Shown here: piece by piece, positions 1 through 64,000 of the stretch
Position numbering within the stretch: the stretch's first letter is position 1
How the letters are laid out: every line of letters begins with the position of its first letter
Assembly: GCA_946965045.2 (NCBI GenBank)
Contig: OX337240.1
Location: 2,294,001-2,358,000 of the forward strand
DNA: 64,000 nt
Source of the DNA: Epithemia pelagica
Taxonomy: Eukaryota > Protista > Bacillariophyta
Direction of reading: 5' to 3'
The notes under the pieces: generated by a model
What the model was told of the DNA's origin: nothing
Database searches by the model: none
What the model saw: only the letters and a program-made list of their open reading frames with translations
Made by a program: the position numbers and the translations under genes

Positions 1-288
1 ATGTACTGAGCCTACTTAGATGTACATGGATCGGTATCCCCCCCAGCCCTTACCATGGCGGAGAAAGCGAATTTGCGTGTCGACAGTCGACAAATCGACA
101 TGGTCGCTTATGGGTCGCTTAAGACTCAGTGCCAATATTCGTACGTCTTCTGGTCAGCTTTTCGAGCGACGACCATATCATAGCAATCATACAACAGAAG
201 CAGCATCCAACGCGGCGAGAAGGCATTGGCAGCCTTGAACGATTCTTGGTCACACTCCATACCCTGACTTTTGCGGTCGTCATCTTCA

Positions 289-2097
289 ATGGCTCCCGCA
301 GGCCCTCCCTTGGTATACTTTCACGTGTCTCGTGGAGCCAATGGTTCGACGTCCTCGTTGTGTCCCTTTGGCAATGAAAGCGTCTCGTTTGACTTGTTTC
401 AAGGCAGTTGTGTATGGTTGACTGGCAATTCTGGATTGGGCAAAACGACCTTGGTCCGATACCTGGCTGGATTGGCCTCTCACCAAGATTTGAAACGCTT
501 GGACATTCAGGTCGACAACTGTGATTGGAATCCAACCTTGCCGCCATTGGAACGATGTGGCATGCTGTTTCAACAAACCACCTTGTTGGATGCCTTGACT
601 GTGGCCGGAAACTTGGCCGTGGCGCTTCAGCAACGAACCAATGGGAGCTCCAAGGCAGATCGACCCACTTCCTTGGAGTCTGAAATCAAGTATTGGATGG
701 AACTGGTGGGGCTCGATTATGCCCGCGATGCCAATAAGAAACCAACGCAACTTTCGGGTGGCATGGCACGACGAGCTTCGCTCGCCTTACAATTAGCCCA
801 ACATAAGCATGTCATTGTCTTGGATGAACCATTCACTGGGTTGGATCGAGATGCGGCGATTTCTGTGGCCAAGGAATTGTGGAACTTGCGACGACTCGAC
901 TCACAATCACCACAAACCAATGGGACTAGTCATCACAATGGGAGAGCGACACGAACAGCCATTGTCCTCATTTCACATGAACCAGAATATGCCAATATTG
1001 TCCTATATGGTCCACAGAAGCAAAATCAGGAAACGCAAAACGGACAAAATTCTCAGCCAGCGTTGCACAATGTAGTTGTGACATTGGCGGAACCTGTCAA
1101 ACGAATGACAAGCGACGAGAACCATAGTACATGGACGAAACCAAATTTGTTTGGAATTTCATGGTGGCATCGCTTTGTAGAAAAATGGCTGGATTACACC
1201 CTGTGGTCTTTCCCCTTGATTGCCTTGACGTTTTGTGCCTGTGGTTTGGCGATTAGCATGCTGTCTTGTGACATTTTGGCTCGGTTAGACGTCAAAGACC
1301 AAGTCATGGAAATCTTGGACGAACATGTCAAACCCATGCTCAAATACTTGACAGGACAAGAAGACAATGCCATGGCTATGATTATGGTCAAGATGAAGGT
1401 ACAAGCCATGTTGCAATCCACTTTACCCCAAGCCAAGGCCACCTTGTACGCCGTCGGCATGGCTCATTTGTTTTGTTTGGAAATTGGACCTCTGTTGACG
1501 GCCTTGTTGTTGTGTGGGCGGATTGGGGGCTCCTATGCCGGCAAAGTCGCCACTCTTCAAGCCACACAACAGTCGTCCTTGTTGCAAACCATGGGGATTT
1601 CGCCCTTGTCGTGGACCTTGTTTCCGGCCTTGGCAGCAGCCTCTTTGGCGGCGCCCTTTTTGACCATTCTCGGCACTGGACTGGCCTTGATCTTGGGAGG
1701 AATCGTGGGACCTACCTACTATGGTATTGGCACATCGTTTCAAGAGTATCAACAACATTTACAGGATGCCATTTTCCCAACCTTGCGAGTCCAGTTTGTG
1801 GAAGGACCGCATAACCTTTGGTTTCCCTTGGAAACCACCTTTGTATCTTCCAACGCTGCGTTGCTACCGGATCTGGTGATTGAACTTGCCACCTATCCTC
1901 CTTGCTTTTTGCTTTTGAAATCGCTCGTCTACATGGCCCTGGTCCTGACCGTAGCCCAAACGTGTGCGGCTCTACGAGGTTCCCAACTCACCCCACGCGG
2001 TGTCCCCCACGTCATTACCTCGGCCGTCGTTGTGGCCAGTTTGCTCATTATTGTTGCGGATTGGGCCTTTTCGCAATTGTGGCTGATGCGACACTAA
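289..2097 (+). CDS. ABC ATPase (MlaF/TGD3-like) fused to MlaE/TGD1-like permease
   Basis: Walker A GNSGLGKTT, signature LSGGMARRASLA, Walker B VIVLDEPFTGLD. C-terminal MlaE-type motifs EIGPLLTALLLCGRIGGSYAG, LQTMGISP and RGVPHVITSAVVVASLLIIVAD. First ATG at 289 after an in-frame TGA at 265. Confidence 0.85.
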   Translation: MAPAGPPLVYFHVSRGANGSTSSLCPFGNESVSFDLFQGSCVWLTGNSGLGKTTLVRYLAGLASHQDLKRLDIQVDNCDWNPTLPPLERCGMLFQQTTLLDALTVAGNLAVALQQRTNGSSKADRPTSLESEIKYWMELVGLDYARDANKKPTQLSGGMARRASLALQLAQHKHVIVLDEPFTGLDRDAAISVAKELWNLRRLDSQSPQTNGTSHHNGRATRTAIVLISHEPEYANIVLYGPQKQNQETQNGQNSQPALHNVVVTLAEPVKRMTSDENHSTWTKPNLFGISWWHRFVEKWLDYTLWSFPLIALTFCACGLAISMLSCDILARLDVKDQVMEILDEHVKPMLKYLTGQEDNAMAMIMVKMKVQAMLQSTLPQAKATLYAVGMAHLFCLEIGPLLTALLLCGRIGGSYAGKVATLQATQQSSLLQTMGISPLSWTLFPALAAASLAAPFLTILGTGLALILGGIVGPTYYGIGTSFQEYQQHLQDAIFPTLRVQFVEGPHNLWFPLETTFVSSNAALLPDLVIELATYPPCFLLLKSLVYMALVLTVAQTCAALRGSQLTPRGVPHVITSAVVVASLLIIVADWAFSQLWLMRH

Positions 2098-2695
2098 TTC
2101 ATTGCGCGCCACCACCACAACTCCATCGTGGTACGTGGACCAAGAAGAAGAAGCTCCATACATGTGGCATTGTTGGATTCTTGGATTGTCGGTATCATGG
2201 TGTTTGGCCAATGGGTCCCGTGACTTTTAGAAGCACAAAGGGATCATGCATCTAGCCCTCGCAAAACAGGAAACAATGACTAGGTAGGGTTCCACACACA
2301 ATTCTCGGCAGTGACAGATAGAGTCTCTCATCTTGAAATATTATGAACACGGTAGATGAATCATGGTAAAGTTCAATTGAGCGCATGTACTATGTGTAGG
2401 CCTTTGTCGAAAATCTACTGCTCCTTCCTTGGGGTCGGTGATTCAGGTAGACATTCCACATCAAAGATCCCTTACCATATTGTCAATTGTGATCCCATGA
2501 CCTAACCTTACTAAACTCCAGAGCTGGACAGAAGGTCGGGACGAAGGACTTCTGATTTTTGCACCTAGTCCGCTTTTTCCTTCATGAGTTCTCCCCGCTG
2601 GGGAAGAGGATTTTGATAAGATCCGGAAGTAAAACATCGCGTATCCCGGGGCGTTCGAAAAGATTCCATTTCTCCCTTCCCGCTCACAACTCACG

Positions 2696-3580
2696 ATGAC
2701 AGGATTACAGCCGCAGAGGCTCTTCTACGCTGGAAGATTGATGGGTAGATTTATGGGTATCTTCCTTCTTTTTTGCCAAGTGAGTTGTGTCTTCGGTACG
2801 ATGAGTCCTTCGCATGCTCTCGCTCCAACAGAGGGGAGAGAAGACAAGCCAACCAGAGACATCCGCACCATGGATCGGGCCAACACGATCGTTCTTGATT
2901 GCAGTGAAGCTCGAGAGGGAAATTACCATGATGACTATTATTCTTATCGACGCCACCGCGCGAAAAGCAAACATACATGTGAGATTTCAGATCATGCTCG
3001 AGGAAAGTATCGGGGTGGAAGCAACTACTGCATCTTTGAGTTCTACTCCAACACCTCCAGTGAAACAGCTTGTGCCACCAATGACAGGATTCCAACAGCG
3101 AGGAGAAAGGACTACATCAAGTACTGGCCTGATGAATGTTTGTACGATTTCCCTCGCTGTTACGACTTGGCAAACGAGAAAGATGTCTATCAAACGTATT
3201 TTTGTCAAAAGAAATGGAAAATGCTGAATTTCCCCAACATTACTCATGTGAGTGTGGACTGTTCTTTGGATGTTCAAACTCGACAACGCGAACGAAGCAT
3301 GGAATTTTGGCAAAATGTTGGCGTTGTCATCCTGGTCTGTCTATTTTACTTGGTCGTGGGAGTGGCTTGTTTCTGGTGTTGTCGCCGCTGTATCCGGGAA
3401 CTTCGAGCTACAGCCCGAGCCCACAATGAGAATCGGGACATGGAGGATTACGAGTTCACTGTTGTTTCTGTCATGTGTTGTGGTTATTGGTGCATTGTCA
3501 AACAAGCCCTACCTACCACACGTGCCGAACGATCCGGTTTGACCAATGCCTCGGTCAACCGCTCTGTAGAAATGACCTGA
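2696..3580 (+). CDS. Hypothetical type I membrane protein with Cys-rich ectodomain
   Basis: 294-aa ORF with an N-terminal hydrophobic segment, a Cys-rich middle, and a TM helix (NVGVVILVCLFYLVVGVACFWCC) followed by RR. Confidence 0.6.
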   Translation: MTGLQPQRLFYAGRLMGRFMGIFLLFCQVSCVFGTMSPSHALAPTEGREDKPTRDIRTMDRANTIVLDCSEAREGNYHDDYYSYRRHRAKSKHTCEISDHARGKYRGGSNYCIFEFYSNTSSETACATNDRIPTARRKDYIKYWPDECLYDFPRCYDLANEKDVYQTYFCQKKWKMLNFPNITHVSVDCSLDVQTRQRERSMEFWQNVGVVILVCLFYLVVGVACFWCCRRCIRELRATARAHNENRDMEDYEFTVVSVMCCGYWCIVKQALPTTRAERSGLTNASVNRSVEMT

Positions 3581-3997
3581 CGAGAGTGCAGCACCGTTCG
3601 TAGGTGAAGCATGGAATTGTTTGAATACTGGGCCGATGACCATGAATCATACTATTACGAAATAGGAGTAGGTAAGGTTAGGAGTAGATGTTCAAGGATT
3701 CTTCGGTCCTTCGATATACTCCTGAGCCTCTTGCTAGAGGTATTATTCGTATTAGGGATAAAGATATATACTGAGGTGGGCAGGCTTGAGTATGATTAGG
3801 ATAGTACTTTCTGAAGAGCAATAAGCGTGACAGTAGATGCTTCGTTTGACTCAAACAAGACCCCGCAACCCGCAACCCGCAAACGACAAATTGTCACTTG
3901 AAGGCGTCGTGCTTGGGAAGTTGGAACTGTGTTGTCGTATCATTGAACCTATTGTTGAAATAGCTGCAACATTCCAACTGATTCACAGTTCTACATC

Positions 3998-4543
3998 ATG
4001 TCTGTGGCAGAATGGGACAATGAATACGCTCGTCTTGCTCGAGCGGCATCGCAACTTCGAAGTGGGGTTGGCGTGGGCAATGATGCGTCCAGTTTGCAAA
4101 GCGCTTTGCAACGTCTGGAAGCCAGCCTCGAAAACTTACCCCTACAACCTACCGAAATTCAGAGGCGTCGTCGTCTGATTCAGCATCTTACCGAGTCGTC
4201 TTCTGGTTCTGGCTTGGATGCGTCTGGTGGAGGCTTGCAGCAACAGCAAGCACAAACCAAGATGCAACGTGCTATGCAAGAGCAAGACGCAATGATTGAT
4301 GAATTGGCCACCGGAATGGGTCGTTTAAAACACCAAACCCAAGCGATTCATGATGAAGCTGGTATGCATGTCAATCTTCTGAACGAGATGGAAACAAATC
4401 TGGACTCGGCGCAACAAGGATTGGAAGCTGAGACTCGTCGTGCCGCACGACTCAAGGAAGACCAGTCTGTATGGCGATTGCAGCTGATTGTTGCTGGTCT
4501 TTCTATTTTGCTTGTCATGCTCATTCTTCTTGGATTGTCTTAA
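3998..4543 (+). CDS. Qc-type t-SNARE (syntaxin-8/syntaxin-6-like)
   Basis: SNARE heptad QEQDAMIDELATGMGRLKHQTQAIHDEAGMHVNLLNEMETNLD and a C-terminal tail-anchor TM helix. Confidence 0.85.
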   Translation: MSVAEWDNEYARLARAASQLRSGVGVGNDASSLQSALQRLEASLENLPLQPTEIQRRRRLIQHLTESSSGSGLDASGGGLQQQQAQTKMQRAMQEQDAMIDELATGMGRLKHQTQAIHDEAGMHVNLLNEMETNLDSAQQGLEAETRRAARLKEDQSVWRLQLIVAGLSILLVMLILLGLS

Positions 4544-5109
4544 GAGGGGAAGCATTTTCATCCATAATTTTGTGGATGCAAGGATGGTATCCAAAGTCAA
4601 TTCCAGGGATGCGCTTTTGCTCTCTTCGAATGCCTCAGTATCAAACGAATGAAGGTGTTTTGTACTCTAGTCATTTCCGCTGATCCTTTCAACAGTTTAT
4701 TATTAGATCAGTCAACGTTCACTGCAAAACTTTTTCTTGTTTGGTTGTTTGGTACAAGCCGTCAATGCATGGCGACCACTCGCCTCTGCCTGTACACGGT
4801 TCACTTCGCTTCTCGACGACAAAATTCGTATTCACAGTGCATTAATAGCTGCTGTTCATTGTAAAAAGGAGCGAAATCGATCCAATGTTCGACCACAATC
4901 ATCCATCGTATGGAGGAAACGAGGACCAACATGCGACCACCGTCAATCTCGCATCTCGCGACCACAACAAGAACTTATGCTAGTTTCTCTAGAAGAATCA
5001 AAAAAACGATCAACATCACGAAACAACGACGTGAACTACAATCCGGACGACCCAAACACCATCCAAGCCAACGGAGGGAGTCCACTACGTACCTGAGAGC
5101 CCGCGTCCG

Positions 5110-8100
5110 ATGGTCACGCCTAGGGGGCGAAACGCGGACCCGCCATGGGTTTTTTTGGCTGCAAACCGAACTCCCATGGTCCACCCACGACCGAAATGCC
5201 GATCCGGCGCAACCGCACCCCCGCCAATCGGGACAAAACACATGAATCGCATGGCGAACCAACCTATGACCATGCAAACGCTCCATGGTCTGAGGAAATC
5301 CAAACCAAACGACCACGACGGCATACAGGCCCACCATGGTGCCCAAAAGGCCCAAAAGGCCCAAAGAAAAACCCCGGAGTCCAACACCAACGGTCATCCG
5401 CTCCCCACTCCAGCGACACGCCACAGCCAAACCGACACCCACACGAGGCAGGAGGAAAACAACCAACCAGGACCCGCCTCCAGGCCAGCCCACCAACCAA
5501 CAAACCGTCCTCAACCACCAACCAATCAAACCGGCACCAAACAATCGATGAACAGGAAAAGACACGACGCTACAGCCGTCCACCCACTCCCCGGCCAACT
5601 TCAACACCCAGACAACACCACGGCACCAAGAGCCGCAACAAGAACCACCGCCACCCAGACCGACCCACCGACACTTGTCGGCATCCAAGGACACATCCCA
5701 GATGGACCGAACCGAGCACCCAACAAGGGAAGACAACCGGCCAGTCATTTGCGAGCAATGAATGGTCATAGTCATAAAGCCAACTCATCGCAAGAAACGA
5801 ACAACGAAACCATCCTCACAAAAAATACGAAAACCAAGAGTTTTCCCCAGATTCGAACACCACCAGCACCCAGCAGCAACAACGCCGACAACAACCCACC
5901 AGCATCAACCATGCAAGTCCACTCCAAGCCCTCCTCCGGCCGCCGTCAGTCACGTGCCAAATCGCAAGGCCCAGCCAAACCCTTCTCGTACAACGACTCC
6001 ACCACCATTACCGCCATCACCCCTGAACGCCGCTCCCTCATCAACAAAACCAAAACCATCGCCCAAGAAAACAACAAACAAAAAGAAACAATGATTCCGA
6101 CCGAAAACCATAAAAACAAAACCCAGAAAAATGCAGCCCTCACCATGAACATTGATCCAAACCACCAACAACACGAAGAAGTCGAAAACCACGACGACAC
6201 CGAAGCCAACCCAGACACCGGCATGCAGCAGGACAACGACAACAACCACGCCCAGGAGCACAACGGCGCCAGCCACGAAAACAAAAACGGAAGCGAACCA
6301 GGCCTTCACGACAACCAAGGAGACCCGAACGGCCAAGCCCACAACGATGACCCCAACGACGCCGACCCGGCAAACAATGAGACGGAGGAAGAAGAAATGA
6401 ACGACGACGCCCAAACCAACACGGCAGCCAGCCCCTCCAACCCTTACCGCACCCTCAGGCAACCCCAAAAGCGCGCCCCTTCCCCAGAACCGGCGATGCT
6501 TATCCACCTACACGTCATGGTCAACCACAATCCGAACCCGCAAGCGGAATCGGCTCTGCCCCGTCTTACCGAACAAGCGGTCAAAGACCACTTGAACCAG
6601 GTATTTTTCCACCACAGCAAGCGCGAAGAGCCCATGTGGCTTCAAGTGCACAAAGTTGAATTCATTGAAACCAAACAAGCTGGACGCCCGAGCTTCCGCC
6701 AAAACGACCAACAGCGTCAACGCAACAACAACGGACATGTATCATCCTTCCATGTCACCTTGTCCCCCGCCCCCGCCAACGACGCCTTCGACACAGAAGT
6801 TTTCCGCGAACAAGGCCTTCGGTGTGTGCTACAGATGTGGCACCGTCACAAGAATGACGACTTCTCCCACGACGATTTCGGCGACCCAAGCATCCTGCGG
6901 AACGGAACGCCACAATCCAACCCAACCACCAACCCGCGCTGGGACCAATACAACGTGTACCTCCCAGCAAACAACAACAGGACCAGCGACACCTTCGGGA
7001 TGGTTGTTGGGATTCCAGCACAAGCCATTAAACACCGTCGGGCGGCACAGGACTTGACGGCAGCAATTCAGCACTCCCTCCGAGCCCATCTTCCACGCAA
7101 GCTGGACTGGACGGCCTTCTTCGACCACATCGGGTGCCGATCCGGAACCTTTAGTGGAGAACTCAAAAGCAAACAAAGAGGACAGGTCCCCGTCGTCTAC
7201 ATCACGGCCTCGTCTCGGGCCAACTTCGAACTGCTATTGCGCAGTTACAATGCATTCACAGCAGCCAACAGGGACACCGACATCACGTGGCAAGACAACA
7301 AGATCCAACTCATTCCGATGCCCAAAACCCAAACGAATCGAACAACGACGTTGGAAACAATTAAAGACATTGACCAATTCTTTGGTTCAAGCGTCAAGAT
7401 CCGCCTCCGTCCGATCAACACAGAAGCAACGGACGGCGATTGGAAACAACTCAAAACAATGGACGAGTACATCGCCGTATTCCCCGAATACGACAATGAA
7501 GATCCGGACCCCATCTACTACACATTGATCATGCGAAAGACACCGGACACACACCACTTGACCACCAATACAATCCGCACGCATCCAGGATTCCCGACTA
7601 ATATCCTGCTGCCTACTCTGGCCGCCGTGGCGGCAACCCCTCCGCGGCAACCAAGCACCAACCAGGACACACCGACATCCTCCACTCACACCAACAGGCT
7701 CATCGCCTTCGCAGACCGACTACTACGACGAAAGACCAACTCGGCAGAGGACCACAACCACCAACCAACAACATCAACCAGAGCTCGCAACACTCCACCA
7801 GGCACACCGCCTCCGACAAAAAGAACCGCCACCCACTTTTCAGACGACGGCAATGACGACGACGAAGATCCTTACAACGACGGCACAGACTGGACACAGG
7901 TCGCGACAAACATGGACCACAGCCACCAATACAATCGGCTCGCACACAAACCTGCGCAAAACGACGACCGCAAACCACCGGCACAACAAAACAGCTTTTC
8001 CGCCCTCGCAGAAGATGAACACTCCCACAACAACAAACGCCACCACGACGAGGACGACGTGGACAGAATGGAGACGGAAGAAGACAACGACGACGCACAC

Positions 8101-8400
8101 TCCCAGTCTCTCATCCCCCCGGACGATCTCGACGACAACGAGGCCCATCCGCAATACTCCGCACCAACAGGACACGAAATAGCACTGATCATGCAGTACG
8201 TCCGAAACAACAAACCGTCCCGCACCGCAGAGATGCGAAAATACCTGCAACAAACAAAATCATTCGCGAATGATACCGACGCGGAAGACGCCTGGCGCTA
8301 TGCTCAGTCTCTGGTTCAGACTAGCAGCTCCAGCGTCGCCGGCTCCCGCACCGGCCATGTGGTCCCGCATGCAACATGGGCCAAAGAGCAAAATGAGTAA
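5110..8400 (+). CDS. ORF1 of the CRE-like element, unknown function
   Basis: 1096-aa open frame: low-complexity N/P/T/Q-rich N-terminus, globular-looking middle (~aa 460-830), acidic tail. Its stop overlaps the ORF2 ATG. The true start codon may be downstream of 5110. Confidence 0.7.
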   Translation: MVTPRGRNADPPWVFLAANRTPMVHPRPKCRSGATAPPPIGTKHMNRMANQPMTMQTLHGLRKSKPNDHDGIQAHHGAQKAQKAQRKTPESNTNGHPLPTPATRHSQTDTHTRQEENNQPGPASRPAHQPTNRPQPPTNQTGTKQSMNRKRHDATAVHPLPGQLQHPDNTTAPRAATRTTATQTDPPTLVGIQGHIPDGPNRAPNKGRQPASHLRAMNGHSHKANSSQETNNETILTKNTKTKSFPQIRTPPAPSSNNADNNPPASTMQVHSKPSSGRRQSRAKSQGPAKPFSYNDSTTITAITPERRSLINKTKTIAQENNKQKETMIPTENHKNKTQKNAALTMNIDPNHQQHEEVENHDDTEANPDTGMQQDNDNNHAQEHNGASHENKNGSEPGLHDNQGDPNGQAHNDDPNDADPANNETEEEEMNDDAQTNTAASPSNPYRTLRQPQKRAPSPEPAMLIHLHVMVNHNPNPQAESALPRLTEQAVKDHLNQVFFHHSKREEPMWLQVHKVEFIETKQAGRPSFRQNDQQRQRNNNGHVSSFHVTLSPAPANDAFDTEVFREQGLRCVLQMWHRHKNDDFSHDDFGDPSILRNGTPQSNPTTNPRWDQYNVYLPANNNRTSDTFGMVVGIPAQAIKHRRAAQDLTAAIQHSLRAHLPRKLDWTAFFDHIGCRSGTFSGELKSKQRGQVPVVYITASSRANFELLLRSYNAFTAANRDTDITWQDNKIQLIPMPKTQTNRTTTLETIKDIDQFFGSSVKIRLRPINTEATDGDWKQLKTMDEYIAVFPEYDNEDPDPIYYTLIMRKTPDTHHLTTNTIRTHPGFPTNILLPTLAAVAATPPRQPSTNQDTPTSSTHTNRLIAFADRLLRRKTNSAEDHNHQPTTSTRARNTPPGTPPPTKRTATHFSDDGNDDDEDPYNDGTDWTQVATNMDHSHQYNRLAHKPAQNDDRKPPAQQNSFSALAEDEHSHNNKRHHDEDDVDRMETEEDNDDAHSQSLIPPDDLDDNEAHPQYSAPTGHEIALIMQYVRNNKPSRTAEMRKYLQQTKSFANDTDAEDAWRYAQSLVQTSSSSVAGSRTGHVVPHATWAKEQNE

Positions 8401-11400
8401 CCAAGAAATCCTTCCTCCGAGACACTGCCCGGTGCCCGACTGCCCATGGCAAGTGCCTCCACAATCCAACAAACCACATGCGTCCCTCAAGGAGCATCTC
8501 ATCACCACCCACGGGGAAACAAACCCCTCCGACTACATGACCACCAAATACTGCAGCCAACATGGGTTCCACTTGTGTCAAGAATGCGACACACCGACGA
8601 CAATATTCACAACACAAGGACACCTAAGAACACACATAACAAAAAAACATACTAGAAGTAAAACAAACATGCAACTAGTCCTTACAACCTACCGGAATAC
8701 AACGCCAGAGATCGAAAACAACTGGAAGCAAAGCCTTGCCTTCCTGAACCAACTTCGCCCAAGCCCGCCCCCGTTCAGACGGTCCATATGGCACAAGACC
8801 AAACCCCCACTCAGGTCAGAATTTTATGTCACGTATAACAACGTGATAAAATGGGTCCTCGAATCAACGCCGACGTTGGCCCCAGCAATCCTCCGTGATC
8901 ACACACTACCCAAACACGACACCGACTCCAGCCCCCTCTGGAAGCTATTGCTCCTCCTGGAACCATTACTGTTGGCCCCCATCCAAAACACCGTCCACTT
9001 GACATACTCCAACGCTTTCCGTGCCAGACTTTCCCTGCTCAAAACAGGAAGAATCGAGGAACTCTACAACACAATTTGGCACCCAACACCACTGCCGCTC
9101 CAACCACAAAACAGACAGCACAAGAAAAAACGACAACAGAAACAACGACTGAACACCCACAGCGACGGTCCAAACCTTCCACAGTGGAGACTCACCGCGG
9201 CCCAACACACCGCCGACCTGGGAAACTACCGAGCAGCACTCAAAAGGCTGACGACGAATACTCCAACAGCAACCTTAACCCCACCAAGAATTGCAAGATG
9301 TCAGACAGAACTTTTCCCAAAACGACGACAACCACCACCTGGTACACGAGCACAAGGCCACACCAACTTACCGCCACCAACAAACCAATACCTGAAGCTA
9401 GAAGACAACATGACCGAACTAGCACTCCGACAAATGAAACCCGGAACGGCATCGGGACCGTTCGCCACATGCACCGACATACTAGCCGCAATGGCATTAC
9501 ATCGAACAACACGAGCGAAAGACGCCACCAAGCCATACTTCGGAAACATAAAAGCTCTCCTCCAACTGGTGGTGACCGCTCAGGTACCTCCACCGATACA
9601 AACATTGCTTGCCAGCAATTATTTCTTGGCGCTGCACAAAGACATCACCAACCCAGAAAAATTACGACCGATCGGAATTGGAACGGCGATTCGAAGAGTT
9701 GCCGCCAAAACAGCTCTCGTCCATATGACGGACGACATCACGCCACTTCTCCTCAAGGGCGGACAATATGGGATCCAAATCCCAGGCGGGGTCGACTTTG
9801 TCGCCCAGACAACCGCCATGGCGGTCCGGGAATACATCGACAAACACACAGACAACCAAAACACACCAACAGACGACCACAATGACGACCAAAACAACAC
9901 AAAAACAGCAACAAACTCCCCAAGCCGAGCTCTGATTTTGCTTGACTTGACCAACATGTTCAATAACGTGTCGCGCACCGAAGCACGACGAATTCTCTTG
10001 TCAGAGGACGCGACTTGCCCCCTAGTCCCGATCTTTGACCTTCTTTCCAACCATCCTTGCGACTCGTGGTACTTCAACGAAAACCACGAACCACATACAC
10101 TGCAACAAGAAGAGGGATTCCCACAAGGGTGCCCACTTAGCCCATTGTTCTCGTGCTTAGTCCTTCTAGCACTCACGAACCAGTTAAACAAAGAACAAGC
10201 AAAACGTGCATCAACAAGAAAACAGTCAGGAGACATCGGAGACGATAACAAAGGTGGTGTCGCTCATACGGCCTCGATAATGGACGACACATCCGTTTGT
10301 CTACCTCATTGTGACCTACCTTGGTTCCTCTCCCGCTTCCAAGAGCTTGGAGCTCCGCTCGGGATCATCCTCAATCACTCCAAAACCAAAATATTAACAA
10401 CGACCACCGGCAACACGGCCTGCGACACATTGCCCCGCCAAGCACAACAAAAAGTCCAGGAAGCACTATCCTTCCTCTGCCCCGATGAACCAGAACGGGC
10501 CGAAATCACCACAGGAGTCCGTTTCCTCGGACAGCCCATCGGCTCCCACGTATTTGCCAAACAATACATCAGAGAACGGTTAGACAAAATGGTCGACACA
10601 ATGGATCGTATCAGCCAACTCCAAAACTTACAGACACAACACACGCTGTACAAATTCTCTTTGGTTGCATCAATCATGCATTTGCTCCCATCCGACATCA
10701 CCCTTGCCAATCCCGCAGGCGATCAACGATCAACAATGTGGGACAGCGACACCACGAGACGAACCGACAAACTGACAGCACGCTTCCTCGCCCGTCTCAC
10801 CTCCACCAGAGACACGGACGTCAACGAAACAGCGATAATTATTGCGTCACTCCCTCAACGCCTAGGAGGCCTTGGTTACCAAATGGCCTCCTCCGCAGCA
10901 TACCCGCGATTTCTCACTCAGACCGTGAGAGCAATCAAACTTGCGTCGTCCACAGACACACCTATTCCACACGTCCACAGCCGGCCCTTCCTCAACTGGG
11001 AAGACTCCACCACATCAACCATGACCAAATTCCGTAAAGGCCTCTCGCTTTTTGCCCACGAACTGGCAGACAAAGCTCTTTATACCCCATCTCGGTATGA
11101 CAAAAACACACACAACAGTATGATGAACCACATCATGAGAGAACACGCAATCGAAAGACTGTTCACGATAACAGACGCCAACCAACGCATCTTCTTACCT
11201 TCACTGCTCTCCCCACTCACAAGCATGGTCTTTTCTCTGCCGTTGACAGCCTCCGAATTCCGACTTGAGAACGCGGTCTTCAAAACGGCAATGAAGAGAA
11301 AATTACGTCTACCAGTTTTCTCCCAAGACCCCAACCAACCGGCTCCTCATTCTTGCAAATGTGCCAAGAAAACCATACTCGACGCACACGGGGACCACTT

Positions 11401-12307
11401 GTTTTCGTGCAGCGCCGCCTCAAAGACTCCCCTATCGAACGCGATCAGAGACACCCTTTTTGATGTCCTGCGCCAAATAGCACCAGCAGCAAAAACAGTG
11501 GACACAAGTCTGGATGTCCATATAGAACCGCCTGGATTGGCTCCTCAGCACAACCGAAACATCCGGCCGGCGGACGTCGGTATGCTCCTTCGACAACCAC
11601 ACCGAAACCAGCACTTTCGATACGCCGCTATCGATATAACAGTCCCCCCTCCACAGAAACCACTGCCCATCCTGGACCCGTCTGACCACGAAAACATTGC
11701 CTGTATGGCCTCCAAGACGCACCAGGACGCAGCGCGTGACAAATTCTGCCGAGACCCCACCACTGCACAACACCTCTACGACAACGGGGTATACCTCCTC
11801 CCCTTTACGGTCGATCACCTCGGAGGCTTAGGTTCTTTCGCTGAACACCTGCTTTTCCCCAGTGAACACCAACCACACCTCTTTCATCCGGGCAAACCTC
11901 CAACGTGGGACGACCCACACTTCGGAAAAAACAGTCTTCGCAGCAGTGCACACCCACAAGCCTTCGCACTCTTTCAGGAAACCACTCACGCCCCGGCCAA
12001 TCTTCTCACCGCAGCCAACAAAGAGACAAAAAGATTTTGCTACCCAGAAGCCCATATATACTCGATGGGTCACTTTGCCAAGGCATCCCTCAGCCACGCC
12101 ATCGTCACAAGCTTGGCAATCCATGTCAACAACCACATGACAGCCATCCACCAATATCACACCGCCCGACAGAAACGAACGACCCAATTGCAAAATCTTT
12201 CACGGCCATTTTTTGCACCTATAACTCCAATATACTCCCCGGCCAGCATGGCACACTACCTGCCCACCGCGGCAACCGCCCCACTTCTCTGCGAACTCGC
12301 CGCTTAG
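8393..12307 (+). CDS. ORF2: two C2H2 zinc fingers + reverse transcriptase + CCHC + restriction-like endonuclease
   Basis: Zinc fingers CPVPDC...HLITTH and CQEC...HITKKH. RT motifs KLRPIGIG, LLDLTNMFNNVSR, GFPQGCPLSP, IMDD, GVRFLGQPIG and LGGLG. CKC...GDHLFSC, then RPADV...IDITV. Confidence 0.9.
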   Translation: MSNQEILPPRHCPVPDCPWQVPPQSNKPHASLKEHLITTHGETNPSDYMTTKYCSQHGFHLCQECDTPTTIFTTQGHLRTHITKKHTRSKTNMQLVLTTYRNTTPEIENNWKQSLAFLNQLRPSPPPFRRSIWHKTKPPLRSEFYVTYNNVIKWVLESTPTLAPAILRDHTLPKHDTDSSPLWKLLLLLEPLLLAPIQNTVHLTYSNAFRARLSLLKTGRIEELYNTIWHPTPLPLQPQNRQHKKKRQQKQRLNTHSDGPNLPQWRLTAAQHTADLGNYRAALKRLTTNTPTATLTPPRIARCQTELFPKRRQPPPGTRAQGHTNLPPPTNQYLKLEDNMTELALRQMKPGTASGPFATCTDILAAMALHRTTRAKDATKPYFGNIKALLQLVVTAQVPPPIQTLLASNYFLALHKDITNPEKLRPIGIGTAIRRVAAKTALVHMTDDITPLLLKGGQYGIQIPGGVDFVAQTTAMAVREYIDKHTDNQNTPTDDHNDDQNNTKTATNSPSRALILLDLTNMFNNVSRTEARRILLSEDATCPLVPIFDLLSNHPCDSWYFNENHEPHTLQQEEGFPQGCPLSPLFSCLVLLALTNQLNKEQAKRASTRKQSGDIGDDNKGGVAHTASIMDDTSVCLPHCDLPWFLSRFQELGAPLGIILNHSKTKILTTTTGNTACDTLPRQAQQKVQEALSFLCPDEPERAEITTGVRFLGQPIGSHVFAKQYIRERLDKMVDTMDRISQLQNLQTQHTLYKFSLVASIMHLLPSDITLANPAGDQRSTMWDSDTTRRTDKLTARFLARLTSTRDTDVNETAIIIASLPQRLGGLGYQMASSAAYPRFLTQTVRAIKLASSTDTPIPHVHSRPFLNWEDSTTSTMTKFRKGLSLFAHELADKALYTPSRYDKNTHNSMMNHIMREHAIERLFTITDANQRIFLPSLLSPLTSMVFSLPLTASEFRLENAVFKTAMKRKLRLPVFSQDPNQPAPHSCKCAKKTILDAHGDHLFSCSAASKTPLSNAIRDTLFDVLRQIAPAAKTVDTSLDVHIEPPGLAPQHNRNIRPADVGMLLRQPHRNQHFRYAAIDITVPPPQKPLPILDPSDHENIACMASKTHQDAARDKFCRDPTTAQHLYDNGVYLLPFTVDHLGGLGSFAEHLLFPSEHQPHLFHPGKPPTWDDPHFGKNSLRSSAHPQAFALFQETTHAPANLLTAANKETKRFCYPEAHIYSMGHFAKASLSHAIVTSLAIHVNNHMTAIHQYHTARQKRTTQLQNLSRPFFAPITPIYSPASMAHYLPTAATAPLLCELAA

Positions 12308-12330
12308 AAGTTCCCCCAAACACTAGAGCG

Positions 12331-12356
12331 TAAAATAAAATAAAAAAATAAAAAAA
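12331..12356 (+). repeat. A-rich 3' tail of the non-LTR element
   Basis: taaaataaaataaaaaaataaaaaaa directly after the ORF2 3' UTR. Confidence 0.8.
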
Positions 12357-12416
12357 TTCTTTTCCCATTCTATTGGCATCACGTCAGATATGAACGTTTA
12401 CCGTCAATGATGAACA

Positions 12417-12851
12417 ATGTATCCTGTTGTGCGCCAACTGTCTTGTAGAATACACACCATCAGCCATGAATCATCAGTAACATTTCTGGCAAGACATTCA
12501 AGATGTACTGCAAGGCAGCATAACAGATTCTTTGGGTCCAAGTCGAGTGGACAGTATCGCAACAAATCTGCCAGGTTTGGCCGACACCAAAGGCTCGGAC
12601 CACGGCGACAAAAGAAGTTGGAGAAGGAACTCGACGATTTTGCAAAAGAAAAGAAGGAGAATAAGGAATGGATTTCGGAGGCGACGGCTGATAAAGTGGT
12701 TACGGTCAACGCCATTGCTGTCAGCCTAGGACTCCTTGCACTTGCTGTAAAATTTATCTCAATGTATGACGAAGACTCGGAAGAAAATTTGAAGAGAACG
12801 TCCAACGAACAGTTACAAGATACCATCGAAAAGTTTGAAGCAGTGGAATGA
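12417..12851 (+). CDS. Small single-TM protein, possible mitochondrial presequence
   Basis: R/S-rich, acid-poor N-terminus; one TM segment (AIAVSLGLLALAVKFI); charged C-terminus. Confidence 0.5.
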   Translation: MYPVVRQLSCRIHTISHESSVTFLARHSRCTARQHNRFFGSKSSGQYRNKSARFGRHQRLGPRRQKKLEKELDDFAKEKKENKEWISEATADKVVTVNAIAVSLGLLALAVKFISMYDEDSEENLKRTSNEQLQDTIEKFEAVE

Positions 12852-13580
12852 TGGAAATGACATTGGAAGGCGTCAATAACCCGAAGGGCTGCTATTCTCC
12901 GATGCGCCGTCCTGCAATCATACGAGTTTTTTTTTGTGGTGGCAAACGTTGATGCTGAAGTGGGAATTCGGCTATAGGTTGCGATGGCAATCCCATCGTT
13001 GTAACGCACTAAGGATACCACTAGGCCACCAAAGTTATGTCTTCAGTTACACGGGACTCGACTAGTTGCGATGTATCGTGGCTGCATTTTCTCCTTTGCA
13101 GACGTCGCTGAGACATCTCGATCGTGTCTTCATACCACCTGTTTCGTGTCAGGTGTTCTCATGATTTGGCGGGAACGAGGATCTTGTACTGTTTAGGCCT
13201 ATATTGACGCCTTAAATGAGGATCGGCGTCTGTCGGTCATATGCGCAGTCGAGATCTCTTATTGACGTCAGCACTGGATCTGACTCATTTTTCTGCATCT
13301 TTTCTCCCAATGCCTTTGTTGTCGACATCGTCATTGACTTGCACATGGCCAAAGAAGATGAAGAAACCAGGCGCTGGTTGTCCCAGTGGTTGTCTCTTAT
13401 CCTGACTTCAGAAAATGCCAGAGGAGTTTAGGGAAAACGCTTCGTCAACTCATTGATCATTTCGTTGAGAAGCTCACCAAAAGATCATAAGTACATTGGC
13501 AATCCATCCACGCTTGCGATACCAAATTCATCCAGTTCTAAAGCAGCGCGGTCTTACACATAGAAAGAGTGACAGCCACC

Positions 13581-13976
13581 ATGGACAAGAGCCAAACATA
13601 CCCTCATTCGGAACGAAGCTTTATCGGGAGCTCCTTCTTCTCCGAAGTCGTGAGTGCTAGTATTGGAGACTTATTTCATCCCAACACCATGAAAAGACTG
13701 ATGCCATCAAGATCCGAAACGTCTCTCAACAACTATGACGACAGTTACACCGGATCGGATGCCTCGATGAGGGGTTCTTCCTACCCATCGTCCTCCACAT
13801 CCTCCGCCTACTCTTCCACTGGATCTGCATGCTCTGTGCACATTGGAGATGCTTCCCTTGGCTCACAGCCACAATCAACTCAACCACCGGGTCCACCGTC
13901 CTCCCAATGGTTCTCTTACGACAGTCAAGGCGACGGAACATTGGATATCGGCCTCCTCAACATCAAGCAATATTGA
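13581..13976 (+). CDS. Hypothetical Ser-rich protein
   Basis: Open frame with a Ser-rich low-complexity region; no recognisable domain. Confidence 0.4.
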   Translation: MDKSQTYPHSERSFIGSSFFSEVVSASIGDLFHPNTMKRLMPSRSETSLNNYDDSYTGSDASMRGSSYPSSSTSSAYSSTGSACSVHIGDASLGSQPQSTQPPGPPSSQWFSYDSQGDGTLDIGLLNIKQY

Positions 13977-14386
13977 GCATCCAAGTCGTTGTTGTTTGTC
14001 GATTGTCAACATGGACGCTACACTACTTCGCGTTGACCAATCATGCTTATTTTATATCCATTTCACAAGATCCCCACGTTCCAATGCATCCTTTGTCACT
14101 CTCTGATCTTTGCTTCTGCCATTTGTATCACCTTGCACTCTCTTTGCTGTCCATTCAAAAGATGCGTTTATCTATTGGTAGGAGGACTCCGTATGAATTA
14201 AACTAGTAAACACGTTACTTGTAATCATAATCAATACTCCGTCATTTCGACGATAAGGATCTCTCAACTCTCGAGCTCATGGTTGAAGGGAATATCTTAC
14301 CTGACATCATAGAGAATAAAAGATCAATCTACCAATACTTGGGGGGATTCCATCTGGATCTGGGGGGATTCCACCCGGCTCTTTTT

Positions 14387-15758
14387 CTACGCTTTGTCCA
14401 CTGCCAACGGTTCCCACCAACGGATCATCACTGTCCCATCATCATGGAGAGGTTTGACAATGTGCTCCGCAGGAGGGTAGTTGCTGGTGTTGGGAATGTG
14501 ATAGGGTCTTTGGGCGTTGCGGTAGGCGACACGAGTCTTGTCTCGAACTGTTTTCGGCGTTTGCCACTGGGTCGTTGGGGTATCGGGTGGCAAATCATGT
14601 CGCACAAAGGACACTTCGGGTTGTAACAAGCAAAAGGCTCGGCCGGTCCCAAAGGCAAATCGACTGCGTGCAGGGATAACACGGTGCAAACGACGTGACA
14701 AAAAAGTCCATCCCCGCAAACCGAAACCTCCATCCTCGTGCGCCAATGTACTGGACACGCATGACAAATTCCTTGCAAGGATCGAGATCGGAGAGACTTT
14801 TCAAGAGCAGGTATACACAGTGCCCAAACAGAGCCACACTAGTACCCCGTGCATCGGCATGGTCCAGTTCCAGGCAAAAACCATCCAATCGCTCACCCCG
14901 TCTGCAACAATGAACAAAATGGCAAAGGGCAGCATTGTTTGCCTTTGCTTGTTCCACAAACTGGTGTTCTAAAGATCTGGTTTTTTCGGCTGATTGTTCT
15001 TCCATTGATTTGCCACCCCATAGTTTGGCGCTCTTGGCAAAGGGACACTCTGTCTGGTTTTTGATGGGAGCAAATCTCTGGAGTGTGACATTTCCTTGGT
15101 TTTCCGTCAGTGCATAGTCTGGTCGATCCGGCAGAGCTGCCTTGGTTCTTTCAGATAATAATGACACATCATGCGAATCTCCCCATTGAGGTTCAGGATT
15201 GGACAAGAGATCCGCCATTTGCGTCAAAGCTTGCTCCAGACCATTGTTTTTCCCCGAGATTGCCGACAAGCCAAGAATCGCTACGCGCCGATCTTTTATG
15301 TTTTTCAGTTCCAATCGCTGACTGATATCATGAGGAGACAACGCATTGGCAAGGTCTTGCTTGTTGCAAAGAATGAGAAAGGGTACCCTCACAAGTTTGG
15401 GTTCCCTCGTCATTTGATGAACCTCGTCGTACACTTGGTCCATCCGGTCGATATTACTAGAGTCGACGACAAACACGACGCACTCGGTTTGCTGGTAATA
15501 GTGCCGCCAAAGCGCCCGAGCCTTGTCGCGACCTCCCACATCCCATGCCTCCACAACCACAACCGGGATTCGTCCTTGGCTCTTTTTGGGAGACACGCAA
15601 AGTTCTTCCACATTAAATCCAATGGTGGGAATGCTGTGGACAACCTCTTCTCCACCCAATTTCCATTTATACAATATCGTGGTCTTGCCAGAACCATCCA
15701 GTCCATTCATCAACACCCTCCGTCTTTGTTGTTTGGTGGTAGAAAGGAAAGCACCCAT
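14387..15758 (-). CDS. Arf-family small GTPase fused to a YqcI/YcgG-like domain; frameshift at ~14665
   Basis: MGAFLS myristoylation motif, [28 protein letters not shown]. Then CPFAK, LSDLDP and [21 protein letters not shown], continuing in another frame as SRFAFG...LLQPEVSF to a stop at 14387. Confidence 0.75.
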
Positions 15759-16430
15759 GGTTCCAACCGTTGTGTACCAGTCGAAAGAATGGCATATCTG
15801 TTTCCCATCCACGGCCTAACTTCGAGCCGTCGATCGAGTCGTGGGTGAAGGATTACATCGATCACCGGGTTCATTCTCGACATGACTCATTTGGGGAGAC
15901 GTGTACCGATGATAGAATTGACGGTGAGCTCTTGCATGGAAGCAACTAATAAGTAACCACGACCATCACCGGGCCCAAGCTTTTCATGTCTTTGATGTTG
16001 AACCAATTTGGTTGCCATCCATTATTCTTTTGTATTACCAGCTTATTCCACGCCTGTATGAGCTCGTCATCATGAGAACGACTTCAAAATCGTCGCTTGA
16101 GCCCGCCATGGAGATTTGTGTGTGAATTGGGTTATCTTCTTGCATCGTCACTTCCTCCACGAAGAGGTGATGCACGCTCGGAAGTCGACAGGGTGTCTGT
16201 CGGTTAGTAAATCTAACGAAGGTACTACGAAGCGTTTTACGTTCCATGACTGGAGCGGGGGTTTCAGTCTTGGGGGATCGGCTTCACACTTCTCTCTCAC
16301 ACCTTGCTTTGGTAGATTGCAAAAAGTAGAAAATGGCATGGCCGCATCCTCAAGACGAGGATCTTCCTGCAACTGTCGTTTCTACTCCTCCAATTAATAC
16401 CTACTCCACTGATTCAAAACGTTTTATATC

Positions 16431-18305
16431 ATGGATGTGCTGCTGATTGCCGGTTCTCTGACACTTCCCGTGTATTTGGGAAGGCAATTGTCCAATGTGG
16501 TTGTTTCCCATCCAACCACCTTTCAACCACAAGCAACAACGACATCTTCCCTCGAGAAGAAGCCTTTTCCACGAATCACTTCGGCCGTTCCCAGAGTACC
16601 CTTGGCCCTGCTGGTATCGACAGTCCTTTCTTTTTTCCTACTTTCGCTGTCCATCCTGGAGGCTGTTCCATCGTCATGGAGGATGGTTCTTCGGGCACCT
16701 TTGCTTCCAACAGCATACCGAATAGTCTTTGGCATCTTGGCCATGGCCGTTTTTATCATCTTTCCCTTTGTGGCCGGGGCACAACAGCAGGCATTGCTGG
16801 AACAGGGTTGGTGTCGCCGAAACGATTCTTCGAGTGAAGACTCCTCTGGCCTGAAAAAGGGCAGGGCGAGTCATTCGTGGGTTCGTTCGTGCCTCTTTTC
16901 CATGTTGCTTCTCCTGTTTCGAGTCCTTCTTGGAGCTTTCTATTGTTGTTACGCTGTTCTTCCCTCACTATATCGATCTCACCGAAAAGAAAAGGGTCCC
17001 CTGCTTGTCACATCTTCTGCCGATTTGGCCAGAAAGGAAAGCAATGTATCAAATACAGAATCTACCAGCAACTCCTCTCGTTCCCCACGATTTCAACTTC
17101 ACACAAGATTTCTTGGAGGTTTTCTCGGATGCTTTCTTGTTCTCTGTATTCTGTGTATCCTGGGACCATGGGTGGTCAAGACAACACCCAGCACACCGGC
17201 ACTTACCGTTGCCGTGTCATGGTTGACAGCTGTGGGGTTGCTCCTTTCGGCCTGTATTAACGGTTTTGGCAGCGTTTCAATGCCTCATTCCTGTTTGGCA
17301 GGATTCTACCTGGAACCTATTCGTTCCGAGGCCATTTCCAAAGCACAAGAAGAAATTCAACTGGCCGAAAATTCCCTACAAGCCCGAAAAGACCAATTGT
17401 CGTCCCTTTCAGGAGGAGGGTTGGTCATCCCTCAGGCAACATCCAACAATATACCTCGAGGAATGTCTTTTTCAGAAATGGGTGAAGATGTCGTATTGCG
17501 GAGAAAGAACTTGAAAACAGAAATTGAATTCCTGGAAACCTTAGTGGCCGAAATGAAGGATGAGGCCGAGGACATGCAACAAATGCAAGCGTTGGCCGCC
17601 AATGCTCGAACTCCACTGGGTCGGTGCAAACTGTGGCTTGGTCTCATTTTTTCCCTGGTGTTAATAGTCCGTCTCTTTTCGGCCCTCTTGTTCTTGTGGA
17701 ATCACAAGGATGGAAAACATCACCAAAAGACAACGGGCAGTGATCCCATTACCATGATTCTATTGTGGTTGGTCGGTCACGACTATGTCACGCAACAAGA
17801 CTACAATACGCTTTCGCAGTTTATTTCATGTGTCTTGACAGCGATTCTAAGCGTCTCACAAGTTCGGACCTTTCTCCGAACCATGGATCTCGTTAATCGG
17901 AAGCTCCGACATTTCTATCAACACGTGCCGTGTTGCCTGTCGAATGGTTCCGGTTCTTGTGCATCGACCAGCAATAGCAGCAGCGGCCATGTTTCGAGCT
18001 TGTATGCAAATTTCCTGGCCTGTTTGATGGTGTGTTATTTTCTTTCATGCATCGTCTTGACTAAACTCATGTTGCCACCCGATTACCGAGCTGCCTTTTC
18101 GCATGCCTTGGGAGGAGCTGAAACGGACTCGGTTCTCAAGATTCGTTCTTATTCTCTCAATCTTACCTTTACTCTTTCGGCCACAGTGACAGCATTTATC
18201 CTTGGCATCTTCTTGGAGATTCAGAGACAAAACACCATTCGACACTTGTCGGTATGGAAATCGGCCAACACCATGGATCATTCTACCACCATTACAGAGC
18301 CCTGA
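16431..18305 (+). CDS. GPR89/GPHR (Golgi pH regulator, GTG-like) multi-pass membrane protein
   Basis: About 9 TM segments, the motif GLLLSACINGFGSVSMP, a central coiled coil, and the C-terminal SQFISCVLTAILSVSQVRTFL region. Confidence 0.75.
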   Translation: MDVLLIAGSLTLPVYLGRQLSNVVVSHPTTFQPQATTTSSLEKKPFPRITSAVPRVPLALLVSTVLSFFLLSLSILEAVPSSWRMVLRAPLLPTAYRIVFGILAMAVFIIFPFVAGAQQQALLEQGWCRRNDSSSEDSSGLKKGRASHSWVRSCLFSMLLLLFRVLLGAFYCCYAVLPSLYRSHRKEKGPLLVTSSADLARKESNVSNTESTSNSSRSPRFQLHTRFLGGFLGCFLVLCILCILGPWVVKTTPSTPALTVAVSWLTAVGLLLSACINGFGSVSMPHSCLAGFYLEPIRSEAISKAQEEIQLAENSLQARKDQLSSLSGGGLVIPQATSNNIPRGMSFSEMGEDVVLRRKNLKTEIEFLETLVAEMKDEAEDMQQMQALAANARTPLGRCKLWLGLIFSLVLIVRLFSALLFLWNHKDGKHHQKTTGSDPITMILLWLVGHDYVTQQDYNTLSQFISCVLTAILSVSQVRTFLRTMDLVNRKLRHFYQHVPCCLSNGSGSCASTSNSSSGHVSSLYANFLACLMVCYFLSCIVLTKLMLPPDYRAAFSHALGGAETDSVLKIRSYSLNLTFTLSATVTAFILGIFLEIQRQNTIRHLSVWKSANTMDHSTTITEP

Positions 18306-18938
18306 TGCAATGCACACCCAGAAAATAACGGGAATGCTGCAACGCTTCGGTCGTTTTATTGTTATCGATATGATATCAAGGTCACAGGATCGTACAATCG
18401 ATGAATCCAATCTACCCGGCCTTGTACCTCACCCGTCGATGTACTACAATGCCTGATGCCGCGCCCGACAGGATAAATCGATTCTTCCTCCCATCACCAC
18501 CAACACGATGGGTGTGATCTAATGCAGTAGCACCAACTTGACTGTGATACCAATTTGCGCACCATAGTTTGGTCGACTCTACTCGAAAGGTGAACTTGAC
18601 TCTTTGGGACGTACGTGACAAAGTGAAAACCTTGACGGCTACCTAGATCCAGTGGTATCCAGTACCACACACATCAATGAGAATGGACACATGACGAAGG
18701 GAACCTTCCCATTCGTTTTTCACATACATCCCCTAGCTAGAAAAGCGGAACAAGATCCTACAGTCGATGATGTGTGATCTTCACCTTAATCGAAACTGAA
18801 CTTCATCGAAGCAATGGGGTCACAAATAACGACGCAATCCTCTCTAGTAGGAGGAATCGAGGAGTAGGGTCTTAGTAGTAGCATAGATCATATGGTGTGG
18901 TAGTTTTCCAGTTATTGATGTTCGTGGCTCGTGACCTC

Positions 18939-18964
18939 CTCTCTCTCTCTCTCTCTCTCTCTCT
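18939..18964. repeat. (CT)n microsatellite
   Basis: About 13 CT units just past the stop of the minus-strand gene. Confidence 0.9.
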
Positions 18965-18967
18965 GAT

Positions 18968-21047
18968 TTACCATATCGTGAAGGACGTAACTCGCATGTA
19001 AAACGACGGATCGATCGTTTTCGCGCTAATCTCATAGCGACCTTCAATGTTGGATGTCCACTGATGTCCACCCTCATGCTTTAAAAAGGCGCAGTCGGAA
19101 AATCGTGTAAACTGCGTAACTGCTTTGCCATTGACTGTCATGGAGACCTTGGGCGCCGCCGTGGTATTGGTCAAGTGTCCTTTCATGGTCACTGAATCCT
19201 TCGGACAACCCCATCCACAAGACGCCAAACAAAGAGCAATAAAGCCCATTGTTTCGGGTTTGGAGTCGGGAAGTGAATTTGCAACCCGATTGTAATATGC
19301 ACTTTCCGCTTCATTGGGAAGAGTCAGGGTGGACCATGCATTGCCATTGACCATGAAAAAGTCTTGGTAATCAATCTGTACCTTATAGTTCTTGCATCTA
19401 CCTTGGTACAAATCTGGATCCCATCCTAGTTCCATTTTGGCATTCTCCGTCTGGCGTATTTCCTTGATCATATGTCCGTGGTCGTAATGATCATAATCCA
19501 AATCATTGTCTCGTGTCTGGTTGGATTCCGTCAGCAGGCCCATGTAGCGAAGCTCGGATGGGACTCGTGCCGTATGGCAATAATTGGGGTTCCAGTAAAT
19601 GATATCATTGGGAATATCCGAGATATCCTTCAAGGATCCAGGAAATCGGATATGGCTCACATTCCTGCTCAAAATGGGTTGATATGCAAGGTCTTCCTCC
19701 GCCTTGAGATTCCCCAAAAGCACTTGCGGATCCGATCCTTTCTCCTTTATCATTTGCAATGCATCATTGATAATCTCGATCAAGAACAAGGTCATAAAGT
19801 TTCCATGAAATGCATGCCACTTCCTGAGTTTTTTGACACATCAACAAACTGTAAGATAAACACAGCAAAGGGCAACAGTGCGGAAGACAAACGTACCAGC
19901 CGGGGTGCCAAGAGACTCTGTATTTGCGCTGATTACAAGGCTCGTCTCCTCCAATATACGAAAACTTTGTTTTTTTACATGGCTCTCCTGATTCAATGTT
20001 TTTCTCGCAGCGGAACGAACGCACGTATTTTGGCATGGCTTCAATTTCCTCTTCTGTTTTCCCTGCCGTGTCAGGTACCGTATGGAGGGCAGTTTTTGTT
20101 TCCATGATGAATACAGGAGGGCCAATCGCTCCCACTGCCTTGGTTGCTTTTTCGGTATGCCCCATGAATAATGATACAATCCCTGGTCGGCTTGGAAGCA
20201 AAGCTCCTCGGTGAAGGAACAACTCTGCCTTGTCTACTGCTCCCTATGTATATCACGTCCACGAAAATCGTATGATATACAACTCGTCAGACTGAAATCG
20301 ATCGAGCGCCCACTCTCAAATAGAAGCACATGCTATACGTACCCCACCAGTTGTCATTCCGTAATCCATTGATAATACATCGATATCGTGTCCAAATACT
20401 TCTTTCATACAGCTTGCAACTTCCATGCCACATGACGTTCCCCCCATGGCATAGTTTCGAGCCAAAAAGTCCAGTCCTACGGCTTCAAAAATGGGACCAC
20501 CCGCCACGCCCATGGTAGCTGTGTAGGATTCAGTGAAAAAGTTGCCATGACCCGCCGAGGCGGAGTGACCACCCGTGGCCCAGACATACGGCTGTGATGC
20601 TTCGGCAATTTGTGCGGCCAATATTTTTCGTGCCATTTTGTTTTTCATCCCATCCCATGCAGCCGTGATTCCCTTAAATATGGAACGCACTGTAGAACGG
20701 GAAACACCGTCGACCGTCTCAAAAAAGATGCTATCTACAGTTTCTTTGCCGTAGTCAACATTCAATTTCTCTCGAAACTTGGCACGTTCAATATCGAACT
20801 TGGCGATCAATTGGTTTGTGTTGTAGCTTCCTACGGTTGCTTGTAACACTCGAAGACTGGCATGTTCTTCCGTCTCGTGTTTGTTCACGGAGGAGTGGTC
20901 GTTTTGGGAATAATGATTACTTCCGACAGTCGTGTGAACCATGAACAAAGTTGTCACAAGAGCGGCAAACATACCAAGTGTGACGACCACACCTCGCTGT
21001 GAGCTTGCCTCATGATGCTGACGTGGAGCTTCCAGAGAGGAAACCAT
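18968..21047 (-). CDS. Type II membrane protein with SGNH/GDSL-like domain; 3 exons
   Basis: N-terminal TM anchor, GGHSASAGHG, NYAMGG and DYGM. The GT-AG introns join the frames as DYGMTTGG|GAVDKAELF and SWHPGW|KWHAFHG. Confidence 0.65.
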
Positions 21048-21399
21048 TGTAAATGGTTATAACATGCAATCCGAAGATGCGGACCGACAGTGAAATGGAT
21101 CCGTGAAAAATTTTCTCGCGAAGGACCCGGTCAACGGTCAACGGTCAACTATCAACTACTTGATCACATAGCATTGATAGTTCTTCGTGAGAGGGATTTT
21201 ACGCGACTTTGACGCGTTTGTAGTCGCTTTTGGGTAATTTTTCCATTTTTCTGATATCTGTGCTCTTTTGTCAAAACTTTAGACAAAAAAGCTTTCAATT
21301 TTTGTCCTCCGATCTCCGATGGCGTCGATCGACACTGGAGAACAGATGATTGAACTCGAAAGGACAAGTACAACAAGGATCCCTGTGTCTCAGTAAAGA

Positions 21400-22292
21400 A
21401 TGAAGAAAAAGAAAGCGAAGAAGCAACAGCAGCAGCAGCGTGGAATGGGGGCATCGGATGGGGATTTGATATGGGTGGATCCGGCACGAGTGAGATTTCA
21501 ACACAGTCGCATCCGTCCAGTGTTTAGTGGCTGTGGAAGAAGTGTTGAGGGTACATTGGAGGAAATTCGTCAGCAAAAGCTTCATCCCAGGGATCTACCA
21601 CCCATTCAGGTACGGAATGAATGAGGCGATGACAATTTGTTCCTGCTGCACAGATCCATCAATGCTATAGATGGAAATCCACCTGGAGTTAAGGAGGGAA
21701 TTGAGTGCTGTCGTGTTGTCGTTCTTGGCTAATGACTGTTTTGTGCCGCAAGTAGGTCATTGTTGGACCAACAGATGATACAGATGGGTTGCCTTGGTAC
21801 TTTTCCTTAAACAATAGGAGATTATGGGTACTGAAAAGGTGTCGTGAGGAGGGCTTGCTGTTACCCAACAACCAAGTACAAGTGCGTGTACGACCATTCA
21901 AAAGTGCGGCCGAACAAACTCGGTACACCTTAGAAAATTGCGCAGTTGAAGCCAAATTTATAAAGGAACCATCACAGCAACAACATACCAAATCGATGCC
22001 CGCGTCGGACGGGTCGAAACAGGACAAAAATGAGGAGGAAGAGTTAGTCAAACAACAGAAAGACTTGCAATTGGAGGATCGATGCGACAAACAACCATTC
22101 AAAGCGAAAGATGTACAGTCACAATCGATGGCCATGATGCCGGCAAACAAAGATGACAGCTGTGGTGGAGAAGCGGAACTCGGTGTTCAACTCAAGAAGG
22201 ATGAAGATGGTGACGATGATTCATCGTCCACGTCTTCCTCGTTTTCGGAAACCTATGCAGGCTCCAAGAATCCGTTTAGCGTTCTTGGTTGA
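21400..22292 (+). CDS. Conserved-looking hypothetical protein; 2 exons (intron 21610-21755)
   Basis: Exon 1 RFQHSRIRPVFSGCGRSVEGTL...LPPIQ splices (GT..AG, phase 0) to VIVGP...WYFSLNNRRLWVLK. Confidence 0.7.
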
Positions 22293-22880
22293 CCTCGGTA
22301 TTACCTCCATATCATAGACTTTTCCAGTTCAGCATGGTATCGCTTCATCGGATTTCTAATTCCGATGGACAAGTTACCAGTATGACCAATGAAATCATCC
22401 CAAGACTGACCTTTTGACTGCCAGACAACTCGAAGCTCAGTACATGCCACAGTTTCAAAGTGGATTCTACGGGTATTGACTTGGACAGTCATGTCGAAGA
22501 GACCCAAATGACAGTCACGTGGGAGGAAAAATGACTGCTTTGCAGGAAAAAATAGTACACGATCCTCCACCGATCACCGATATGCTTTGTAGTACGAAGT
22601 ATAGACAGCTGTGCTGTTGAAATGGTTTATATTGGTTAAGTTTCACTGTAGGTGTATTTGTAGAAATGCAACAAAGTATAGAAACCCAGCACCATACATG
22701 GTTTGTTTGGCGAGGGGATAATAAGAGGTACATATGTTCAAGATGAAAAGTCGCATTGTGGACAAGCCCGGAATGAATAGGTCAGTAGTGTAGAGTTGTT
22801 TTTTGTTGAGTGGTTGAGGTGCATGTTTTTTCTGTATGTTGTGGTGATTCTGCTTTATGTGACCGTTTCCGGTTTGATTC

Positions 22881-25205
22881 CTAGTTGAGTTTGGGTCCAA
22901 ATTGCGCATAGTCGACATTTCCCTGTTTGTCTTGGTACTTTTCAAAGTTTTGAATGTACATTTGGGCGAGCTTTCGCTCCATGTCATCGTAGGCTTGTGG
23001 ATCGCTCCAAGTGGAACGAGGATCCAACACTTTGGAATCAACACCAGGCAGGCTACGGGGTACTTGCCACCCGAAAATGGAATCAGTCACGAATTCCGCG
23101 TCGTGAATGGATCCATCCAAAATAGCATTGACACAGGCTCGAGTAGTCTTGATGGACATGCGTTCTCCCTGTCCATAGGGACCTCCTGACCAACCCGAAT
23201 TGACCAAAAATACCTTTGTGCCATGTGTTTCCATCTTTTGTCGCAATAATTCGGCGTATCGAGTGGGATGCAAGGTCATGAAAGCTGCCCCAAAGCACGT
23301 CGAAAAGGTGGCCATTGGTTCTTTAATGCCTCGTTCCGTGCCGGCAACCTTGGCCGTGTAGCCCGACATGAAGTGGTACATGGCCTGTTCCGGTGATAAC
23401 AAGGCCACGGGTGGCAACACACCAAAGGCATCACAGGACAAAAAGATTATATTGTCTGGATGGCCGGCCATTTGTGGTTTATGGTAGTTGGGAATGTGAA
23501 AAATAGGCTGTAGTACACGGGCAACGGAAGTAAACACAACGTATGAGACATAAGGGAATCAACCAGTACGACCTGGTTACGTTTGTTTCTCGTTGAACTT
23601 ACATAGGAGACTCGTCCATTTTGTGTTTTGGAAACATCAAAGTAGTCCGGTACATGGGTATCGTCACCAAGTTTGACATTTTCCAGCAAGGCGTCAGTCG
23701 AAATGGCCCGGTAGATGTCAGGTTCAGTGGCTTCGGAGAGATTAATGGTTTTGGCATAACAACCTCCTTCAAAGTTGAAAATTCCATGATCGTCCCATCC
23801 ATGTTCATCGTCTCCAATCAAGGCTCGGTTCGGGTCGGCCGATAGAGTGGTCTTTCCAGTTCCACTCAAGCCAAAAAACAAGGCCACATCACCCTTTTCC
23901 ATACCCACATTGGCGGAACAATGCATGGGGAAATGGCCCTTCATGGGCAACCAGTAATTCATGAGGGAAAAGATGCCCTTTTTGTTTTCTCCCCCATACC
24001 AGGTACCAAAAATGACGGCCGTCTTTTCTTCGACGTTAAAGACCACTGCCGTTTCACTGTTGAGATTCAATCGTTCCCAATCGTCCACGACTTGGGAACA
24101 GCAATTGATGACGGTAAAGTCAGGATCAAAGCCTTGTAATTCTTCCGGTTCTTCGGGTCGAATAAACATGTTTCTAAAGATGCCAGAGAAGATGAGAAAT
24201 GAAAACAAAGGACAAAGCATGCCAAAACAACAAGAGAATTCGAGGTTGTAAGTTGGAGCTGCCACAGCCAAGCACAAACGCAAGCTCTAGAAACCACAAA
24301 CCAAACACTCACGTGACAAAATGTTGTTGCCAGGCCATTTCATGGACAAACCGAATCTTTTTGCGTGTTTCTGGATTGGCTCCACAATAGCCATCAAAGA
24401 CATAGGCCTTATCGAGCGTATTGAAATGAGCCACAGCCTTGTCGTACAATTCCTTGTACACTTCCGGTGTGGTGGGTTGATTAATGTCATTCCAATCAAT
24501 ATTGTCTGCCGTTTCCGATCCAGCATGATACACAATGAATCGATCCTTGGGGGACCGTCCGGTATACTTGCCGGTATCGACGGCAAAGGTATCACCGTAG
24601 GTTGTTTGGGCCAAGATGCCTTCCCGATTGTCTTGTTCGTGCTCCAAGAGTTCCGGATAACTCAAATTGTGAAACAAGGTGGTGGGTTGGGTAATGCCCA
24701 GGGTATTCAATCCAACTTGCGCACACGCCGTGGGACCCTGTACCGTTTCCGAAACATGGTACAAATCACGACCCTCCGCGGCCACATCCAAGGCTTGAGT
24801 CGATTTGGACCGGACTTGAGACTGTCTTGTGGTGGGACTTGGGGCGGTCCTTAGTTTGGACCAGGCCGGTTTCTGCTCAAGACAAAAACCAACAGCAGGG
24901 AATCAGGACAAAGGGACCACACAAACAAGAGTCATGAATCATCTCACGATATAGAAAGAGGAAACCATGGACGACAAACCCGCAATGTACAAGCGGGACA
25001 ACAAACAATCGACGAGGTTGGTGCGTACCATTGTCAAGAGAGGCGTCGTCGTCGTCGTGCCAGATTGGAACGACGAGCCAGGAGGGGTGGTGGGGCCATT
25101 GCGCGATGTGGAATAGGATGCCGTACTTGTGGTCGCCATGGCTGGTACGGCCCTCGTCGACAGGGGTCGACGCAAAATGGAACGAGCTGTATTGGAAGAA
25201 AGCAT
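22881..25205 (-). CDS. PCK1: Phosphoenolpyruvate carboxykinase (ATP), likely mitochondrial; 4 exons
   Basis: [53 protein letters not shown] and [12 protein letters not shown]. Three GT-AG introns restore the frame. The N-terminus is R/S/T-rich and presequence-like. Confidence 0.95.
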
Positions 25206-25888
25206 CTTGATGGTATTTCAATCAAGGTATGAGGTCGAAGTTCTGTTTCGTCTTCTTTTGGAACGAGTATTGGTTCTTGTGTTGGTCTGGGTAGTACTGG
25301 TCAATCTCTGTTGTAGATGTGAGAAAAAGATAAGGTCGTGAGATTCCATGAAAGGATGCAATCAAGGAAAACAGTAAAAAAAGCGATGCATCATGGCACT
25401 TGATAAAACGGATACACTTACACACTGTTCGCGTTGAGGGAAAATCCAAATACGAAGGGTGGGTTGAAAGATCAGAAAGAAAGTATGGTAGGGAGCTGGG
25501 AGCTTTTGTGAGACCGCAAGAGATTCCAATCTTTTCTCAATGTGTTTCTGTGATTGATTGTGTCTGCCTTCGTTTTGGGGGGCCACAATCGATGAAGCCT
25601 TTTGTGACGGGAACGTGTCGGTGATGTTTCTATTCTTCTGGTATCTTTTTTTCAATTTCTGTGACACCTCCTCATGTCTTGTACGCGCTGCTTCTGGTTG
25701 ATGTGTCACTGTCACGAACAGATCAGGGTCCCAAGGCGAACTCGGAAGCAGGATGTGACGAGCTTGTCACGACGCGCGACTCGCCACGCGTTTGGGGGAT
25801 GTCCGTAAACTTCTCACAGACATTCAAGCTGTCGGTGGGATGTGTCCGTCGTTCGGCGGCGACGATCGACCACATTTGACCATTGACC

Positions 25889-26632
25889 ATGAGCAAACTC
25901 TCCGACTATTCCAAATTTGATCATTTGGACAGTGATGACGATGATGAAGAGGAAAATCGAAAGCAGCTTCCAACTCCACCGGCACAACAATCTCCCGCTC
26001 GTCCAGACTTTGAATTTGTCCGTTCCACCCACAGCAGCAGCACACGGTTTGTCTTGCAACAAACGGCCACGCGTCGGTCGTTGTACGAATGGGAACAAAC
26101 CTTGAATGATGTGACCTTGTATATTGGAACACCGCCCGGTGCGATTGCCCACGCCCATGATTTGGTGGTACAAATTCAACCCAATCACTTGGCCATTGGA
26201 CGGCGCCTGGTTGTGGCACCACAACCAACACCAGCTTCCACCAACGACAACAATAACGACACAAGGACACCCGCAATGTCCGACTCGTCGTCGTCCTCCA
26301 CGACAACAATCCATTATTTCATGAACGAACCAACCTTTGGAACGGTCGAAGTCGCCCATTCGACGTGGACATGGGACAAGGAGAGTCATGTGTTGACCAT
26401 TGAATTGCTCAAGGCCAACAAGGGTGTCGTCTGGGAAGCGGTTGTCTGCGGCAGCATCACCACTGCATCATCCTTTCCCCGATTGTCCGAGTGGCACGTG
26501 CAAGAAGAAAAGCAACGACTCTTGTTGGAACGATGGCAAGAAGAAAATCCTGGCATGGATTTTCGAGGGGCCACCTTTAATGGATCCACTCCAGATCCAC
26601 GGACTTTTATGGGAGGTGTCCGATACGAATAA
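25889..26632 (+). CDS. NudC-family CS-domain co-chaperone (NUDCD2-like)
   Basis: YEWEQTLNDVTLYI, STWTWD...LTIELLKA...WEAV, and C-terminal LLERWQEENPGMDFRGATFNG...DPRTFMGG. Confidence 0.85.
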   Translation: MSKLSDYSKFDHLDSDDDDEEENRKQLPTPPAQQSPARPDFEFVRSTHSSSTRFVLQQTATRRSLYEWEQTLNDVTLYIGTPPGAIAHAHDLVVQIQPNHLAIGRRLVVAPQPTPASTNDNNNDTRTPAMSDSSSSSTTTIHYFMNEPTFGTVEVAHSTWTWDKESHVLTIELLKANKGVVWEAVVCGSITTASSFPRLSEWHVQEEKQRLLLERWQEENPGMDFRGATFNGSTPDPRTFMGGVRYE

Positions 26633-27044
26633 CCTGAAAAGGAAATGATTCGGTCCATCCATCCATTATCCGAACGTCTCAAGTCGTGTCGTAGGTGGTA
26701 CAACGGAAGTTAACCAAAAGAGAAATCGAGTGCCAAACGTAAGGATAAAAGTTTGTCTTTGACAAAACCTCATGTCCAAGAGAGAAAGGGAACGAGCTGG
26801 CAGGGAACCACATTTGTCGAACAATTTGGCAAGAGCAAGTACATGCCTCGAGAGAAATTTTTCTCCCTAGTTGCGCTTGTGATCCTTTAAGAGCTGACAC
26901 TCCGAAAGGACTAGTGTGAGAAGTGAGAAATGATTGTGGTTCCCACACGCTCTCTCCCACATATCGATAGGATTGGAACAAATGGAAACTGTAGGAATCG
27001 TAGAGAAAACCATCATTTTGTGCACTACCTAGCAGATGCTTTAT

Positions 27045-29570
27045 TTAGCAGGCATGTCCTTTTTTGTATTGAATGAATCGCGAGGCATTGTGGGCAATTT
27101 CTTGCAGCGTTTCCAGTTCGTCGTCTCTGAACGAAGACGAAGATCGCATGCGTGCCAGGTTCACGTGTTGTTTCAACCGAGGCACCGTCGTTTGAAAGAG
27201 GTTCAAGACGTGCAATTGTTCAAAGACTTGAGGATGACGGTCATCGTCTCCGTAAATGTCCATGAGAACATTGAGACATTCGGCCAAGACCGCAACGACA
27301 GGCCCATGGTTGGTATCCTTGTTGTTATTGTGATTGGTCATTTCACTTGCACAAGCCCGTTGGGTCGACTGGATCAACGATTGACAGACACGAGAATTCA
27401 ACTCCGCATCATGCTCCATTTGACACACGAGCAAGCCAATCAAGGTAATACAATCGCGCCATGCCGTCACCGGGTCTCTTTCTGTTGCTGCGGCATCTTG
27501 TGCGGCAGAGGAACACTGGTCCACCCGGTTCAACAATCGGTTCAGGTCGGAACGGAGACTGACTTGGTGGTCGGATGATGATGCCACGAGTATCTCGGCA
27601 TTCGGCGATTGCAAGAGTACAATCAAGGTACTGGCAACGACTGGTTGTTGGTCCAAGGCTGCCACCAAGTCGTTCCACAGGGAACGTATCCACGTGGTCC
27701 GTTCATCGTCCACCATACAGTCGTCTCCTCCTCCTCCATGTCCCACCACTGGCGGTTGTTGTACTACCAAATGGCCTACACAGGCCGAGACTTTGGACTG
27801 CAAGTCCTTTAAGTCACGAAGGACATTGGGCGGCCACTCCAAGGCCAATTGGGTGGTAAAATGATTCAACAAGGAGGAAAAGGGTTCCATCCTCGTCATC
27901 GTCGTCGTCGTGGGCGGTGGATCCACAAAGGCACGCCGGAGGTCGGCGTCCAAGGGACCTGGTTCCACTTGCATATCCGTCGAATCGTCGTGTGCCGAGT
28001 CGTTGTTGTCGTGGGGAACCGGTACCAGACTGGCCGTGAGGTTGGCCGTCATTTCCAAGGCCAATTCCAACAGGACATGATTCCGTCTCCATTCGTCCAG
28101 TGCCGTTTGCCATTCCTGTGCGTAATCGGTACGATTGGTTGGCAATTCACCTCGCTTCACGTTGTTGTCTTGGTCGTTGTCGTTCTCGTTTCCCTCGTCC
28201 TCCATGGCCATGGTATCCAGTGTACCTTGCGTGGAGTGCACTGCGGGTTCGTGTTGTGGTTGTTGTGGTTGTTGTGGTGGTTGTGGTGGTTGTGGTTGTT
28301 TCAACCGTCGGGCAATGGCTCGTGCAGGTTCCTGTTTGACCGATTGCTGACGCACCACGGTCCGTTCCAATTGTGAATCGTCCTGTTGATCCTTGGCGTG
28401 TTGATAGGTTTGACAGAGGGTGGTACGGGCCATAGCTGTAGTAGTAGTGGGTGGTATTCTCAAACACTGTCGGAGATAGTGCAACAGTGGGGCCACCTTG
28501 ATTTGGTGCAAGCCCCGTGGTTGAGAAGAAGCAGTCGACGACGACGGCTCCTCCTCCTCGTCGTCCAACACGGGCAATTGGGCCCGTACGGCCAAGAGAA
28601 CTCCCACCAAGTACAGGCGTGACAAGTCGGAAAGTGTCGTTGCTGTTGTCGCTGTCGTGGGTGGATTGGAGTTCCGTCCTACTCCTACCGTCCAGTGATA
28701 GACGTGACTCAAGATGCGAGTGGCCTCCTCCGGACGTTCCTGATACCAGGGTTGTACGACCTGGGGATTGTCTTCCACGAGAACATGCCACAAATGGGTC
28801 ACGTGTTCTTGCAACACGTGTCGTTGTTGTGGTGCTTGTTGTTGTTGTGCTTGTTGTGGATCGTCGTCCTCGTTCCAATACGATGACGACACGGTCCAGG
28901 AACACCACTTCCAGAGCATGTCAAAGGAATCGTGCCGAAGCGACGGTGTTCGCTCCAATCGTTCCGTGACAATGGGATTCTCTTGCACCAAACAAGTCAT
29001 GGCCGAAAGACTGGCCACCACCAGAGACAACCATTGCGTTTGTTGCGTGGCTGTCTCGCTGTTGTGGTTGTGGTTGTGGTTGTCATTTGGTTCGAGACGG
29101 GACGCCACGACGTGTTGATATCCCTCTTGCACTCGTCCCAACAAGACGAGATACCATCCCGCCGTGGCAAAGTCGGCATTGTGGTCCGTGGTGTCGTCGA
29201 ATACCACACACGCTGCTTGTTGACGACAATAGGCTTCCAAACAGGCCGCGGCCACCGATGCCACGGTCAAGTTGGAATCCATGACTTGTTCTCGGACGGC
29301 TTGAAAGACCATCAAATCTTGTTGTTGTTGAGTGGATGTGGACGAAGGACTCTTTGTCTTGCTGTTGTTGCTTCGAATAGTAGTAGGTCGATGCAAGAGG
29401 GCTGTCAAGGCGGCCAAGCGTGTTTGCGGATCGGCATGGCGAAGTTTGATCAAAATGACGGGAGCATTGGCCAACGACGACTCCTCTCCAACATTCTTTT
29501 TCTTCTTTTGGTCGTTGGAGGATTTTTGGGAGGATTTGCCTCGACGGTTGCGATTCTTGTGCTTTCCCAT
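27045..29570 (-). CDS. HEAT-repeat protein, HEATR3/Syo1-like
   Basis: Basic N-terminus MGKHKNRNRRGK, LRHADPQTRLAALTAL, and C-terminal AECLNVLMDIYGDD. Confidence 0.7.
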   Translation of the reverse strand: MGKHKNRNRRGKSSQKSSNDQKKKKNVGEESSLANAPVILIKLRHADPQTRLAALTALLHRPTTIRSNNSKTKSPSSTSTQQQQDLMVFQAVREQVMDSNLTVASVAAACLEAYCRQQAACVVFDDTTDHNADFATAGWYLVLLGRVQEGYQHVVASRLEPNDNHNHNHNSETATQQTQWLSLVVASLSAMTCLVQENPIVTERLERTPSLRHDSFDMLWKWCSWTVSSSYWNEDDDPQQAQQQQAPQQRHVLQEHVTHLWHVLVEDNPQVVQPWYQERPEEATRILSHVYHWTVGVGRNSNPPTTATTATTLSDLSRLYLVGVLLAVRAQLPVLDDEEEEPSSSTASSQPRGLHQIKVAPLLHYLRQCLRIPPTTTTAMARTTLCQTYQHAKDQQDDSQLERTVVRQQSVKQEPARAIARRLKQPQPPQPPQQPQQPQHEPAVHSTQGTLDTMAMEDEGNENDNDQDNNVKRGELPTNRTDYAQEWQTALDEWRRNHVLLELALEMTANLTASLVPVPHDNNDSAHDDSTDMQVEPGPLDADLRRAFVDPPPTTTTMTRMEPFSSLLNHFTTQLALEWPPNVLRDLKDLQSKVSACVGHLVVQQPPVVGHGGGGDDCMVDDERTTWIRSLWNDLVAALDQQPVVASTLIVLLQSPNAEILVASSSDHQVSLRSDLNRLLNRVDQCSSAAQDAAATERDPVTAWRDCITLIGLLVCQMEHDAELNSRVCQSLIQSTQRACASEMTNHNNNKDTNHGPVVAVLAECLNVLMDIYGDDDRHPQVFEQLHVLNLFQTTVPRLKQHVNLARMRSSSSFRDDELETLQEIAHNASRFIQYKKGHAC

Positions 29571-29923
29571 GGTCGTCGTCCGTGGCTCATTATTTTTTGT
29601 TTGGTGGATGGCGGTCAAAGGACGTGGCTCTGTCCGTCACACGGACGAACCAAAACGCGACCTCAAAAGCGACTAACTTTGGGTCATCTTCAGTCGCACA
29701 ACTCTTTTGTTATGGGTCATTGGATGAATCGTGCGAAATTGACCATGGTGGGTCAGCGTCTCTTTGCAGTCGCTGCACGGCAGAGGATATTCTACCACTA
29801 GAGAGAATCTGAAAGTGCCAACAGAGGAGCAATCCAAACGAGCCTAGTAGTAGTGTGTGTATACTTGTTTGGTAGAGATTGTGGGGTGTTCTTCTCGGTT
29901 CGAATCGATCCAACAGCAACAGG

Positions 29924-31240
29924 ATGCAACAACCCTTGCGCTTTCGAACCGTGGCCGCCTTTCACGGCGATGTGGAGGGTCAAGGGCAATTGACCTTTGA
30001 GGCGGGACAAGTGATTTTGGTAAAGGATGAAGCCACGGCTCAAATGGAAAATGGATGGGGGTTTGGCATGGTCATCGAAACCAACCAAACGGGATGGTTT
30101 CCCGCATCCTATGTGCAACTGATTTGTGAGGACCAGGACGACGACGAGGAGGAAGAAGAAGACGATCATGACGAAGCACAAGAACAAAACGTCAGTTCAA
30201 GCGCTGCTGATGCAGTACAACTCGTGTCCCCCGCAATGCACCAAACAGAACAACAGACTGATCCATTTGCCAATCTACAACAGCAGCAGCAACAACAACA
30301 ACAACAACCAGTACCCGTGGACCCACAAGAGCCAGTAGCTGTCGCCGTGCCTGTGGAAAGCTCCATAATGGAAGCAACAACAACGATGCCAGAGTCTCCT
30401 CCTCCGTCAACTTTGAATATTCCTACTTCGACGGTTACTGGTGCCACTGCCTCCTCCTCCAGTCTTGGTGGTGGTGGTGGCGGTAGTGCTATGCCTGCGG
30501 TCCACTCCAAGGAGGAAGAACCGGACACGGAGTTTGCCACCATGGCCATCATGGGTGGATCGGCCACCCCAACCACTGCCTCTCAGCCTTCACTCGCATC
30601 ACCAACATCTTCGTCGACACCTACTCCGTCCACCCATTCATCCTCTTCGTCGTATGCGGCCAGTTTGCGATCCACCTTTCGAAAGGCGGGAAAATCCATT
30701 TCGGCCGCGTCGGTACAAGCCAGCAATTCCTTGTCCCATGCTACGAAAAAAACCACATCCTTTTTGGCCAAGGGACTTGCCCATGCTCCTTCTCTCCAGG
30801 AACGTACCACATCCGAGACTGCAAGTAGTAGTAGTAGTCGCAATGCGGATTCGGCCGGCAATGTCACCACCACCCAACGCACCACAACGTCCAAACGATC
30901 GGGATGGTTCTCGTCACAAAAGACGACCACGACAACGACCATTACGACAACCTCGACGCGTCACACGCCACCACAACCACAAGCACCGGCACAACCACCA
31001 CGTCCTCGCAGTACGGGAGAACGAGTGACGGGCCTGATTGGAACCTCGGCCGCCATGACGGCGGCGACCCAATTCTTGCGGGGCAATGTCAAGGGTGCCA
31101 TGCGTGCCAGTGCCGTATCGGTCACGGCCTTTTGTGCCCAAGGACATGTGGCCCATCAAAATGACAAGCAACAACCACAATCAAGTCAACAACAACCGCC
31201 AAGTCAATCCTCATCATCGTCCAGTCATTCGTGGTTATAA
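29924..31240 (+). CDS. SH3-domain protein with long low-complexity tail
   Basis: VAAFHGD..QLTFEAGQVILV...GWGFG...TGWFPASYV. Confidence 0.8.
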   Translation: MQQPLRFRTVAAFHGDVEGQGQLTFEAGQVILVKDEATAQMENGWGFGMVIETNQTGWFPASYVQLICEDQDDDEEEEEDDHDEAQEQNVSSSAADAVQLVSPAMHQTEQQTDPFANLQQQQQQQQQQPVPVDPQEPVAVAVPVESSIMEATTTMPESPPPSTLNIPTSTVTGATASSSSLGGGGGGSAMPAVHSKEEEPDTEFATMAIMGGSATPTTASQPSLASPTSSSTPTPSTHSSSSSYAASLRSTFRKAGKSISAASVQASNSLSHATKKTTSFLAKGLAHAPSLQERTTSETASSSSSRNADSAGNVTTTQRTTTSKRSGWFSSQKTTTTTTITTTSTRHTPPQPQAPAQPPRPRSTGERVTGLIGTSAAMTAATQFLRGNVKGAMRASAVSVTAFCAQGHVAHQNDKQQPQSSQQQPPSQSSSSSSHSWL

Positions 31241-31418
31241 GATTCCTAGAGTAGCTCGTATGGTTTCCCCAACACCGCGCATGTTCAATACTCCCTCGGC
31301 CTCGATGATGAGCGGTTGTCTGACGTCAAGACACCCCGCGGTGCATCATTTCGTAACGTTTCCTCAGTCTGAGAGGGTAGGAGTGTAGTAATGTGTATTT
31401 GCTCTGCCGGATAGGTAG

Positions 31419-31615
31419 GATACTGTTTTGGAAGATTCAATGGCTGTTGTTGTGGATACTTACAAATGATACTGTTTTGGAAAGATTCATAGTTTCTACT
31501 TCGAAATTACTGCTTTCATATGGCTGTTGTTGTGGATACTTAAAAATGATACTGTTTTGGAAAGATTCATAGTTTCTACTTCTAACTTACTACTACTTCC
31601 TATTGTTGTGGATAC
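31419..31615. repeat. Intergenic tandem duplication, ~80-bp period
   Basis: atggctgttgttgtggatactta(c/a)aaatgatactgttttggaaagattcatagtttctacttc at 31440 and 31520, with partial flanking copies. Confidence 0.85.
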
Positions 31616-31867
31616 GTACGCATCAACATTCGTATGGTCGTCACTCTACCTTTCTTCACTCACACAGTTTCTCCGAAACGGGGAGAAAGCCACGTAAAAG
31701 TATTTCGACTCTTGTACCCTAAGAGTCGGTTGGAAACACACACTGGAATGCTTTGGTGGATGCCGTATTGGTGTGTTTGTGTGCATCAAATTCATGTATC
31801 ATGGATGTGTCCTGGATATGTCATGCATGCTTCTTGTCGTTTGGCAACAAAAAAAAGTCTTGTTTCG

Positions 31868-32557
31868 TTACACTGCAACTGTCCAATTATACGTTCGCCA
31901 TGGATCGGTGGATGGATTCCGGAATTGCAAGCTTGTCGCAGTCCCTGGCTGTGGAGCATGACTCACCGTCGTGGCTTGTCCACGCCGAACATGTGGTCGT
32001 TTCGGGTACAACGTAGTACTACTACTGGACGTTCTCGTCGTCAATTGCCGATTGGAAAAGGCCCCGGTCCAACAGACATAAAAGTAGGCATGTCCGACAC
32101 CACTCTTGTGTACCATATTGCACGAGGCGTCGGTGCCCGTCATTTCGCGCAACAATTGGGTAAATTCTTCTTGTCGCTTGACGCAACTGGCATCCGTGGA
32201 GGTATCATTTTCAAAGACCACGAGACGATCGTCTTGATAGGATTCCGTATACACATCCTTGGGGTCGCCAATGTATTGTTGGACGCACCAAATGGAATTG
32301 GAGGGATGCTGAAAGTCACACCGATGACAATATTTGGGACAGCGCATGTAATTCTTGACCGTTTCCGGTGGTGTTCCCATATACCCACCGTCCTCGTTGA
32401 TGCAATAGCGTTCTTCGTAAAAATATCGGCGCGAATTCCAGGCGTGAGCCATGGGGAGAAACGCGACACTCGTCATGGCAACAAGACAGAGTAGAAGGAA
32501 ACAAGGTCTGTTCCTTCTCGTCGTAGATTGAAACGAAATCATATTGGTGGTTCCCAT
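31868..32557 (-). CDS. Putative secreted Cys-rich protein
   Basis: Signal-like FLLLCLVAMTSVAFLPMAHA-W followed by multiple Cys; no TM segment. Confidence 0.55.
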   Translation of the reverse strand: MGTTNMISFQSTTRRNRPCFLLLCLVAMTSVAFLPMAHAWNSRRYFYEERYCINEDGGYMGTPPETVKNYMRCPKYCHRCDFQHPSNSIWCVQQYIGDPKDVYTESYQDDRLVVFENDTSTDASCVKRQEEFTQLLREMTGTDASCNMVHKSGVGHAYFYVCWTGAFSNRQLTTRTSSSSTTLYPKRPHVRRGQATTVSHAPQPGTATSLQFRNPSTDPWRTYNWTVAV

Positions 32558-33831
32558 TGTATACTTCGAGTAGTCTTCTGTAGTAGACCAAAGAGTCGCT
32601 GTGTAGCAATCAAAAAAGTACGTTTAGAAGGTCGAGTCAATCGCAAAAGAGCCAGAAAGAACCGATCTATATATGTGAGGAATGGATCGTGACTTTGCTC
32701 CCACGATTTGGTTCCATACAATTGTCCTTTGACTTGCCTCAAGGATTTTTCCACGAGTACTTAGTTCGTTAGGTTGTCACTCGTACGGCAAAGAATGTCA
32801 ACCACGGATGTGGGGGAATCTCGCAAGGTTGTTTGAGGTAGAGCCAAATCTGTCGACTCGATTGCTGCTATCGCCAGAGCTCCCAATCGACAAACAGGGG
32901 TCGGAGGGGCCTGTTCAAAAAGCGAGGATGTATCGTTCTTGTTGATGGGATGTATCGTGATGGATCGATTCGTACTCAGGGTTGATGTGTGGTTGTCGTC
33001 CCTTGCATTAGTTTTGTTCGCCTCCACAACAGAATATTCGCTCTCTTGATTGATGGATGAGATCCCATCTCAAGTAGAAGAGACACACCAAAGACATTCG
33101 AGAGGCACCAAAAGGCACCAGGTGGCGAAATTCCGAACTCATGCGACTGAAGACTGAACGTTCCATCCAAGAAGGTTGCGACGCCAGCGCGATAGAACAG
33201 CTCGCGCTCGCGTATGCCGAGTAACGAATTCGTCATTCCCAACAATCGTCTTATCTCGAAAATTATCCGTATGGGGTCTAGCTATGGACACTGGTACTGG
33301 TACCTACTCCTAGTCTTTGACGATTTCACTTTTACCATTCGGTTAAAGCAAATGAAGTGACTGTTACTGTGGAAACACTGTCTTACACTATGGTCTTTAT
33401 ATTGTTTGACAAGGTATGCAAGGAACAGGCACTATTGAAAGCTCCAGTGAGGGTTGGTCTTATCTTTCAGATTTATCGCATCGCATTGAAAAATCCTAAG
33501 ATAAGACCAACCCTGACTTGTCGATAGCGCTTGTATGTCAATGCTAAAGGAAGAGAAACGTAAAATGTTTCTGTTTTGGAATGTTTGCCTTGTGTGGGTC
33601 AATGAATCACGACCCGAAACAAATCGCGCTTTGGCAGTCCGAAACTGCTTCCGAATTCATTTGGCACGAATGTGCCCTGTGTGGGGCGGGGGTATCTTTC
33701 GTGCAACCCATTCATGAGAAAGTGCTTGCAAGAACCAGTACTTGCTTCTTTCACTGAAAGAGAGTTCTTTCGATAGCACGAGCAGGGTATGCGGTGGGCC
33801 TTGAACCACATAGTAGCATTCTTGCTTCCGG

Positions 33832-34257
33832 TCATCGAACCGAGTATCGTGTGCGGTCCGCACGTCGTGCCCCTGGTACCTTTTCAATGGGAACCTGGGT
33901 AAACTTGACGGCCACACCCGTAGTGAATTGATGATGATGATGCTCTACCGAATCGACAGAGTAATCCGACCGATGATCGGCTGCACTGCCTCGTTCCCAT
34001 GATTTTGCAGGGTAAAAGCCACTGTTGGAACCAGAGGAGGAGGTGGCGGACAGTCGTAGTCGCCGAGGCTCGTCGGATTCGCATGGAGGGAGTGAAGCAG
34101 TTGTAGTATTGCAGGGAGCTTCGCGAGCTCGTTGCTTCAAACTTTGAGTGGCTTGTTTCAAGGATCGCTTTCGACGACGCTGTGACATTTCGTCCTCGTC
34201 TTGGAGCTTGATGTCTCGCATGGCCGCACGGAGGCACAGATTCGCCCAAAATCCCAT
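33832..34257 (-). CDS. Hypothetical protein
   Basis: Open frame from MGFWANLCL with basic and Ser-rich tracts. Confidence 0.4.
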   Translation of the reverse strand: MGFWANLCLRAAMRDIKLQDEDEMSQRRRKRSLKQATQSLKQRAREAPCNTTTASLPPCESDEPRRLRLSATSSSGSNSGFYPAKSWERGSAADHRSDYSVDSVEHHHHQFTTGVAVKFTQVPIEKVPGARRADRTRYSVR

Positions 34258-34454
34258 GGTCGGACGATGCGAGGAGAGTTGTTCAATCATTTTTATGAGC
34301 AATGGAGGTGCCTTGGGAGTTGAGTCATGAATGAGTTCTTGTCATTGATTGAAAGAGTGAAGCAAACGTGAACGTGCACTTCTTTGTTGTGAGAGACCTC
34401 TCGTTGGCGAGTAAAAAAGGCCGCGAAAAGCGAGACAGCCACACAAACACGCGC

Positions 34455-34517
34455 AAACCCACTTCCTTGCTCCTTGAAACAAACCCCCCACTTCCTTGCT
34501 CCTTGAAGCAAACCCCA
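34455..34517. repeat. ~30-bp tandem duplication
   Basis: caaacc(c)ccacttccttgctccttgaa present twice. Confidence 0.8.
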
Positions 34518-35023
34518 GCGTCATGAGGAGAAAATATGGGTAAAAAGTGATGGATTCGTCCCAGGGAACAGACGCTTGGTAGTTCATGATTGAGATGGCG
34601 TCTATCGCGCATCCACTTTCACACCAGTTGATCAGACACAGAGAGGGAAGATGAGTCCCGGGTCCCCAGAATTACGTTCTCTACAATGTTGTATTCTATT
34701 TTTCTGGACAGTCGTGCTCGTATGCGAATGTCAAGTTTTTTGGTGAAGGCAAAAAGCCCATCCATGACTCATGACACATTAAATAATACGCACCAATGTG
34801 GAAAGTCTATGATGATTTATTTTAAGTCTGCGTTATTCTCGATGTGCTTGCTTCCTATCTCGAAAAGAGCACATATTATGCGTTGCTTTCTTCTGCGTAA
34901 GGAACCCCTTTTCCTTGGGCAGAGAGCTTTATTCGTGCAAGGACTTGATGTCCTTGTTTTCGCTTTAGCGGAATGAGATATTGTCCCTCCTGTCGCGGCT
35001 CGCGGCTTGCCTACGTTTTACCA

Positions 35024-36589
35024 TTACCACATGGACCATGCGGGTCCCCCCTTGGCGCCGGTGAGAAAGGAACGAGGTGAAATGGCAAACAAACTCTCCA
35101 CGACAGCCGTCGCCACTGCGGTCGAAGTTGTCGAAGACGTGTCCATGGTCGTGGTGGTTGAGACGGTGGAGTCACTCCCAATCGTTGTCAAGGAATAGGG
35201 CTGTGGGCCAAACGTTTTGGAACCGATATCGGCATGTTTACCAAATGGGTCTTCTTCGCATCCTTCTTCTTGGTGCGAATGGTCCACATGGACATGGACC
35301 ATGCCAGATCGTGGGCACCAGCCGTGTTGTTGCGCCCAGGATGAGGACGATGGCATGGGCGCGTTGGTAGATGCGGCGAATACCGGTGGAGAAGGTCGAC
35401 CTTTCAAGAGAATGCCACCATTTTGAGAAGAGGAAGAGGTAGTTGTTCTACCATGGTCGCTTGTTTGTTCTGGGCCGTTTGTCAGGGCATATGGATTGGG
35501 ACCTTCCAGAACAATGTGTTTGGTTGGTTCATGGTCGACGGGAGGAGGCAAAATTTCCGCCACCCCATGGTCCCTGCTCGACAATGGAATAGCTGTGGTA
35601 GAAAGCTCCCGACTTTTCGGGTGGTGGTGGTGTGGGTGCAGGAGCAAGGACGGAGGCGGGTGATTGGTTGTTCCCAGGGAGACAGCCATGGCAAATGTAT
35701 GGGAATCCACAGGATCCGTCGGTTGTTGATAGGGAAATGCTGACGAAGTCGATACTGTCGTGATGGATGACGTATCCAATGTCTGTGCATGATACATGGC
35801 AGATGGAGGAATGTACAAGGATGATGATGAGGATGTAGGTACAAGTGTCTTTTCGAAACCACCATTTGGTGCATCGCCTTGTGCTGCAATCGTAGCACTA
35901 CGGTAACCACACGTGTTGGGAATGGTGCCGCCTCCTCCCTTGTAACACGTCTGCTGTAGTGCCGGACCATGATCGTGCGAGGATGGAACACTGTCGTTTC
36001 GAGTCCTTGGAAGCAATGCCGCAACTTCCCGTTTCGTGTGTTGCTGCTGCAAGTGAGGCTGTGGATGAAACCAATGGTTCTCGACAGTTTGTCGCAAAGT
36101 AGGTGCGATTGTTTGCAGTGACCCTTTGGCAGGAATTTGTGTGGTTGTGGTTGTTGTCACTGGTGTTGGCGGTGCAGAGTTGGTCTGGACCGGTTCTCGA
36201 TCTTGTTGTTGTTGTTGTTGTTTTTGTAACACAGTGGGAGGCGGCACCGCAGCAGTATGGATGGAAGAGGAGGTAGTAGTAGATGCTGTAGCCGTGGACG
36301 ACGACAATACCGATGGGTGATTCTTTTTCCGATTCTTGCGTCCTCCTCGACATCCTCGGGGACGATGACTTCGTCGTCGGCGGGCCGCATGCAGACTGTC
36401 ACTGCACGTCGTAGTCGCTCCTGTTGCTGTAGTGCCACACTCGCCTTGTTCCTGGATGGTGGTTGGTGGGGATTTTCCCATTTGGCGAGGAGCCACGACG
36501 ACGCCATCGCAATCTTCTGGACCGCTCCAGGAGGAGGAGGACGATGATGATGAGAGCGACATGGTATCCTTGGTTAGGACGACAACCAT
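35024..36589 (-). CDS. Intrinsically disordered hypothetical protein
   Basis: 521-aa S/T/Q-rich ORF with short motifs RGCRGGRKNRKK and SLFAISPRSFLTG. Confidence 0.6.
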   Translation of the reverse strand: MVVVLTKDTMSLSSSSSSSSWSGPEDCDGVVVAPRQMGKSPPTTIQEQGECGTTATGATTTCSDSLHAARRRRSHRPRGCRGGRKNRKKNHPSVLSSSTATASTTTSSSIHTAAVPPPTVLQKQQQQQQDREPVQTNSAPPTPVTTTTTTQIPAKGSLQTIAPTLRQTVENHWFHPQPHLQQQHTKREVAALLPRTRNDSVPSSHDHGPALQQTCYKGGGGTIPNTCGYRSATIAAQGDAPNGGFEKTLVPTSSSSSLYIPPSAMYHAQTLDTSSITTVSTSSAFPYQQPTDPVDSHTFAMAVSLGTTNHPPPSLLLHPHHHHPKSRELSTTAIPLSSRDHGVAEILPPPVDHEPTKHIVLEGPNPYALTNGPEQTSDHGRTTTSSSSQNGGILLKGRPSPPVFAASTNAPMPSSSSWAQQHGWCPRSGMVHVHVDHSHQEEGCEEDPFGKHADIGSKTFGPQPYSLTTIGSDSTVSTTTTMDTSSTTSTAVATAVVESLFAISPRSFLTGAKGGPAWSMW

Positions 36590-37569
36590 GCTGCTGCTGC
36601 TTTCTTGGATAATGATGATAATCTATGAGAGACCAATCACACGCGACAACAGTCTTCTTTCCAACCTTGATCTCCGTCGTTCCACAACAGACCCACACGG
36701 CACAACAGCACCTCCAATCTCCTTCTCCCCGTTGGTCTCCTCGTGTCTTGGATGGATCAGCATGTACTGTGGTTGTTCGGCTTGCTAGAATACAACCGAA
36801 CCAAAAATGAAGTAAGAAAGACCCAATCAATGAACACTGGAGATGATGAGGATGATGGTGAGTAACAACAAACCAAACAAGATGGATGTCAATTCTCAGA
36901 CCATCGATTAAATATAATGAAATATCATGGATTCTCGCTAAGGACGCTCCCCATCATATTACGGCATCATTCGGAACACGAGACGTCGCAGTCAGTGTCG
37001 ACTCGCCTTTTTTCTGCGACGGGTTCAAATTTTAAAGTTTACGATTTCGATTATATAGACCGCATGTCCGACACGACTTGGGATAGATGAAAATTGCATG
37101 CCGATTTCAATTACTTAGAACCCGAACGGCGATGCGATGGAAATTGCACGCCTGTTTATCGTTTTAAAAGCCTGTCCGTCTATCGATGGGCTTGCAGCAG
37201 ATTCCAGGCCAAGACAAGCGATGCCCGAATTCGTTCCGAGATCAAAATTCAAACTCCTCTCGGTGCGATATGGAAAAATCCCCAGGAGTTTTGCTTTTTT
37301 TCGATCCGAAGTCTGAAAAATCAATCAGAAACAGGAAAAATGGCGGATCATGGTACTCCCTGGAGATTCTTATGATATGGAATCGAAACTAAAAGATCTT
37401 CAGAAGCCCAGGAACATCACCAACCGTCAGGGAGTCATTCAATTCGTCCTGTGGACGCTTCCCTTTTGGTGATTTGCCATTCAACAACGATCTTCTCGCC
37501 TGGTGACTGTTTGGTTGTCTTTCTTGTTGTTTCTTGCCAGACCCTGTGTAAAGTATAAGATATAGGACC

Positions 37570-39846
37570 ATGAACAACACTACGACGGGCTTGGCCGGGA
37601 AGAAACGCAAGGCTCCACCGGCTCCTGCCAACTCGACCAAAACAACCACCACCACAACACCAACGACGGGCGTCGATACCGTCTTGACGCTTCGGGGTCG
37701 TCCCTTGGCCGTGGGGGAATCGCTGCGCTTTGTCTTGGTCAAGGGTCCATCGGCGACACGTGTGGGAACGGGAGATCCCGTCGATAGTACATCGCCCTTG
37801 GAAAAATTTCCCTTGATTGCCAAATTTGGAGAATCGGTGGTGCGTCCGCACTTTACCCGCAACCCCTGGCAATCGGCACGCTTGTATCAACAGGAAATTC
37901 CCAAACCCATCGACGATTCCGACGACGACAATGACAAGGAGGAGGAAACGGCGGATCATTTGTCGTCGATCAATCGACCGCGCAAAAAGCGATGGCGCTA
38001 TGGCGCCGAAGGCACGGCACCCCGTCAATGGATTTTGCAAGAAAATGTCGATTTTTTACAAACCATGGTCGATCGCAAAGAACAACAACAACAACAATCC
38101 TCCAACAGTGACAATCTGCATGGCGATTCTACTAATGCAGCAGCGTCGTCGTCTTCCACATTGTCGAGTCGGTACGAGGGCATTCCCGAACACAATTCCA
38201 GTTTGTATGCCTTGATTCGAGTGGCCAAATCACCACCACAATCACAATTACCCGACAACGAGGAGGAGGAGACTCTACAGGTTTGTTTGTTGCCTCAAGA
38301 TCGAAATTGTACCATTCCCTTTTCCCAACCCGCCGCCCGCAAAACGTATAGTTTGACCGAAGCCGAACATGTCATTAGTGATCAACGCATGGGATTGGTC
38401 CAAAATTTGCATCACATGGGCAATCCGGGAAGAACGACCGACACGATGATGATGAGTGGCGCCACTACTGGGAGTACGACTGCAAAACATGACAGTGACG
38501 CGGCCGGAGACACGGGTGGCAGCAATCCCCCCGAGTCCCTGCCACCACCCCCACCGCGTCCCAATATTTTGGCCTTGCGCAAAAAGGCGGCACATTCCAG
38601 TAAGGGACGCTTACTGAATCGATTGCAAGCCAAATCCAAAACCAATGAGGAGGAAGAAGATGGAGATGATGTCATGGCCGATGTCACCTTCAAACATCGC
38701 AAGGGTTCCGGTGGTGGTGCGCGGAAGGAATTGTTACAATCCATGCAAGAAGGTGTCACCGTCTCGGAAGAAGGGGTACTGGGGGGAACCAATGATGTCA
38801 TGTTTGGAGGACGACAACGGTTTGCGCAGTTGGTTGTTCCCAGTGGTGGAACCGACGGAGCAGGCGGAGGCAATCGACGAGATGGTGGAGAGGGCGACGG
38901 AAGTGGTGGGCCGGATGGAGCCGACGGTGGCGATGGTCGATTGAATACGGAATTGGGTGGGGCCAATGATGAAAAGGGGGAACGAGGGGCCGATGGAGCC
39001 GCCATGGACGATGATTTTTATCAACGAGACGTCCAAGCTGAATACGAAGAATTGGACTACGATGCCAAGGAACAGTTTGACGATGACGATGTCGATTTGG
39101 GTGAGGGAGAAGTCATGGATACGGGCAATGGCATGGATGGAGCCGATGACTTGGACGACGAATTGGATGACGAGGACGAGGACAATGACGAGGATGACGG
39201 CAATAAGGGAGCTGAAGGATTGGCTTCCTTGGCAGGGTTTCAAGCCCTTTTGGCCAAGGCGCGGGGAGAAGTACCTGCCAATGCCGATGGAGGAGGAGAA
39301 GATGGAACAGGAGGCGATGCCAATGGTACCTCGCCCGATTCCTCCAATCTACCGTCCACCAATGCCAAGAAACAATCTTCTTACCTCTATCAACCAAAAA
39401 AGAAGAAAACATTGGATCACATGTCCAAAATCATGTTGGCTGCCGAAAAGTCACGATTGGATGCGGAAGCGGCCCAACATCATGGTAGCAACAACACCCA
39501 AGCCAATACGGAATCGTTGTCCGAGTCTCCTGCTGTCGCACCAGCAGCCACCCTTCCTCCACCTCCCGTGGCTCCTACGACTGCTACCACAACCACGACA
39601 ACAACCGAACGAGATGCCAATGGATTACGCATCATTTCCAAGGTTGCCGTGCAACAAGAAATTTGGTTGAATCACGGATCCATTCCCATGAAACGATTGA
39701 TGAAAATTTTTGATGTCAAAAAGAAATCGCCGCAAGAACGACAAGATCAATTCCGAGACATTGTCAAGGAATTGTGTATCATGAAATCGGATCCCATTAA
39801 TGGCCGTATGCTGGTGTTGAAACAACATTATGCTAGAGGATCGTAA
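37570..39846 (+). CDS. Transcription factor IIF large subunit (RAP74/Tfg1-like)
   Basis: FSQPAARKTYSLTEAE, acidic EELDYDAKEQFDDDD, and a C-terminal winged-helix-like IWLNHGSIPMKRLMKIF...FRDIVKELC...LVLK. Confidence 0.7.
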   Translation: MNNTTTGLAGKKRKAPPAPANSTKTTTTTTPTTGVDTVLTLRGRPLAVGESLRFVLVKGPSATRVGTGDPVDSTSPLEKFPLIAKFGESVVRPHFTRNPWQSARLYQQEIPKPIDDSDDDNDKEEETADHLSSINRPRKKRWRYGAEGTAPRQWILQENVDFLQTMVDRKEQQQQQSSNSDNLHGDSTNAAASSSSTLSSRYEGIPEHNSSLYALIRVAKSPPQSQLPDNEEEETLQVCLLPQDRNCTIPFSQPAARKTYSLTEAEHVISDQRMGLVQNLHHMGNPGRTTDTMMMSGATTGSTTAKHDSDAAGDTGGSNPPESLPPPPPRPNILALRKKAAHSSKGRLLNRLQAKSKTNEEEEDGDDVMADVTFKHRKGSGGGARKELLQSMQEGVTVSEEGVLGGTNDVMFGGRQRFAQLVVPSGGTDGAGGGNRRDGGEGDGSGGPDGADGGDGRLNTELGGANDEKGERGADGAAMDDDFYQRDVQAEYEELDYDAKEQFDDDDVDLGEGEVMDTGNGMDGADDLDDELDDEDEDNDEDDGNKGAEGLASLAGFQALLAKARGEVPANADGGGEDGTGGDANGTSPDSSNLPSTNAKKQSSYLYQPKKKKTLDHMSKIMLAAEKSRLDAEAAQHHGSNNTQANTESLSESPAVAPAATLPPPPVAPTTATTTTTTTERDANGLRIISKVAVQQEIWLNHGSIPMKRLMKIFDVKKKSPQERQDQFRDIVKELCIMKSDPINGRMLVLKQHYARGS

Positions 39847-40239
39847 ATGCCAGTATACGAACGTTGGCCGCTCATGATTATTGCAGAGCGGCAATGGAAT
39901 GAACGCCAGCAAACTATAGACCGTTTCATAGCGCTATCCTACTCCTATCATTCATTTCATTGTTGCAGGAAATATTGGTCTTGTGACTACGCGTTTCTCG
40001 AAACAGATGGAATCTAGCTCTGCTCTGTAACCTTTTTTGGAGCATTGATGATGTCGTTGCGTTCCAGTTTTGAGGATGGAACCAAGAGCTTGAGGTAGTC
40101 ATTATGCTTGTATCCTTCCACTGAGACTGGGACGATCGTAGTAGGTAAAACTCGAGACTCAAACCAAGGTCCTTCTCGCACGGATGGATGAGTGCAATCC
40201 AGAGTAGCCTGACCAATCGCATACACACAAAAAACATTG

Positions 40240-42570
40240 TCACCGTTCACCGCGCCGCACTCCATCCACATGGTTCCATGGCAAAATGCTTCTCCACAAC
40301 AACTCCACCAAAGGCAGGTCAGGATCAATGACTCCCGTCGGTGGCCCCAAAAACCGCGGCTGCGGCGGCGGTACTCTCTGTCCCGGAACAAGACCCGGAG
40401 GAATTGGACCACCACCCTGTTGTTGTTGTTGCTGCTGCTGTTGCATACGGCGCAAGAGTCGTGGACGTCGATGCGGTTCCACCACCATGGCTTGAGCGAC
40501 CAATCCAGGATCCAACACATTGGCTTCGGGAGGGAGTTGTGCAATTTGAGTGTCCCACATGGAGGAATTGAAATCCACATAACGGGCCATTGGCAAGGGC
40601 AGTGGAGGGACGGTGGTATCCTTGTCAGAATTCATCGTAAGAGGCTCATGATGATGGGTGACTTGGACACTGCAATCGTACAAGAGTTGCTGCACGGCAG
40701 TGTCTCCCCAGAGTTGGGCACTGAGCTGGACGTAGCAGCGAATGACTTTGTCACTGGCTTGGACGGCTGGTCCCATCCAGAGCGATTCTTCATGACTCAA
40801 CCAATGATTTTGCAATTGAGCGTGTCGTGTCGCAAGTTGGTCCAAGACGGGCATCCAATCCCGTCGACAGGATCGACCGGTGACATCCACGTTTCCGGCT
40901 TCCAACAACAAGCCCACAACAGACGGAAAGGTGGCAATGGCACGGCACAAGGCATGCCGCGTCGCGGCAGTGTCATCGTCGTCATCGTCGCTGCCCCGAA
41001 TGTGAAAGAGAGCCAGTGCATAGGAAAAGGCCCAATTGGGCAACTCCACCAAGTCGCACGACACAAAATCATGATCCTGGTTGTTGTGGTCGTCCTCGGT
41101 TTGTCGGAGTAGAATGGAAATGGCCTTGCCTTCCACCATGTCTAGAATCCACTGATGGGCCGATTCGGAACGACACGAGAGGGCAAAACTGTCCACCACG
41201 GCCAACAGGTGGTAGGGATCTCGGAGGGGATCCAGGGCCAGTAGATATTGGGACAGAGCCCAACTCGAGGTCCACAAATTCGCCCGGCGACTGACTTGAA
41301 TCAAACGATACAAGCTCTCAAAATAACCACGATTGGTGTCCACCGTCCAATCCATGAATCGGCAACTGGAGGAGGAAGAAAATCGGACCAAACTGGCACA
41401 TTCGTAGACCCACAAACATCGTTTCAAAAAATGCAAGGCTTGATCGTTTTGATTGACTTGCTGAAACAAGGTGGCCAATTGCAAGAGGGCTGGAGTCACA
41501 AAGGGATGATGAATGACAAACAACAAGAGTGCATTGGGATCTCCTGTGTTTTGAATTGTGTGGTAATCCTCCACTTCTTGGTCCAAACTATCGGCTTGGA
41601 CAAAGACATACCAATCACTGGGGCTGCTATTCCAACCCACGGAGGTGGTATTGTAGGGCCATGGAACCGACCATGGCTCCATGGTCGTGGCACTCCTGCG
41701 GGTGCTGCTGCCGCTACTGCTCGTCGGAGCATGGGGATTGGCATGATTGTAGGTGGTCATTCCCATACCACCACCTACCAAACTGGGTGGTTTCACTTGT
41801 CGATTCGGTGGCGCACCAAACAAAAAGGACGCGGAGGATCGACTCGTGTTGATGTTGTTGTTGTGGTTGCTACTGCCGGATGGATGGCGTCGATTCTCTC
41901 CTCCACCACCGGCCAAGGCATGACGCCGACTCCACTCCAAATTCAAGGCCCGAATCTCCATGTGTTGCGTAATGACACTTGTTCTCGCCATGGCTGCGGC
42001 TCTGGTTGTTGTCTCTGCGTCGCTCGGGGACACTGCCTCGTTGCCTTGCTTTGGAATCGCGGATTCCTCGTCTTTTTGTCGAAATTCATCTAGCAGTCTA
42101 TCCAAATCTTCTTCTTCTTCTTCTTTCAGATCGGCTTGCTCCTCCTCCTTCTGATTCGATTGCGATACAGGAGGAACTCGGGTGATGATATGTGGATTGT
42201 TACTTTCATGTTCCAAAGGAGGAGGAGAAGGAGAAGGTGAGGATGAGGATGGACCAACCGTGTCTCGTGGTTCCTCCTTGGTGGTCCCCTTTTTCTCATC
42301 CGAATCGACTCCACTTGAACTAGTAGTCGTTGGTGCATTCTCGGATGCTTCCTCTTCACTGCTAGTTTCGTCCTCATCGTCACTGGAAAAATCCACAAAG
42401 GCCGATCGTCGATTCGTGGTATCGTCTTCGTAGTGGTTGTCGTCTTGCTCCTCCTCGGTGCTTTCCTCCTCCTTCTCGTTGTCGTCGTTGTCGTCCTTTC
42501 CTGGCCGCAGTCCGGCGAGTTCCTGCAAGGCATGGTCACCCCGAAGTTTGCGCATACTTCGAGCACTCAT
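40240..42570 (-). CDS. TCF25: TCF25/Rqc1 ribosome quality-control protein
   Basis: MSARSMRKLRG start, acidic tract, DPNALLLFVIHHPFVTPALLQLA, FLKRCLWVYE, NRGYFESL and LLALDPLRDP. Confidence 0.8.
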   Translation of the reverse strand: MSARSMRKLRGDHALQELAGLRPGKDDNDDNEKEEESTEEEQDDNHYEDDTTNRRSAFVDFSSDDEDETSSEEEASENAPTTTSSSGVDSDEKKGTTKEEPRDTVGPSSSSPSPSPPPLEHESNNPHIITRVPPVSQSNQKEEEQADLKEEEEEDLDRLLDEFRQKDEESAIPKQGNEAVSPSDAETTTRAAAMARTSVITQHMEIRALNLEWSRRHALAGGGGENRRHPSGSSNHNNNINTSRSSASFLFGAPPNRQVKPPSLVGGGMGMTTYNHANPHAPTSSSGSSTRRSATTMEPWSVPWPYNTTSVGWNSSPSDWYVFVQADSLDQEVEDYHTIQNTGDPNALLLFVIHHPFVTPALLQLATLFQQVNQNDQALHFLKRCLWVYECASLVRFSSSSSCRFMDWTVDTNRGYFESLYRLIQVSRRANLWTSSWALSQYLLALDPLRDPYHLLAVVDSFALSCRSESAHQWILDMVEGKAISILLRQTEDDHNNQDHDFVSCDLVELPNWAFSYALALFHIRGSDDDDDDTAATRHALCRAIATFPSVVGLLLEAGNVDVTGRSCRRDWMPVLDQLATRHAQLQNHWLSHEESLWMGPAVQASDKVIRCYVQLSAQLWGDTAVQQLLYDCSVQVTHHHEPLTMNSDKDTTVPPLPLPMARYVDFNSSMWDTQIAQLPPEANVLDPGLVAQAMVVEPHRRPRLLRRMQQQQQQQQQGGGPIPPGLVPGQRVPPPQPRFLGPPTGVIDPDLPLVELLWRSILPWNHVDGVRRGER

Positions 42571-43463
42571 GATGTGTCGTGTTGTCGTGTGGTTGGGTTG
42601 GTTTGGTGTGGTTGGTCGTGAGGCAATCGCTGCTGGTGTTCTTCTGGATGAAATGTTGCGCGGTTCTGGAATTGCTGGTGGAGATTCGGTGTTTGATGTT
42701 GGGCGGAGCGGAGGTCTCGACCATTGTCGACCTCTCCCCCCCAAACGTACTTTCGAATGTAGAGTCGCATTGGAGTCGCTTGAAAGAAATTTTTCATCCT
42801 CGATGGGCATTCCCGCGCCACACTTCCATAGAATACGCGGCAGCAGTGTATGTCAGGGAAAAGGAGATGATTCTTCATGTAGTATCGGCTTCTACTGCTC
42901 CTTGCTTTATCCAATTCTGGAGGATGCGACCCGGAACGTGAGTCAGGATCATTGAGAACCGCGGCATTCCTCCATCGGCTGAAATAAATACAATGGAGTG
43001 AGAGAGGATGAGAGAGTGTGATGGTTTCGTTCGAGTCGCACGCCAATTCAGCTCAAAAGAAGGAGGATGGACACCACTAAAGGTTTTCGACCAAAGCTTT
43101 ATCGGATGGTGGAAGCACTCAAGGATCCGAATCTATCGAGTTGCGCTGCTCCCTAGTACTGCATGTTCCCACCAAGCATATGCGGCATTTGGACGATGCG
43201 CGACTCTCTCTCTCTCTTGATCGTTCGTCTTGGCTTATTACCCAAAACAAACGGAGCTCGGATATGTATCTCCGGGGGAAGCACGGAGCTTTGCAATCGC
43301 TGAGGGAAAGTCGAATGACAATGGTAGCAATCACGAGCGACACTTGGCTATCAAGATATGTACTGCAGACTGGATTCTATAGGCTTTTTCTCTGTATTTC
43401 TAAGGCTGTTTGCTCTCATTTTCATCTTATATCGTTTGCTACAATTGTTCGTTACATTCTGCC

Positions 43464-46400
43464 TCACGAAAACGCAAAGTTGTTTGGATGGACTGGTGCT
43501 TCATCCCACTCTGCGCTGGGGCGGACTCTTCTCGTTAATAGCTTCCGCAAGGACTTGTCGCCTTTGCCTGACGACTTACCATAGTATTCATAATGATAAT
43601 ACGATTTGCCTGAGTTGTTCTCCTTAGTTGATTTGCGCTTGGTTGATTTGTCTTTGACAGACTTTTTCTTCTTGCCAGACTCCTTCTTTCCTGCTTTGTG
43701 GCTCTTTTCAGGGACGCAGTGTAGGCTTGGAAGTTGGTTTCGGCGTTGGCAAGGGGATCGAATGGGGAACGTTAGTTGGTTACGGTGATGGCTTGGGCGT
43801 TGGTTTGGGCGTCGATTCGGAAACCGAAGCTGGTTTCGGCGTTGGTTTGGGGGTCGACTGAGGAACGTATGTTGGTTTGGGCGTTGGATTGGGGGTCGAC
43901 TGAGGAACTGGAGTTGGTTTCCGCGTTGGCTTGGGCGTTGGTTGGGGGGTCGACTGAGGAACCGTAGTTGGTTTACGCGTTGGCTTCGGGGTTGAGTGAG
44001 GAGCAAAAGTTGGTTTGGGCGTGGGCTTGGGCGTTGGATTGCGGGTCGACTGAGGAACGGTAGTTGGTTTCCGCGTTGGCTGGGGGGTCGACTGAGGAAC
44101 CGTAGTTGGTTTCCGCGTTGGCTTCGGGGTTGATTGGGGAGCGGAAGTTGGTTTGGGCGTGGGCTTGGGCGTTGGTCCAGGCGTGGGCTTGGGCGTTGGA
44201 TTGCGGGTCGACTGAGGAACGGTAGTTGGTTTCTGCGTTGGCTGGGGGGTCGACTGAGGAACCGTAGTTGGCTTCCGCGTTGGCATCCGAGTTGATTGGG
44301 GAGCGGAGGTTGGTTTAGGCGTGGGCTTCTGAGTTGGATTGGGGGTCGACTGAGGAACAGAAGTCGGAGGCTTGGTCGGAGCGAAAGTGGGGGCTTTGGT
44401 CATCTTCAATGTAGGAGCTTTCGATGATTTTGGTGTCGGAGACTTTGTAGATTTTGGTTTGGGGGTCTTCGTAGGCGCCGGAGCAGGAGCTTGCGTCGGC
44501 GTGACTATGGGGGTTGTGGATGGTGTCGTTCCGGTTGGTGTTGCAGTCGGCGTTTCGGTTGGTGTTGCAGTTGGCGTTACGGTTGGTGTTGCAGTCGGCG
44601 TTACGGTTGGTGTCGCAGTCGGCGTTGCGGTTGGTGTCGCAGTCGGCGTTCCGGGTGGTGTGGCGACGGGAGTTTCGGTTGGTGTCGTAGTCGGAGTTTC
44701 GGTTGGTGTCGCAGTGGGCGTTTCGGTTGGTGTCGCAGTCGGAGTTCCGGTTGGTGTTGCTGTAGGAGTTCCGCTTGGTATTGTCGTAGGAGTAACGTTT
44801 GGTGTTGCCGTGGGAGTTACGTTTGGTGATGCAGTAGGACTTCCGGTGGGTGTTGCCGTAGGAGTTCCAGTTGGTGTGGCCGTTGGTGTTGACGTAGGAG
44901 TTCCGGTTGGTGTTGACGTAGGAGTTCCAGTTGGCGTTGCCGTGGGAGTTCCGGTTGGTGTTGCCGTTGGAGTTCCGGTGGGTGTTGCCGTAGGAGTAAC
45001 GTTTGGTGTTGCAGTAGGAGTATCGTTTGGTGTTGACGTGGGAGTTACGTTTGGTGATGCAGTAGGAATGGTGTTGCCGTAGGAGTTCCAGTTGGTGTTG
45101 CCGTTGGTGTTCCAGTTGGTGTTGCCGTGGGAGTTCCGGTTGGTGTAGCCGTTGGAGTTCCGGTTTGTGTTGCCGTTGGTGTTGACGTAGGAGTTCCGGT
45201 TGGTGTTGCCGTGGGAGTTCCCGTTGGAGTTGCCGTAGGAGTTCCGGTTGGAGTTGCCGTGGGAGTATCGGTTGGTGTTGCCGTGGGAGTTCCGGTGGGT
45301 GTTGCCGTAGGAGTAACGTTTGGTGTTGCAGTAGGAGTATCGTTTGGTGTTGCCGTGGGAGTTACGTTTGGTGATGCAGTAGGAGTTCCGATGGGTGTTG
45401 CCGTAGGAGTTCCAGTTGGTGTGGCCGTTGGTGTTCCAGTTGGTGTTGCCGTTGGAGTTCCTGTTGGTGTGGCCGTTGGAGTTCCGGTTGGTGTGGCCGT
45501 TGGTGTTGACGTAGGAGTTCAAGTTGGTGTTGCCGTGGGAGTTCCGGTTGGTGTAGCCGTTGGAGTTCCGGTGGGTGTTGCCGTAGGAGTAACGTTTGGT
45601 GTTGTAGTAGGAGTATCGTTTGGTGTTGCCGTGGGAGTTACGTTTGCTGATGTCGTAGGAGTTCCGGTGGGTGTTGCCGTAGGAGTTCCAGTTGGTGTGG
45701 CCGTTGGTGTTGACGTAGGAGTTCCAGTTGGTGTTGCCGTGGGAGTTCCGGTTGGTGAAGCCGTTGGAGTTCCGGTGGGTGTTGCCGTTGAAGTTCCAGT
45801 TGGTGTGGCCGTTGGTGTTGACGTAGGAGTTCCGGTTGGTGTTGCCGTGGGAGTTCCGGTTGGAGTTGCCGTAGGAGTATCGGTAGGTGTTGCCGTAGGA
45901 GTTCCAGTTGGTGTGGCCGTTGGTGTTGCCGTGGGAGTTCCAGTTGGTGTGGCCGTAGGAGTTCCGGTTGGAGTTGCCGTGGGAGTATCGGTTGGTGTTG
46001 CCGTAGGAGTTCCAGTTGGTGTGGCCGTTGGTGTTGCCGTGGGAGTTCCAGTTGGTGTTGACGTAGGAGTTCCGGTTGGTGTTGCCGTGGGAGTTCCGGT
46101 TGGAGTTGCCGTAGGAGTTCCGGTTGGAGTTGCCGTGGGAGTATCGGTTGGTGTTGCCGTAGGAGTTCCAGTTGGTGTGGCCGTTGGTGTTGCCGTGGGA
46201 GTTCCAGTTGGTGTTGACGTAGGAGTTCCGGTTGGTGTTGCCGTGGGAGTTCCGGTTGGAGTTCCAGTCGGCGTTGCGGTTGGTGTCGCAGTCTGCGTTG
46301 CGATTGGTGTTGCAGTCGGCGTTTCGGTTGGTGTTTCGGTTGGTGTCGCAGTTGGCGTTTCGGTTGGTGTTGCAGTCGGCGTTTCGGTTGGTGTCTCAGT

Positions 46401-46703
46401 CGGCGTTTCGGTTGGTGTTGCAGTCGGCGTTGCGGTTGGTGTCTCAGTCGGCGTTTCGGTTGGTGTCTCAGTCGGCGTTTCGGTTGGTGTTTCGGGGCAA
46501 GTCGTTGGGAGTTTGACAGACCACACACACACTTCGTCGTTGTTTCCTTGTCCTAGACAGGCAGGAATAAAATTTGGGTCGTTGTTTCCTTGGCAGTGTA
46601 TGTCAGCTCCATCGACCATGATATCTAGTGTTGTGCTGTTTTCACAACCACTTCCATCCTTATACACAAAAAAAGAGTTTCTCCCGGAAGTCCGACTTGG
46701 CAT
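43464..46703 (-). pseudogene. Disrupted mucin-like Pro/Thr-repeat extracellular protein with Lys-rich tail
   Basis: Cys domain, then ~2.7 kb of TPTA/TPTG and [12 protein letters not shown] repeats, then KS/GK-rich tail. Lesions: TGA at 45519-45521, 7-nt deletion ~45070, TAA at 43780-43782, 1-nt shift ~43711. The 5' end is missing. Confidence 0.7.
43780..46490. repeat. Coding tandem repeat array (12/24-nt units plus ~48-60-nt higher-order units)
   Basis: Repeated ggtgttgccgt(a/g)ggagttcc(a/g)gtt and gtcgactgaggaac units. Confidence 0.95.
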
Positions 46704-46706
46704 TGC

Positions 46707-47989
46707 TCAGGAAGGGCATCGTTTCTGAGGGATCAACTCAAAGCCGTAGTCTAATGCGAATCCGTCCTTGTAGAATTCCGCCATGATTGAACATGTAATT
46801 GTATAACGCACATTCGGTAAATCCCAGTCATACGGCTCAAATTCTTGGCCCATTTTCTGTTGCTGGGGTATCAAAAAGCCAGCGATTGTCAGCTCTCGCT
46901 CACGACCATTCAATTCCGCTTTTGTCTTGGGACCTCCATAGAGCACTTGGACAAATTCTGTCGGGATGTTGTCCAATTCGCTGTACCGGCCGCCAACTCG
47001 GACGGCTCGAGACTCTTTCCAATACTCAAACAAGCCCATCGTCCATCCATTGAGTCCTCTTTTCCTGCTTTCCGCCAGAGCTTGTCTGACACGTGTGATA
47101 GTTTCTCGAAATCCCATTCGTCGCCAATCGAACCTTCTTGCTCTTGTTTCACCCAATCCATGGAATGCATAAAGATTCCACGGTGTCCGGAGCACAGTTT
47201 CATCAAGAAATCAACCGAATCCGCACTCAAACGCACCCCCGCATCCTTGAGGAGATGTACAAGAGTGTTTCCCGCAGGAATTGGAGGGTGCCACAGATGC
47301 CGTGCCGTGACTTATGGTGGCGTCGTGCAGTCGACGCCATCTTTATGTCCAGTTGCAGCTGCGGAAAGGAAAAGAATTTTGGGACCATTCCGCGTTTCTG
47401 TCTCCTTCACAACAAGGCGAATCACATCCGGAAAAGAGAAAAGGATATGGGCTTCATCGATCACAATTGTCTTGCCTTGTTTTCCAATATCTCGCAGTGC
47501 TTTTCTGGTTCTTACGACGAGGTCGCCCTCCTGAAGTAGGTCCGTTCTACCACTTGCTTGGACAAACTGCTCATACCAGCCATCCGTCGTACCGGCATAT
47601 TCCACCTCCACGAATTCATTCCTCAACTCTTTCACCATGTATTGTGCAAGAGTTGTTTTTCCGGAAGCCACCCCAGCCCGAACAAACACCACGCGGTATT
47701 TCTCTAGCAAGACCTTGATCTTTTTCACTGTTTCTTCCACCGAAATAAAAACATTGTCCTCCACGTTCGGCACTCTGCCAACTGTCGGAATTCGCCGTGA
47801 ACGACGAGAGGAGGTTGTCTGTTGAACATCAGGATGCTCGTCTCCCATCGTTGTCTCGTTGTGTTGTGTGCCTGCTGCTTTGAGGAACTCGCCCGTAGGA
47901 TTCCGTAGGAGACTAGGACTCCCCCTCCTTGTTGCGTGCTTGTGCCTGCTCTTTGTTTCCTTCCGCTCCGTCGTGGTCATGTTGTGCAC
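46707..47989 (-). pseudogene. P-loop NTPase pseudogene (resembles Crinkler-type NTPase modules), truncated
   Basis: Walker A RAGVASGKTTLA and Walker B TIVIDEAH. In-frame TAA at 47312-47314 and a frameshift near 47110; the sequence stops at the junction with the PT-repeat gene. Confidence 0.65.
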
Positions 47990-47999
47990 GGCGTTGCAT

Positions 48000-48120
48000 A
48001 ATTGTAGGGGGAATTGAAGCTGAATAGGGGGCCTATTTCGGGGGAAGGCTTGTTCCAGCTTCCAGCCCCGAAAGAGTATCTCCTAGAGCTAGCGAGTCAA
48101 TTTAAACGCGTTTAGGTCAC
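48000..48120. repeat. Dispersed repeat, copy A
   Basis: ctgaatagggggcctatttcgggggaaggcttgttcca...cctagagcta...cgcgtttaggtca, homologous to 57995-58121. Confidence 0.8.
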
Positions 48121-48156
48121 ATTTTGCAATAATAAAAACGCGTTCTTCGGTAACCT

Positions 48157-49222
48157 TCACGTCGCACTTATCCGGAATAATGCTGAATAAGCCTGTTTCA
48201 ATTTCAATGGATATTGCCGGAATTCAGATGTAAATGTCAAGTCGGCTGGTCCAAGTTCAGCCTCTGCAACAAATAAAAAAGAAAGGGTTTCGGAGACGCT
48301 TTCACTTACTTCGACGTCGAACAAACCAAGTCTTCTGGTCTCGGGATCTCCTTCTTCTAAGTACGATGAAGTCATATCCAAGGATGCTTCTAGGTCCAGC
48401 TGGTCAAAAATCTCGTCAAGGGATCCATCTCGGACGACCCATGTGCTGCTGCGATCACCATTTTGCTGGGACAGAGACACCTGCTGAACGAGAAAGGGAG
48501 TTCCACTCATATCTCTTCCAGTGATCCAGTCCATTGCTTCCAGACCTTGAATGATAACATCGTCATCGTCGCTGCTGGTAAACTGGAATTCATTATCCGA
48601 ACGAACTGCTTCAATCCAGTCATAGTCATCCAGGGGCAGAATGCGTTGTACGTCTGGGCTTATTACGGGATTGGTCTTGGAGGTACGAATGTCATAGTCA
48701 TCCAGGGGCAGAATGCGTTGTACGTCTGGGCTTATTACGGGATTGGTCTTGGAGGTACGAATGGAGGTTGCGCTACGACCTTGTGATTCAAAGAAGCTGT
48801 CCTCGTCGTTCGAGTCATTGCCCACCTGTGCTACGACCAAGAGGTTGTACAAGGTGCCATCTTTGAGAAAGTCTGTTTTTCTATCACAAAGGAAGTTGCA
48901 GTGGATGTACGGAAGATCTCCAGGATGTTGCCATTTTCAGAAAGTTCTTGAACGGAACGTTGCGGAAATTGAAACGGTGCCTCGGCAATGAAAATGATGT
49001 ACTGGACATCACCACAATCTTTCGAATCAAAATCAGAGTTCATTGTGTCGAGTCGGGCCACGACCTGGGCAGGTCTCCACTGAACTTGGACCACCCCCAT
49101 CTCGGCGGAGTACGCAGACGATATTCCTTGAAACAGTAGCATGGCGTCCTCCGTTCGACAGCTACTTCGCGGATCTTTTTTCTTCTTGGAGCTCTTGTCC
49201 TTCTTGGAGCTTTTTCATTCAT
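48157..49222 (-). pseudogene. Frameshifted gene of unknown function with an internal 72-bp exact duplication
   Basis: ORFs 48831-49142 and 48157-48852 join across a 1-nt shift (KMAP/LYNLLVV). IRTSKTNPVISPDVQRILPLDDYD occurs twice (48619-48762). Confidence 0.5.
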
Positions 49223-49651
49223 CTTTTTTGCGCTTCTTCTTCTTTTTTTCTCGATGGACGTTTTCGGAGGATAACACTAGCAAAATAGCAGTGCCTACGA
49301 CCTGTTGGAAAAAATGACAAGACCAAAGTCCATCAGCACTCGGGAACGCCCGGCGCTAAAATTCAAGCAATGATGGGAAGTACTTACAAAGGGAGTCACG
49401 AACGAGTACGCGAGCCAGAACGGAAAAACGTAACGTTCGCTGACGTAGTGAAATTTGGGAAATCAAAACCAACAAAACAAAATGAGACAAAGGCTCATTC
49501 TTTGGAAACAATCAAGGCAGTAAAGTAAAATTACGTTTTACATCTTACAATGTAGTGGATCAGCTGACGGCCACAACCACTTCGTACAACATTGTTTCCA
49601 AAGAAAATTACGTTTTGTATTTCACTGCCACCAAGCAAGGTCCTTCATGTC

Positions 49652-49820
49652 TGAAAAGGGTATGTATTCGTAAAATTATGATAGAAGATTACCTAGTTCG
49701 TACGTTCCTAAAAGATATGCAAGTAGTGCGTCATCCAGAGTGTGAGGCTGGTTGGGCAAGGTGACGTCGACCCTATACGTCAGCCCTATGGCTAGTCTCC
49801 ATTAGGTCGCGCCCTTTTCA
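49652..49820 (-). repeat. 3' LTR
   Basis: TGAAAAGGG...CCCTTTTCA, identical to 56581-56749. Confidence 0.97.
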
Positions 49821-49829
49821 CTCCCTCTC
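49821..49829 (-). promoter_or_regulatory. Polypurine tract
   Basis: GAGAGGGAG on the minus strand abutting the 3' LTR. Confidence 0.8.
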
Positions 49830-49887
49830 AGCCGAACACGGATGAGATAATGGCTTTGAAATGTGTAAATTGTGAGAATAGATTTGG

Positions 49888-52800
49888 TCACCACCCACAG
49901 AGGAGCTTCCGAATGTGTTCGAATGTGGTTTGTGTGAGACCTTTCGTCAAGATGTCGGCGCGTTGTTGTGTCGTATCCACTTTGACGACTCGCAGCCGAT
50001 CACTGATATGCTGTCGAAACCAATGAATCTTAACAGCGTAGTATTTCGATCGTGGTGTGATCCGCCCGGGTTCTAGGTTGGCCAAAGTCAAGGCTCCCAT
50101 GTTATCTTCCCAGATTGTCGTTTTAAATGTTGTTGTGTATTCTTTGCTGAGCCCAACTCCTTCTGCAACGTGGGTCAGCAACTCTTGTAGTGGTAGGACC
50201 GATTTCAACGACTCGCTCAGTGCGTTATATTCGGCCTCCATAGTGCTCAAGGCAATGGATGTTTGTAGTTTACTTGTCCAAACCATGGGACAATTTGCCA
50301 GACAGATCACAAATCCTGTACGACTTTTCACACAGGTCGAGTCCAGCTTTTCTTCATATGGCCACAATCCAGCGAAGTCGGCGTCGACAAAACAATCGAT
50401 GTCCAGACTTGTGGCGGGCTTAAGGATCAGTCCTTGGTCTTGCGTGTGCTTAAGGTACTGTCCAATCTTTTCAACCGCTTGCTCATGGGATCTCTTTGGA
50501 CTGAAAGCAAAGCGTGCACATTGGCTCACCGCATAGGTAATGTCGGGGCGACTGTGTGCCTGTAAATATTGTAGCATCCCAATCACACTTGCATAATTGT
50601 ATCTGCCTTGTGGGGGATCTCCATTCTTGTCCTCTATCAGGGGCTTAGAAAGAGCTGGGGTACAACTCCGGTCCAAGTCACCAACTTGTAGGGCTTCTAA
50701 GATGCGTTTAATCAAGCCCTTCTGTACTAGCTTGATTGTTCCTTGGGTCTCGTCCCTTTCAATATGGACACCCAGAAAACCAGCAACGCTGTCCTCAACA
50801 TCGAGTTCTGCGTGCTCTTCGGTTTTCAGTCTGTTGAGTACCTCATCAATGTACTCTCTTTTGGGACTGTAAAATAGCGTGTCATCCACATAGACTACGG
50901 CTATTACCTTGTCCGAAATAAATAGGCATGGATCAACCGAGTCCTGGGCAACAAAGCCGACTCGTTCCAATTGCCCTTTAAAGTGTTGAAAGAAATTCCG
51001 TGGGGCTTGTTTCAGGCCGTACAGTGAACGCTTCAGCTTCAGTACTTTGCCGTCTTGTCCGAATCCTCTGGGCATCTCAACGTAGACACCGCTCCTTTCC
51101 CGCTCTTGACGTGTCATTGAGTCCCATTTGGGATCACGATCAATTGGGGCGTGAAGGAATGCCGCAGTATAGTCTACCTGCACCGTTGCAAGGTTAAGGA
51201 TAATCGACAGGATAAGCATTAGGCGGACTGTAGTCCAGTTCACCACTGGAGCAAAGGTGTCGAAGAAGTCTATCCCTTCCACCTGGTAATCTCCACGAGC
51301 ACAGAATCGTGCTTTCAACTTCTTGACCGTTCCATCTGGGAAACGCTTTCTCTTGAACGCCCAAGTTGATGGGATGACGTTCATCCAAGGTTCGCGATCG
51401 ACGACTATCCAGGCTTTCATCAGGCGGAATAGCGTATCGATCTCCTTCTTGCATGCTTCCATGAAGCCAGCAGCATCTGGTCCACTCATGGCTTCGTTCC
51501 ATCGTGGGTTATCTGCTGCGTCGGCCTTGGTAATGAGGAACATCGGATGCATAGCTTCCACAGTTCCCGTCTTAGGGTTGGTGTTCATAGCTAGGATGCG
51601 ACTCATTAGCGTTGACTGAGATGACTTGAGGTCACGAATGGTTGAGGTCCAATCAAGTCTTGCCAGGAATGAATCGTTAAGGCAGTCACGTTTCACCTTG
51701 AGTCGCGCATAATCGTCGTGACCAAATAAGGCGTGTTCTTTCCACCGTTCGCGCGAGTACGCAGCATACTTAGGATTGGGCTTGCGTGCGCGCTTGCCAC
51801 GACCAAAATGCATTTCATCCGGCTGTTCCAGGTGCTGGGCACGTCTCATTTTCTCCTGTGCCCGGACTGGATCTTCCACATCCTGCTCCTCATTCTCAAA
51901 AATCACAACTTCGTCTCCAGAGTCAATGGTGGAGTTGTTTGGGCCGTCCCATACTCCATCCATCACCAAAGGAGGAATCAAGTCCTGGGGATCGTCGTCA
52001 GGAGGAGCTGCTGGTGGATTTGGCTCCACATCCAAATCAAGGGGAGGAAAAAGAGGTTCCCCATCGTTGATCTCACCATCACCATTGTCCTCTCCCTCTG
52101 GAGCCAAGGGCACCAGAGCTCCCTCTGGAGCGGCCGCTCCCTCTGGAGCAGGGGCGCGTGGAGGAAGGATAGGAGGCATAGGCAAGGGGTTAATACGAGC
52201 CATGTCGTTTTGTTGGTGCCGTAGGGCATCAATCTCGTCAGGAGTGAGCCAATCTTGGTGGAGGGGTGGTGGCTGGGGCTGCGCGTCCTCAAAGTCACCA
52301 TCATCAATTCGCTCCAGACCAGAGGCCACCAACTGGTCCCAAAAAGACCCAGTAAACATATCTTGTTGTAGGACACCGCCGGTTTCGGCATTAGGAACAC
52401 TTGAAAAGAGGTCGTCGTAGACGACGTGATATTGCGGGCTAACATAGCCAGTCGCAATATTCAGAATTAAGCCCACCGTGCTAGAATGGTCGGGAGAAAC
52501 GCCAAGATATTGCCCTCGTCGGGCACGTGGCGACCATTTAGGGAGCTTCTTTCCGTCCTGAATCTTGGGGTCCAGTACATAGACTGGGCATCCCCACACA
52601 TGGCTTCGATGTAGATGGTCCAAGGTAGGGAAGACTGTGCCAGAGAAAAGTTCAAGCGGGGCCATAAACGAGCCACGCTTGGGAAGGTTATTCCACATCC
52701 ATACTGCGTGGTTGAGGGCAAATGGCCAGAGGCTTAAATCGTGAGCATGCTCAGGCCAGTGCAACACAGCGTGTAGCATCATAGTACGGGCCCAAGAGGT

Positions 52801-54690
52801 TACCGTACGAACGCCGCGCTCGGCCACACCGTTTTGGTGATGGGCCCCCACACCAGAAAACGACAGGGACTGACCAGCATGTTTCACTGCGTCCACAAAC
52901 TTGGTATTGCCAAAAGGGGCATTATCCGCCAGATACGACTTGACGGTGACTCCATGGTCCTGTGCAAACCGTTCGAACTGAAGTTTGGCTTCGATGGTTT
53001 CACCAGTGTTTAGGGAGACTTGATGTACACAATGCATCAGTCCCGTAGCATGGTCGATAAAGAGCGTGCCGCCAGTGTACTGGTCCTTCTTTGGTTCTTT
53101 GCCGCGTGTATGCGGAAGACGGCCAGTCAACGTCGAGTCATATTGGTCAAGACTGACGCAGTCACCGGGACGAAGATTATTTGACCGAGTGACCATAAAA
53201 CGACCATCCTTGGTGTTAGTGTGCTGTGTGTTTGCACCGCGACGCCGCTGTTTTCCCAATTGACAGGCGGCACATCGCAAACCGTTGACGGGACAACTTG
53301 ACACGTGACGGTGTCGTGTCCGAAGGATTCGGCGTCGATCGGTTTTAGGATCTCGACACAAATCTTGGATCCACTCAAAATTCGCATGGCCTAGCTTCCA
53401 GTGCCATGTCAACAGCTCTCTTTGAGCCTGTGTTACATTTTGATTCACTTCGTCCGCTACCGACATCAAACCATGACAATCAAACTCTTTGGACAATGCC
53501 ATGACATCTTCAAAGGCAAGTCCCATCTTGGTTTGGCGGCCAGACAGCATTAAGGGGAGATTGCTGTTGGGATGAAAGGGAAACTCTAGTTCGCTTCCAT
53601 CATGAAGAGTCAACCTGGAACGGAAGGCATTAACCGACAATTCGCCTTTGGCTTGTTCTTGGAAGTAGGTTTGGGGGCTAAACAGGCGGATTTGCGCCTC
53701 TGGAACGTAATAGGCACGTGTTCGGATGGTTCGTACCACTCCAAACACGTCCTTCAGTGTCCATGCAGCCATCCCTACTCCAACCACAGTCGTTGTACTC
53801 GACAATCCATTGAGCTCGGTTGTCTCACAATCCTTGATTGGTCCATCGAAATCTTCCAGCCGAGGAGTCAAAGACGTTGATGCTCCTGTATCAATCACTA
53901 CAGGAAGGTCGGCATCATCGGCTGCATTGAGATAGACTGACATGCGTTGCTGCAGCAAAGGTGGCAGTGATCCTTGTTTGACTTGGGAAGGCACAGCACC
54001 AGTCAGCTTGGCAGCAGCAATCATTGCTTTTTGCATGCGTTTCTTTGGTGCATGACTTTTGGAGAAAGGTGACCCACTCAGTACCCGTATAGCGTGGAAC
54101 TGGGCTAGAGGATCTGGACCTTTTCTTGGCCAAGGCTTGAAGATGGCATCTTCCAGCTCCTCCATCGTTCCAAACCAACGAGAAAGTCGCTCTGATGTTC
54201 GATCTGGCGGCTCCTCTTGTTGTATTGTCCACGTTGTAGGGACATAGATTCCTTGGAAGTTAAACTCATAGCTATCCGTTGCACTTCTTCGTGGTATGGT
54301 AGCTTTCTTGTGTTTCGGTTTCTTGCCTCGCCTTGCGCGTCGTCTTGGAAGGCGCGCTCTGGCTTTAGTAAAGGGAGTCCGTTGAATATCAATCGTACCA
54401 GCCCATGTAACCGTCGAATCCGTTACGACGTTAAAGGCCATACTCTGTGTGGTAAAGCGCCGTCGTACGTGATAAATCCGAGTCTTGCGACGTCGTCGTA
54501 TCTGGTTGGGACCAAACATCGCACGCGAAAAAGGGTTGCGTCCACGTGCACCTCCCTCTCGCAAACAGATGGAGACGAAAGACGCACAAGCGAACGGACA
54601 AAGGGGGCAATACTGTGACTCAAAGGACAAGGCCCAGTGCATCATGGAACGAAAACACAAAACGAGGATCACAGAAAAAGAAAACAACAA
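49888..54690 (-). CDS. pol: Copia pol (protease, integrase, RT, RNase H); frame is open from 54780
   Basis: IDTGAS, WHWKLGH...CAAC, SLDQ/DN/NGVAER, KARFCARGD, YVDD, VDADFAG, EAEY, WEDN and ADILTK. Confidence 0.95.
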   Translation of the reverse strand: MLFSFSVILVLCFRSMMHWALSFESQYCPLCPFACASFVSICLREGGARGRNPFSRAMFGPNQIRRRRKTRIYHVRRRFTTQSMAFNVVTDSTVTWAGTIDIQRTPFTKARARLPRRRARRGKKPKHKKATIPRRSATDSYEFNFQGIYVPTTWTIQQEEPPDRTSERLSRWFGTMEELEDAIFKPWPRKGPDPLAQFHAIRVLSGSPFSKSHAPKKRMQKAMIAAAKLTGAVPSQVKQGSLPPLLQQRMSVYLNAADDADLPVVIDTGASTSLTPRLEDFDGPIKDCETTELNGLSSTTTVVGVGMAAWTLKDVFGVVRTIRTRAYYVPEAQIRLFSPQTYFQEQAKGELSVNAFRSRLTLHDGSELEFPFHPNSNLPLMLSGRQTKMGLAFEDVMALSKEFDCHGLMSVADEVNQNVTQAQRELLTWHWKLGHANFEWIQDLCRDPKTDRRRILRTRHRHVSSCPVNGLRCAACQLGKQRRRGANTQHTNTKDGRFMVTRSNNLRPGDCVSLDQYDSTLTGRLPHTRGKEPKKDQYTGGTLFIDHATGLMHCVHQVSLNTGETIEAKLQFERFAQDHGVTVKSYLADNAPFGNTKFVDAVKHAGQSLSFSGVGAHHQNGVAERGVRTVTSWARTMMLHAVLHWPEHAHDLSLWPFALNHAVWMWNNLPKRGSFMAPLELFSGTVFPTLDHLHRSHVWGCPVYVLDPKIQDGKKLPKWSPRARRGQYLGVSPDHSSTVGLILNIATGYVSPQYHVVYDDLFSSVPNAETGGVLQQDMFTGSFWDQLVASGLERIDDGDFEDAQPQPPPLHQDWLTPDEIDALRHQQNDMARINPLPMPPILPPRAPAPEGAAAPEGALVPLAPEGEDNGDGEINDGEPLFPPLDLDVEPNPPAAPPDDDPQDLIPPLVMDGVWDGPNNSTIDSGDEVVIFENEEQDVEDPVRAQEKMRRAQHLEQPDEMHFGRGKRARKPNPKYAAYSRERWKEHALFGHDDYARLKVKRDCLNDSFLARLDWTSTIRDLKSSQSTLMSRILAMNTNPKTGTVEAMHPMFLITKADAADNPRWNEAMSGPDAAGFMEACKKEIDTLFRLMKAWIVVDREPWMNVIPSTWAFKRKRFPDGTVKKLKARFCARGDYQVEGIDFFDTFAPVVNWTTVRLMLILSIILNLATVQVDYTAAFLHAPIDRDPKWDSMTRQERERSGVYVEMPRGFGQDGKVLKLKRSLYGLKQAPRNFFQHFKGQLERVGFVAQDSVDPCLFISDKVIAVVYVDDTLFYSPKREYIDEVLNRLKTEEHAELDVEDSVAGFLGVHIERDETQGTIKLVQKGLIKRILEALQVGDLDRSCTPALSKPLIEDKNGDPPQGRYNYASVIGMLQYLQAHSRPDITYAVSQCARFAFSPKRSHEQAVEKIGQYLKHTQDQGLILKPATSLDIDCFVDADFAGLWPYEEKLDSTCVKSRTGFVICLANCPMVWTSKLQTSIALSTMEAEYNALSESLKSVLPLQELLTHVAEGVGLSKEYTTTFKTTIWEDNMGALTLANLEPGRITPRSKYYAVKIHWFRQHISDRLRVVKVDTTQQRADILTKGLTQTTFEHIRKLLCGW

Positions 54691-54780
54691 CCAAACTGAG
54701 GTTACCCAGGTATCCCTCCTGGGAAGAGAGGTTTGAGGGAAAGGGTGGCCTGCATCGACACGAGGTCGACGGCCACGCCA

Positions 54781-56373
54781 TCAAGATAAGTTCTGCACCT
54801 GGGTCATTAAAGACTCAAGGGTGCGCTCAAGAACGCGACGAGACTGAGCGTGGGTCGTCGCAGCAGAGCCAGTGGCAGCAACATTGGCAGTGGCACCAGC
54901 AAACCGCACTGGGGAGGTCGAGGTCGAAGAGTCGGTTGCTGGAGCGGCTTGATCGTTGGCAACATTGCCTTGAGGCTTGTTCCAACGTTTGGTAGTGGCA
55001 TCCCAGTGCATGGTTTTGCCATCAATGATGCGCTTGCCATTCTCGTCGGACGAAGGAGGGCGCCACTTGTTAGAGCTACGGTTACGATCGCCATTGCCGT
55101 TGCCAGCGCTGGCCTTCTTCTTGGCCTGATATTTTTGACGATTGGCCTCAATGAGGGCTTCGTTCTTTGGTTTGGGGCAGTCCTTGATGGTATGTTCCCC
55201 ACCACAGTTCCAACAGACGGGCTTCCATTTCCGAGAACCGCCGGAATCAGCCGTGAGGCCACCAGCCGTGAATGTAGAGGGGCTTCCCCGTGTCTTGCTC
55301 CCCGTCCAATCGTTGGAGCGACAAAGGGAGAGATATTCTTGCTCGGCTAGATCCAACAAGGCTTCAACAGAGGGGATCTGGAACTGTGCTTGGGTAGATG
55401 GCGTAGAGCGAGTCAAGGCGCCAGCAATGCGTGCTTGGCTCTCAATTAGCTCAAACACTTTATTAAACTGATCCACGGAACTAGTCTGTAAGACCTTTAG
55501 AACCGTTTTAGAGAAATCATCGGGAACATTCGAAATTGCCTCCAATCGTTCGTGAGCACCGAGGATGAGGCTTACGATCTTAGAAACATTCTCCCCACGG
55601 ACTTTAGAAATCTTAAGATTTTCAACTGTGTCTACAAGATTCTTCGTTGCTTGTTCGGTGTGGGTCACGAGAAGCTTCATCATGATCACAAAAAGTAAAG
55701 GACCACCTTGCTGTTCGGTCTTGTAACGTTTGTACCGTTCATAGACCTTGGTCCAAAGGGAATTCTTCATGCTGGCCTCAAGTTGCTTCGCGGTTAACAT
55801 TAAGTTTTCACGATACCAAGACTTACTCGGCCATGTGGAATACCACTCGTTACTGGCAGCGACTTCTTCTTCGGAGAGATCTGCATAGAACAGATATAAA
55901 TCCTTGGGTGTCGTATTCGTCTTGAGGTTCGGTCCTGTTCCATCAGGTACAACAATAATAAACACATCATGCATGTCGTACGTAATATGTTGGCTCTTCA
56001 GACGAGACACCAAAAGATTCAAATTGTAACACTCCTCCAGCTGTTTCACGTCTGTGATGTTAGCTGATAGGAGATCAAACTTGGCAGGGGTTGAAGTAGC
56101 AGCCTTCGAGAAGAGTTCCTGGCGCTTCTCTGCACCCATCCCTTCTCGGTCTTCTTTCTTGAACAGGGCTGTCTCCACATCTTCAGACCGTGTGGCACTT
56201 GTGTTCACTTCAACCTCTTCTCCGTTAATAATTACTTTATTACTCATCGTTTCGATACTACTTAAACTTGAGTCTTCAGAGGACGACCAACCTGGTATTC
56301 TCGTGGAACCGGAATCCAAGCTTGAGTCTTCAGCAGCTGCTCCTACTCTGAGAAAGTCAGCTATCCTTTCCAT
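54781..56373 (-). CDS. gag: Copia gag
   Basis: 530 aa with zinc knuckle CWNCGGEHTIKDC, located between PBS and pol. Confidence 0.9.
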   Translation of the reverse strand: MERIADFLRVGAAAEDSSLDSGSTRIPGWSSSEDSSLSSIETMSNKVIINGEEVEVNTSATRSEDVETALFKKEDREGMGAEKRQELFSKAATSTPAKFDLLSANITDVKQLEECYNLNLLVSRLKSQHITYDMHDVFIIVVPDGTGPNLKTNTTPKDLYLFYADLSEEEVAASNEWYSTWPSKSWYRENLMLTAKQLEASMKNSLWTKVYERYKRYKTEQQGGPLLFVIMMKLLVTHTEQATKNLVDTVENLKISKVRGENVSKIVSLILGAHERLEAISNVPDDFSKTVLKVLQTSSVDQFNKVFELIESQARIAGALTRSTPSTQAQFQIPSVEALLDLAEQEYLSLCRSNDWTGSKTRGSPSTFTAGGLTADSGGSRKWKPVCWNCGGEHTIKDCPKPKNEALIEANRQKYQAKKKASAGNGNGDRNRSSNKWRPPSSDENGKRIIDGKTMHWDATTKRWNKPQGNVANDQAAPATDSSTSTSPVRFAGATANVAATGSAATTHAQSRRVLERTLESLMTQVQNLS

Positions 56374-56568
56374 TCACTGGAAAATCGCAACGAAACCACC
56401 TGGTTCTTGCTTCTTCGACGCACCACCGTTCTTTAAACGGGCTATCGAAACTGGTAGGTCTTGGGGACTTCAACGGCCGCTTGTACGGATTTCCTCAACG
56501 TCAAACGCTTGAACTGGTCCACCAAATCGTTATGGTCTTTTCGCAACAGGCTTCAATGCGTGATACTT

Positions 56569-56580
56569 GGGCTCATAACC
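56569..56580 (-). promoter_or_regulatory. Primer-binding site for internal (half-molecule) initiator tRNA-Met
   Basis: GGTTATGAGCCC immediately after the 5' LTR, complementary to GGGCUCAUAACC of the tRNAiMet anticodon arm. Confidence 0.8.
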
Positions 56581-56749
56581 TGAAAAGGGTATGTATTCGT
56601 AAAATTATGATAGAAGATTACCTAGTTCGTACGTTCCTAAAAGATATGCAAGTAGTGCGTCATCCAGAGTGTGAGGCTGGTTGGGCAAGGTGACGTCGAC
56701 CCTATACGTCAGCCCTATGGCTAGTCTCCATTAGGTCGCGCCCTTTTCA
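56581..56749 (-). repeat. 5' LTR
   Basis: Identical to 49652-49820. Confidence 0.97.
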
Positions 56750-57409
56750 ATGTCCAGCCCCACACGAGAACAAGAAATCAACGAACTGGTAAACGAATTG
56801 AGTGTGTTATCGGTGTGACAACGTGAGATTGTACAGCGGATCAAGGACCTACGAGAACCCAACACCCCTCCTCCTGTGGCCTTCACAGTCGCCCAGGCCG
56901 AGGCAGGATACGAAAGAGGAGACAGTGACAACGAGACAAGTCCAAGGAACGCAACCGATTCAAGAACCGAGCAAGACTCCCACGCAGCAGCCAGTGTTGC
57001 CAGCTCTACTGTCGAAGTCATTGGAGTACAAAGACACTCCAAAGCCAGAGCCCAACAGGCAGAACCGGAGCACACGCCGGCTGAACGAGCGGCACTCCGC
57101 ATCGGATGCATTTTGTGGACGTCCGGTGCGACAGGACAAAGATACATCATCCATCCACAACGACGAGCTTTCTGAGTGGGTGACATCGTGCGCATCCGCA
57201 ACCCATCGACACCGTATATTGGCCAAGCTCCCACCATTCGTGACGGAACTGGTGTAGTTGCCCGAGTCACAGGCAAGCAAGTCGTCGTCCATACCGACAG
57301 TGGACAGGAGGTCCGACGGGCCAAGACAAACATCCGTTACCTTTCTACGGAGCATGATGAGCAGTTCTCACGCGCCCAACCAGTCAAGCCCCTGACAAGA
57401 AGTGGGTGA
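56750..57409 (+). pseudogene. Small coiled-coil + KOW/SH3-like barrel protein with two in-frame TGA
   Basis: MSSPTREQEINELVNELSVLSV*QREIV...RRAF*VGDIVRIRNP...GVVARVTGKQVVVHTDSGQEVRRAKTNI. Stops at 56816 and 57173; the ATG lies within the TSD. Confidence 0.65.
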
Positions 57410-57994
57410 TCCAGAACGGAACGAGAAAAATGAACCATGCGAGCTGCCAACGACACATTCTAGAGTTCAAGAAAGATGAGAGTGTGTCTACAACAACGAT
57501 TTGGCGATGTCCAAGGTACTTGCAAAAGATTGGTGTTTTTGTGAGTCACATACATTCATTGAAAACCCGGTCAAGCTTTGTTCTGTTGAAAATGAGAAGC
57601 CGTGTGGTCGTCGGATGCTGATCGACAACGGAAAGTGCCGGTGATTTTGCGACTTTCTACGATGCCGTCTGAGTTGATGCCCAAGTCCTGGGCTTGGTGA
57701 TTGTTGTTGTGGAATTTGGAAACAACAGTGACTATCGACCCCAACGATGCAAAGCATCATCATTAAAGAAGTCGCGACGAAGGCATGCCTTGCGAGCCAT
57801 GATAGTCCCGAAAACAGAGCGGGCATGACAAGAAGAAAACTACTTAGTCATTTTTCGTTCTCTTAACTGTATAGGAAACGGTCGAATCGCCAGGGAATAC
57901 TGGAAGAGACTGGAGCCTTATTGATGGACTTGGAGGTCCGAGACACGTCACGATTTCGTCCGCCACTTGTTGGAAAGCAGGGGAAACGTACGGT

Positions 57995-58121
57995 ATTTAG
58001 GGGGCATTCGAAACTGAATAGGGGGCCAATTTCGGGGGAAGGCTTGTTCCAATCCCGCGGGAGCAAGAACGACAGCGATTCCTTATGAACCCTAGCGCTA
58101 TTTATAGTCGCGTTTAGGTCA
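57995..58121. repeat. Dispersed repeat, copy B
   Basis: ctgaatagggggccaatttcgggggaaggcttgttcca...cctagcgcta...cgcgtttaggtca; 37/38 identity with copy A in the core. Confidence 0.8.
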
Positions 58122-58403
58122 AGCATATATTCGTTAACATTCAAACCTTTGAGACAAACACAAAACGTCGATAAGGAGTATGCAAAACTCGAAAATTTGG
58201 AACGGACGCGCCCATAACCAAAGCGAACGACCAAAGTGTCGTCCTCCTTTATAGTGTGGAGAGAATAGAATAGAAGAGAAGGGAAGGGAAGAGAGAAAGA
58301 GAGAATTAGAGAGACGACGATCTCCTCGAATAGAGCATCTCCGTGAGACAAATTGTGTCAGTGAAGCAACACCAAGAAGAAGAACCATCATCATCCTTGG
58401 ACC

Positions 58404-61180
58404 ATGGTGGCTGTCACCACCGCATGTCAAGGTGCAACCGACGTCCCAACAACAAGAACAGCCAAACCAACGTCGTTGTCCTCACTGGCCACCATGAATC
58501 ATCATGTCTTTCAAACCCGATTTGCTCTCATCATGACGACTGTCACCTTGGCTGGTTTGGCAGTCTTGTCCGTTTGGTACAACGACAACGACCATCCCGA
58601 GTCGTTCCACACCATGAATCATTCTCCACGATGGTTGCAAGACAATAATAATGACAATGACGACGACGATGACAACGACGACAACAACAATGCCAATGGG
58701 GATTATTCCAATTATTCGTGCAACAATTTGTATTCGATTGTTCCGAATGCGGGAGAGGCGCAATGTCACTTTGCGCGCACGTGCAATCAAGGTGTGGGAG
58801 TTTGGGCCCCCCTCGTGTTTTGTATGCACGACCATGCCGTTCTCAGCTTTCATTCCCTCTTGGGCATTTTGACTCCCATTGTATTGTTATGGCTCGTCTT
58901 GTTGTTTCGATTGTTGGGAAGTACGGCGGAAGAATACTTTTCTCCCGCCTTGGAAATGTTTTCCATCAAATTGGGCTTACCGCCGCGATTTGCCGGTGTG
59001 AGTTTGTTGGCCTTGGGCAATGGTGCCGCCGATGTGTCGGCGACCGTCAGTGCCATTACCAATGACCCGGAACATGGCTATTTACTCAGTTTGGGCGCCT
59101 TGACCGGTGCCGCCATGGTCATTTCCAGTGTCGTGTCGGCCCTCGTGGTCTTGGTGGCCGGCGGTGTCCCCTGTCGTGGTGCCTTGGTCCGCGATGTCGC
59201 CGCCTTGGGCGTGGCTGTCTTGCTCGTGTGGTATCAATTGGGTGGACGGCTGTCGACCGGGATTGTCCACAGTGATGCCGGAACGGTTGGTCCCGAAACG
59301 GTGACGCTTTTTTTGAGCAGTTACATTTTGTTTGTCGTTTTGGTCTTGTGTGCCGATGTCTATCATCGAGCGGTCGTGGTCCCCCGCCGTCGGGAACGAG
59401 CCCATGCTGCCGAACGACAACGACAAGTTCAAGAAGCCCAACAGGTTGTGCAACAACAACAGCAACAACAACAAGCAGGAGCAGCTGCAGCCGATCAACA
59501 ACCAGGAGAGCAAGCAGCAGATCCACAACCACCTCAAACGGATGCACCACCAGCTTCGCGTCGTCCGCATCGATCCTTGTCGGCCGTGGTGACGGCCTTT
59601 TCCAATTACGACAATCCCGATCCAAACAACAATACTACTACTACTACAGCCTTGTTGAGCAATCCCCACGCTTGGAGAGGAGTGGACAGTGACGAAATGG
59701 CACACGAACGACCCGTCATGTTGCATGGCAGTCAGGGATTGCTCACCACCCTCCAACAACCATCCTCCGCACAACAACAACAATCCTCGGAACAAGCACA
59801 GCCACAAGCACAAGACACTCCCTATACCATGATGGAAGATGCCATGGATCAAACCGATGTCACATTGCCGGGTCCAACGGACGGTGTGTTGCTACAAGTG
59901 GGTGGAGGATTGCAACCGACATCGCCCTCCCATTGGATGGACGGAACAGCGACGACACGCGTGTCGTGGCGAGAATCGTTCGAATTGGCCCTGATTGAAT
60001 TAAAACACACGGCCGATCAACAATGGGAAGATATTGCCTACAATGGCGATTTGGATATCGTGACCAAATGGCTCATGATGTTGGAAACCCCCTTTGTCGT
60101 GATGCGCAAAATAACAGTGCCCATTCCGTGTGAAGGCTTTTACAATCGATCCTTGATTGCTCTCAGTGTGGCATTGTCCCCGCCATGGATTGGCTGGTAT
60201 TGTCATTCCAATTTGCATGTCTGGGTCTGGAATCGATCCTGGTTTTATGGATATTGGATGACCACCGTCGTGGTAGCCCTGGCCGTCTTGAGACATGGAC
60301 CGCCCAGTCCCTCCACGACACTGGTGCCGCAACAAGCCAGTAGCAATGGAGACGGCAGTCTCCTGGTGTCACCACCACCGCCGTCGGAAATGAATTTGTG
60401 GGTGGCTACACCCTTGGCCTTGTATGGGTTTGGTGTGGCCGCGACATGGATTGATACCATTGCCAATGCCTTGGTATCGCTGTTGGATTTTATTGGCATT
60501 GTCTTGAGGATTCCCGGTCCCATTGTGGGTTTGACCATTTTGGCCTGGGGCAATTCCATGAGTGATTTGAGTGCCAACATGACCATGGCCCGCAAGGGAT
60601 TGGCCAACATGGCCATGACGGCCTGTTTTGCCGGACCCTTTTTTAACTTTTTGGTCGGCTTGGGTGCCGGCTTTTCGACCCTGGCCGCCAAGACGGGACA
60701 AGTGGAACGACAAGTCCAATTGGAACCCGCCATTACGACCGGATTTTGGTTCCTGGCCTTGAATTCCCTCGTCTTGCTCGTGACGGGATTGTGTTGGAAC
60801 CATCACCCACCATCACAGCACAACAACTCGTCGACTACTACTACTACCGATGCTCCTGCTACTCCCGGAGAACCTGTGACACCAACCACCACCACCACAA
60901 GTCCACCACCACCGGAAGGAGGAGGAGGAGGTGGACGGATTCCCAAAAAATATGGATACATTGCGGTACGTGGCAAGAAACAAACGAAACACGCGAGAAG
61001 GTCGGCAACGAAACGTATCATTGATTCGTGTCTCACGTGTGTATGTATGTGTGTTGCAATTCTATACTTGTCGGAATGATTTTTCCTTTTTTTATACAGT
61101 TGACGTTGTATTCCATCTATGTCATTACCTCCATCACGGTCCAATATTCGTCATCGTCGGGTCAAGAACCAGACGAATAA
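58404..61180 (+). CDS. Cation/Ca2+ exchanger (CCX/NCLX-like); 2 exons (intron 60966-61099)
   Basis: Alpha-1 repeat GVSLLALGNGAADV and alpha-2 repeat GLTILAWGNSMSDL. The last TM helix is completed by exon 61100-61180. Confidence 0.9.
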
Positions 61181-62122
61181 AGAAACAATGAAAGACTCTC
61201 ATACGAACTATATTACCTAATAATATAACATAGAGACGACACATGGCGTCATGTGGATCACACAGAAAGAAGGGTTGGATCTCCTTGGACGCTCTCTTCG
61301 ACGACGAATCTATACGTATGTATTTCAAGTCTTTCTTTCTCTACTACTACTTTATAGATTGGTAGTTGGCAACACCACAGACAGAGTGAGGAGCCTTTCA
61401 AGTATCACCACCCTCGAAGGAGCGTTCTCCAGTTCTTGTTCTTGCGGTTTGGGACTCTCGTTTTGTTGGACCCAATTCGGACGGCTACAGTATCGAAGGC
61501 ACCCTGGAACCTCTCCAGATTGTTAGCGAGTGGACTCGTTGCGTTGGACGTTGGACCCAATCTTTGACGGGAATAGAGCTGGTCCCTGTCTGAAACTTCA
61601 CGTCAATTCTGTGTCCGGCGTCCTTTCGCGTCGGGCGCGCCTTGCTTTTGTAGGGGAGGGCGCCAGCCCGACGAGCATGGCGTTCTGCGTTTTGAGTTTT
61701 GAGGTGATTGAAGACACTAGGTGTCTCCACTTTCCACTTTCGACTTCCTCCCTCCAACAGCAACATACCTACGAGAGTCAAATACTCGACCGACTGCCCT
61801 CTGGCGCCATTTCGACGCGGGGGAGCAGCCCTCTGCATATGTCACCAATAATGGATGGACACTGATTTGATGGTGATGGAACATTAGATGTGAGAAGAGA
61901 GAGAAAAATTGTGTGAACAATACTAGTGTTCGAGCTGTGGAATTCTGCTTTCCAGAACTACAACGATTCAAGATAGCCTTGCACACAGCAATGTCACAAA
62001 TAATCGGATTATTGTTGAATTGGTGTGTTATACAAAGAGATAGAATTGAACCTTTAGCAGTGGCAAGAATATGCTCCATGCATACACACACTGTGACATG
62101 TATGTGTTTCCATGTCACTCTC

Positions 62123-62975
62123 TCAATCCCATCGTTCCCATCCCGTCATTCACTGTGCTGGCAATACGAGATTTCCATTGGCTGGTACTTTACCCGTTCC
62201 GGCCCATGTTTGCAACCACAATCCAATCGTCGCCAAGGCCTCACTGGATCGCAACAGGACATGGGATTTGGATTGGGGATTGTGTGCCAAATGGACCAAC
62301 GTGGCAACGGCATTCTTCGTATTCGTAATGGCCACAACCGCGCCAGGTTCCGTCGTTAAATTGTGCAGGGTCGACACAGCGGTTTCCTTTTCCTCGTCTT
62401 GGACAGGCATCGCACAGGCTGTGATGAACACCAAGACCCGTTCGGTGGCGAGTTTTAACTTGCTCTTGGGATCAGTGGAAAGATTTCGCAAGCATCGTAG
62501 CGCCGCGAAACCATCTTGTAGAATCTGTGAAGCCTCGCCGAGCTCCATGAGACTGGGAACCAATCCCTGGAAGTCGGCCAAAATGGTATTGTTGGCAGGA
62601 AATCGAGAAAGTTCAACAGAATCTCCAGACATTTGGTATGAATTGGATTCGTCCTTTCATTCGCGACCACAACACATTATGCAACGCAAAGTTGTTTGCA
62701 CAGAGACGGTCCTGCTTTGTCAATTAAAAACGAAACAAGAACACACCTGAGATGCGCTGGTTTATACGAGGCAACAAGCAACATCGATCCCATCTGACTT
62801 ACCGCGGTGGGGCAATGCTTGGAGAGATGCAAAAAGACAGCACATGAATTGGAACGAGCTCGTTCATAGAACTCGTGGCTCTTCTCCTTGTTGATTTTCC
62901 GTCACGATGGATCTGCTTTGCCACGGGACTTTGACTTGGTCGACTTGACGGATTTACTCATGTCATCCTCGTCGT
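62123..62975 (-). pseudogene. Decayed armadillo-repeat gene fragment with a retained intron
   Basis: ARM-like helices ALRCLRNLS and AVSTLHNLT; GT-AG intron 62802-62712; TGA at 62902 and 62150; frameshift near 62610. Confidence 0.55.
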
Positions 62976-63059
62976 CATAGTAGGAGTTCTAGCGATCCCA
63001 TGAACGAAGAGGGTGCAAAAGGACCAAGAGGGAGCAAAGGACGAAGAAATGGAGGGCGT

Positions 63060-63420
63060 TCTAATGCTTCTATTGCCGACTGACCGTCACGGACGCGAAT
63101 ATAAATATTCTTGACAGAAACGGTGAACCATCCAACCCGTGCCAAGTTCTTGGCATACACAAGGGGCCATGTATCGAGTGAGGTGAAGAGACCGCCAATC
63201 GTCATGCTTTCGCCGATACGCCCCGTTTGCTCGTTTCCAATTCGCGTCGATAATACAAGGAAAACAGATGTTGTTCAATCAAACCCTTGTCTAACAATTG
63301 TTTGGGAAGTGTGACTTGATGATCCGACATACCCACATCTAAAGCCACATCTATTGTTCGTTTTTTGATATGACGTCGAGGCATGATCGGAGGAACATAA
63401 ACATTTTGCGATTGAAACAA
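63060..63420 (-). pseudogene. Fragment of a pepsin-like (A1) aspartic protease
   Basis: GMSDHQVTLPKQLLDKGLIEQHLFSLYYRRE...[shift]MTIGG...LVYAKN...GWFTVSVKNIYIR resembles the inter-lobe region of A1 proteases; no DTG motif present. Confidence 0.5.
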
Positions 63421-63509
63421 TTTTGAACCTTCCACTTCGTCTTGACTTCGGTTTCTGTCGAACTGCAAGTGTTGATGTCCTGAAATGTTGAGATAAAAGG
63501 TGGGACAAA

Positions 63510-63971
63510 TCAAAGGTTCTCGACGCCCAGAACACTTTTGATCGCCGTATGCCAGTCGTCATTCTTGGGAGAGGCAATGAAGATTCGTGTGTTCATCCAC
63601 ATTGTGGCAACATTCGCGGCCGGCATTAGGACATTGTTCTTGCTGTCCACAATCGGACTGCTGGTGTCTTCGCCCTTTGCCAGATACTTGTCTCGGTGAC
63701 GGCGTTCGTACGTGCTTTTGCACGCAGGATTCACAAACAGAATATTGAGTGTAGCTTCAAGCGGCAGATTTAATTTTTCCCGAAAGGATCGCAAAGTCCG
63801 GAGCTTGAAGGCATGAGATTGCTGCCATGTGGTCTGAAAGGCCCAGTATTCTTCGTTAATTACTAACACACAGTCGGCAAGAGGAAAGCTCAAGTCGCGG
63901 GGATAATTGACCATTTTCTCATGAAAGTTGTCTCGACTGATCTCTCGCTTGGTGTGTCCTAGGGTCTTCAT
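63510..63971 (-). other. Unassigned ORF fragment near the window edge
   Basis: 153-aa frame, open upstream to the window end, with degraded continuation past its stop. Confidence 0.3.
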
Positions 63972-64000
63972 TTCCGTGTCGGGTTCGCCATTTACACCTT

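Follow-up and report, generated by a model that had tools for sequence, protein, structure and literature searches.

An intact bicistronic RLE-type non-LTR retrotransposon of Epithemia pelagica with a predicted RRM fold in its ORF1 protein

The element and its genomic copies

The 64,000-nucleotide stretch of the diatom Epithemia pelagica genome analysed here (hereafter the window; contig OX337240.1, positions 2,294,001–2,358,000) contains an intact non-LTR retrotransposon that runs as a single unit on the plus strand from position 5020 (or 5000) to 12356 (Table 1). Two intact ORFs had been read in a first-pass annotation of this DNA, and both are indeed open, at 5110–8400 and 8270–12307; the A/C strand skew that it described as common to them is strong and spans only ~4900–12400 (GC skew −0.2 to −0.38, AT skew up to +0.6), and the A-rich terminal tail that it reported ends at 12356. 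Its start of the element, at 5110, is replaced, as comparison of the genomic copies, by which we refined the limits of the element, places the real 5′ end at 5020 (or 5000). The conserved 5′ terminus GAAACAACGA(C/G)GTGAACTACAA begins at 5020 and is the same in subfamily A (the window copy, L003 and L004) and subfamily B (L006 and L007), which are just 74% identical overall. Identity with copy L002 begins 20 nt upstream of the point at which L003, L004, L006 and L007 start, and this extension may have arisen by 5′ transduction or by addition of nucleotides where the 5′ end was joined. The 3′ end reads ...CTAGAGCGTAAAATAAAA and is followed by a variable A-rich tail.

Table 1. Features of the element in the window (domain and residue numbers are those of the respective protein).
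Feature	Position	Strand	Basis
20-nt 5′ extension (aaaaaaacgatcaacatcac)	5000..5019	+	common only to window copy and L002
5′ UTR (90 nt), conserved 5′ terminus GAAACAACGACGTGAACTACAA	5020..5109	+	copy comparison
ORF1, 1096 aa	5110..8400	+	open frame; precedes ORF2 in each subfamily
ORF1 N-terminal low-complexity region, aa 1-455, N/T/P/Q/H/K-rich	5110..6474	+	alignment; poorly conserved
ORF1 core domain 1, aa 464-622, predicted ferredoxin-like/SEA-like alpha/beta	6499..6975	+	AF2 pLDDT above 90
ORF1 core domain 2, aa 625-738, predicted RRM fold	6982..7323	+	AF2 model, structure search
ORF1 core domain 3, aa 740-838, predicted small alpha/beta	7327..7623	+	AF2 pLDDT about 95
ORF1 C-terminal predicted three-helix bundle, aa 1018-1070	8161..8319	+	AF2 pLDDT 83-95; kept in distant homologues
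High nucleotide conservation block with invariant CGCACCGGCCATGTGGTCCCGCATG	8346..8392	+	just upstream of stop/start
Stop/start overlap AUGAGUAA: ORF2 AUG 8393-8395, ORF1 stop 8398-8400	8393..8400	+	copy alignment
ORF2, 1304 aa from conserved AUG (1345 aa from first ATG, 8270)	8393..12307	+	open frame
Two N-terminal C2H2 zinc fingers (C53/C58/H76/H81; C103/C106/H122/H127)	8426..8650	+	conserved residues
RT fingers and palm; catalytic D672-D673 at 10283-10288	9635..10549	+	RVT_1, invariant motifs
CCHC motif (C1029, C1031, H1043, C1047)	11354..11410	+	invariant in 26 and 28 sequences
RLE motifs K1052, R1060, E1086, R1099-P1100-x-D1102, D1122, K1158, P1178..G1185	11423..11839	+	invariant columns
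3′ stem-loop ACUUCU..(GCG..CGC)..AGAAGU, spanning ORF2 stop codon	12283..12311	+	RNAalifold consensus
3′ UTR (conserved ..ACACTAGAGCGTAAAATAAAA) and variable A-rich tail	12308..12356	+	copy comparison

Four full-length copies in the genome share 97–100% identity, 5′-truncated copies lie at 92–94%, and older subfamilies are present at 74% and about 69%. ORF1 and ORF2 are both intact in L006 and L007, while L005 and L009 are 5′-truncated. Full-length and truncated copies have a common 3′ terminus, beyond which the A-rich tails vary in sequence and length. With its LINE-type reverse transcriptase (RT), no LTRs, a 3′ A-rich tail and 5′-truncated copies that share a 3′ end, the element is a LINE; an LTR or DIRS element was rejected. 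The 3′ stem-loop contains a compensatory change, from U-A to C-G, in L010 and L013, and we regard it as a candidate RT-recognition element.

Because near-identical copies are present in the genome, the family appears to have been active recently, as the first-pass annotation had suggested. The window copy and L002 differ at a single position in 7349 nt and share the 20 nt beyond the canonical 5′ end, a degree of identity that could also come from segmental duplication or assembly redundancy. This origin is, however, very improbable, since identity ends exactly at the ends of the element and the flanks are unrelated, those of the window copy occurring once in the genome; moreover, the tails differ in sequence and length, the 5′-truncated copies stop at the same 3′ terminus, and the shared 20 nt are compatible with 5′ transduction from a transcription start further upstream. 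We therefore retain recent retrotransposition as the source of these copies.

The flanks of nine copies are mutually unrelated, and so no fixed target is seen; together with the unique flanks of the window copy, this speaks against insertion into a fixed repeat and bears out the earlier reading of a copy in ordinary intergenic DNA. Comparison of further copies, which had been proposed for defining the 5′ end, the target preference and the target-site duplication, delivered the 5′ end and revealed no shared target, but visual inspection of nine pairs of junctions defined no duplication. Elsewhere in the genome, 36 bp (L031) match the 5′ flank of the window copy; this site was rejected as an empty site.

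Coding content of ORF2 and ORF1

ORF2 encodes, in order, two C2H2 fingers, the RT, a CCHC motif and an E-PD-D-K nuclease motif. In Pfam it matches RVT_1 only (E=1.6e-9), with no APE (Exo_endo_phos), RNase H or protease domain. When its profile was compared with the PDB, the matches were R2Tg (9dou, 1.9e-9), R2Bm (8gh6, 3.8e-5) and L1 ORF2p (8sxt, 4.9e-5), and the finger region aligned with the R2Tg finger. The CCHC residues and the nuclease E, PD, D and K are invariant in alignments of 26 and 28 sequences, and the putative catalytic lysine lies far downstream of the second aspartate, which is the pattern of the R2 restriction-like endonuclease (RLE; PMC4838377). The ORF2 nuclease can thus be assigned, at the level of its motifs, to the RLE type; the R2 nuclease was not detected in the PDB with a profile of the whole of ORF2, and a profile of its C-terminal (CCHC-RLE) part had no PDB match at all.

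ORF1 has no Pfam match and no PDB sequence match by phmmer or profile search, a protein atlas returned nothing usable (best score 0.79), and among 1.84 billion proteins it matches only 47 representative clusters. It contains three cysteines only and no zinc knuckle, in agreement with the earlier observation that a gag knuckle is missing. The lack of Pfam and PDB sequence matches, on a T-poor sense strand where long spurious ORFs are common, and with a first 455 residues that are of low complexity and weakly constrained (dN/dS 0.56), would suit a reading in which ORF1 is not a functional gene of the element but a stop-poor frame of an A/C-rich strand, or an adjacent or captured host gene. Selection and conservation contradict it. 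Values of dN/dS are 0.08 in the ORF1 core and 0.11 in the C-terminal helices, the latter equal to that of ORF2; distant homologues with 17–31% identity keep blocks of conserved motifs, and AF2 predicts 375 residues with pLDDT above 90.

The association of the two frames argues in the same direction. The first-pass annotation had named ORF2 copies lacking ORF1 as the sign of a neighbouring host gene; in each of the subfamilies, ORF1 immediately precedes ORF2. We scanned metagenomes and collected 38 relatives (ORF2 25–36% identical) with at least 1.5 kb of upstream sequence; in 37 of them an upstream open frame on the same strand, 100 aa or longer, ends near the ORF2 start, and all but two of these frames are 367–1412 aa long. 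Twenty-six of the 37 can be linked to the ORF1 family by phmmer, and eleven cannot. For the ORF1 core the spurious or host-gene reading is effectively refuted, and we give it almost negligible weight: ORF1 belongs to the element and is under selection as part of it.

The first-pass annotation had suspected a globular core at about residues 460–830, perhaps with an RNA-binding fold, and AF2 modelling together with structure searches supports a folded module that includes an RRM. The core, residues 464–838, is modelled with pLDDT above 90 as three alpha/beta domains, and domains 2 and 3 modelled alone reach 95.6. Domain 1 resembles SEA, S6 and RRM folds in VIA comparisons (Z 5–7.4). For domain 2, the three best matches of 48,161 PDB chains are human LINE-1 ORF1p RRM entries, namely 2w7a_B (Z 7.4, 95/99 aligned, rmsd 4.2), 2ldy (Z 7.2) and 2yko (Z 6.1); the next match has Z 5.4, and the lower-ranked ones are also mostly RRMs. 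Foldseek top matches for the same region are mostly tandem-RRM proteins. One distant ORF1 homologue, P0073, bears an RNase H1-type hybrid-binding domain. Domain 3 has no distinct structural match in the comparison with PDB chains. When the whole 653-residue ORF1 model was used as the Foldseek query, it returned weak multi-domain matches only; a viral library gave no match. An RRM fold of domain 2 is well supported by the predicted model; homology to L1 ORF1p is not supported, because Z 7.4 falls in the range that the tool calls 'middling' and the two proteins have no sequence similarity.

The ORF1/ORF2 junction

In all 15 copies compared across the subfamilies, the two frames overlap in AUGAGUAA (counting AUGAGUGA in L020). 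The more distant metagenomic relatives have UAAUG (seven), UGAUG, AUGUUAA (two) and similar arrangements at this point, and although the relative frame of ORF1 and ORF2 varies among 0, 1 and 2, the juxtaposition of stop and start is kept. Just upstream, the majority fraction in the 8346–8392 block is 0.93 against 0.6–0.8 nearby, with synonymous sites of ORF1 also conserved, which marks it as an RNA element that may serve reinitiation. As the conserved start of ORF2 we take the AUG at 8393 and not the ATG at 8270: in the stretch before 8393, the ORF2 frame has a pN/pS of 1.10 against 0.34 for the ORF1 frame, and the ORF2-frame stretch from 8270 is therefore not under coding selection. The conserved overlap, with the UAAUG and UGAUG of relatives, suggests termination-reinitiation as the mode of ORF2 translation.

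Programmed +1 ribosomal frameshifting within the overlap, giving an ORF1-ORF2 fusion, would also accord with the position of ORF2 in the +1 frame, which is already open about 210 nt before ORF1 stops, and with a database protein (P0042) that reads through as a fusion. We consider frameshifting distinctly unlikely. The pN/pS of 1.10 before the conserved AUG is like that of a non-coding frame, in contrast to the 0.34 of ORF1; every copy compared has an AUG no more than 5 nt from the stop, and in the relatives its juxtaposition with the stop survives changes of the relative frame. A long open overlap is in any case expected since the strand is T-poor, and P0042 is most simply a copy with a frameshift mutation.

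Relation to known LINEs and a proposed life cycle

The linked ORFs, the RT and the motif-level RLE uphold the initial reading of a bicistronic RLE-type non-LTR retrotransposon. RLE LINEs are described as single-ORF elements without an ORF1 (PMC5678591, PMC3894237), in agreement with what the first-pass annotation had said of them. Like R2, R4, CRE, NeSL-Utopia and HERO, the diatom element has N-terminal C2H2 fingers, an RT, a CCHC motif and C-terminal PD-(D/E)XK-type nuclease motifs with a lysine far downstream, and no APE; unlike these clades as they are described, it always carries an ORF1 of ~1100 aa. Word-index protein searches with ORF2 recovered nothing but ENA/JGI proteins without names and a single T. 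pseudonana 'predicted protein'; no named CRE, NeSL, R4 or HERO RT was among them. None of the open-access papers searched joins diatoms, RLE and ORF1.

Four of the five RLE LINE clades are mostly target-specific (PMC4640811), whereas the diatom family shows no fixed target. R2Tg and R2Bm are the nearest solved RTs to ORF2, but Pfam gave no Myb match (weak evidence), and the copies do not sit in a common repeat such as the 28S rDNA that R2 occupies. The C48/Ulp1 protease of NeSL/Utopia is likewise not found in Pfam, and the flanks are unrelated and non-repetitive, in contrast to an SL or U2 snRNA gene target. In common with the CRE clade (CRE1/2, SLACS, CZAR), the diatom family has an RLE, zinc fingers at the N-terminus and a tail resembling poly(A). 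CRE elements occupy one position of spliced-leader RNA genes and mostly have a single ORF, two ORFs having formerly been reported for T. cruzi elements of the clade (PMC12278014); here, the unrelated flanks of the nine copies and the unique flanks of the window copy are at odds with insertion of this kind, and the first-pass label 'CRE-like' is not supported. At about 357 aa, the linker between RT and CCHC is also long in the diatom element; in CRE, a linker deletion relative to R2 is said to be frequent (PMC5678591). HERO is reported to include many non-target-specific families (PMC4640811), with which the unrelated flanks are compatible, but none of the sources that we found describes an RRM-type ORF1 for that clade. 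Dualen/RandI, with APE, RNase H and RLE in one protein, is ruled out by the lack of APE and RNase H domains.

The closest parallels for the two-ORF arrangement lie among APE-type LINEs. Typical ORF1p has one or two RRMs (PMC3905857), and like LINE-1 the diatom family has an upstream ORF with a predicted RRM, for which the L1 ORF1p RRM is structurally the closest PDB domain. The diatom protein is nevertheless about three times larger, with three alpha/beta domains, a disordered N-terminus of 455 aa and a C-terminal helical bundle; it lacks the coiled coil (no long helix precedes the core), CCHC knuckles and sequence similarity, and its partner is an RLE-type rather than an APE-type ORF2. No Pfam or PDB sequence match to the L1-type ORF1p (Transposase_22) was found, and the RRM alone aligns structurally, while the CTD does not. 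SART1 couples its ORFs through UAAUG (Kojima et al. 2005, as cited in PMC3894237), and exactly this motif occurs in metagenomic relatives of the diatom family; SART1, however, is APE-type and telomere-specific, and the overlap in the diatom copies is the 8-nt AUGAGUAA.

We propose that ORF2p nicks chromosomal DNA with no fixed target sequence and copies the element RNA by target-primed reverse transcription, with the 3′ stem-loop and A-rich tail as its starting point. The frequent truncation of copies at the 5′ end agrees with this route, the details of which we infer, since neither a target-site duplication nor an empty site could be defined. ORF1p, with its disordered N-terminus, three alpha/beta domains, a linker that carries conserved short motifs, and helix bundle, would be the RNA-binding and chaperone component of the RNP, in a role like that in APE-type LINEs. 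ORF2 would be translated by termination-reinitiation at the overlap, and ORF2p would in that case stay scarce relative to ORF1p. We put the probability of this reading as a whole, an intact, recently active and obligately bicistronic RLE family of the diatom lineage with the mechanism just outlined, at roughly three in four.

According to the usual view of how LINEs evolved, the ancient RLE elements have a single protein product and insert site-specifically, and ORF1 and sequence-independent insertion came with APE (PMC3894237, PMC5678591). That pattern is broken by a whole RLE clade, seen in this diatom and in numerous metagenome contigs of marine and freshwater origin, which is bicistronic, apparently not site-specific and recently active, and whose ORF1p has a predicted central RRM nearest to that of L1 ORF1p in shape. 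A further reading, which we hold to be doubtful, is that the RRM-type ORF1p and stop/start-coupled bicistrony are not innovations of APE-type elements, and were already in the RLE lineage or exchanged with it. If so, the diatom and marine clade would be a living intermediate that joins an RLE nuclease to an L1-like ORF1p, and either the origin of ORF1p would predate the switch from RLE to APE, or ORF1 would have been exchanged modularly between the two great groups of LINEs. The clade offers a tractable case for asking whether an element that has left a protected multicopy target requires an RNA-chaperone ORF1p, and whether ORF1p arose once or repeatedly. It also provides a compact, conserved eukaryotic stop/start signal for putative reinitiation, and an uncharacterised module of ~375 residues that is predicted to be RNA-binding-like.

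Copies of the element and its insertion site

From sequence alone, the first-pass annotation had described a unit of two long same-strand ORFs within an A/C-skewed block, closed by an A-rich tail. That description is correct, since both long ORFs lie inside a strong A/C strand skew confined to ~4900–12400 of the window, the tail is present, and Pfam finds no domain in ORF1 and only RVT_1 in ORF2 (aa 542–755, E=1.6e-9). A DNA search of the 60.5-Mb assembly (23 contigs, with the window on contig 16) returned three more full-length copies (100%, 99% and 97% identity), copies truncated at the 5' end (92% and 94%), a 74%-identical subfamily (L006–L008 and L022) and many further loci ~67–71% identical to the element. 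The element is a repeated, mobile unit.

The other copies, to which the annotation had looked for the 5' end and target preference, share identity from a conserved 5' terminus, GAAACAACGA(C/G)GTGAACTACAA, to a common 3' end, ...CTAGAG(C/A)GTAAAA(C)TAAAA, which is followed by short A-rich tails varying by copy. No target-site duplication was definable at the copy junctions. Outside the element ends the flanks of the copies are unrelated to one another, which argues against CRE-like spliced-leader targeting; four of the five RLE clades are mostly target-specific, and HERO often is not (PMC4640811).

The window copy differs from L002, on chromosome 7, at 1 position in 7349 nt, and no other copy has the 20 nt that both carry past the canonical 5' terminus (L002:1501–1520); in L002 these 20 nt sit within a longer A-rich tract. 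Such an extension would be expected of 5' transduction if transcription had begun slightly upstream, and suggests that the window copy is a daughter with a short 5' transduction. Its flanks are unique in the genome. A 36-bp stretch of 5' flank has a perfect match once elsewhere in the genome, at L031 (G000:C3:40679-40714, minus strand), that stops exactly at the insertion junction; L031 was rejected as an empty site, the two loci diverging on both sides of the match. A nearby ORF, probably a tail-anchored SNARE-like host gene, encodes a hydrophobic C terminus and gives Use1/syntaxin-like Pfam matches that are weak and fall short of the cutoff (E=1.4e-3). As it ends ~460 nt upstream of the element, the insertion is intergenic, as originally read.

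Features of the element and its 5' flank (window positions)
Feature	Position	Strand	Remark
Probable host ORF	3998-4543		
36-bp flank match to L031	4964-4999		
5' extension shared with L002	5000-5019		
Conserved 5' terminus	5020		start of identity shared by copies
ORF1	5110-8400	+	1096 aa
ORF1 linker	~7624-8160		
Candidate reinitiation element	8346-8392		
ORF2 (long version)	8270-12307	same as ORF1	1345 aa
ORF2 AUG	8393		2 nt before ORF1 stop
ORF1 stop	8398-8400		
Predicted 3' stem-loop	12283-12311		spans ORF2 stop
A-rich tail	ends 12356		

ORF2 and the class of the element

Alignment of ORF2 with 25 homologues (25–69% identity; one Thalassiosira pseudonana 'predicted protein', the rest unnamed ENA-assembly, JGI or Logan proteins) reveals two C2H2 fingers at the N terminus, a complete set of RT motifs with D672-D673 invariant, the GGLG thumb motif and an invariant CCHC (C1029, H1043, C1047). 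In the C-terminal region K1052, R1060, E1086, R1099-P1100, D1122 and K1158 are invariant and D1102 is conserved in at least 90% of sequences; in a second C-terminal alignment, of 27 metagenomic relatives, C, C, H, C, E, PD, D and K are all invariant. The nuclease-motif lysine lies 36 residues past the second aspartate, matching the non-canonical placement that experiments established for the R2 enzyme (PMC4838377). Profile matches to ORF2 run through the RT (R2Tg 9dou, 1.9e-9; R2Bm 8gh6, 3.8e-5; L1 ORF2p 8sxt, 4.9e-5), and the nuclease region gave no match by sequence or profile comparison. Pfam detected no APE, RNase H, protease or Myb domain in ORF2, and no named CRE, NeSL, R4 or HERO sequence is among the homologue matches. 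Assigning the nuclease by its motifs, we conclude that the element is an RLE-type LINE.

RLE LINEs have been described as single-ORF elements without ORF1, which arrived alongside APE (PMC5678591, PMC3894237); Trypanosoma cruzi CRE elements with two ORFs have been reported in the past, but most CRE elements have one (PMC12278014). The diatom element belongs to an RLE LINE clade that differs from those described there in its obligatory, large ORF1 with a predicted RRM and in its proposed stop/start coupling. A search of the open literature turned up no paper describing diatom RLE elements with two ORFs.

ORF1: linkage, selection and predicted fold

ORF2 copies lacking ORF1 had been named at the outset as the observation that would make ORF1 an adjacent host gene. 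Instead, an ORF1 homologue (50–68% amino-acid identity) lies directly upstream of ORF2 in every subfamily locus reaching far enough, and L006 and L007 keep the two ORFs intact. Scanning metagenome contigs gave 80 loci with ORF2 relatives (25–37% identity); among the 38 with at least 1.5 kb upstream of ORF2, 37 carry a same-strand upstream frame that stays open for at least 100 aa and stops close to where ORF2 begins; its length is 367–1412 aa in 35 of the 37. This recurrence, in the subfamilies and as an open frame in the metagenomic loci, supports the proposed bicistronic RLE lineage. By phmmer, 26/37 of these frames join the ORF1 family. Those without such a link (102–1412 aa; L062, L070, L072, L100, L108, L056, L068, L061, L067, L078 and L080) may represent either a highly divergent ORF1 or another ORF1 altogether. 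Between subfamily A (window copy, L003, L004) and subfamily B (L006, L007), dN/dS is 0.08 for the ORF1 core, 0.11 for its C-terminal helices, 0.40 for the linker, 0.56 for the N-terminal 455 aa and 0.11 for ORF2. ORF1 belongs to the element.

In one metagenomic relative (L104:1-10144, contig Ga0209092_10000140), a complete ORF1-ORF2 unit is immediately preceded, in the same orientation, by a partial ORF2 copy, which suggests a tandem or nested insertion.

An AlphaFold2 model from a 25-sequence alignment gives pLDDT >90 for ORF1 aa 464–838 and a three-helix bundle at aa 1018–1070, joined by a disordered linker. The predicted core comprises three alpha/beta domains, the first with generic ferredoxin-like or SEA-like structural matches only (Z up to 7.4). 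Domains 2–3, modelled alone (pLDDT 95.6) and compared with 48,161 chains, had the human LINE-1 ORF1p RRM as all top three matches (2w7a_B, Z 7.4, rmsd 4.2, 95/99 residues; 2ldy, Z 7.2; 2yko, Z 6.1); the next scored Z 5.4, and most later ones are RRMs. Foldseek returned mostly tandem-RRM proteins as best matches (E ~5e-3 to 3e-2). Because Z <8 is not proof of kinship by the comparison's own calibration, and Pfam, PDB sequence and profile searches gave no similarity to L1 ORF1p, we accept the predicted RRM fold as well supported and regard kinship with L1 ORF1p as no more than a lead. The first-pass suggestion of a globular, possibly RNA-binding core agrees with this model, and its reading of ORF1 as lacking a zinc knuckle holds: there are three cysteines and no CCHC knuckles. 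Whereas a typical ORF1p combines one or two RRMs with a coiled coil or CCHC knuckles (PMC3905857), the diatom ORF1 has neither of the latter.

An exhaustive search of 1.84 billion representative proteins matched the ORF1 profile to only 47 clusters. Ten long homologues scanned with Pfam had no domain except P0073, a distant homologue in which an N-terminal RNase H1-type hybrid-binding domain (Cauli_VI, E=1.3e-16) is fused to the ORF1 core; the fusion hints at nucleic-acid binding. The linker, acidic as well as disordered, keeps the motifs PPPxKR (NLS-like), DPYDDGTDW and KPPAxxNQFAPLAE across subfamilies.

The ORF1/ORF2 junction and candidate RNA elements

Of 15 copies examined from the various subfamilies, L020 reads AUGAGUGA at the junction and all the others AUGAGUAA. 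Metagenomic relatives juxtapose stop and start as UAAUG (seven), UGAUG (one) or AUGUUAA (two), others having an AUG near the stop, and the juxtaposition persists despite variation between these relatives in the frame of ORF2 relative to ORF1. SART1, an APE-type LINE, is a known case of UAAUG coupling (PMC3894237), and we infer that ORF2 would be translated by termination-reinitiation at the overlap. The ORF2 frame is open back to ATG 8270, and a frameshift inside the overlap could instead fuse the two proteins. Upstream of the ORF2 AUG, pN/pS is 0.34 in the ORF1 frame and 1.10 in the ORF2 frame, which resembles the third frame (1.41); this makes frameshift fusion unlikely and indicates that ATG 8270 is probably not used. 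Termination-reinitiation may be promoted by a TURBS-like RNA element, for which a candidate lies just ahead of the AUG: nucleotide conservation over 45 nt is unusually high, ORF1 synonymous sites included, and a 25-nt stretch, CGCACCGGCCATGTGGTCCCGCATG, and a GGGCCAA motif are nearly invariant across subfamilies ~69% identical overall.

At the 3' end, consensus prediction from seven copies gives a stem-loop (ACUUCU..AGAAGU, with inner GCG/CGC pairing) that is, on thin evidence, a candidate RT-binding element: it overlaps coding sequence, and one pair covaries, through a compensatory U-A to C-G change in two divergent copies, L010 and L013.

Follow-up and report, generated by a model that had tools for sequence, protein, structure and literature searches.

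The window analysed here is a stretch of 64,000 nucleotides from the diatom Epithemia pelagica (contig OX337240.1, positions 2,294,001 to 2,358,000). It contains an intron-less gene on the minus strand, with its ATG at 15758, that encodes an Arf-family GTPase domain joined by a linker to a C-terminal YqcI/YcgG domain of about 245 aa. The features of the locus are as follows.

14387..15758, minus strand: Arf-YqcI/YcgG gene, bounds set by homology; one exon, two reading frames through a 2-nt deletion
15756..15758, minus strand: start codon; the encoded MGAFLS has Gly2 and Ser6, an N-myristoylation consensus
15213..15734, minus strand: Arf-family GTPase domain, residues 9-182 (PF00025, E 6.6e-49)
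15681..15704, minus strand: P-loop GLDGSGKT, residues 19-26
15528..15542, minus strand: switch II motif DVGGR; Arg77 (15530-15528) is at the Arf1 Gln71 position by alignment
15354..15365, minus strand: NKQD guanine-specificity motif, residues 132-135
15114..15212, minus strand: linker, residues 183-215, weakly conserved and variable in length in the family alignment (columns 200-270)
14667..15113, minus strand: YqcI/YcgG domain, initial two thirds, read in the ATG frame; residues 216-364, up to ...FAPCYPCT
15045..15047, minus strand: Cys238 in ECPFA, probable heme thiolate ligand by inferred equivalence
14666..14667, minus strand: frame break, 2 bases missing between 14667 and 14666; 14666 is one orphan base
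14595..14666, minus strand: out-of-frame tail (QSICLW...LCAT) and stop of the predicted 387-aa product
14387..14665, minus strand: YqcI/YcgG domain, final third, read in the shifted frame; 92 open codons and a stop
14662-14660, minus strand: AglA Arg166 equivalent, shifted frame, mapped through P0197 and AglA
14623-14621, minus strand: AglA Gln177 equivalent, shifted frame, mapped likewise
14608-14606, minus strand: AglA Phe182 equivalent, shifted frame, mapped likewise
14545-14543, minus strand: AglA Lys196 equivalent, shifted frame, mapped likewise
14533-14531, minus strand: AglA Arg200 equivalent, shifted frame, mapped likewise

Read from the ATG, the main frame reaches a stop at 14597-14595 and yields a product of 387 aa; the span 14387-15758 measures 1372 nt, which is no multiple of 3, and the conserved last ~92 codons lie in another frame (codons 14665-14390, stop 14389-14387). 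The two reading-frame pieces were searched separately: residues 216-364 are 66% identical to residues 200-343 of an Epithemia orthologue (P0002) and the shifted-frame piece is 55% identical to its residues 345-429, the homology meeting at P0002 residues 343 and 345 across the break. A preliminary description of this DNA had the start and the extent of homology right but took the gene to be a single reading frame, overlooking the break at 14666/14667; the CPFA, LSDLDP and W-x-F-x-F-x-G-x-x-FF motifs that it listed are present, but its P-x(4)-SR motif straddles the break, which went unflagged. Its view that the two domains are fused rather than encoded by separate genes is upheld, since one uninterrupted ORF joins them here and ORFs from the MMETSP transcriptomes do the same.

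The N-terminal module is, as had been proposed, a myristoylatable Arf domain: it matches PF00025 at 166.2 bits (cut-off 22.3), its closest solved structures are Arf1 and Arf6 (E ~1e-37), and the P-loop, switch I PTIGFN (including its Thr) and NKQD are all intact. The N-terminus MGAFLS is consistent with N-myristoylation; Gly2 is found in 43/71 fusion sequences, the remainder being mostly 5'-incomplete, and 37 of these 43 have Ser or Thr at position 6. The fusion differs from Arf1 and Arf6 in an interswitch loop that is 8-9 residues longer, in an enzyme-like extension of 270 aa after the GTPase, and in the G3 motif, which is not DxxGQ but DVGGR, with Arg77 in place of the catalytic Gln, a replacement on which the preliminary description did not remark. 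Arg occupies the Gln71 position in 53/55 fusions and Gln never does, whereas Gln is present in 96/105 other Arf matches. Such an Arf may be GTPase-dead. As to the earlier suggestion of nucleotide regulation, classical switching is doubtful, given the clade-wide replacement of the catalytic Gln. The full-length AF2 model, with a pTM of only 0.64, is too uncertain for an interface between Arf and enzyme to be read from it; a regulatory one may exist. For the Arf field, the interest of the locus is that a fusion conserved across several phyla has Arg as a rule where the catalytic Gln is expected, and that it lets one ask in a natural setting if an Arf can function constitutively as the lipid anchor of an enzyme.

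Assignment of the second domain to the YqcI/YcgG family, as first proposed, is supported by the Pfam and structural checks that had been suggested along with it. PF08892 matches 10/11 orthologue domains, the intact orthologues scoring 25.8-35.8 bits, which is borderline against the cut-off of 27, but gives only 20.9 bits with the 387-aa window product and no Pfam model matches the downstream shifted-frame piece alone; because the window product is below the cut-off, the family assignment rests on the intact orthologues and on structure. Bacterial relatives, 27-36% identical along their full length, score 44-46 bits with PF08892; all 30 matches in an ESM Atlas feature search belong to YqcI/YcgG clusters, the closest of them bacterial, and the subfamily is without an NCBIfam model. 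The fold was tested on the domain of the closest intact relative (P0002:199-435), the window sequence being split over two frames, and the AF2 model has a pLDDT of 95.7 and a pTM of 0.92. Foldseek returned only entries of AglA (E 1.6e-5 to 1.6e-4, probability 1.00, TM 0.59-0.67; next match at E 0.47), and VIA-align superposed the model on AglA with Z 17.4-17.5 and an rmsd of ~3.0-3.2 Å over 208-211 of 237 residues (next Z 3.9), at a sequence identity of 14-15%. AglA of Streptomyces monomycini (PDB 9ub3, 9ub5, 9uba, 9ubb, 9ubs), GntA, ChmN and DcsA are the characterised YqcI/YcgG heme enzymes; the intact orthologues share with them the PF08892 match and the Cys-bearing CPF-type motif, and with AglA, GntA and ChmN, which are guanidine N-hydroxylases of bacteria, the non-P450 thiolate-heme 'sandwich' fold. 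To our knowledge, all characterised members are bacterial natural-product enzymes. YqcI/YcgG enzymes are a recently recognised second, structurally distinct class of thiolate-heme oxygenases. Microsomal P450s, which are N-terminally membrane-anchored and served by a separate reductase, and NOS, which N-hydroxylates arginine, are thiolate-ligated heme oxygenases too, but the resemblance is one of analogy only, the folds being unrelated; the weak matches to NOS heme domains (Z 3.0-3.6, rmsd >5 Å) are judged not significant and do not indicate kinship.

Individual residues were mapped by carrying an alignment of P0197 with AglA (E 3.6e-4, from a PDB sequence search with full-length P0197) through an alignment of 78 relatives. 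The equivalents of AglA Phe152, Arg166, Gln177 and Arg200 are F, R, Q and R in 78/78 relatives, that of Phe182 is F in 77/78, and that of Lys196 is R in 76/78. The CPFA Cys (Cys238 in the window) is the sole invariant Cys, in 78/78. In AglA, Arg166, Lys196 and Arg200 bind the heme propionates, and Gln177, Phe152 and Phe182 place the guanidine over the iron (PMC12866846); AglA Cys44 and ChmN Cys47 are heme ligands (PMC12866846; bioRxiv 10.1101/2024.01.24.577118). The family's CPFA Cys (Cys27 of the model) is the probable equivalent of Cys44. This assignment stays at the level of inference because most PDB sequence searches missed AglA: a three-sequence profile found it weakly, and searches with fused-domain profiles, with the N-terminal half of P0197 and with a Micromonospora relative did not return it. 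The fusion family departs from AglA in having Arg at the Lys196 position, a substitution with which AglA itself (K196R) hydroxylates free arginine; in having Glu in 62/78 relatives at the position of Arg179, which contacts the substrate backbone, so that the substrate may differ from arginine derivatives; and in possessing an extra conserved C-terminal segment, AEHIVKP...WW.

The interpretation that we favour, and to which we attach moderate confidence, is that the family is an Arf-fused thiolate-heme guanidine N-oxygenase with the Arf as its tether, and that the copy in the window is null. The intact C-domain would bind heme through the invariant CPFA Cys, with three invariant or near-invariant Arg residues holding the propionates, and would N-oxygenate a small, probably arginine-like guanidino compound, drawing its electrons from a separate reductase. 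No reductase is fused to the gene and, as a further difference from AglA, neither a reductase nor a biosynthetic cluster adjoins it; the bacterial gene neighbourhoods in L001 and L006 gave no hint of a partner or pathway. The Arf module would be mainly a lipid-anchored membrane tether that takes the place of an N-terminal transmembrane anchor; with Arg at the catalytic Gln position, it probably hydrolyses GTP slowly or not at all and would act more as a GTP-held anchor than as a fast switch. In the strain that was sequenced, a 2-bp deletion throws the gene out of frame after CYPCT; in another strain of this organism the frame stays open.

A different view of the intact protein makes the heme domain a sensor, in which binding of heme, O2 or NO controls which nucleotide the Arf holds or how it binds effectors, or the reverse. 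In its favour, the residue at the AglA Arg179 position is not kept while the heme-binding residues are invariant; the clade-wide loss of the Arf catalytic Gln suggests non-canonical regulation, and DcsA binds heme but showed no activity in vitro (bioRxiv 10.1101/2024.01.24.577118). We consider the sensor unlikely, however, because the residues that position the guanidine are as invariant as those that bind heme, stand-alone anchored homologues exist without a signalling partner domain, and every characterised family member found to be active is an N-oxygenase.

The copy in the window is most likely a recent null allele. The predicted 387-aa product stops short of the final beta-strand, helix alpha5 and loop L2, and of each of the three residues that bind the propionates; the equivalents of AglA Arg166, Lys196 and Arg200, as well as those of Gln177 and Phe182, are absent from it because they are encoded only downstream of the break, the product ending before the Arg166 equivalent. 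On this basis, loss of function would be expected. That the truncated product still functions, perhaps as an Arf that has gained a C-terminal module, is distinctly improbable: the Arf domain and the Cys-bearing part do stay in frame, and short gene models occur in other diatoms (Seminavis P0098, 348 aa; P0100; P0116), but a central beta-strand and every propionate-binding residue are gone, no stretch of the family is better conserved than the one lost, and the short models elsewhere may reflect annotation errors or pseudogenes, comparable to a tandem decayed copy in L012. The oxidative enzyme of the preliminary description belongs to the right domain family, but in the window it is frame-shifted and probably non-functional.

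Intact relatives of 430-460 aa are found in many diatoms, a dinoflagellate and Chromera, and 72 proteins among the search matches have an Arf upstream of a YqcI/YcgG domain. Carriers of the fusion comprise Epithemia, Odontella, Triceratium, Cylindrotheca, Entomoneis, Prorocentrum, Chromera and, as transcripts, Lacrimia. The transcriptome survey recommended at the outset was productive: MMETSP ORFs of several diatoms carry the same fusion, two of them marked complete, which indicates that it is no artefact of gene models. The fusion is real and conserved in many algae, and it arose once, all 36 Arf-fused rows of the tree forming one clade (SH-aLRT 100) with the anchored forms outside it.

These anchored forms are stand-alone eukaryotic homologues from Branchiostoma, Ylistrum, Nucella, Ephydatia, Thecamoeba, Arcella, Rhodelphis and Cyanophora, likewise uncharacterised, that share the domain at 38-46% identity and keep all its key residues but have a hydrophobic N-terminal anchor of ~20 residues in place of the Arf. 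An N-terminal hydrophobic 19-mer (Kyte-Doolittle mean >= 1.6, that is, at least 1.6) is present in 26/35 of them, as against 1/72 fusions; the preliminary description did not mention these anchors. The best reading of this pattern is that the Arf module replaced the transmembrane anchor of the stand-alone forms. Membrane recruitment of the fusion protein, part of the original suggestion, is plausible because Gly2 is conserved and the stand-alone homologues are anchored. The original suggestion had also included horizontal transfer followed by fusion, which as a diatom event is unlikely. In its specific form, in which diatoms recently gained a YqcI/YcgG gene from bacteria and joined it to one for an Arf, we judge it very improbable: most of the family is bacterial, its motifs recur along the whole length of bacterial proteins with 27-36% identity and the nearest Atlas clusters are bacterial, but the nearest kin of the fused domains are the eukaryotic anchored proteins of animals, amoebae, Rhodelphis and Cyanophora, and the fused clade is nested among them within a eukaryote-wide subfamily. 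A bacterial origin, if any, would be older than this eukaryotic radiation.

The locus directs attention to a eukaryotic branch of the YqcI/YcgG family that is apparently always membrane-directed, through a hydrophobic anchor or through an Arf, and that may carry out an unrecognised guanidine-oxidising reaction at eukaryotic membranes. A bolder and rather unlikely generalization is that eukaryotes (sponges, molluscs, amphioxus, amoebae and algae) possess unrecognised membrane-bound non-P450 thiolate-heme arginine/guanidine N-hydroxylases, the anchor of which gave way, in diatoms, dinoflagellates and chromerids, to a myristoylated Arf impaired in hydrolysis. If so, this would be the first Arf GTPase to serve as a built-in membrane-recruitment module of a heme oxygenase, diatoms without a canonical NOS could obtain N-hydroxyarginine or NO from the enzyme, and the sequenced strain would be a natural knock-out.

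The architecture, unrecognised in the preliminary description, already exists unnamed in public protein sets (e.g., of Cylindrotheca and Epithemia), and full-text literature searches with family and domain names and ids found no paper that describes it; nor do the accessible portions of the ARF-family survey of Vargova et al. 2021 (PMC8358228). As far as these portions extend, that survey reports multidomain ARF-family proteins, such as an Emiliania Arf with a 2OG-Fe(II) oxygenase, TRIM23 and Arl17, and its authors speculate that the GTPase regulates the fused enzyme; no YqcI/YcgG partner is listed there in text or supplements. Those proteins resemble the present one in that an Arf is combined with a domain other than a GTPase, in some cases an enzyme; the present fusion differs in having its enzyme at the C-terminus and in being shared by several algal phyla rather than one lineage.

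The 2-nt deletion is real and is present in both haplotypes of the sequenced strain. Public read runs X1 and X2, which are possibly the source samples of the assembly and exclude assembly error without constituting an independent strain, contain only the deleted form, at the summed depth of both haplotypes and with no alternative unitig. A sequencing or assembly error in a strain that encodes an intact protein of ~457 aa is hardly credible, because, although a downstream frame that runs for 92 codons without a stop and matches the Epithemia orthologue at 55% identity is how an error would appear, contigs from the reads of these two separate samples show exactly the deleted sequence, its context (acg/cag) is no homopolymer, and the public gene model (P0001) is the same 387-aa product. 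In read runs X3 and X4, GA is inserted behind 14666 (plus strand), which restores CYPCTSSRF; these runs also show in-frame 3-nt indels and no listed change that creates a stop, and their strain, ~3% diverged, has an open frame of ~455 aa. The frame-shifted and intact strains offer a ready genetic contrast for metabolites and phenotype. A 19-nt mini-intron (gtgttatccctgcacgcag) that would restore the frame was considered and rejected, since it would remove the conserved CYPxT, diatom introns are generally much longer, and a 2-nt indel is exactly what distinguishes the second strain at this site. Fixed differences between the strains amount to 14 synonymous and 19 non-synonymous changes, which indicates that constraint on the sequence is only moderate.

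The E. pelagica window contains a single copy of the fusion gene by tblastn, and its 387-amino acid product is 100% identical to a public gene model (P0001) encoded on a 1.41-Mb contig. The gene comprises the following features:

15758-15756 (ATG) to 14597-14595 (stop), minus strand: uninterrupted ATG frame of the fusion gene, 387 aa
Residues 9-182 of the 387-aa product: Arf-family domain (E 6.6e-49, 166 bits)
Residues 256-362 of the 387-aa product: PF08892 (YqcI/YcgG) match, 20.9 bits, under the cut-off of 27
14665-14390, minus strand: second frame, encoding the rest of the C-domain, with homology to intact relatives

The preliminary description of 14387-15758 was right about the domains, and its motifs MGAFLS, ECPFA, LSDLDP and W-x-F-x-F-x-G-x-x-FF are all found in the window sequence, but it took the span for one reading frame and missed a frame break: its 1372 nt are not divisible by three. 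Head-to-head with the fusion gene, with start codons ~670 bp apart, is a 624-aa ORF of the Golgi pH regulator/ABA_GPCR family (16431-18305, plus strand; PF12430, E 2.5e-15; PF12537, E 9.6e-7), a neighbour that is not kept beside the fusion orthologue in L012, a genomic locus of a related pennate diatom.

PF08892 matches 10 of 11 orthologue domains (best E 2.7e-9), with scores near threshold (25.8-35.8 bits). An AlphaFold2 model of residues 199-435 of P0002, the Epithemia orthologue and closest intact relative, built from a 78-sequence input, has pLDDT 95.7 and pTM 0.92. Searched against the PDB with Foldseek, it retrieves only five entries of AglA, the Streptomyces monomycini guanidine N-hydroxylase (E 1.6e-5 to 1.6e-4, TM 0.59-0.67; next E 0.47), and VIA-align of the same model places AglA at Z 17.4-17.5 (rmsd 3.0-3.2 Å over 208-211 residues; next Z 3.9). 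The identities of both domains, Arf and YqcI/YcgG, are assigned with very high confidence. Many oxygenase (heme) domains of NOS, another thiolate-heme enzyme, which N-hydroxylates arginine, follow AglA at Z 3.0-3.6 (~150 residues, rmsd >5 Å), model-based matches that are too weak for any claimed relation.

AglA is the structural prototype of YqcI/YcgG thiolate-heme guanidine N-hydroxylases: its iron ligand is Cys44, its heme propionates are bound by Arg166, Lys196 and Arg200, and Gln177, Phe152 and Phe182 position the guanidine (PMC12866846). GntA and ChmN are heme N-oxygenases, the latter with ligand Cys47, and DcsA is heme-binding (bioRxiv 10.1101/2024.01.24.577118). The alignment of P0197, a bacterial-type member of the family, with AglA residues 130-212 (E 3.6e-4) was transferred through the multiple alignment to 78 relatives:

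Residues of the relatives at mapped AglA positions
Phe152: F in 78/78
Arg166: R in 78/78
Gln177: Q in 78/78
Arg179: E in 62/78
Phe182: F in 77/78
Lys196: R in 76/78
Arg200: R in 78/78

The family differs from AglA in the replacement of Lys196 and Arg179 by Arg and Glu. The sole invariant cysteine of the 78 relatives is that of the CPFA motif, which we take as the putative equivalent of Cys44. Because K196R is among the mutations that give AglA hydroxylation of free L-arginine, the natural Arg at this position is a weak hint that the C-domain of the fusion family may act on small free guanidino substrates.

Searches with the 387-aa product and a C-domain profile found 72 proteins in which Arf precedes the C-domain, from sources including Epithemia clementina (58% identity), Odontella, Triceratium, Cylindrotheca closterium, Entomoneis, Seminavis (a short gene model), the dinoflagellate Prorocentrum cordatum, Chromera velia and the diplonemid Lacrimia (transcripts). 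Two different fusion transcripts of Lacrimia lanifica in EukProt (P0055, P0126) could stem from a real gene, from transfer or from contaminating prey in the transcriptome. Several fusions come from MMETSP transcriptomes, with two of the ORFs flagged complete; as these carry both domains in one mRNA, the prospect that cDNA would separate them into two genes is set aside. A maximum-likelihood tree built from 78 C-domains places all Arf-fused sequences (36/36) in a single clade (SH-aLRT 100), which additionally contains 8 sequences taken as fragments.

The Arf module is nearest to Arf1 and Arf6, with which it shares an intact P-loop, switch I and NKQD, whereas its switch II reads DVGGR, with Arg in place of the catalytic Gln71 of Arf1. 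Among 55 fusions in which the motif was found, this position is Arg in 53, Asn in one, Gly in one and Gln in none, whereas other Arf proteins of the same match list have Gln at 96 of the 105 places where the motif occurs. Since Arf1 Q71L is GTP-locked, loss of Gln71 suggests that GTP hydrolysis by the fusion Arf would be impaired, and the classical nucleotide switch first proposed is not supported. Gly2 is conserved, and position 6 is Ser/Thr in 37 of 43 complete N-termini. That the Arf serves as a GTP-held anchor is a tentative and somewhat doubtful proposal.

Stand-alone homologues, ~300 aa long, are found in Branchiostoma, a scallop (Ylistrum), a snail (Nucella), a sponge (Ephydatia), Thecamoeba, Arcella, Rhodelphis and Cyanophora. 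A 19-residue window with a Kyte-Doolittle mean of at least 1.6, the classical membrane-span criterion, is present in 26 of 35 stand-alone homologues with a complete N-terminal extension versus 1 of 72 fusions; several of the nine exceptions are pieces of Arf fusions. The bacterial relatives consist of the domain alone (~230 aa). On the simplest reading, the eukaryotic enzyme would act at a membrane, and in one lineage the anchoring role may have passed to Arf. The full-length fusion model (pTM 0.64) leaves the Arf-enzyme contact undecided. The enzyme family and membrane targeting of the preliminary description are plausible. The window copy itself is broken. The case for the fusion protein as a membrane-tethered guanidine N-oxygenase is nearly balanced, falling just short of even. 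The animal proteins (amphioxus, scallop, snail and sponge: P0135, P0136, P0144, P0146, P0145, P0150, P0154) all have a predicted N-terminal membrane anchor except that of the sponge, whose model is without its N-terminus; Metazoa harbour an unstudied putative heme-enzyme family.

Bacterial homologues that share the motifs (Anoxybacillus, alphaproteobacterial MAGs, Actinosynnema, Micromonospora, Trinickia) are 27-36% identical, whereas the fused domains are 38-46% identical to the anchored eukaryotic forms and nested among them in the tree. Thus, the recent horizontal transfer and fusion in diatoms initially envisaged is not supported; the eukaryotic branch as a whole may have come from bacteria at an earlier date. 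Full-text literature on the YqcI/YcgG family yielded bacterial work only. A eukaryote-wide survey describes many multidomain ARFs, such as an Emiliania Arf with a 2OG-Fe(II) oxygenase, and the accessible portions of its text and supplements mention no YqcI/YcgG partner (PMC8358228). Within these sources, therefore, the architecture appears to be present in databases yet undescribed.

Intact relatives (430-460 aa) read ...FAPCYPxTSSRYAFGxxRAFxLLQPExSF..., then ~90 residues to a conserved ...AEHIVKP...WW end; the window ATG frame reads FAPCYPCT, then QSICLW... until the stop. The upstream piece aligns with P0002 through residue 343 (66% identity) and the downstream piece from residue 345 (55% identity), so exactly one codon is disrupted, with an orphan base at 14666. 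The locus is present in four public runs bearing the same organism label, with no RNA run among them. In X1 and X2 (samples S1 and S2, possibly the very samples behind the assembly), a 280-nt unitig over 14426-14705 has zero differences from the window, and the reads hold no alternative to the deleted form there; its depth in X1 (125) is near the sum of the flanking haplotype unitigs (about 64 + 84). In X3 and X4 (sample S3, a strain ~3% diverged), the sole form shows an inserted GA behind position 14666 of the plus strand, restoring coding-strand ...CYPCTSSRFAFG..., which matches the family consensus. The reads thus indicate that both haplotypes of the sequenced strain carry the 2-bp deletion, with the other strain open for ~455 codons, and we are highly confident that the deletion is real. 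A minor unitig at 14699 in X2 only (depth 24 of ~250) lengthens the T6 run of GACTTTTTTGTC by one base; this leaves the frame unrestored and probably reflects homopolymer noise.

S3 also carries two in-frame 3-nt deletions, at 14997 and, in the linker, at 15167; no stop arises from its listed substitutions, two differences lying outside the list. The strains show 14 synonymous and 19 non-synonymous fixed differences, many of them located either in the variable linker or in a heme-domain loop that is hypervariable (14956-14997); in this loop S3 has 10 substitutions in 33 nt, besides the 3-nt deletion at 14997. In the stretch 15761-15813, S3 has an 8-nt insertion, TCTCTTAA (plus strand), immediately before the ATG; the S3 contigs no longer match the window past 15813, which means that the strains have different promoter regions.

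As the 92 downstream codons are still open and conserved, the lesion looks recent. The deletion lies just ahead of the Arg166 equivalent: the 387-aa product retains the Cys and first strands; strand AFxLLQPE, helix alpha5 and the L2-like C-terminal segment are missing from it, as are all three propionate binders. The window copy is probably a null allele. Decay is not peculiar to this locus: in L012, a second copy in tandem (2475-3850, plus strand) stands ahead of the intact fusion gene (5001-6311), and several frame shifts, one of them across the CPFA motif, mark this second copy as a pseudogene. P0117, which lies on a different large contig, resembles a piece of such a decayed copy.
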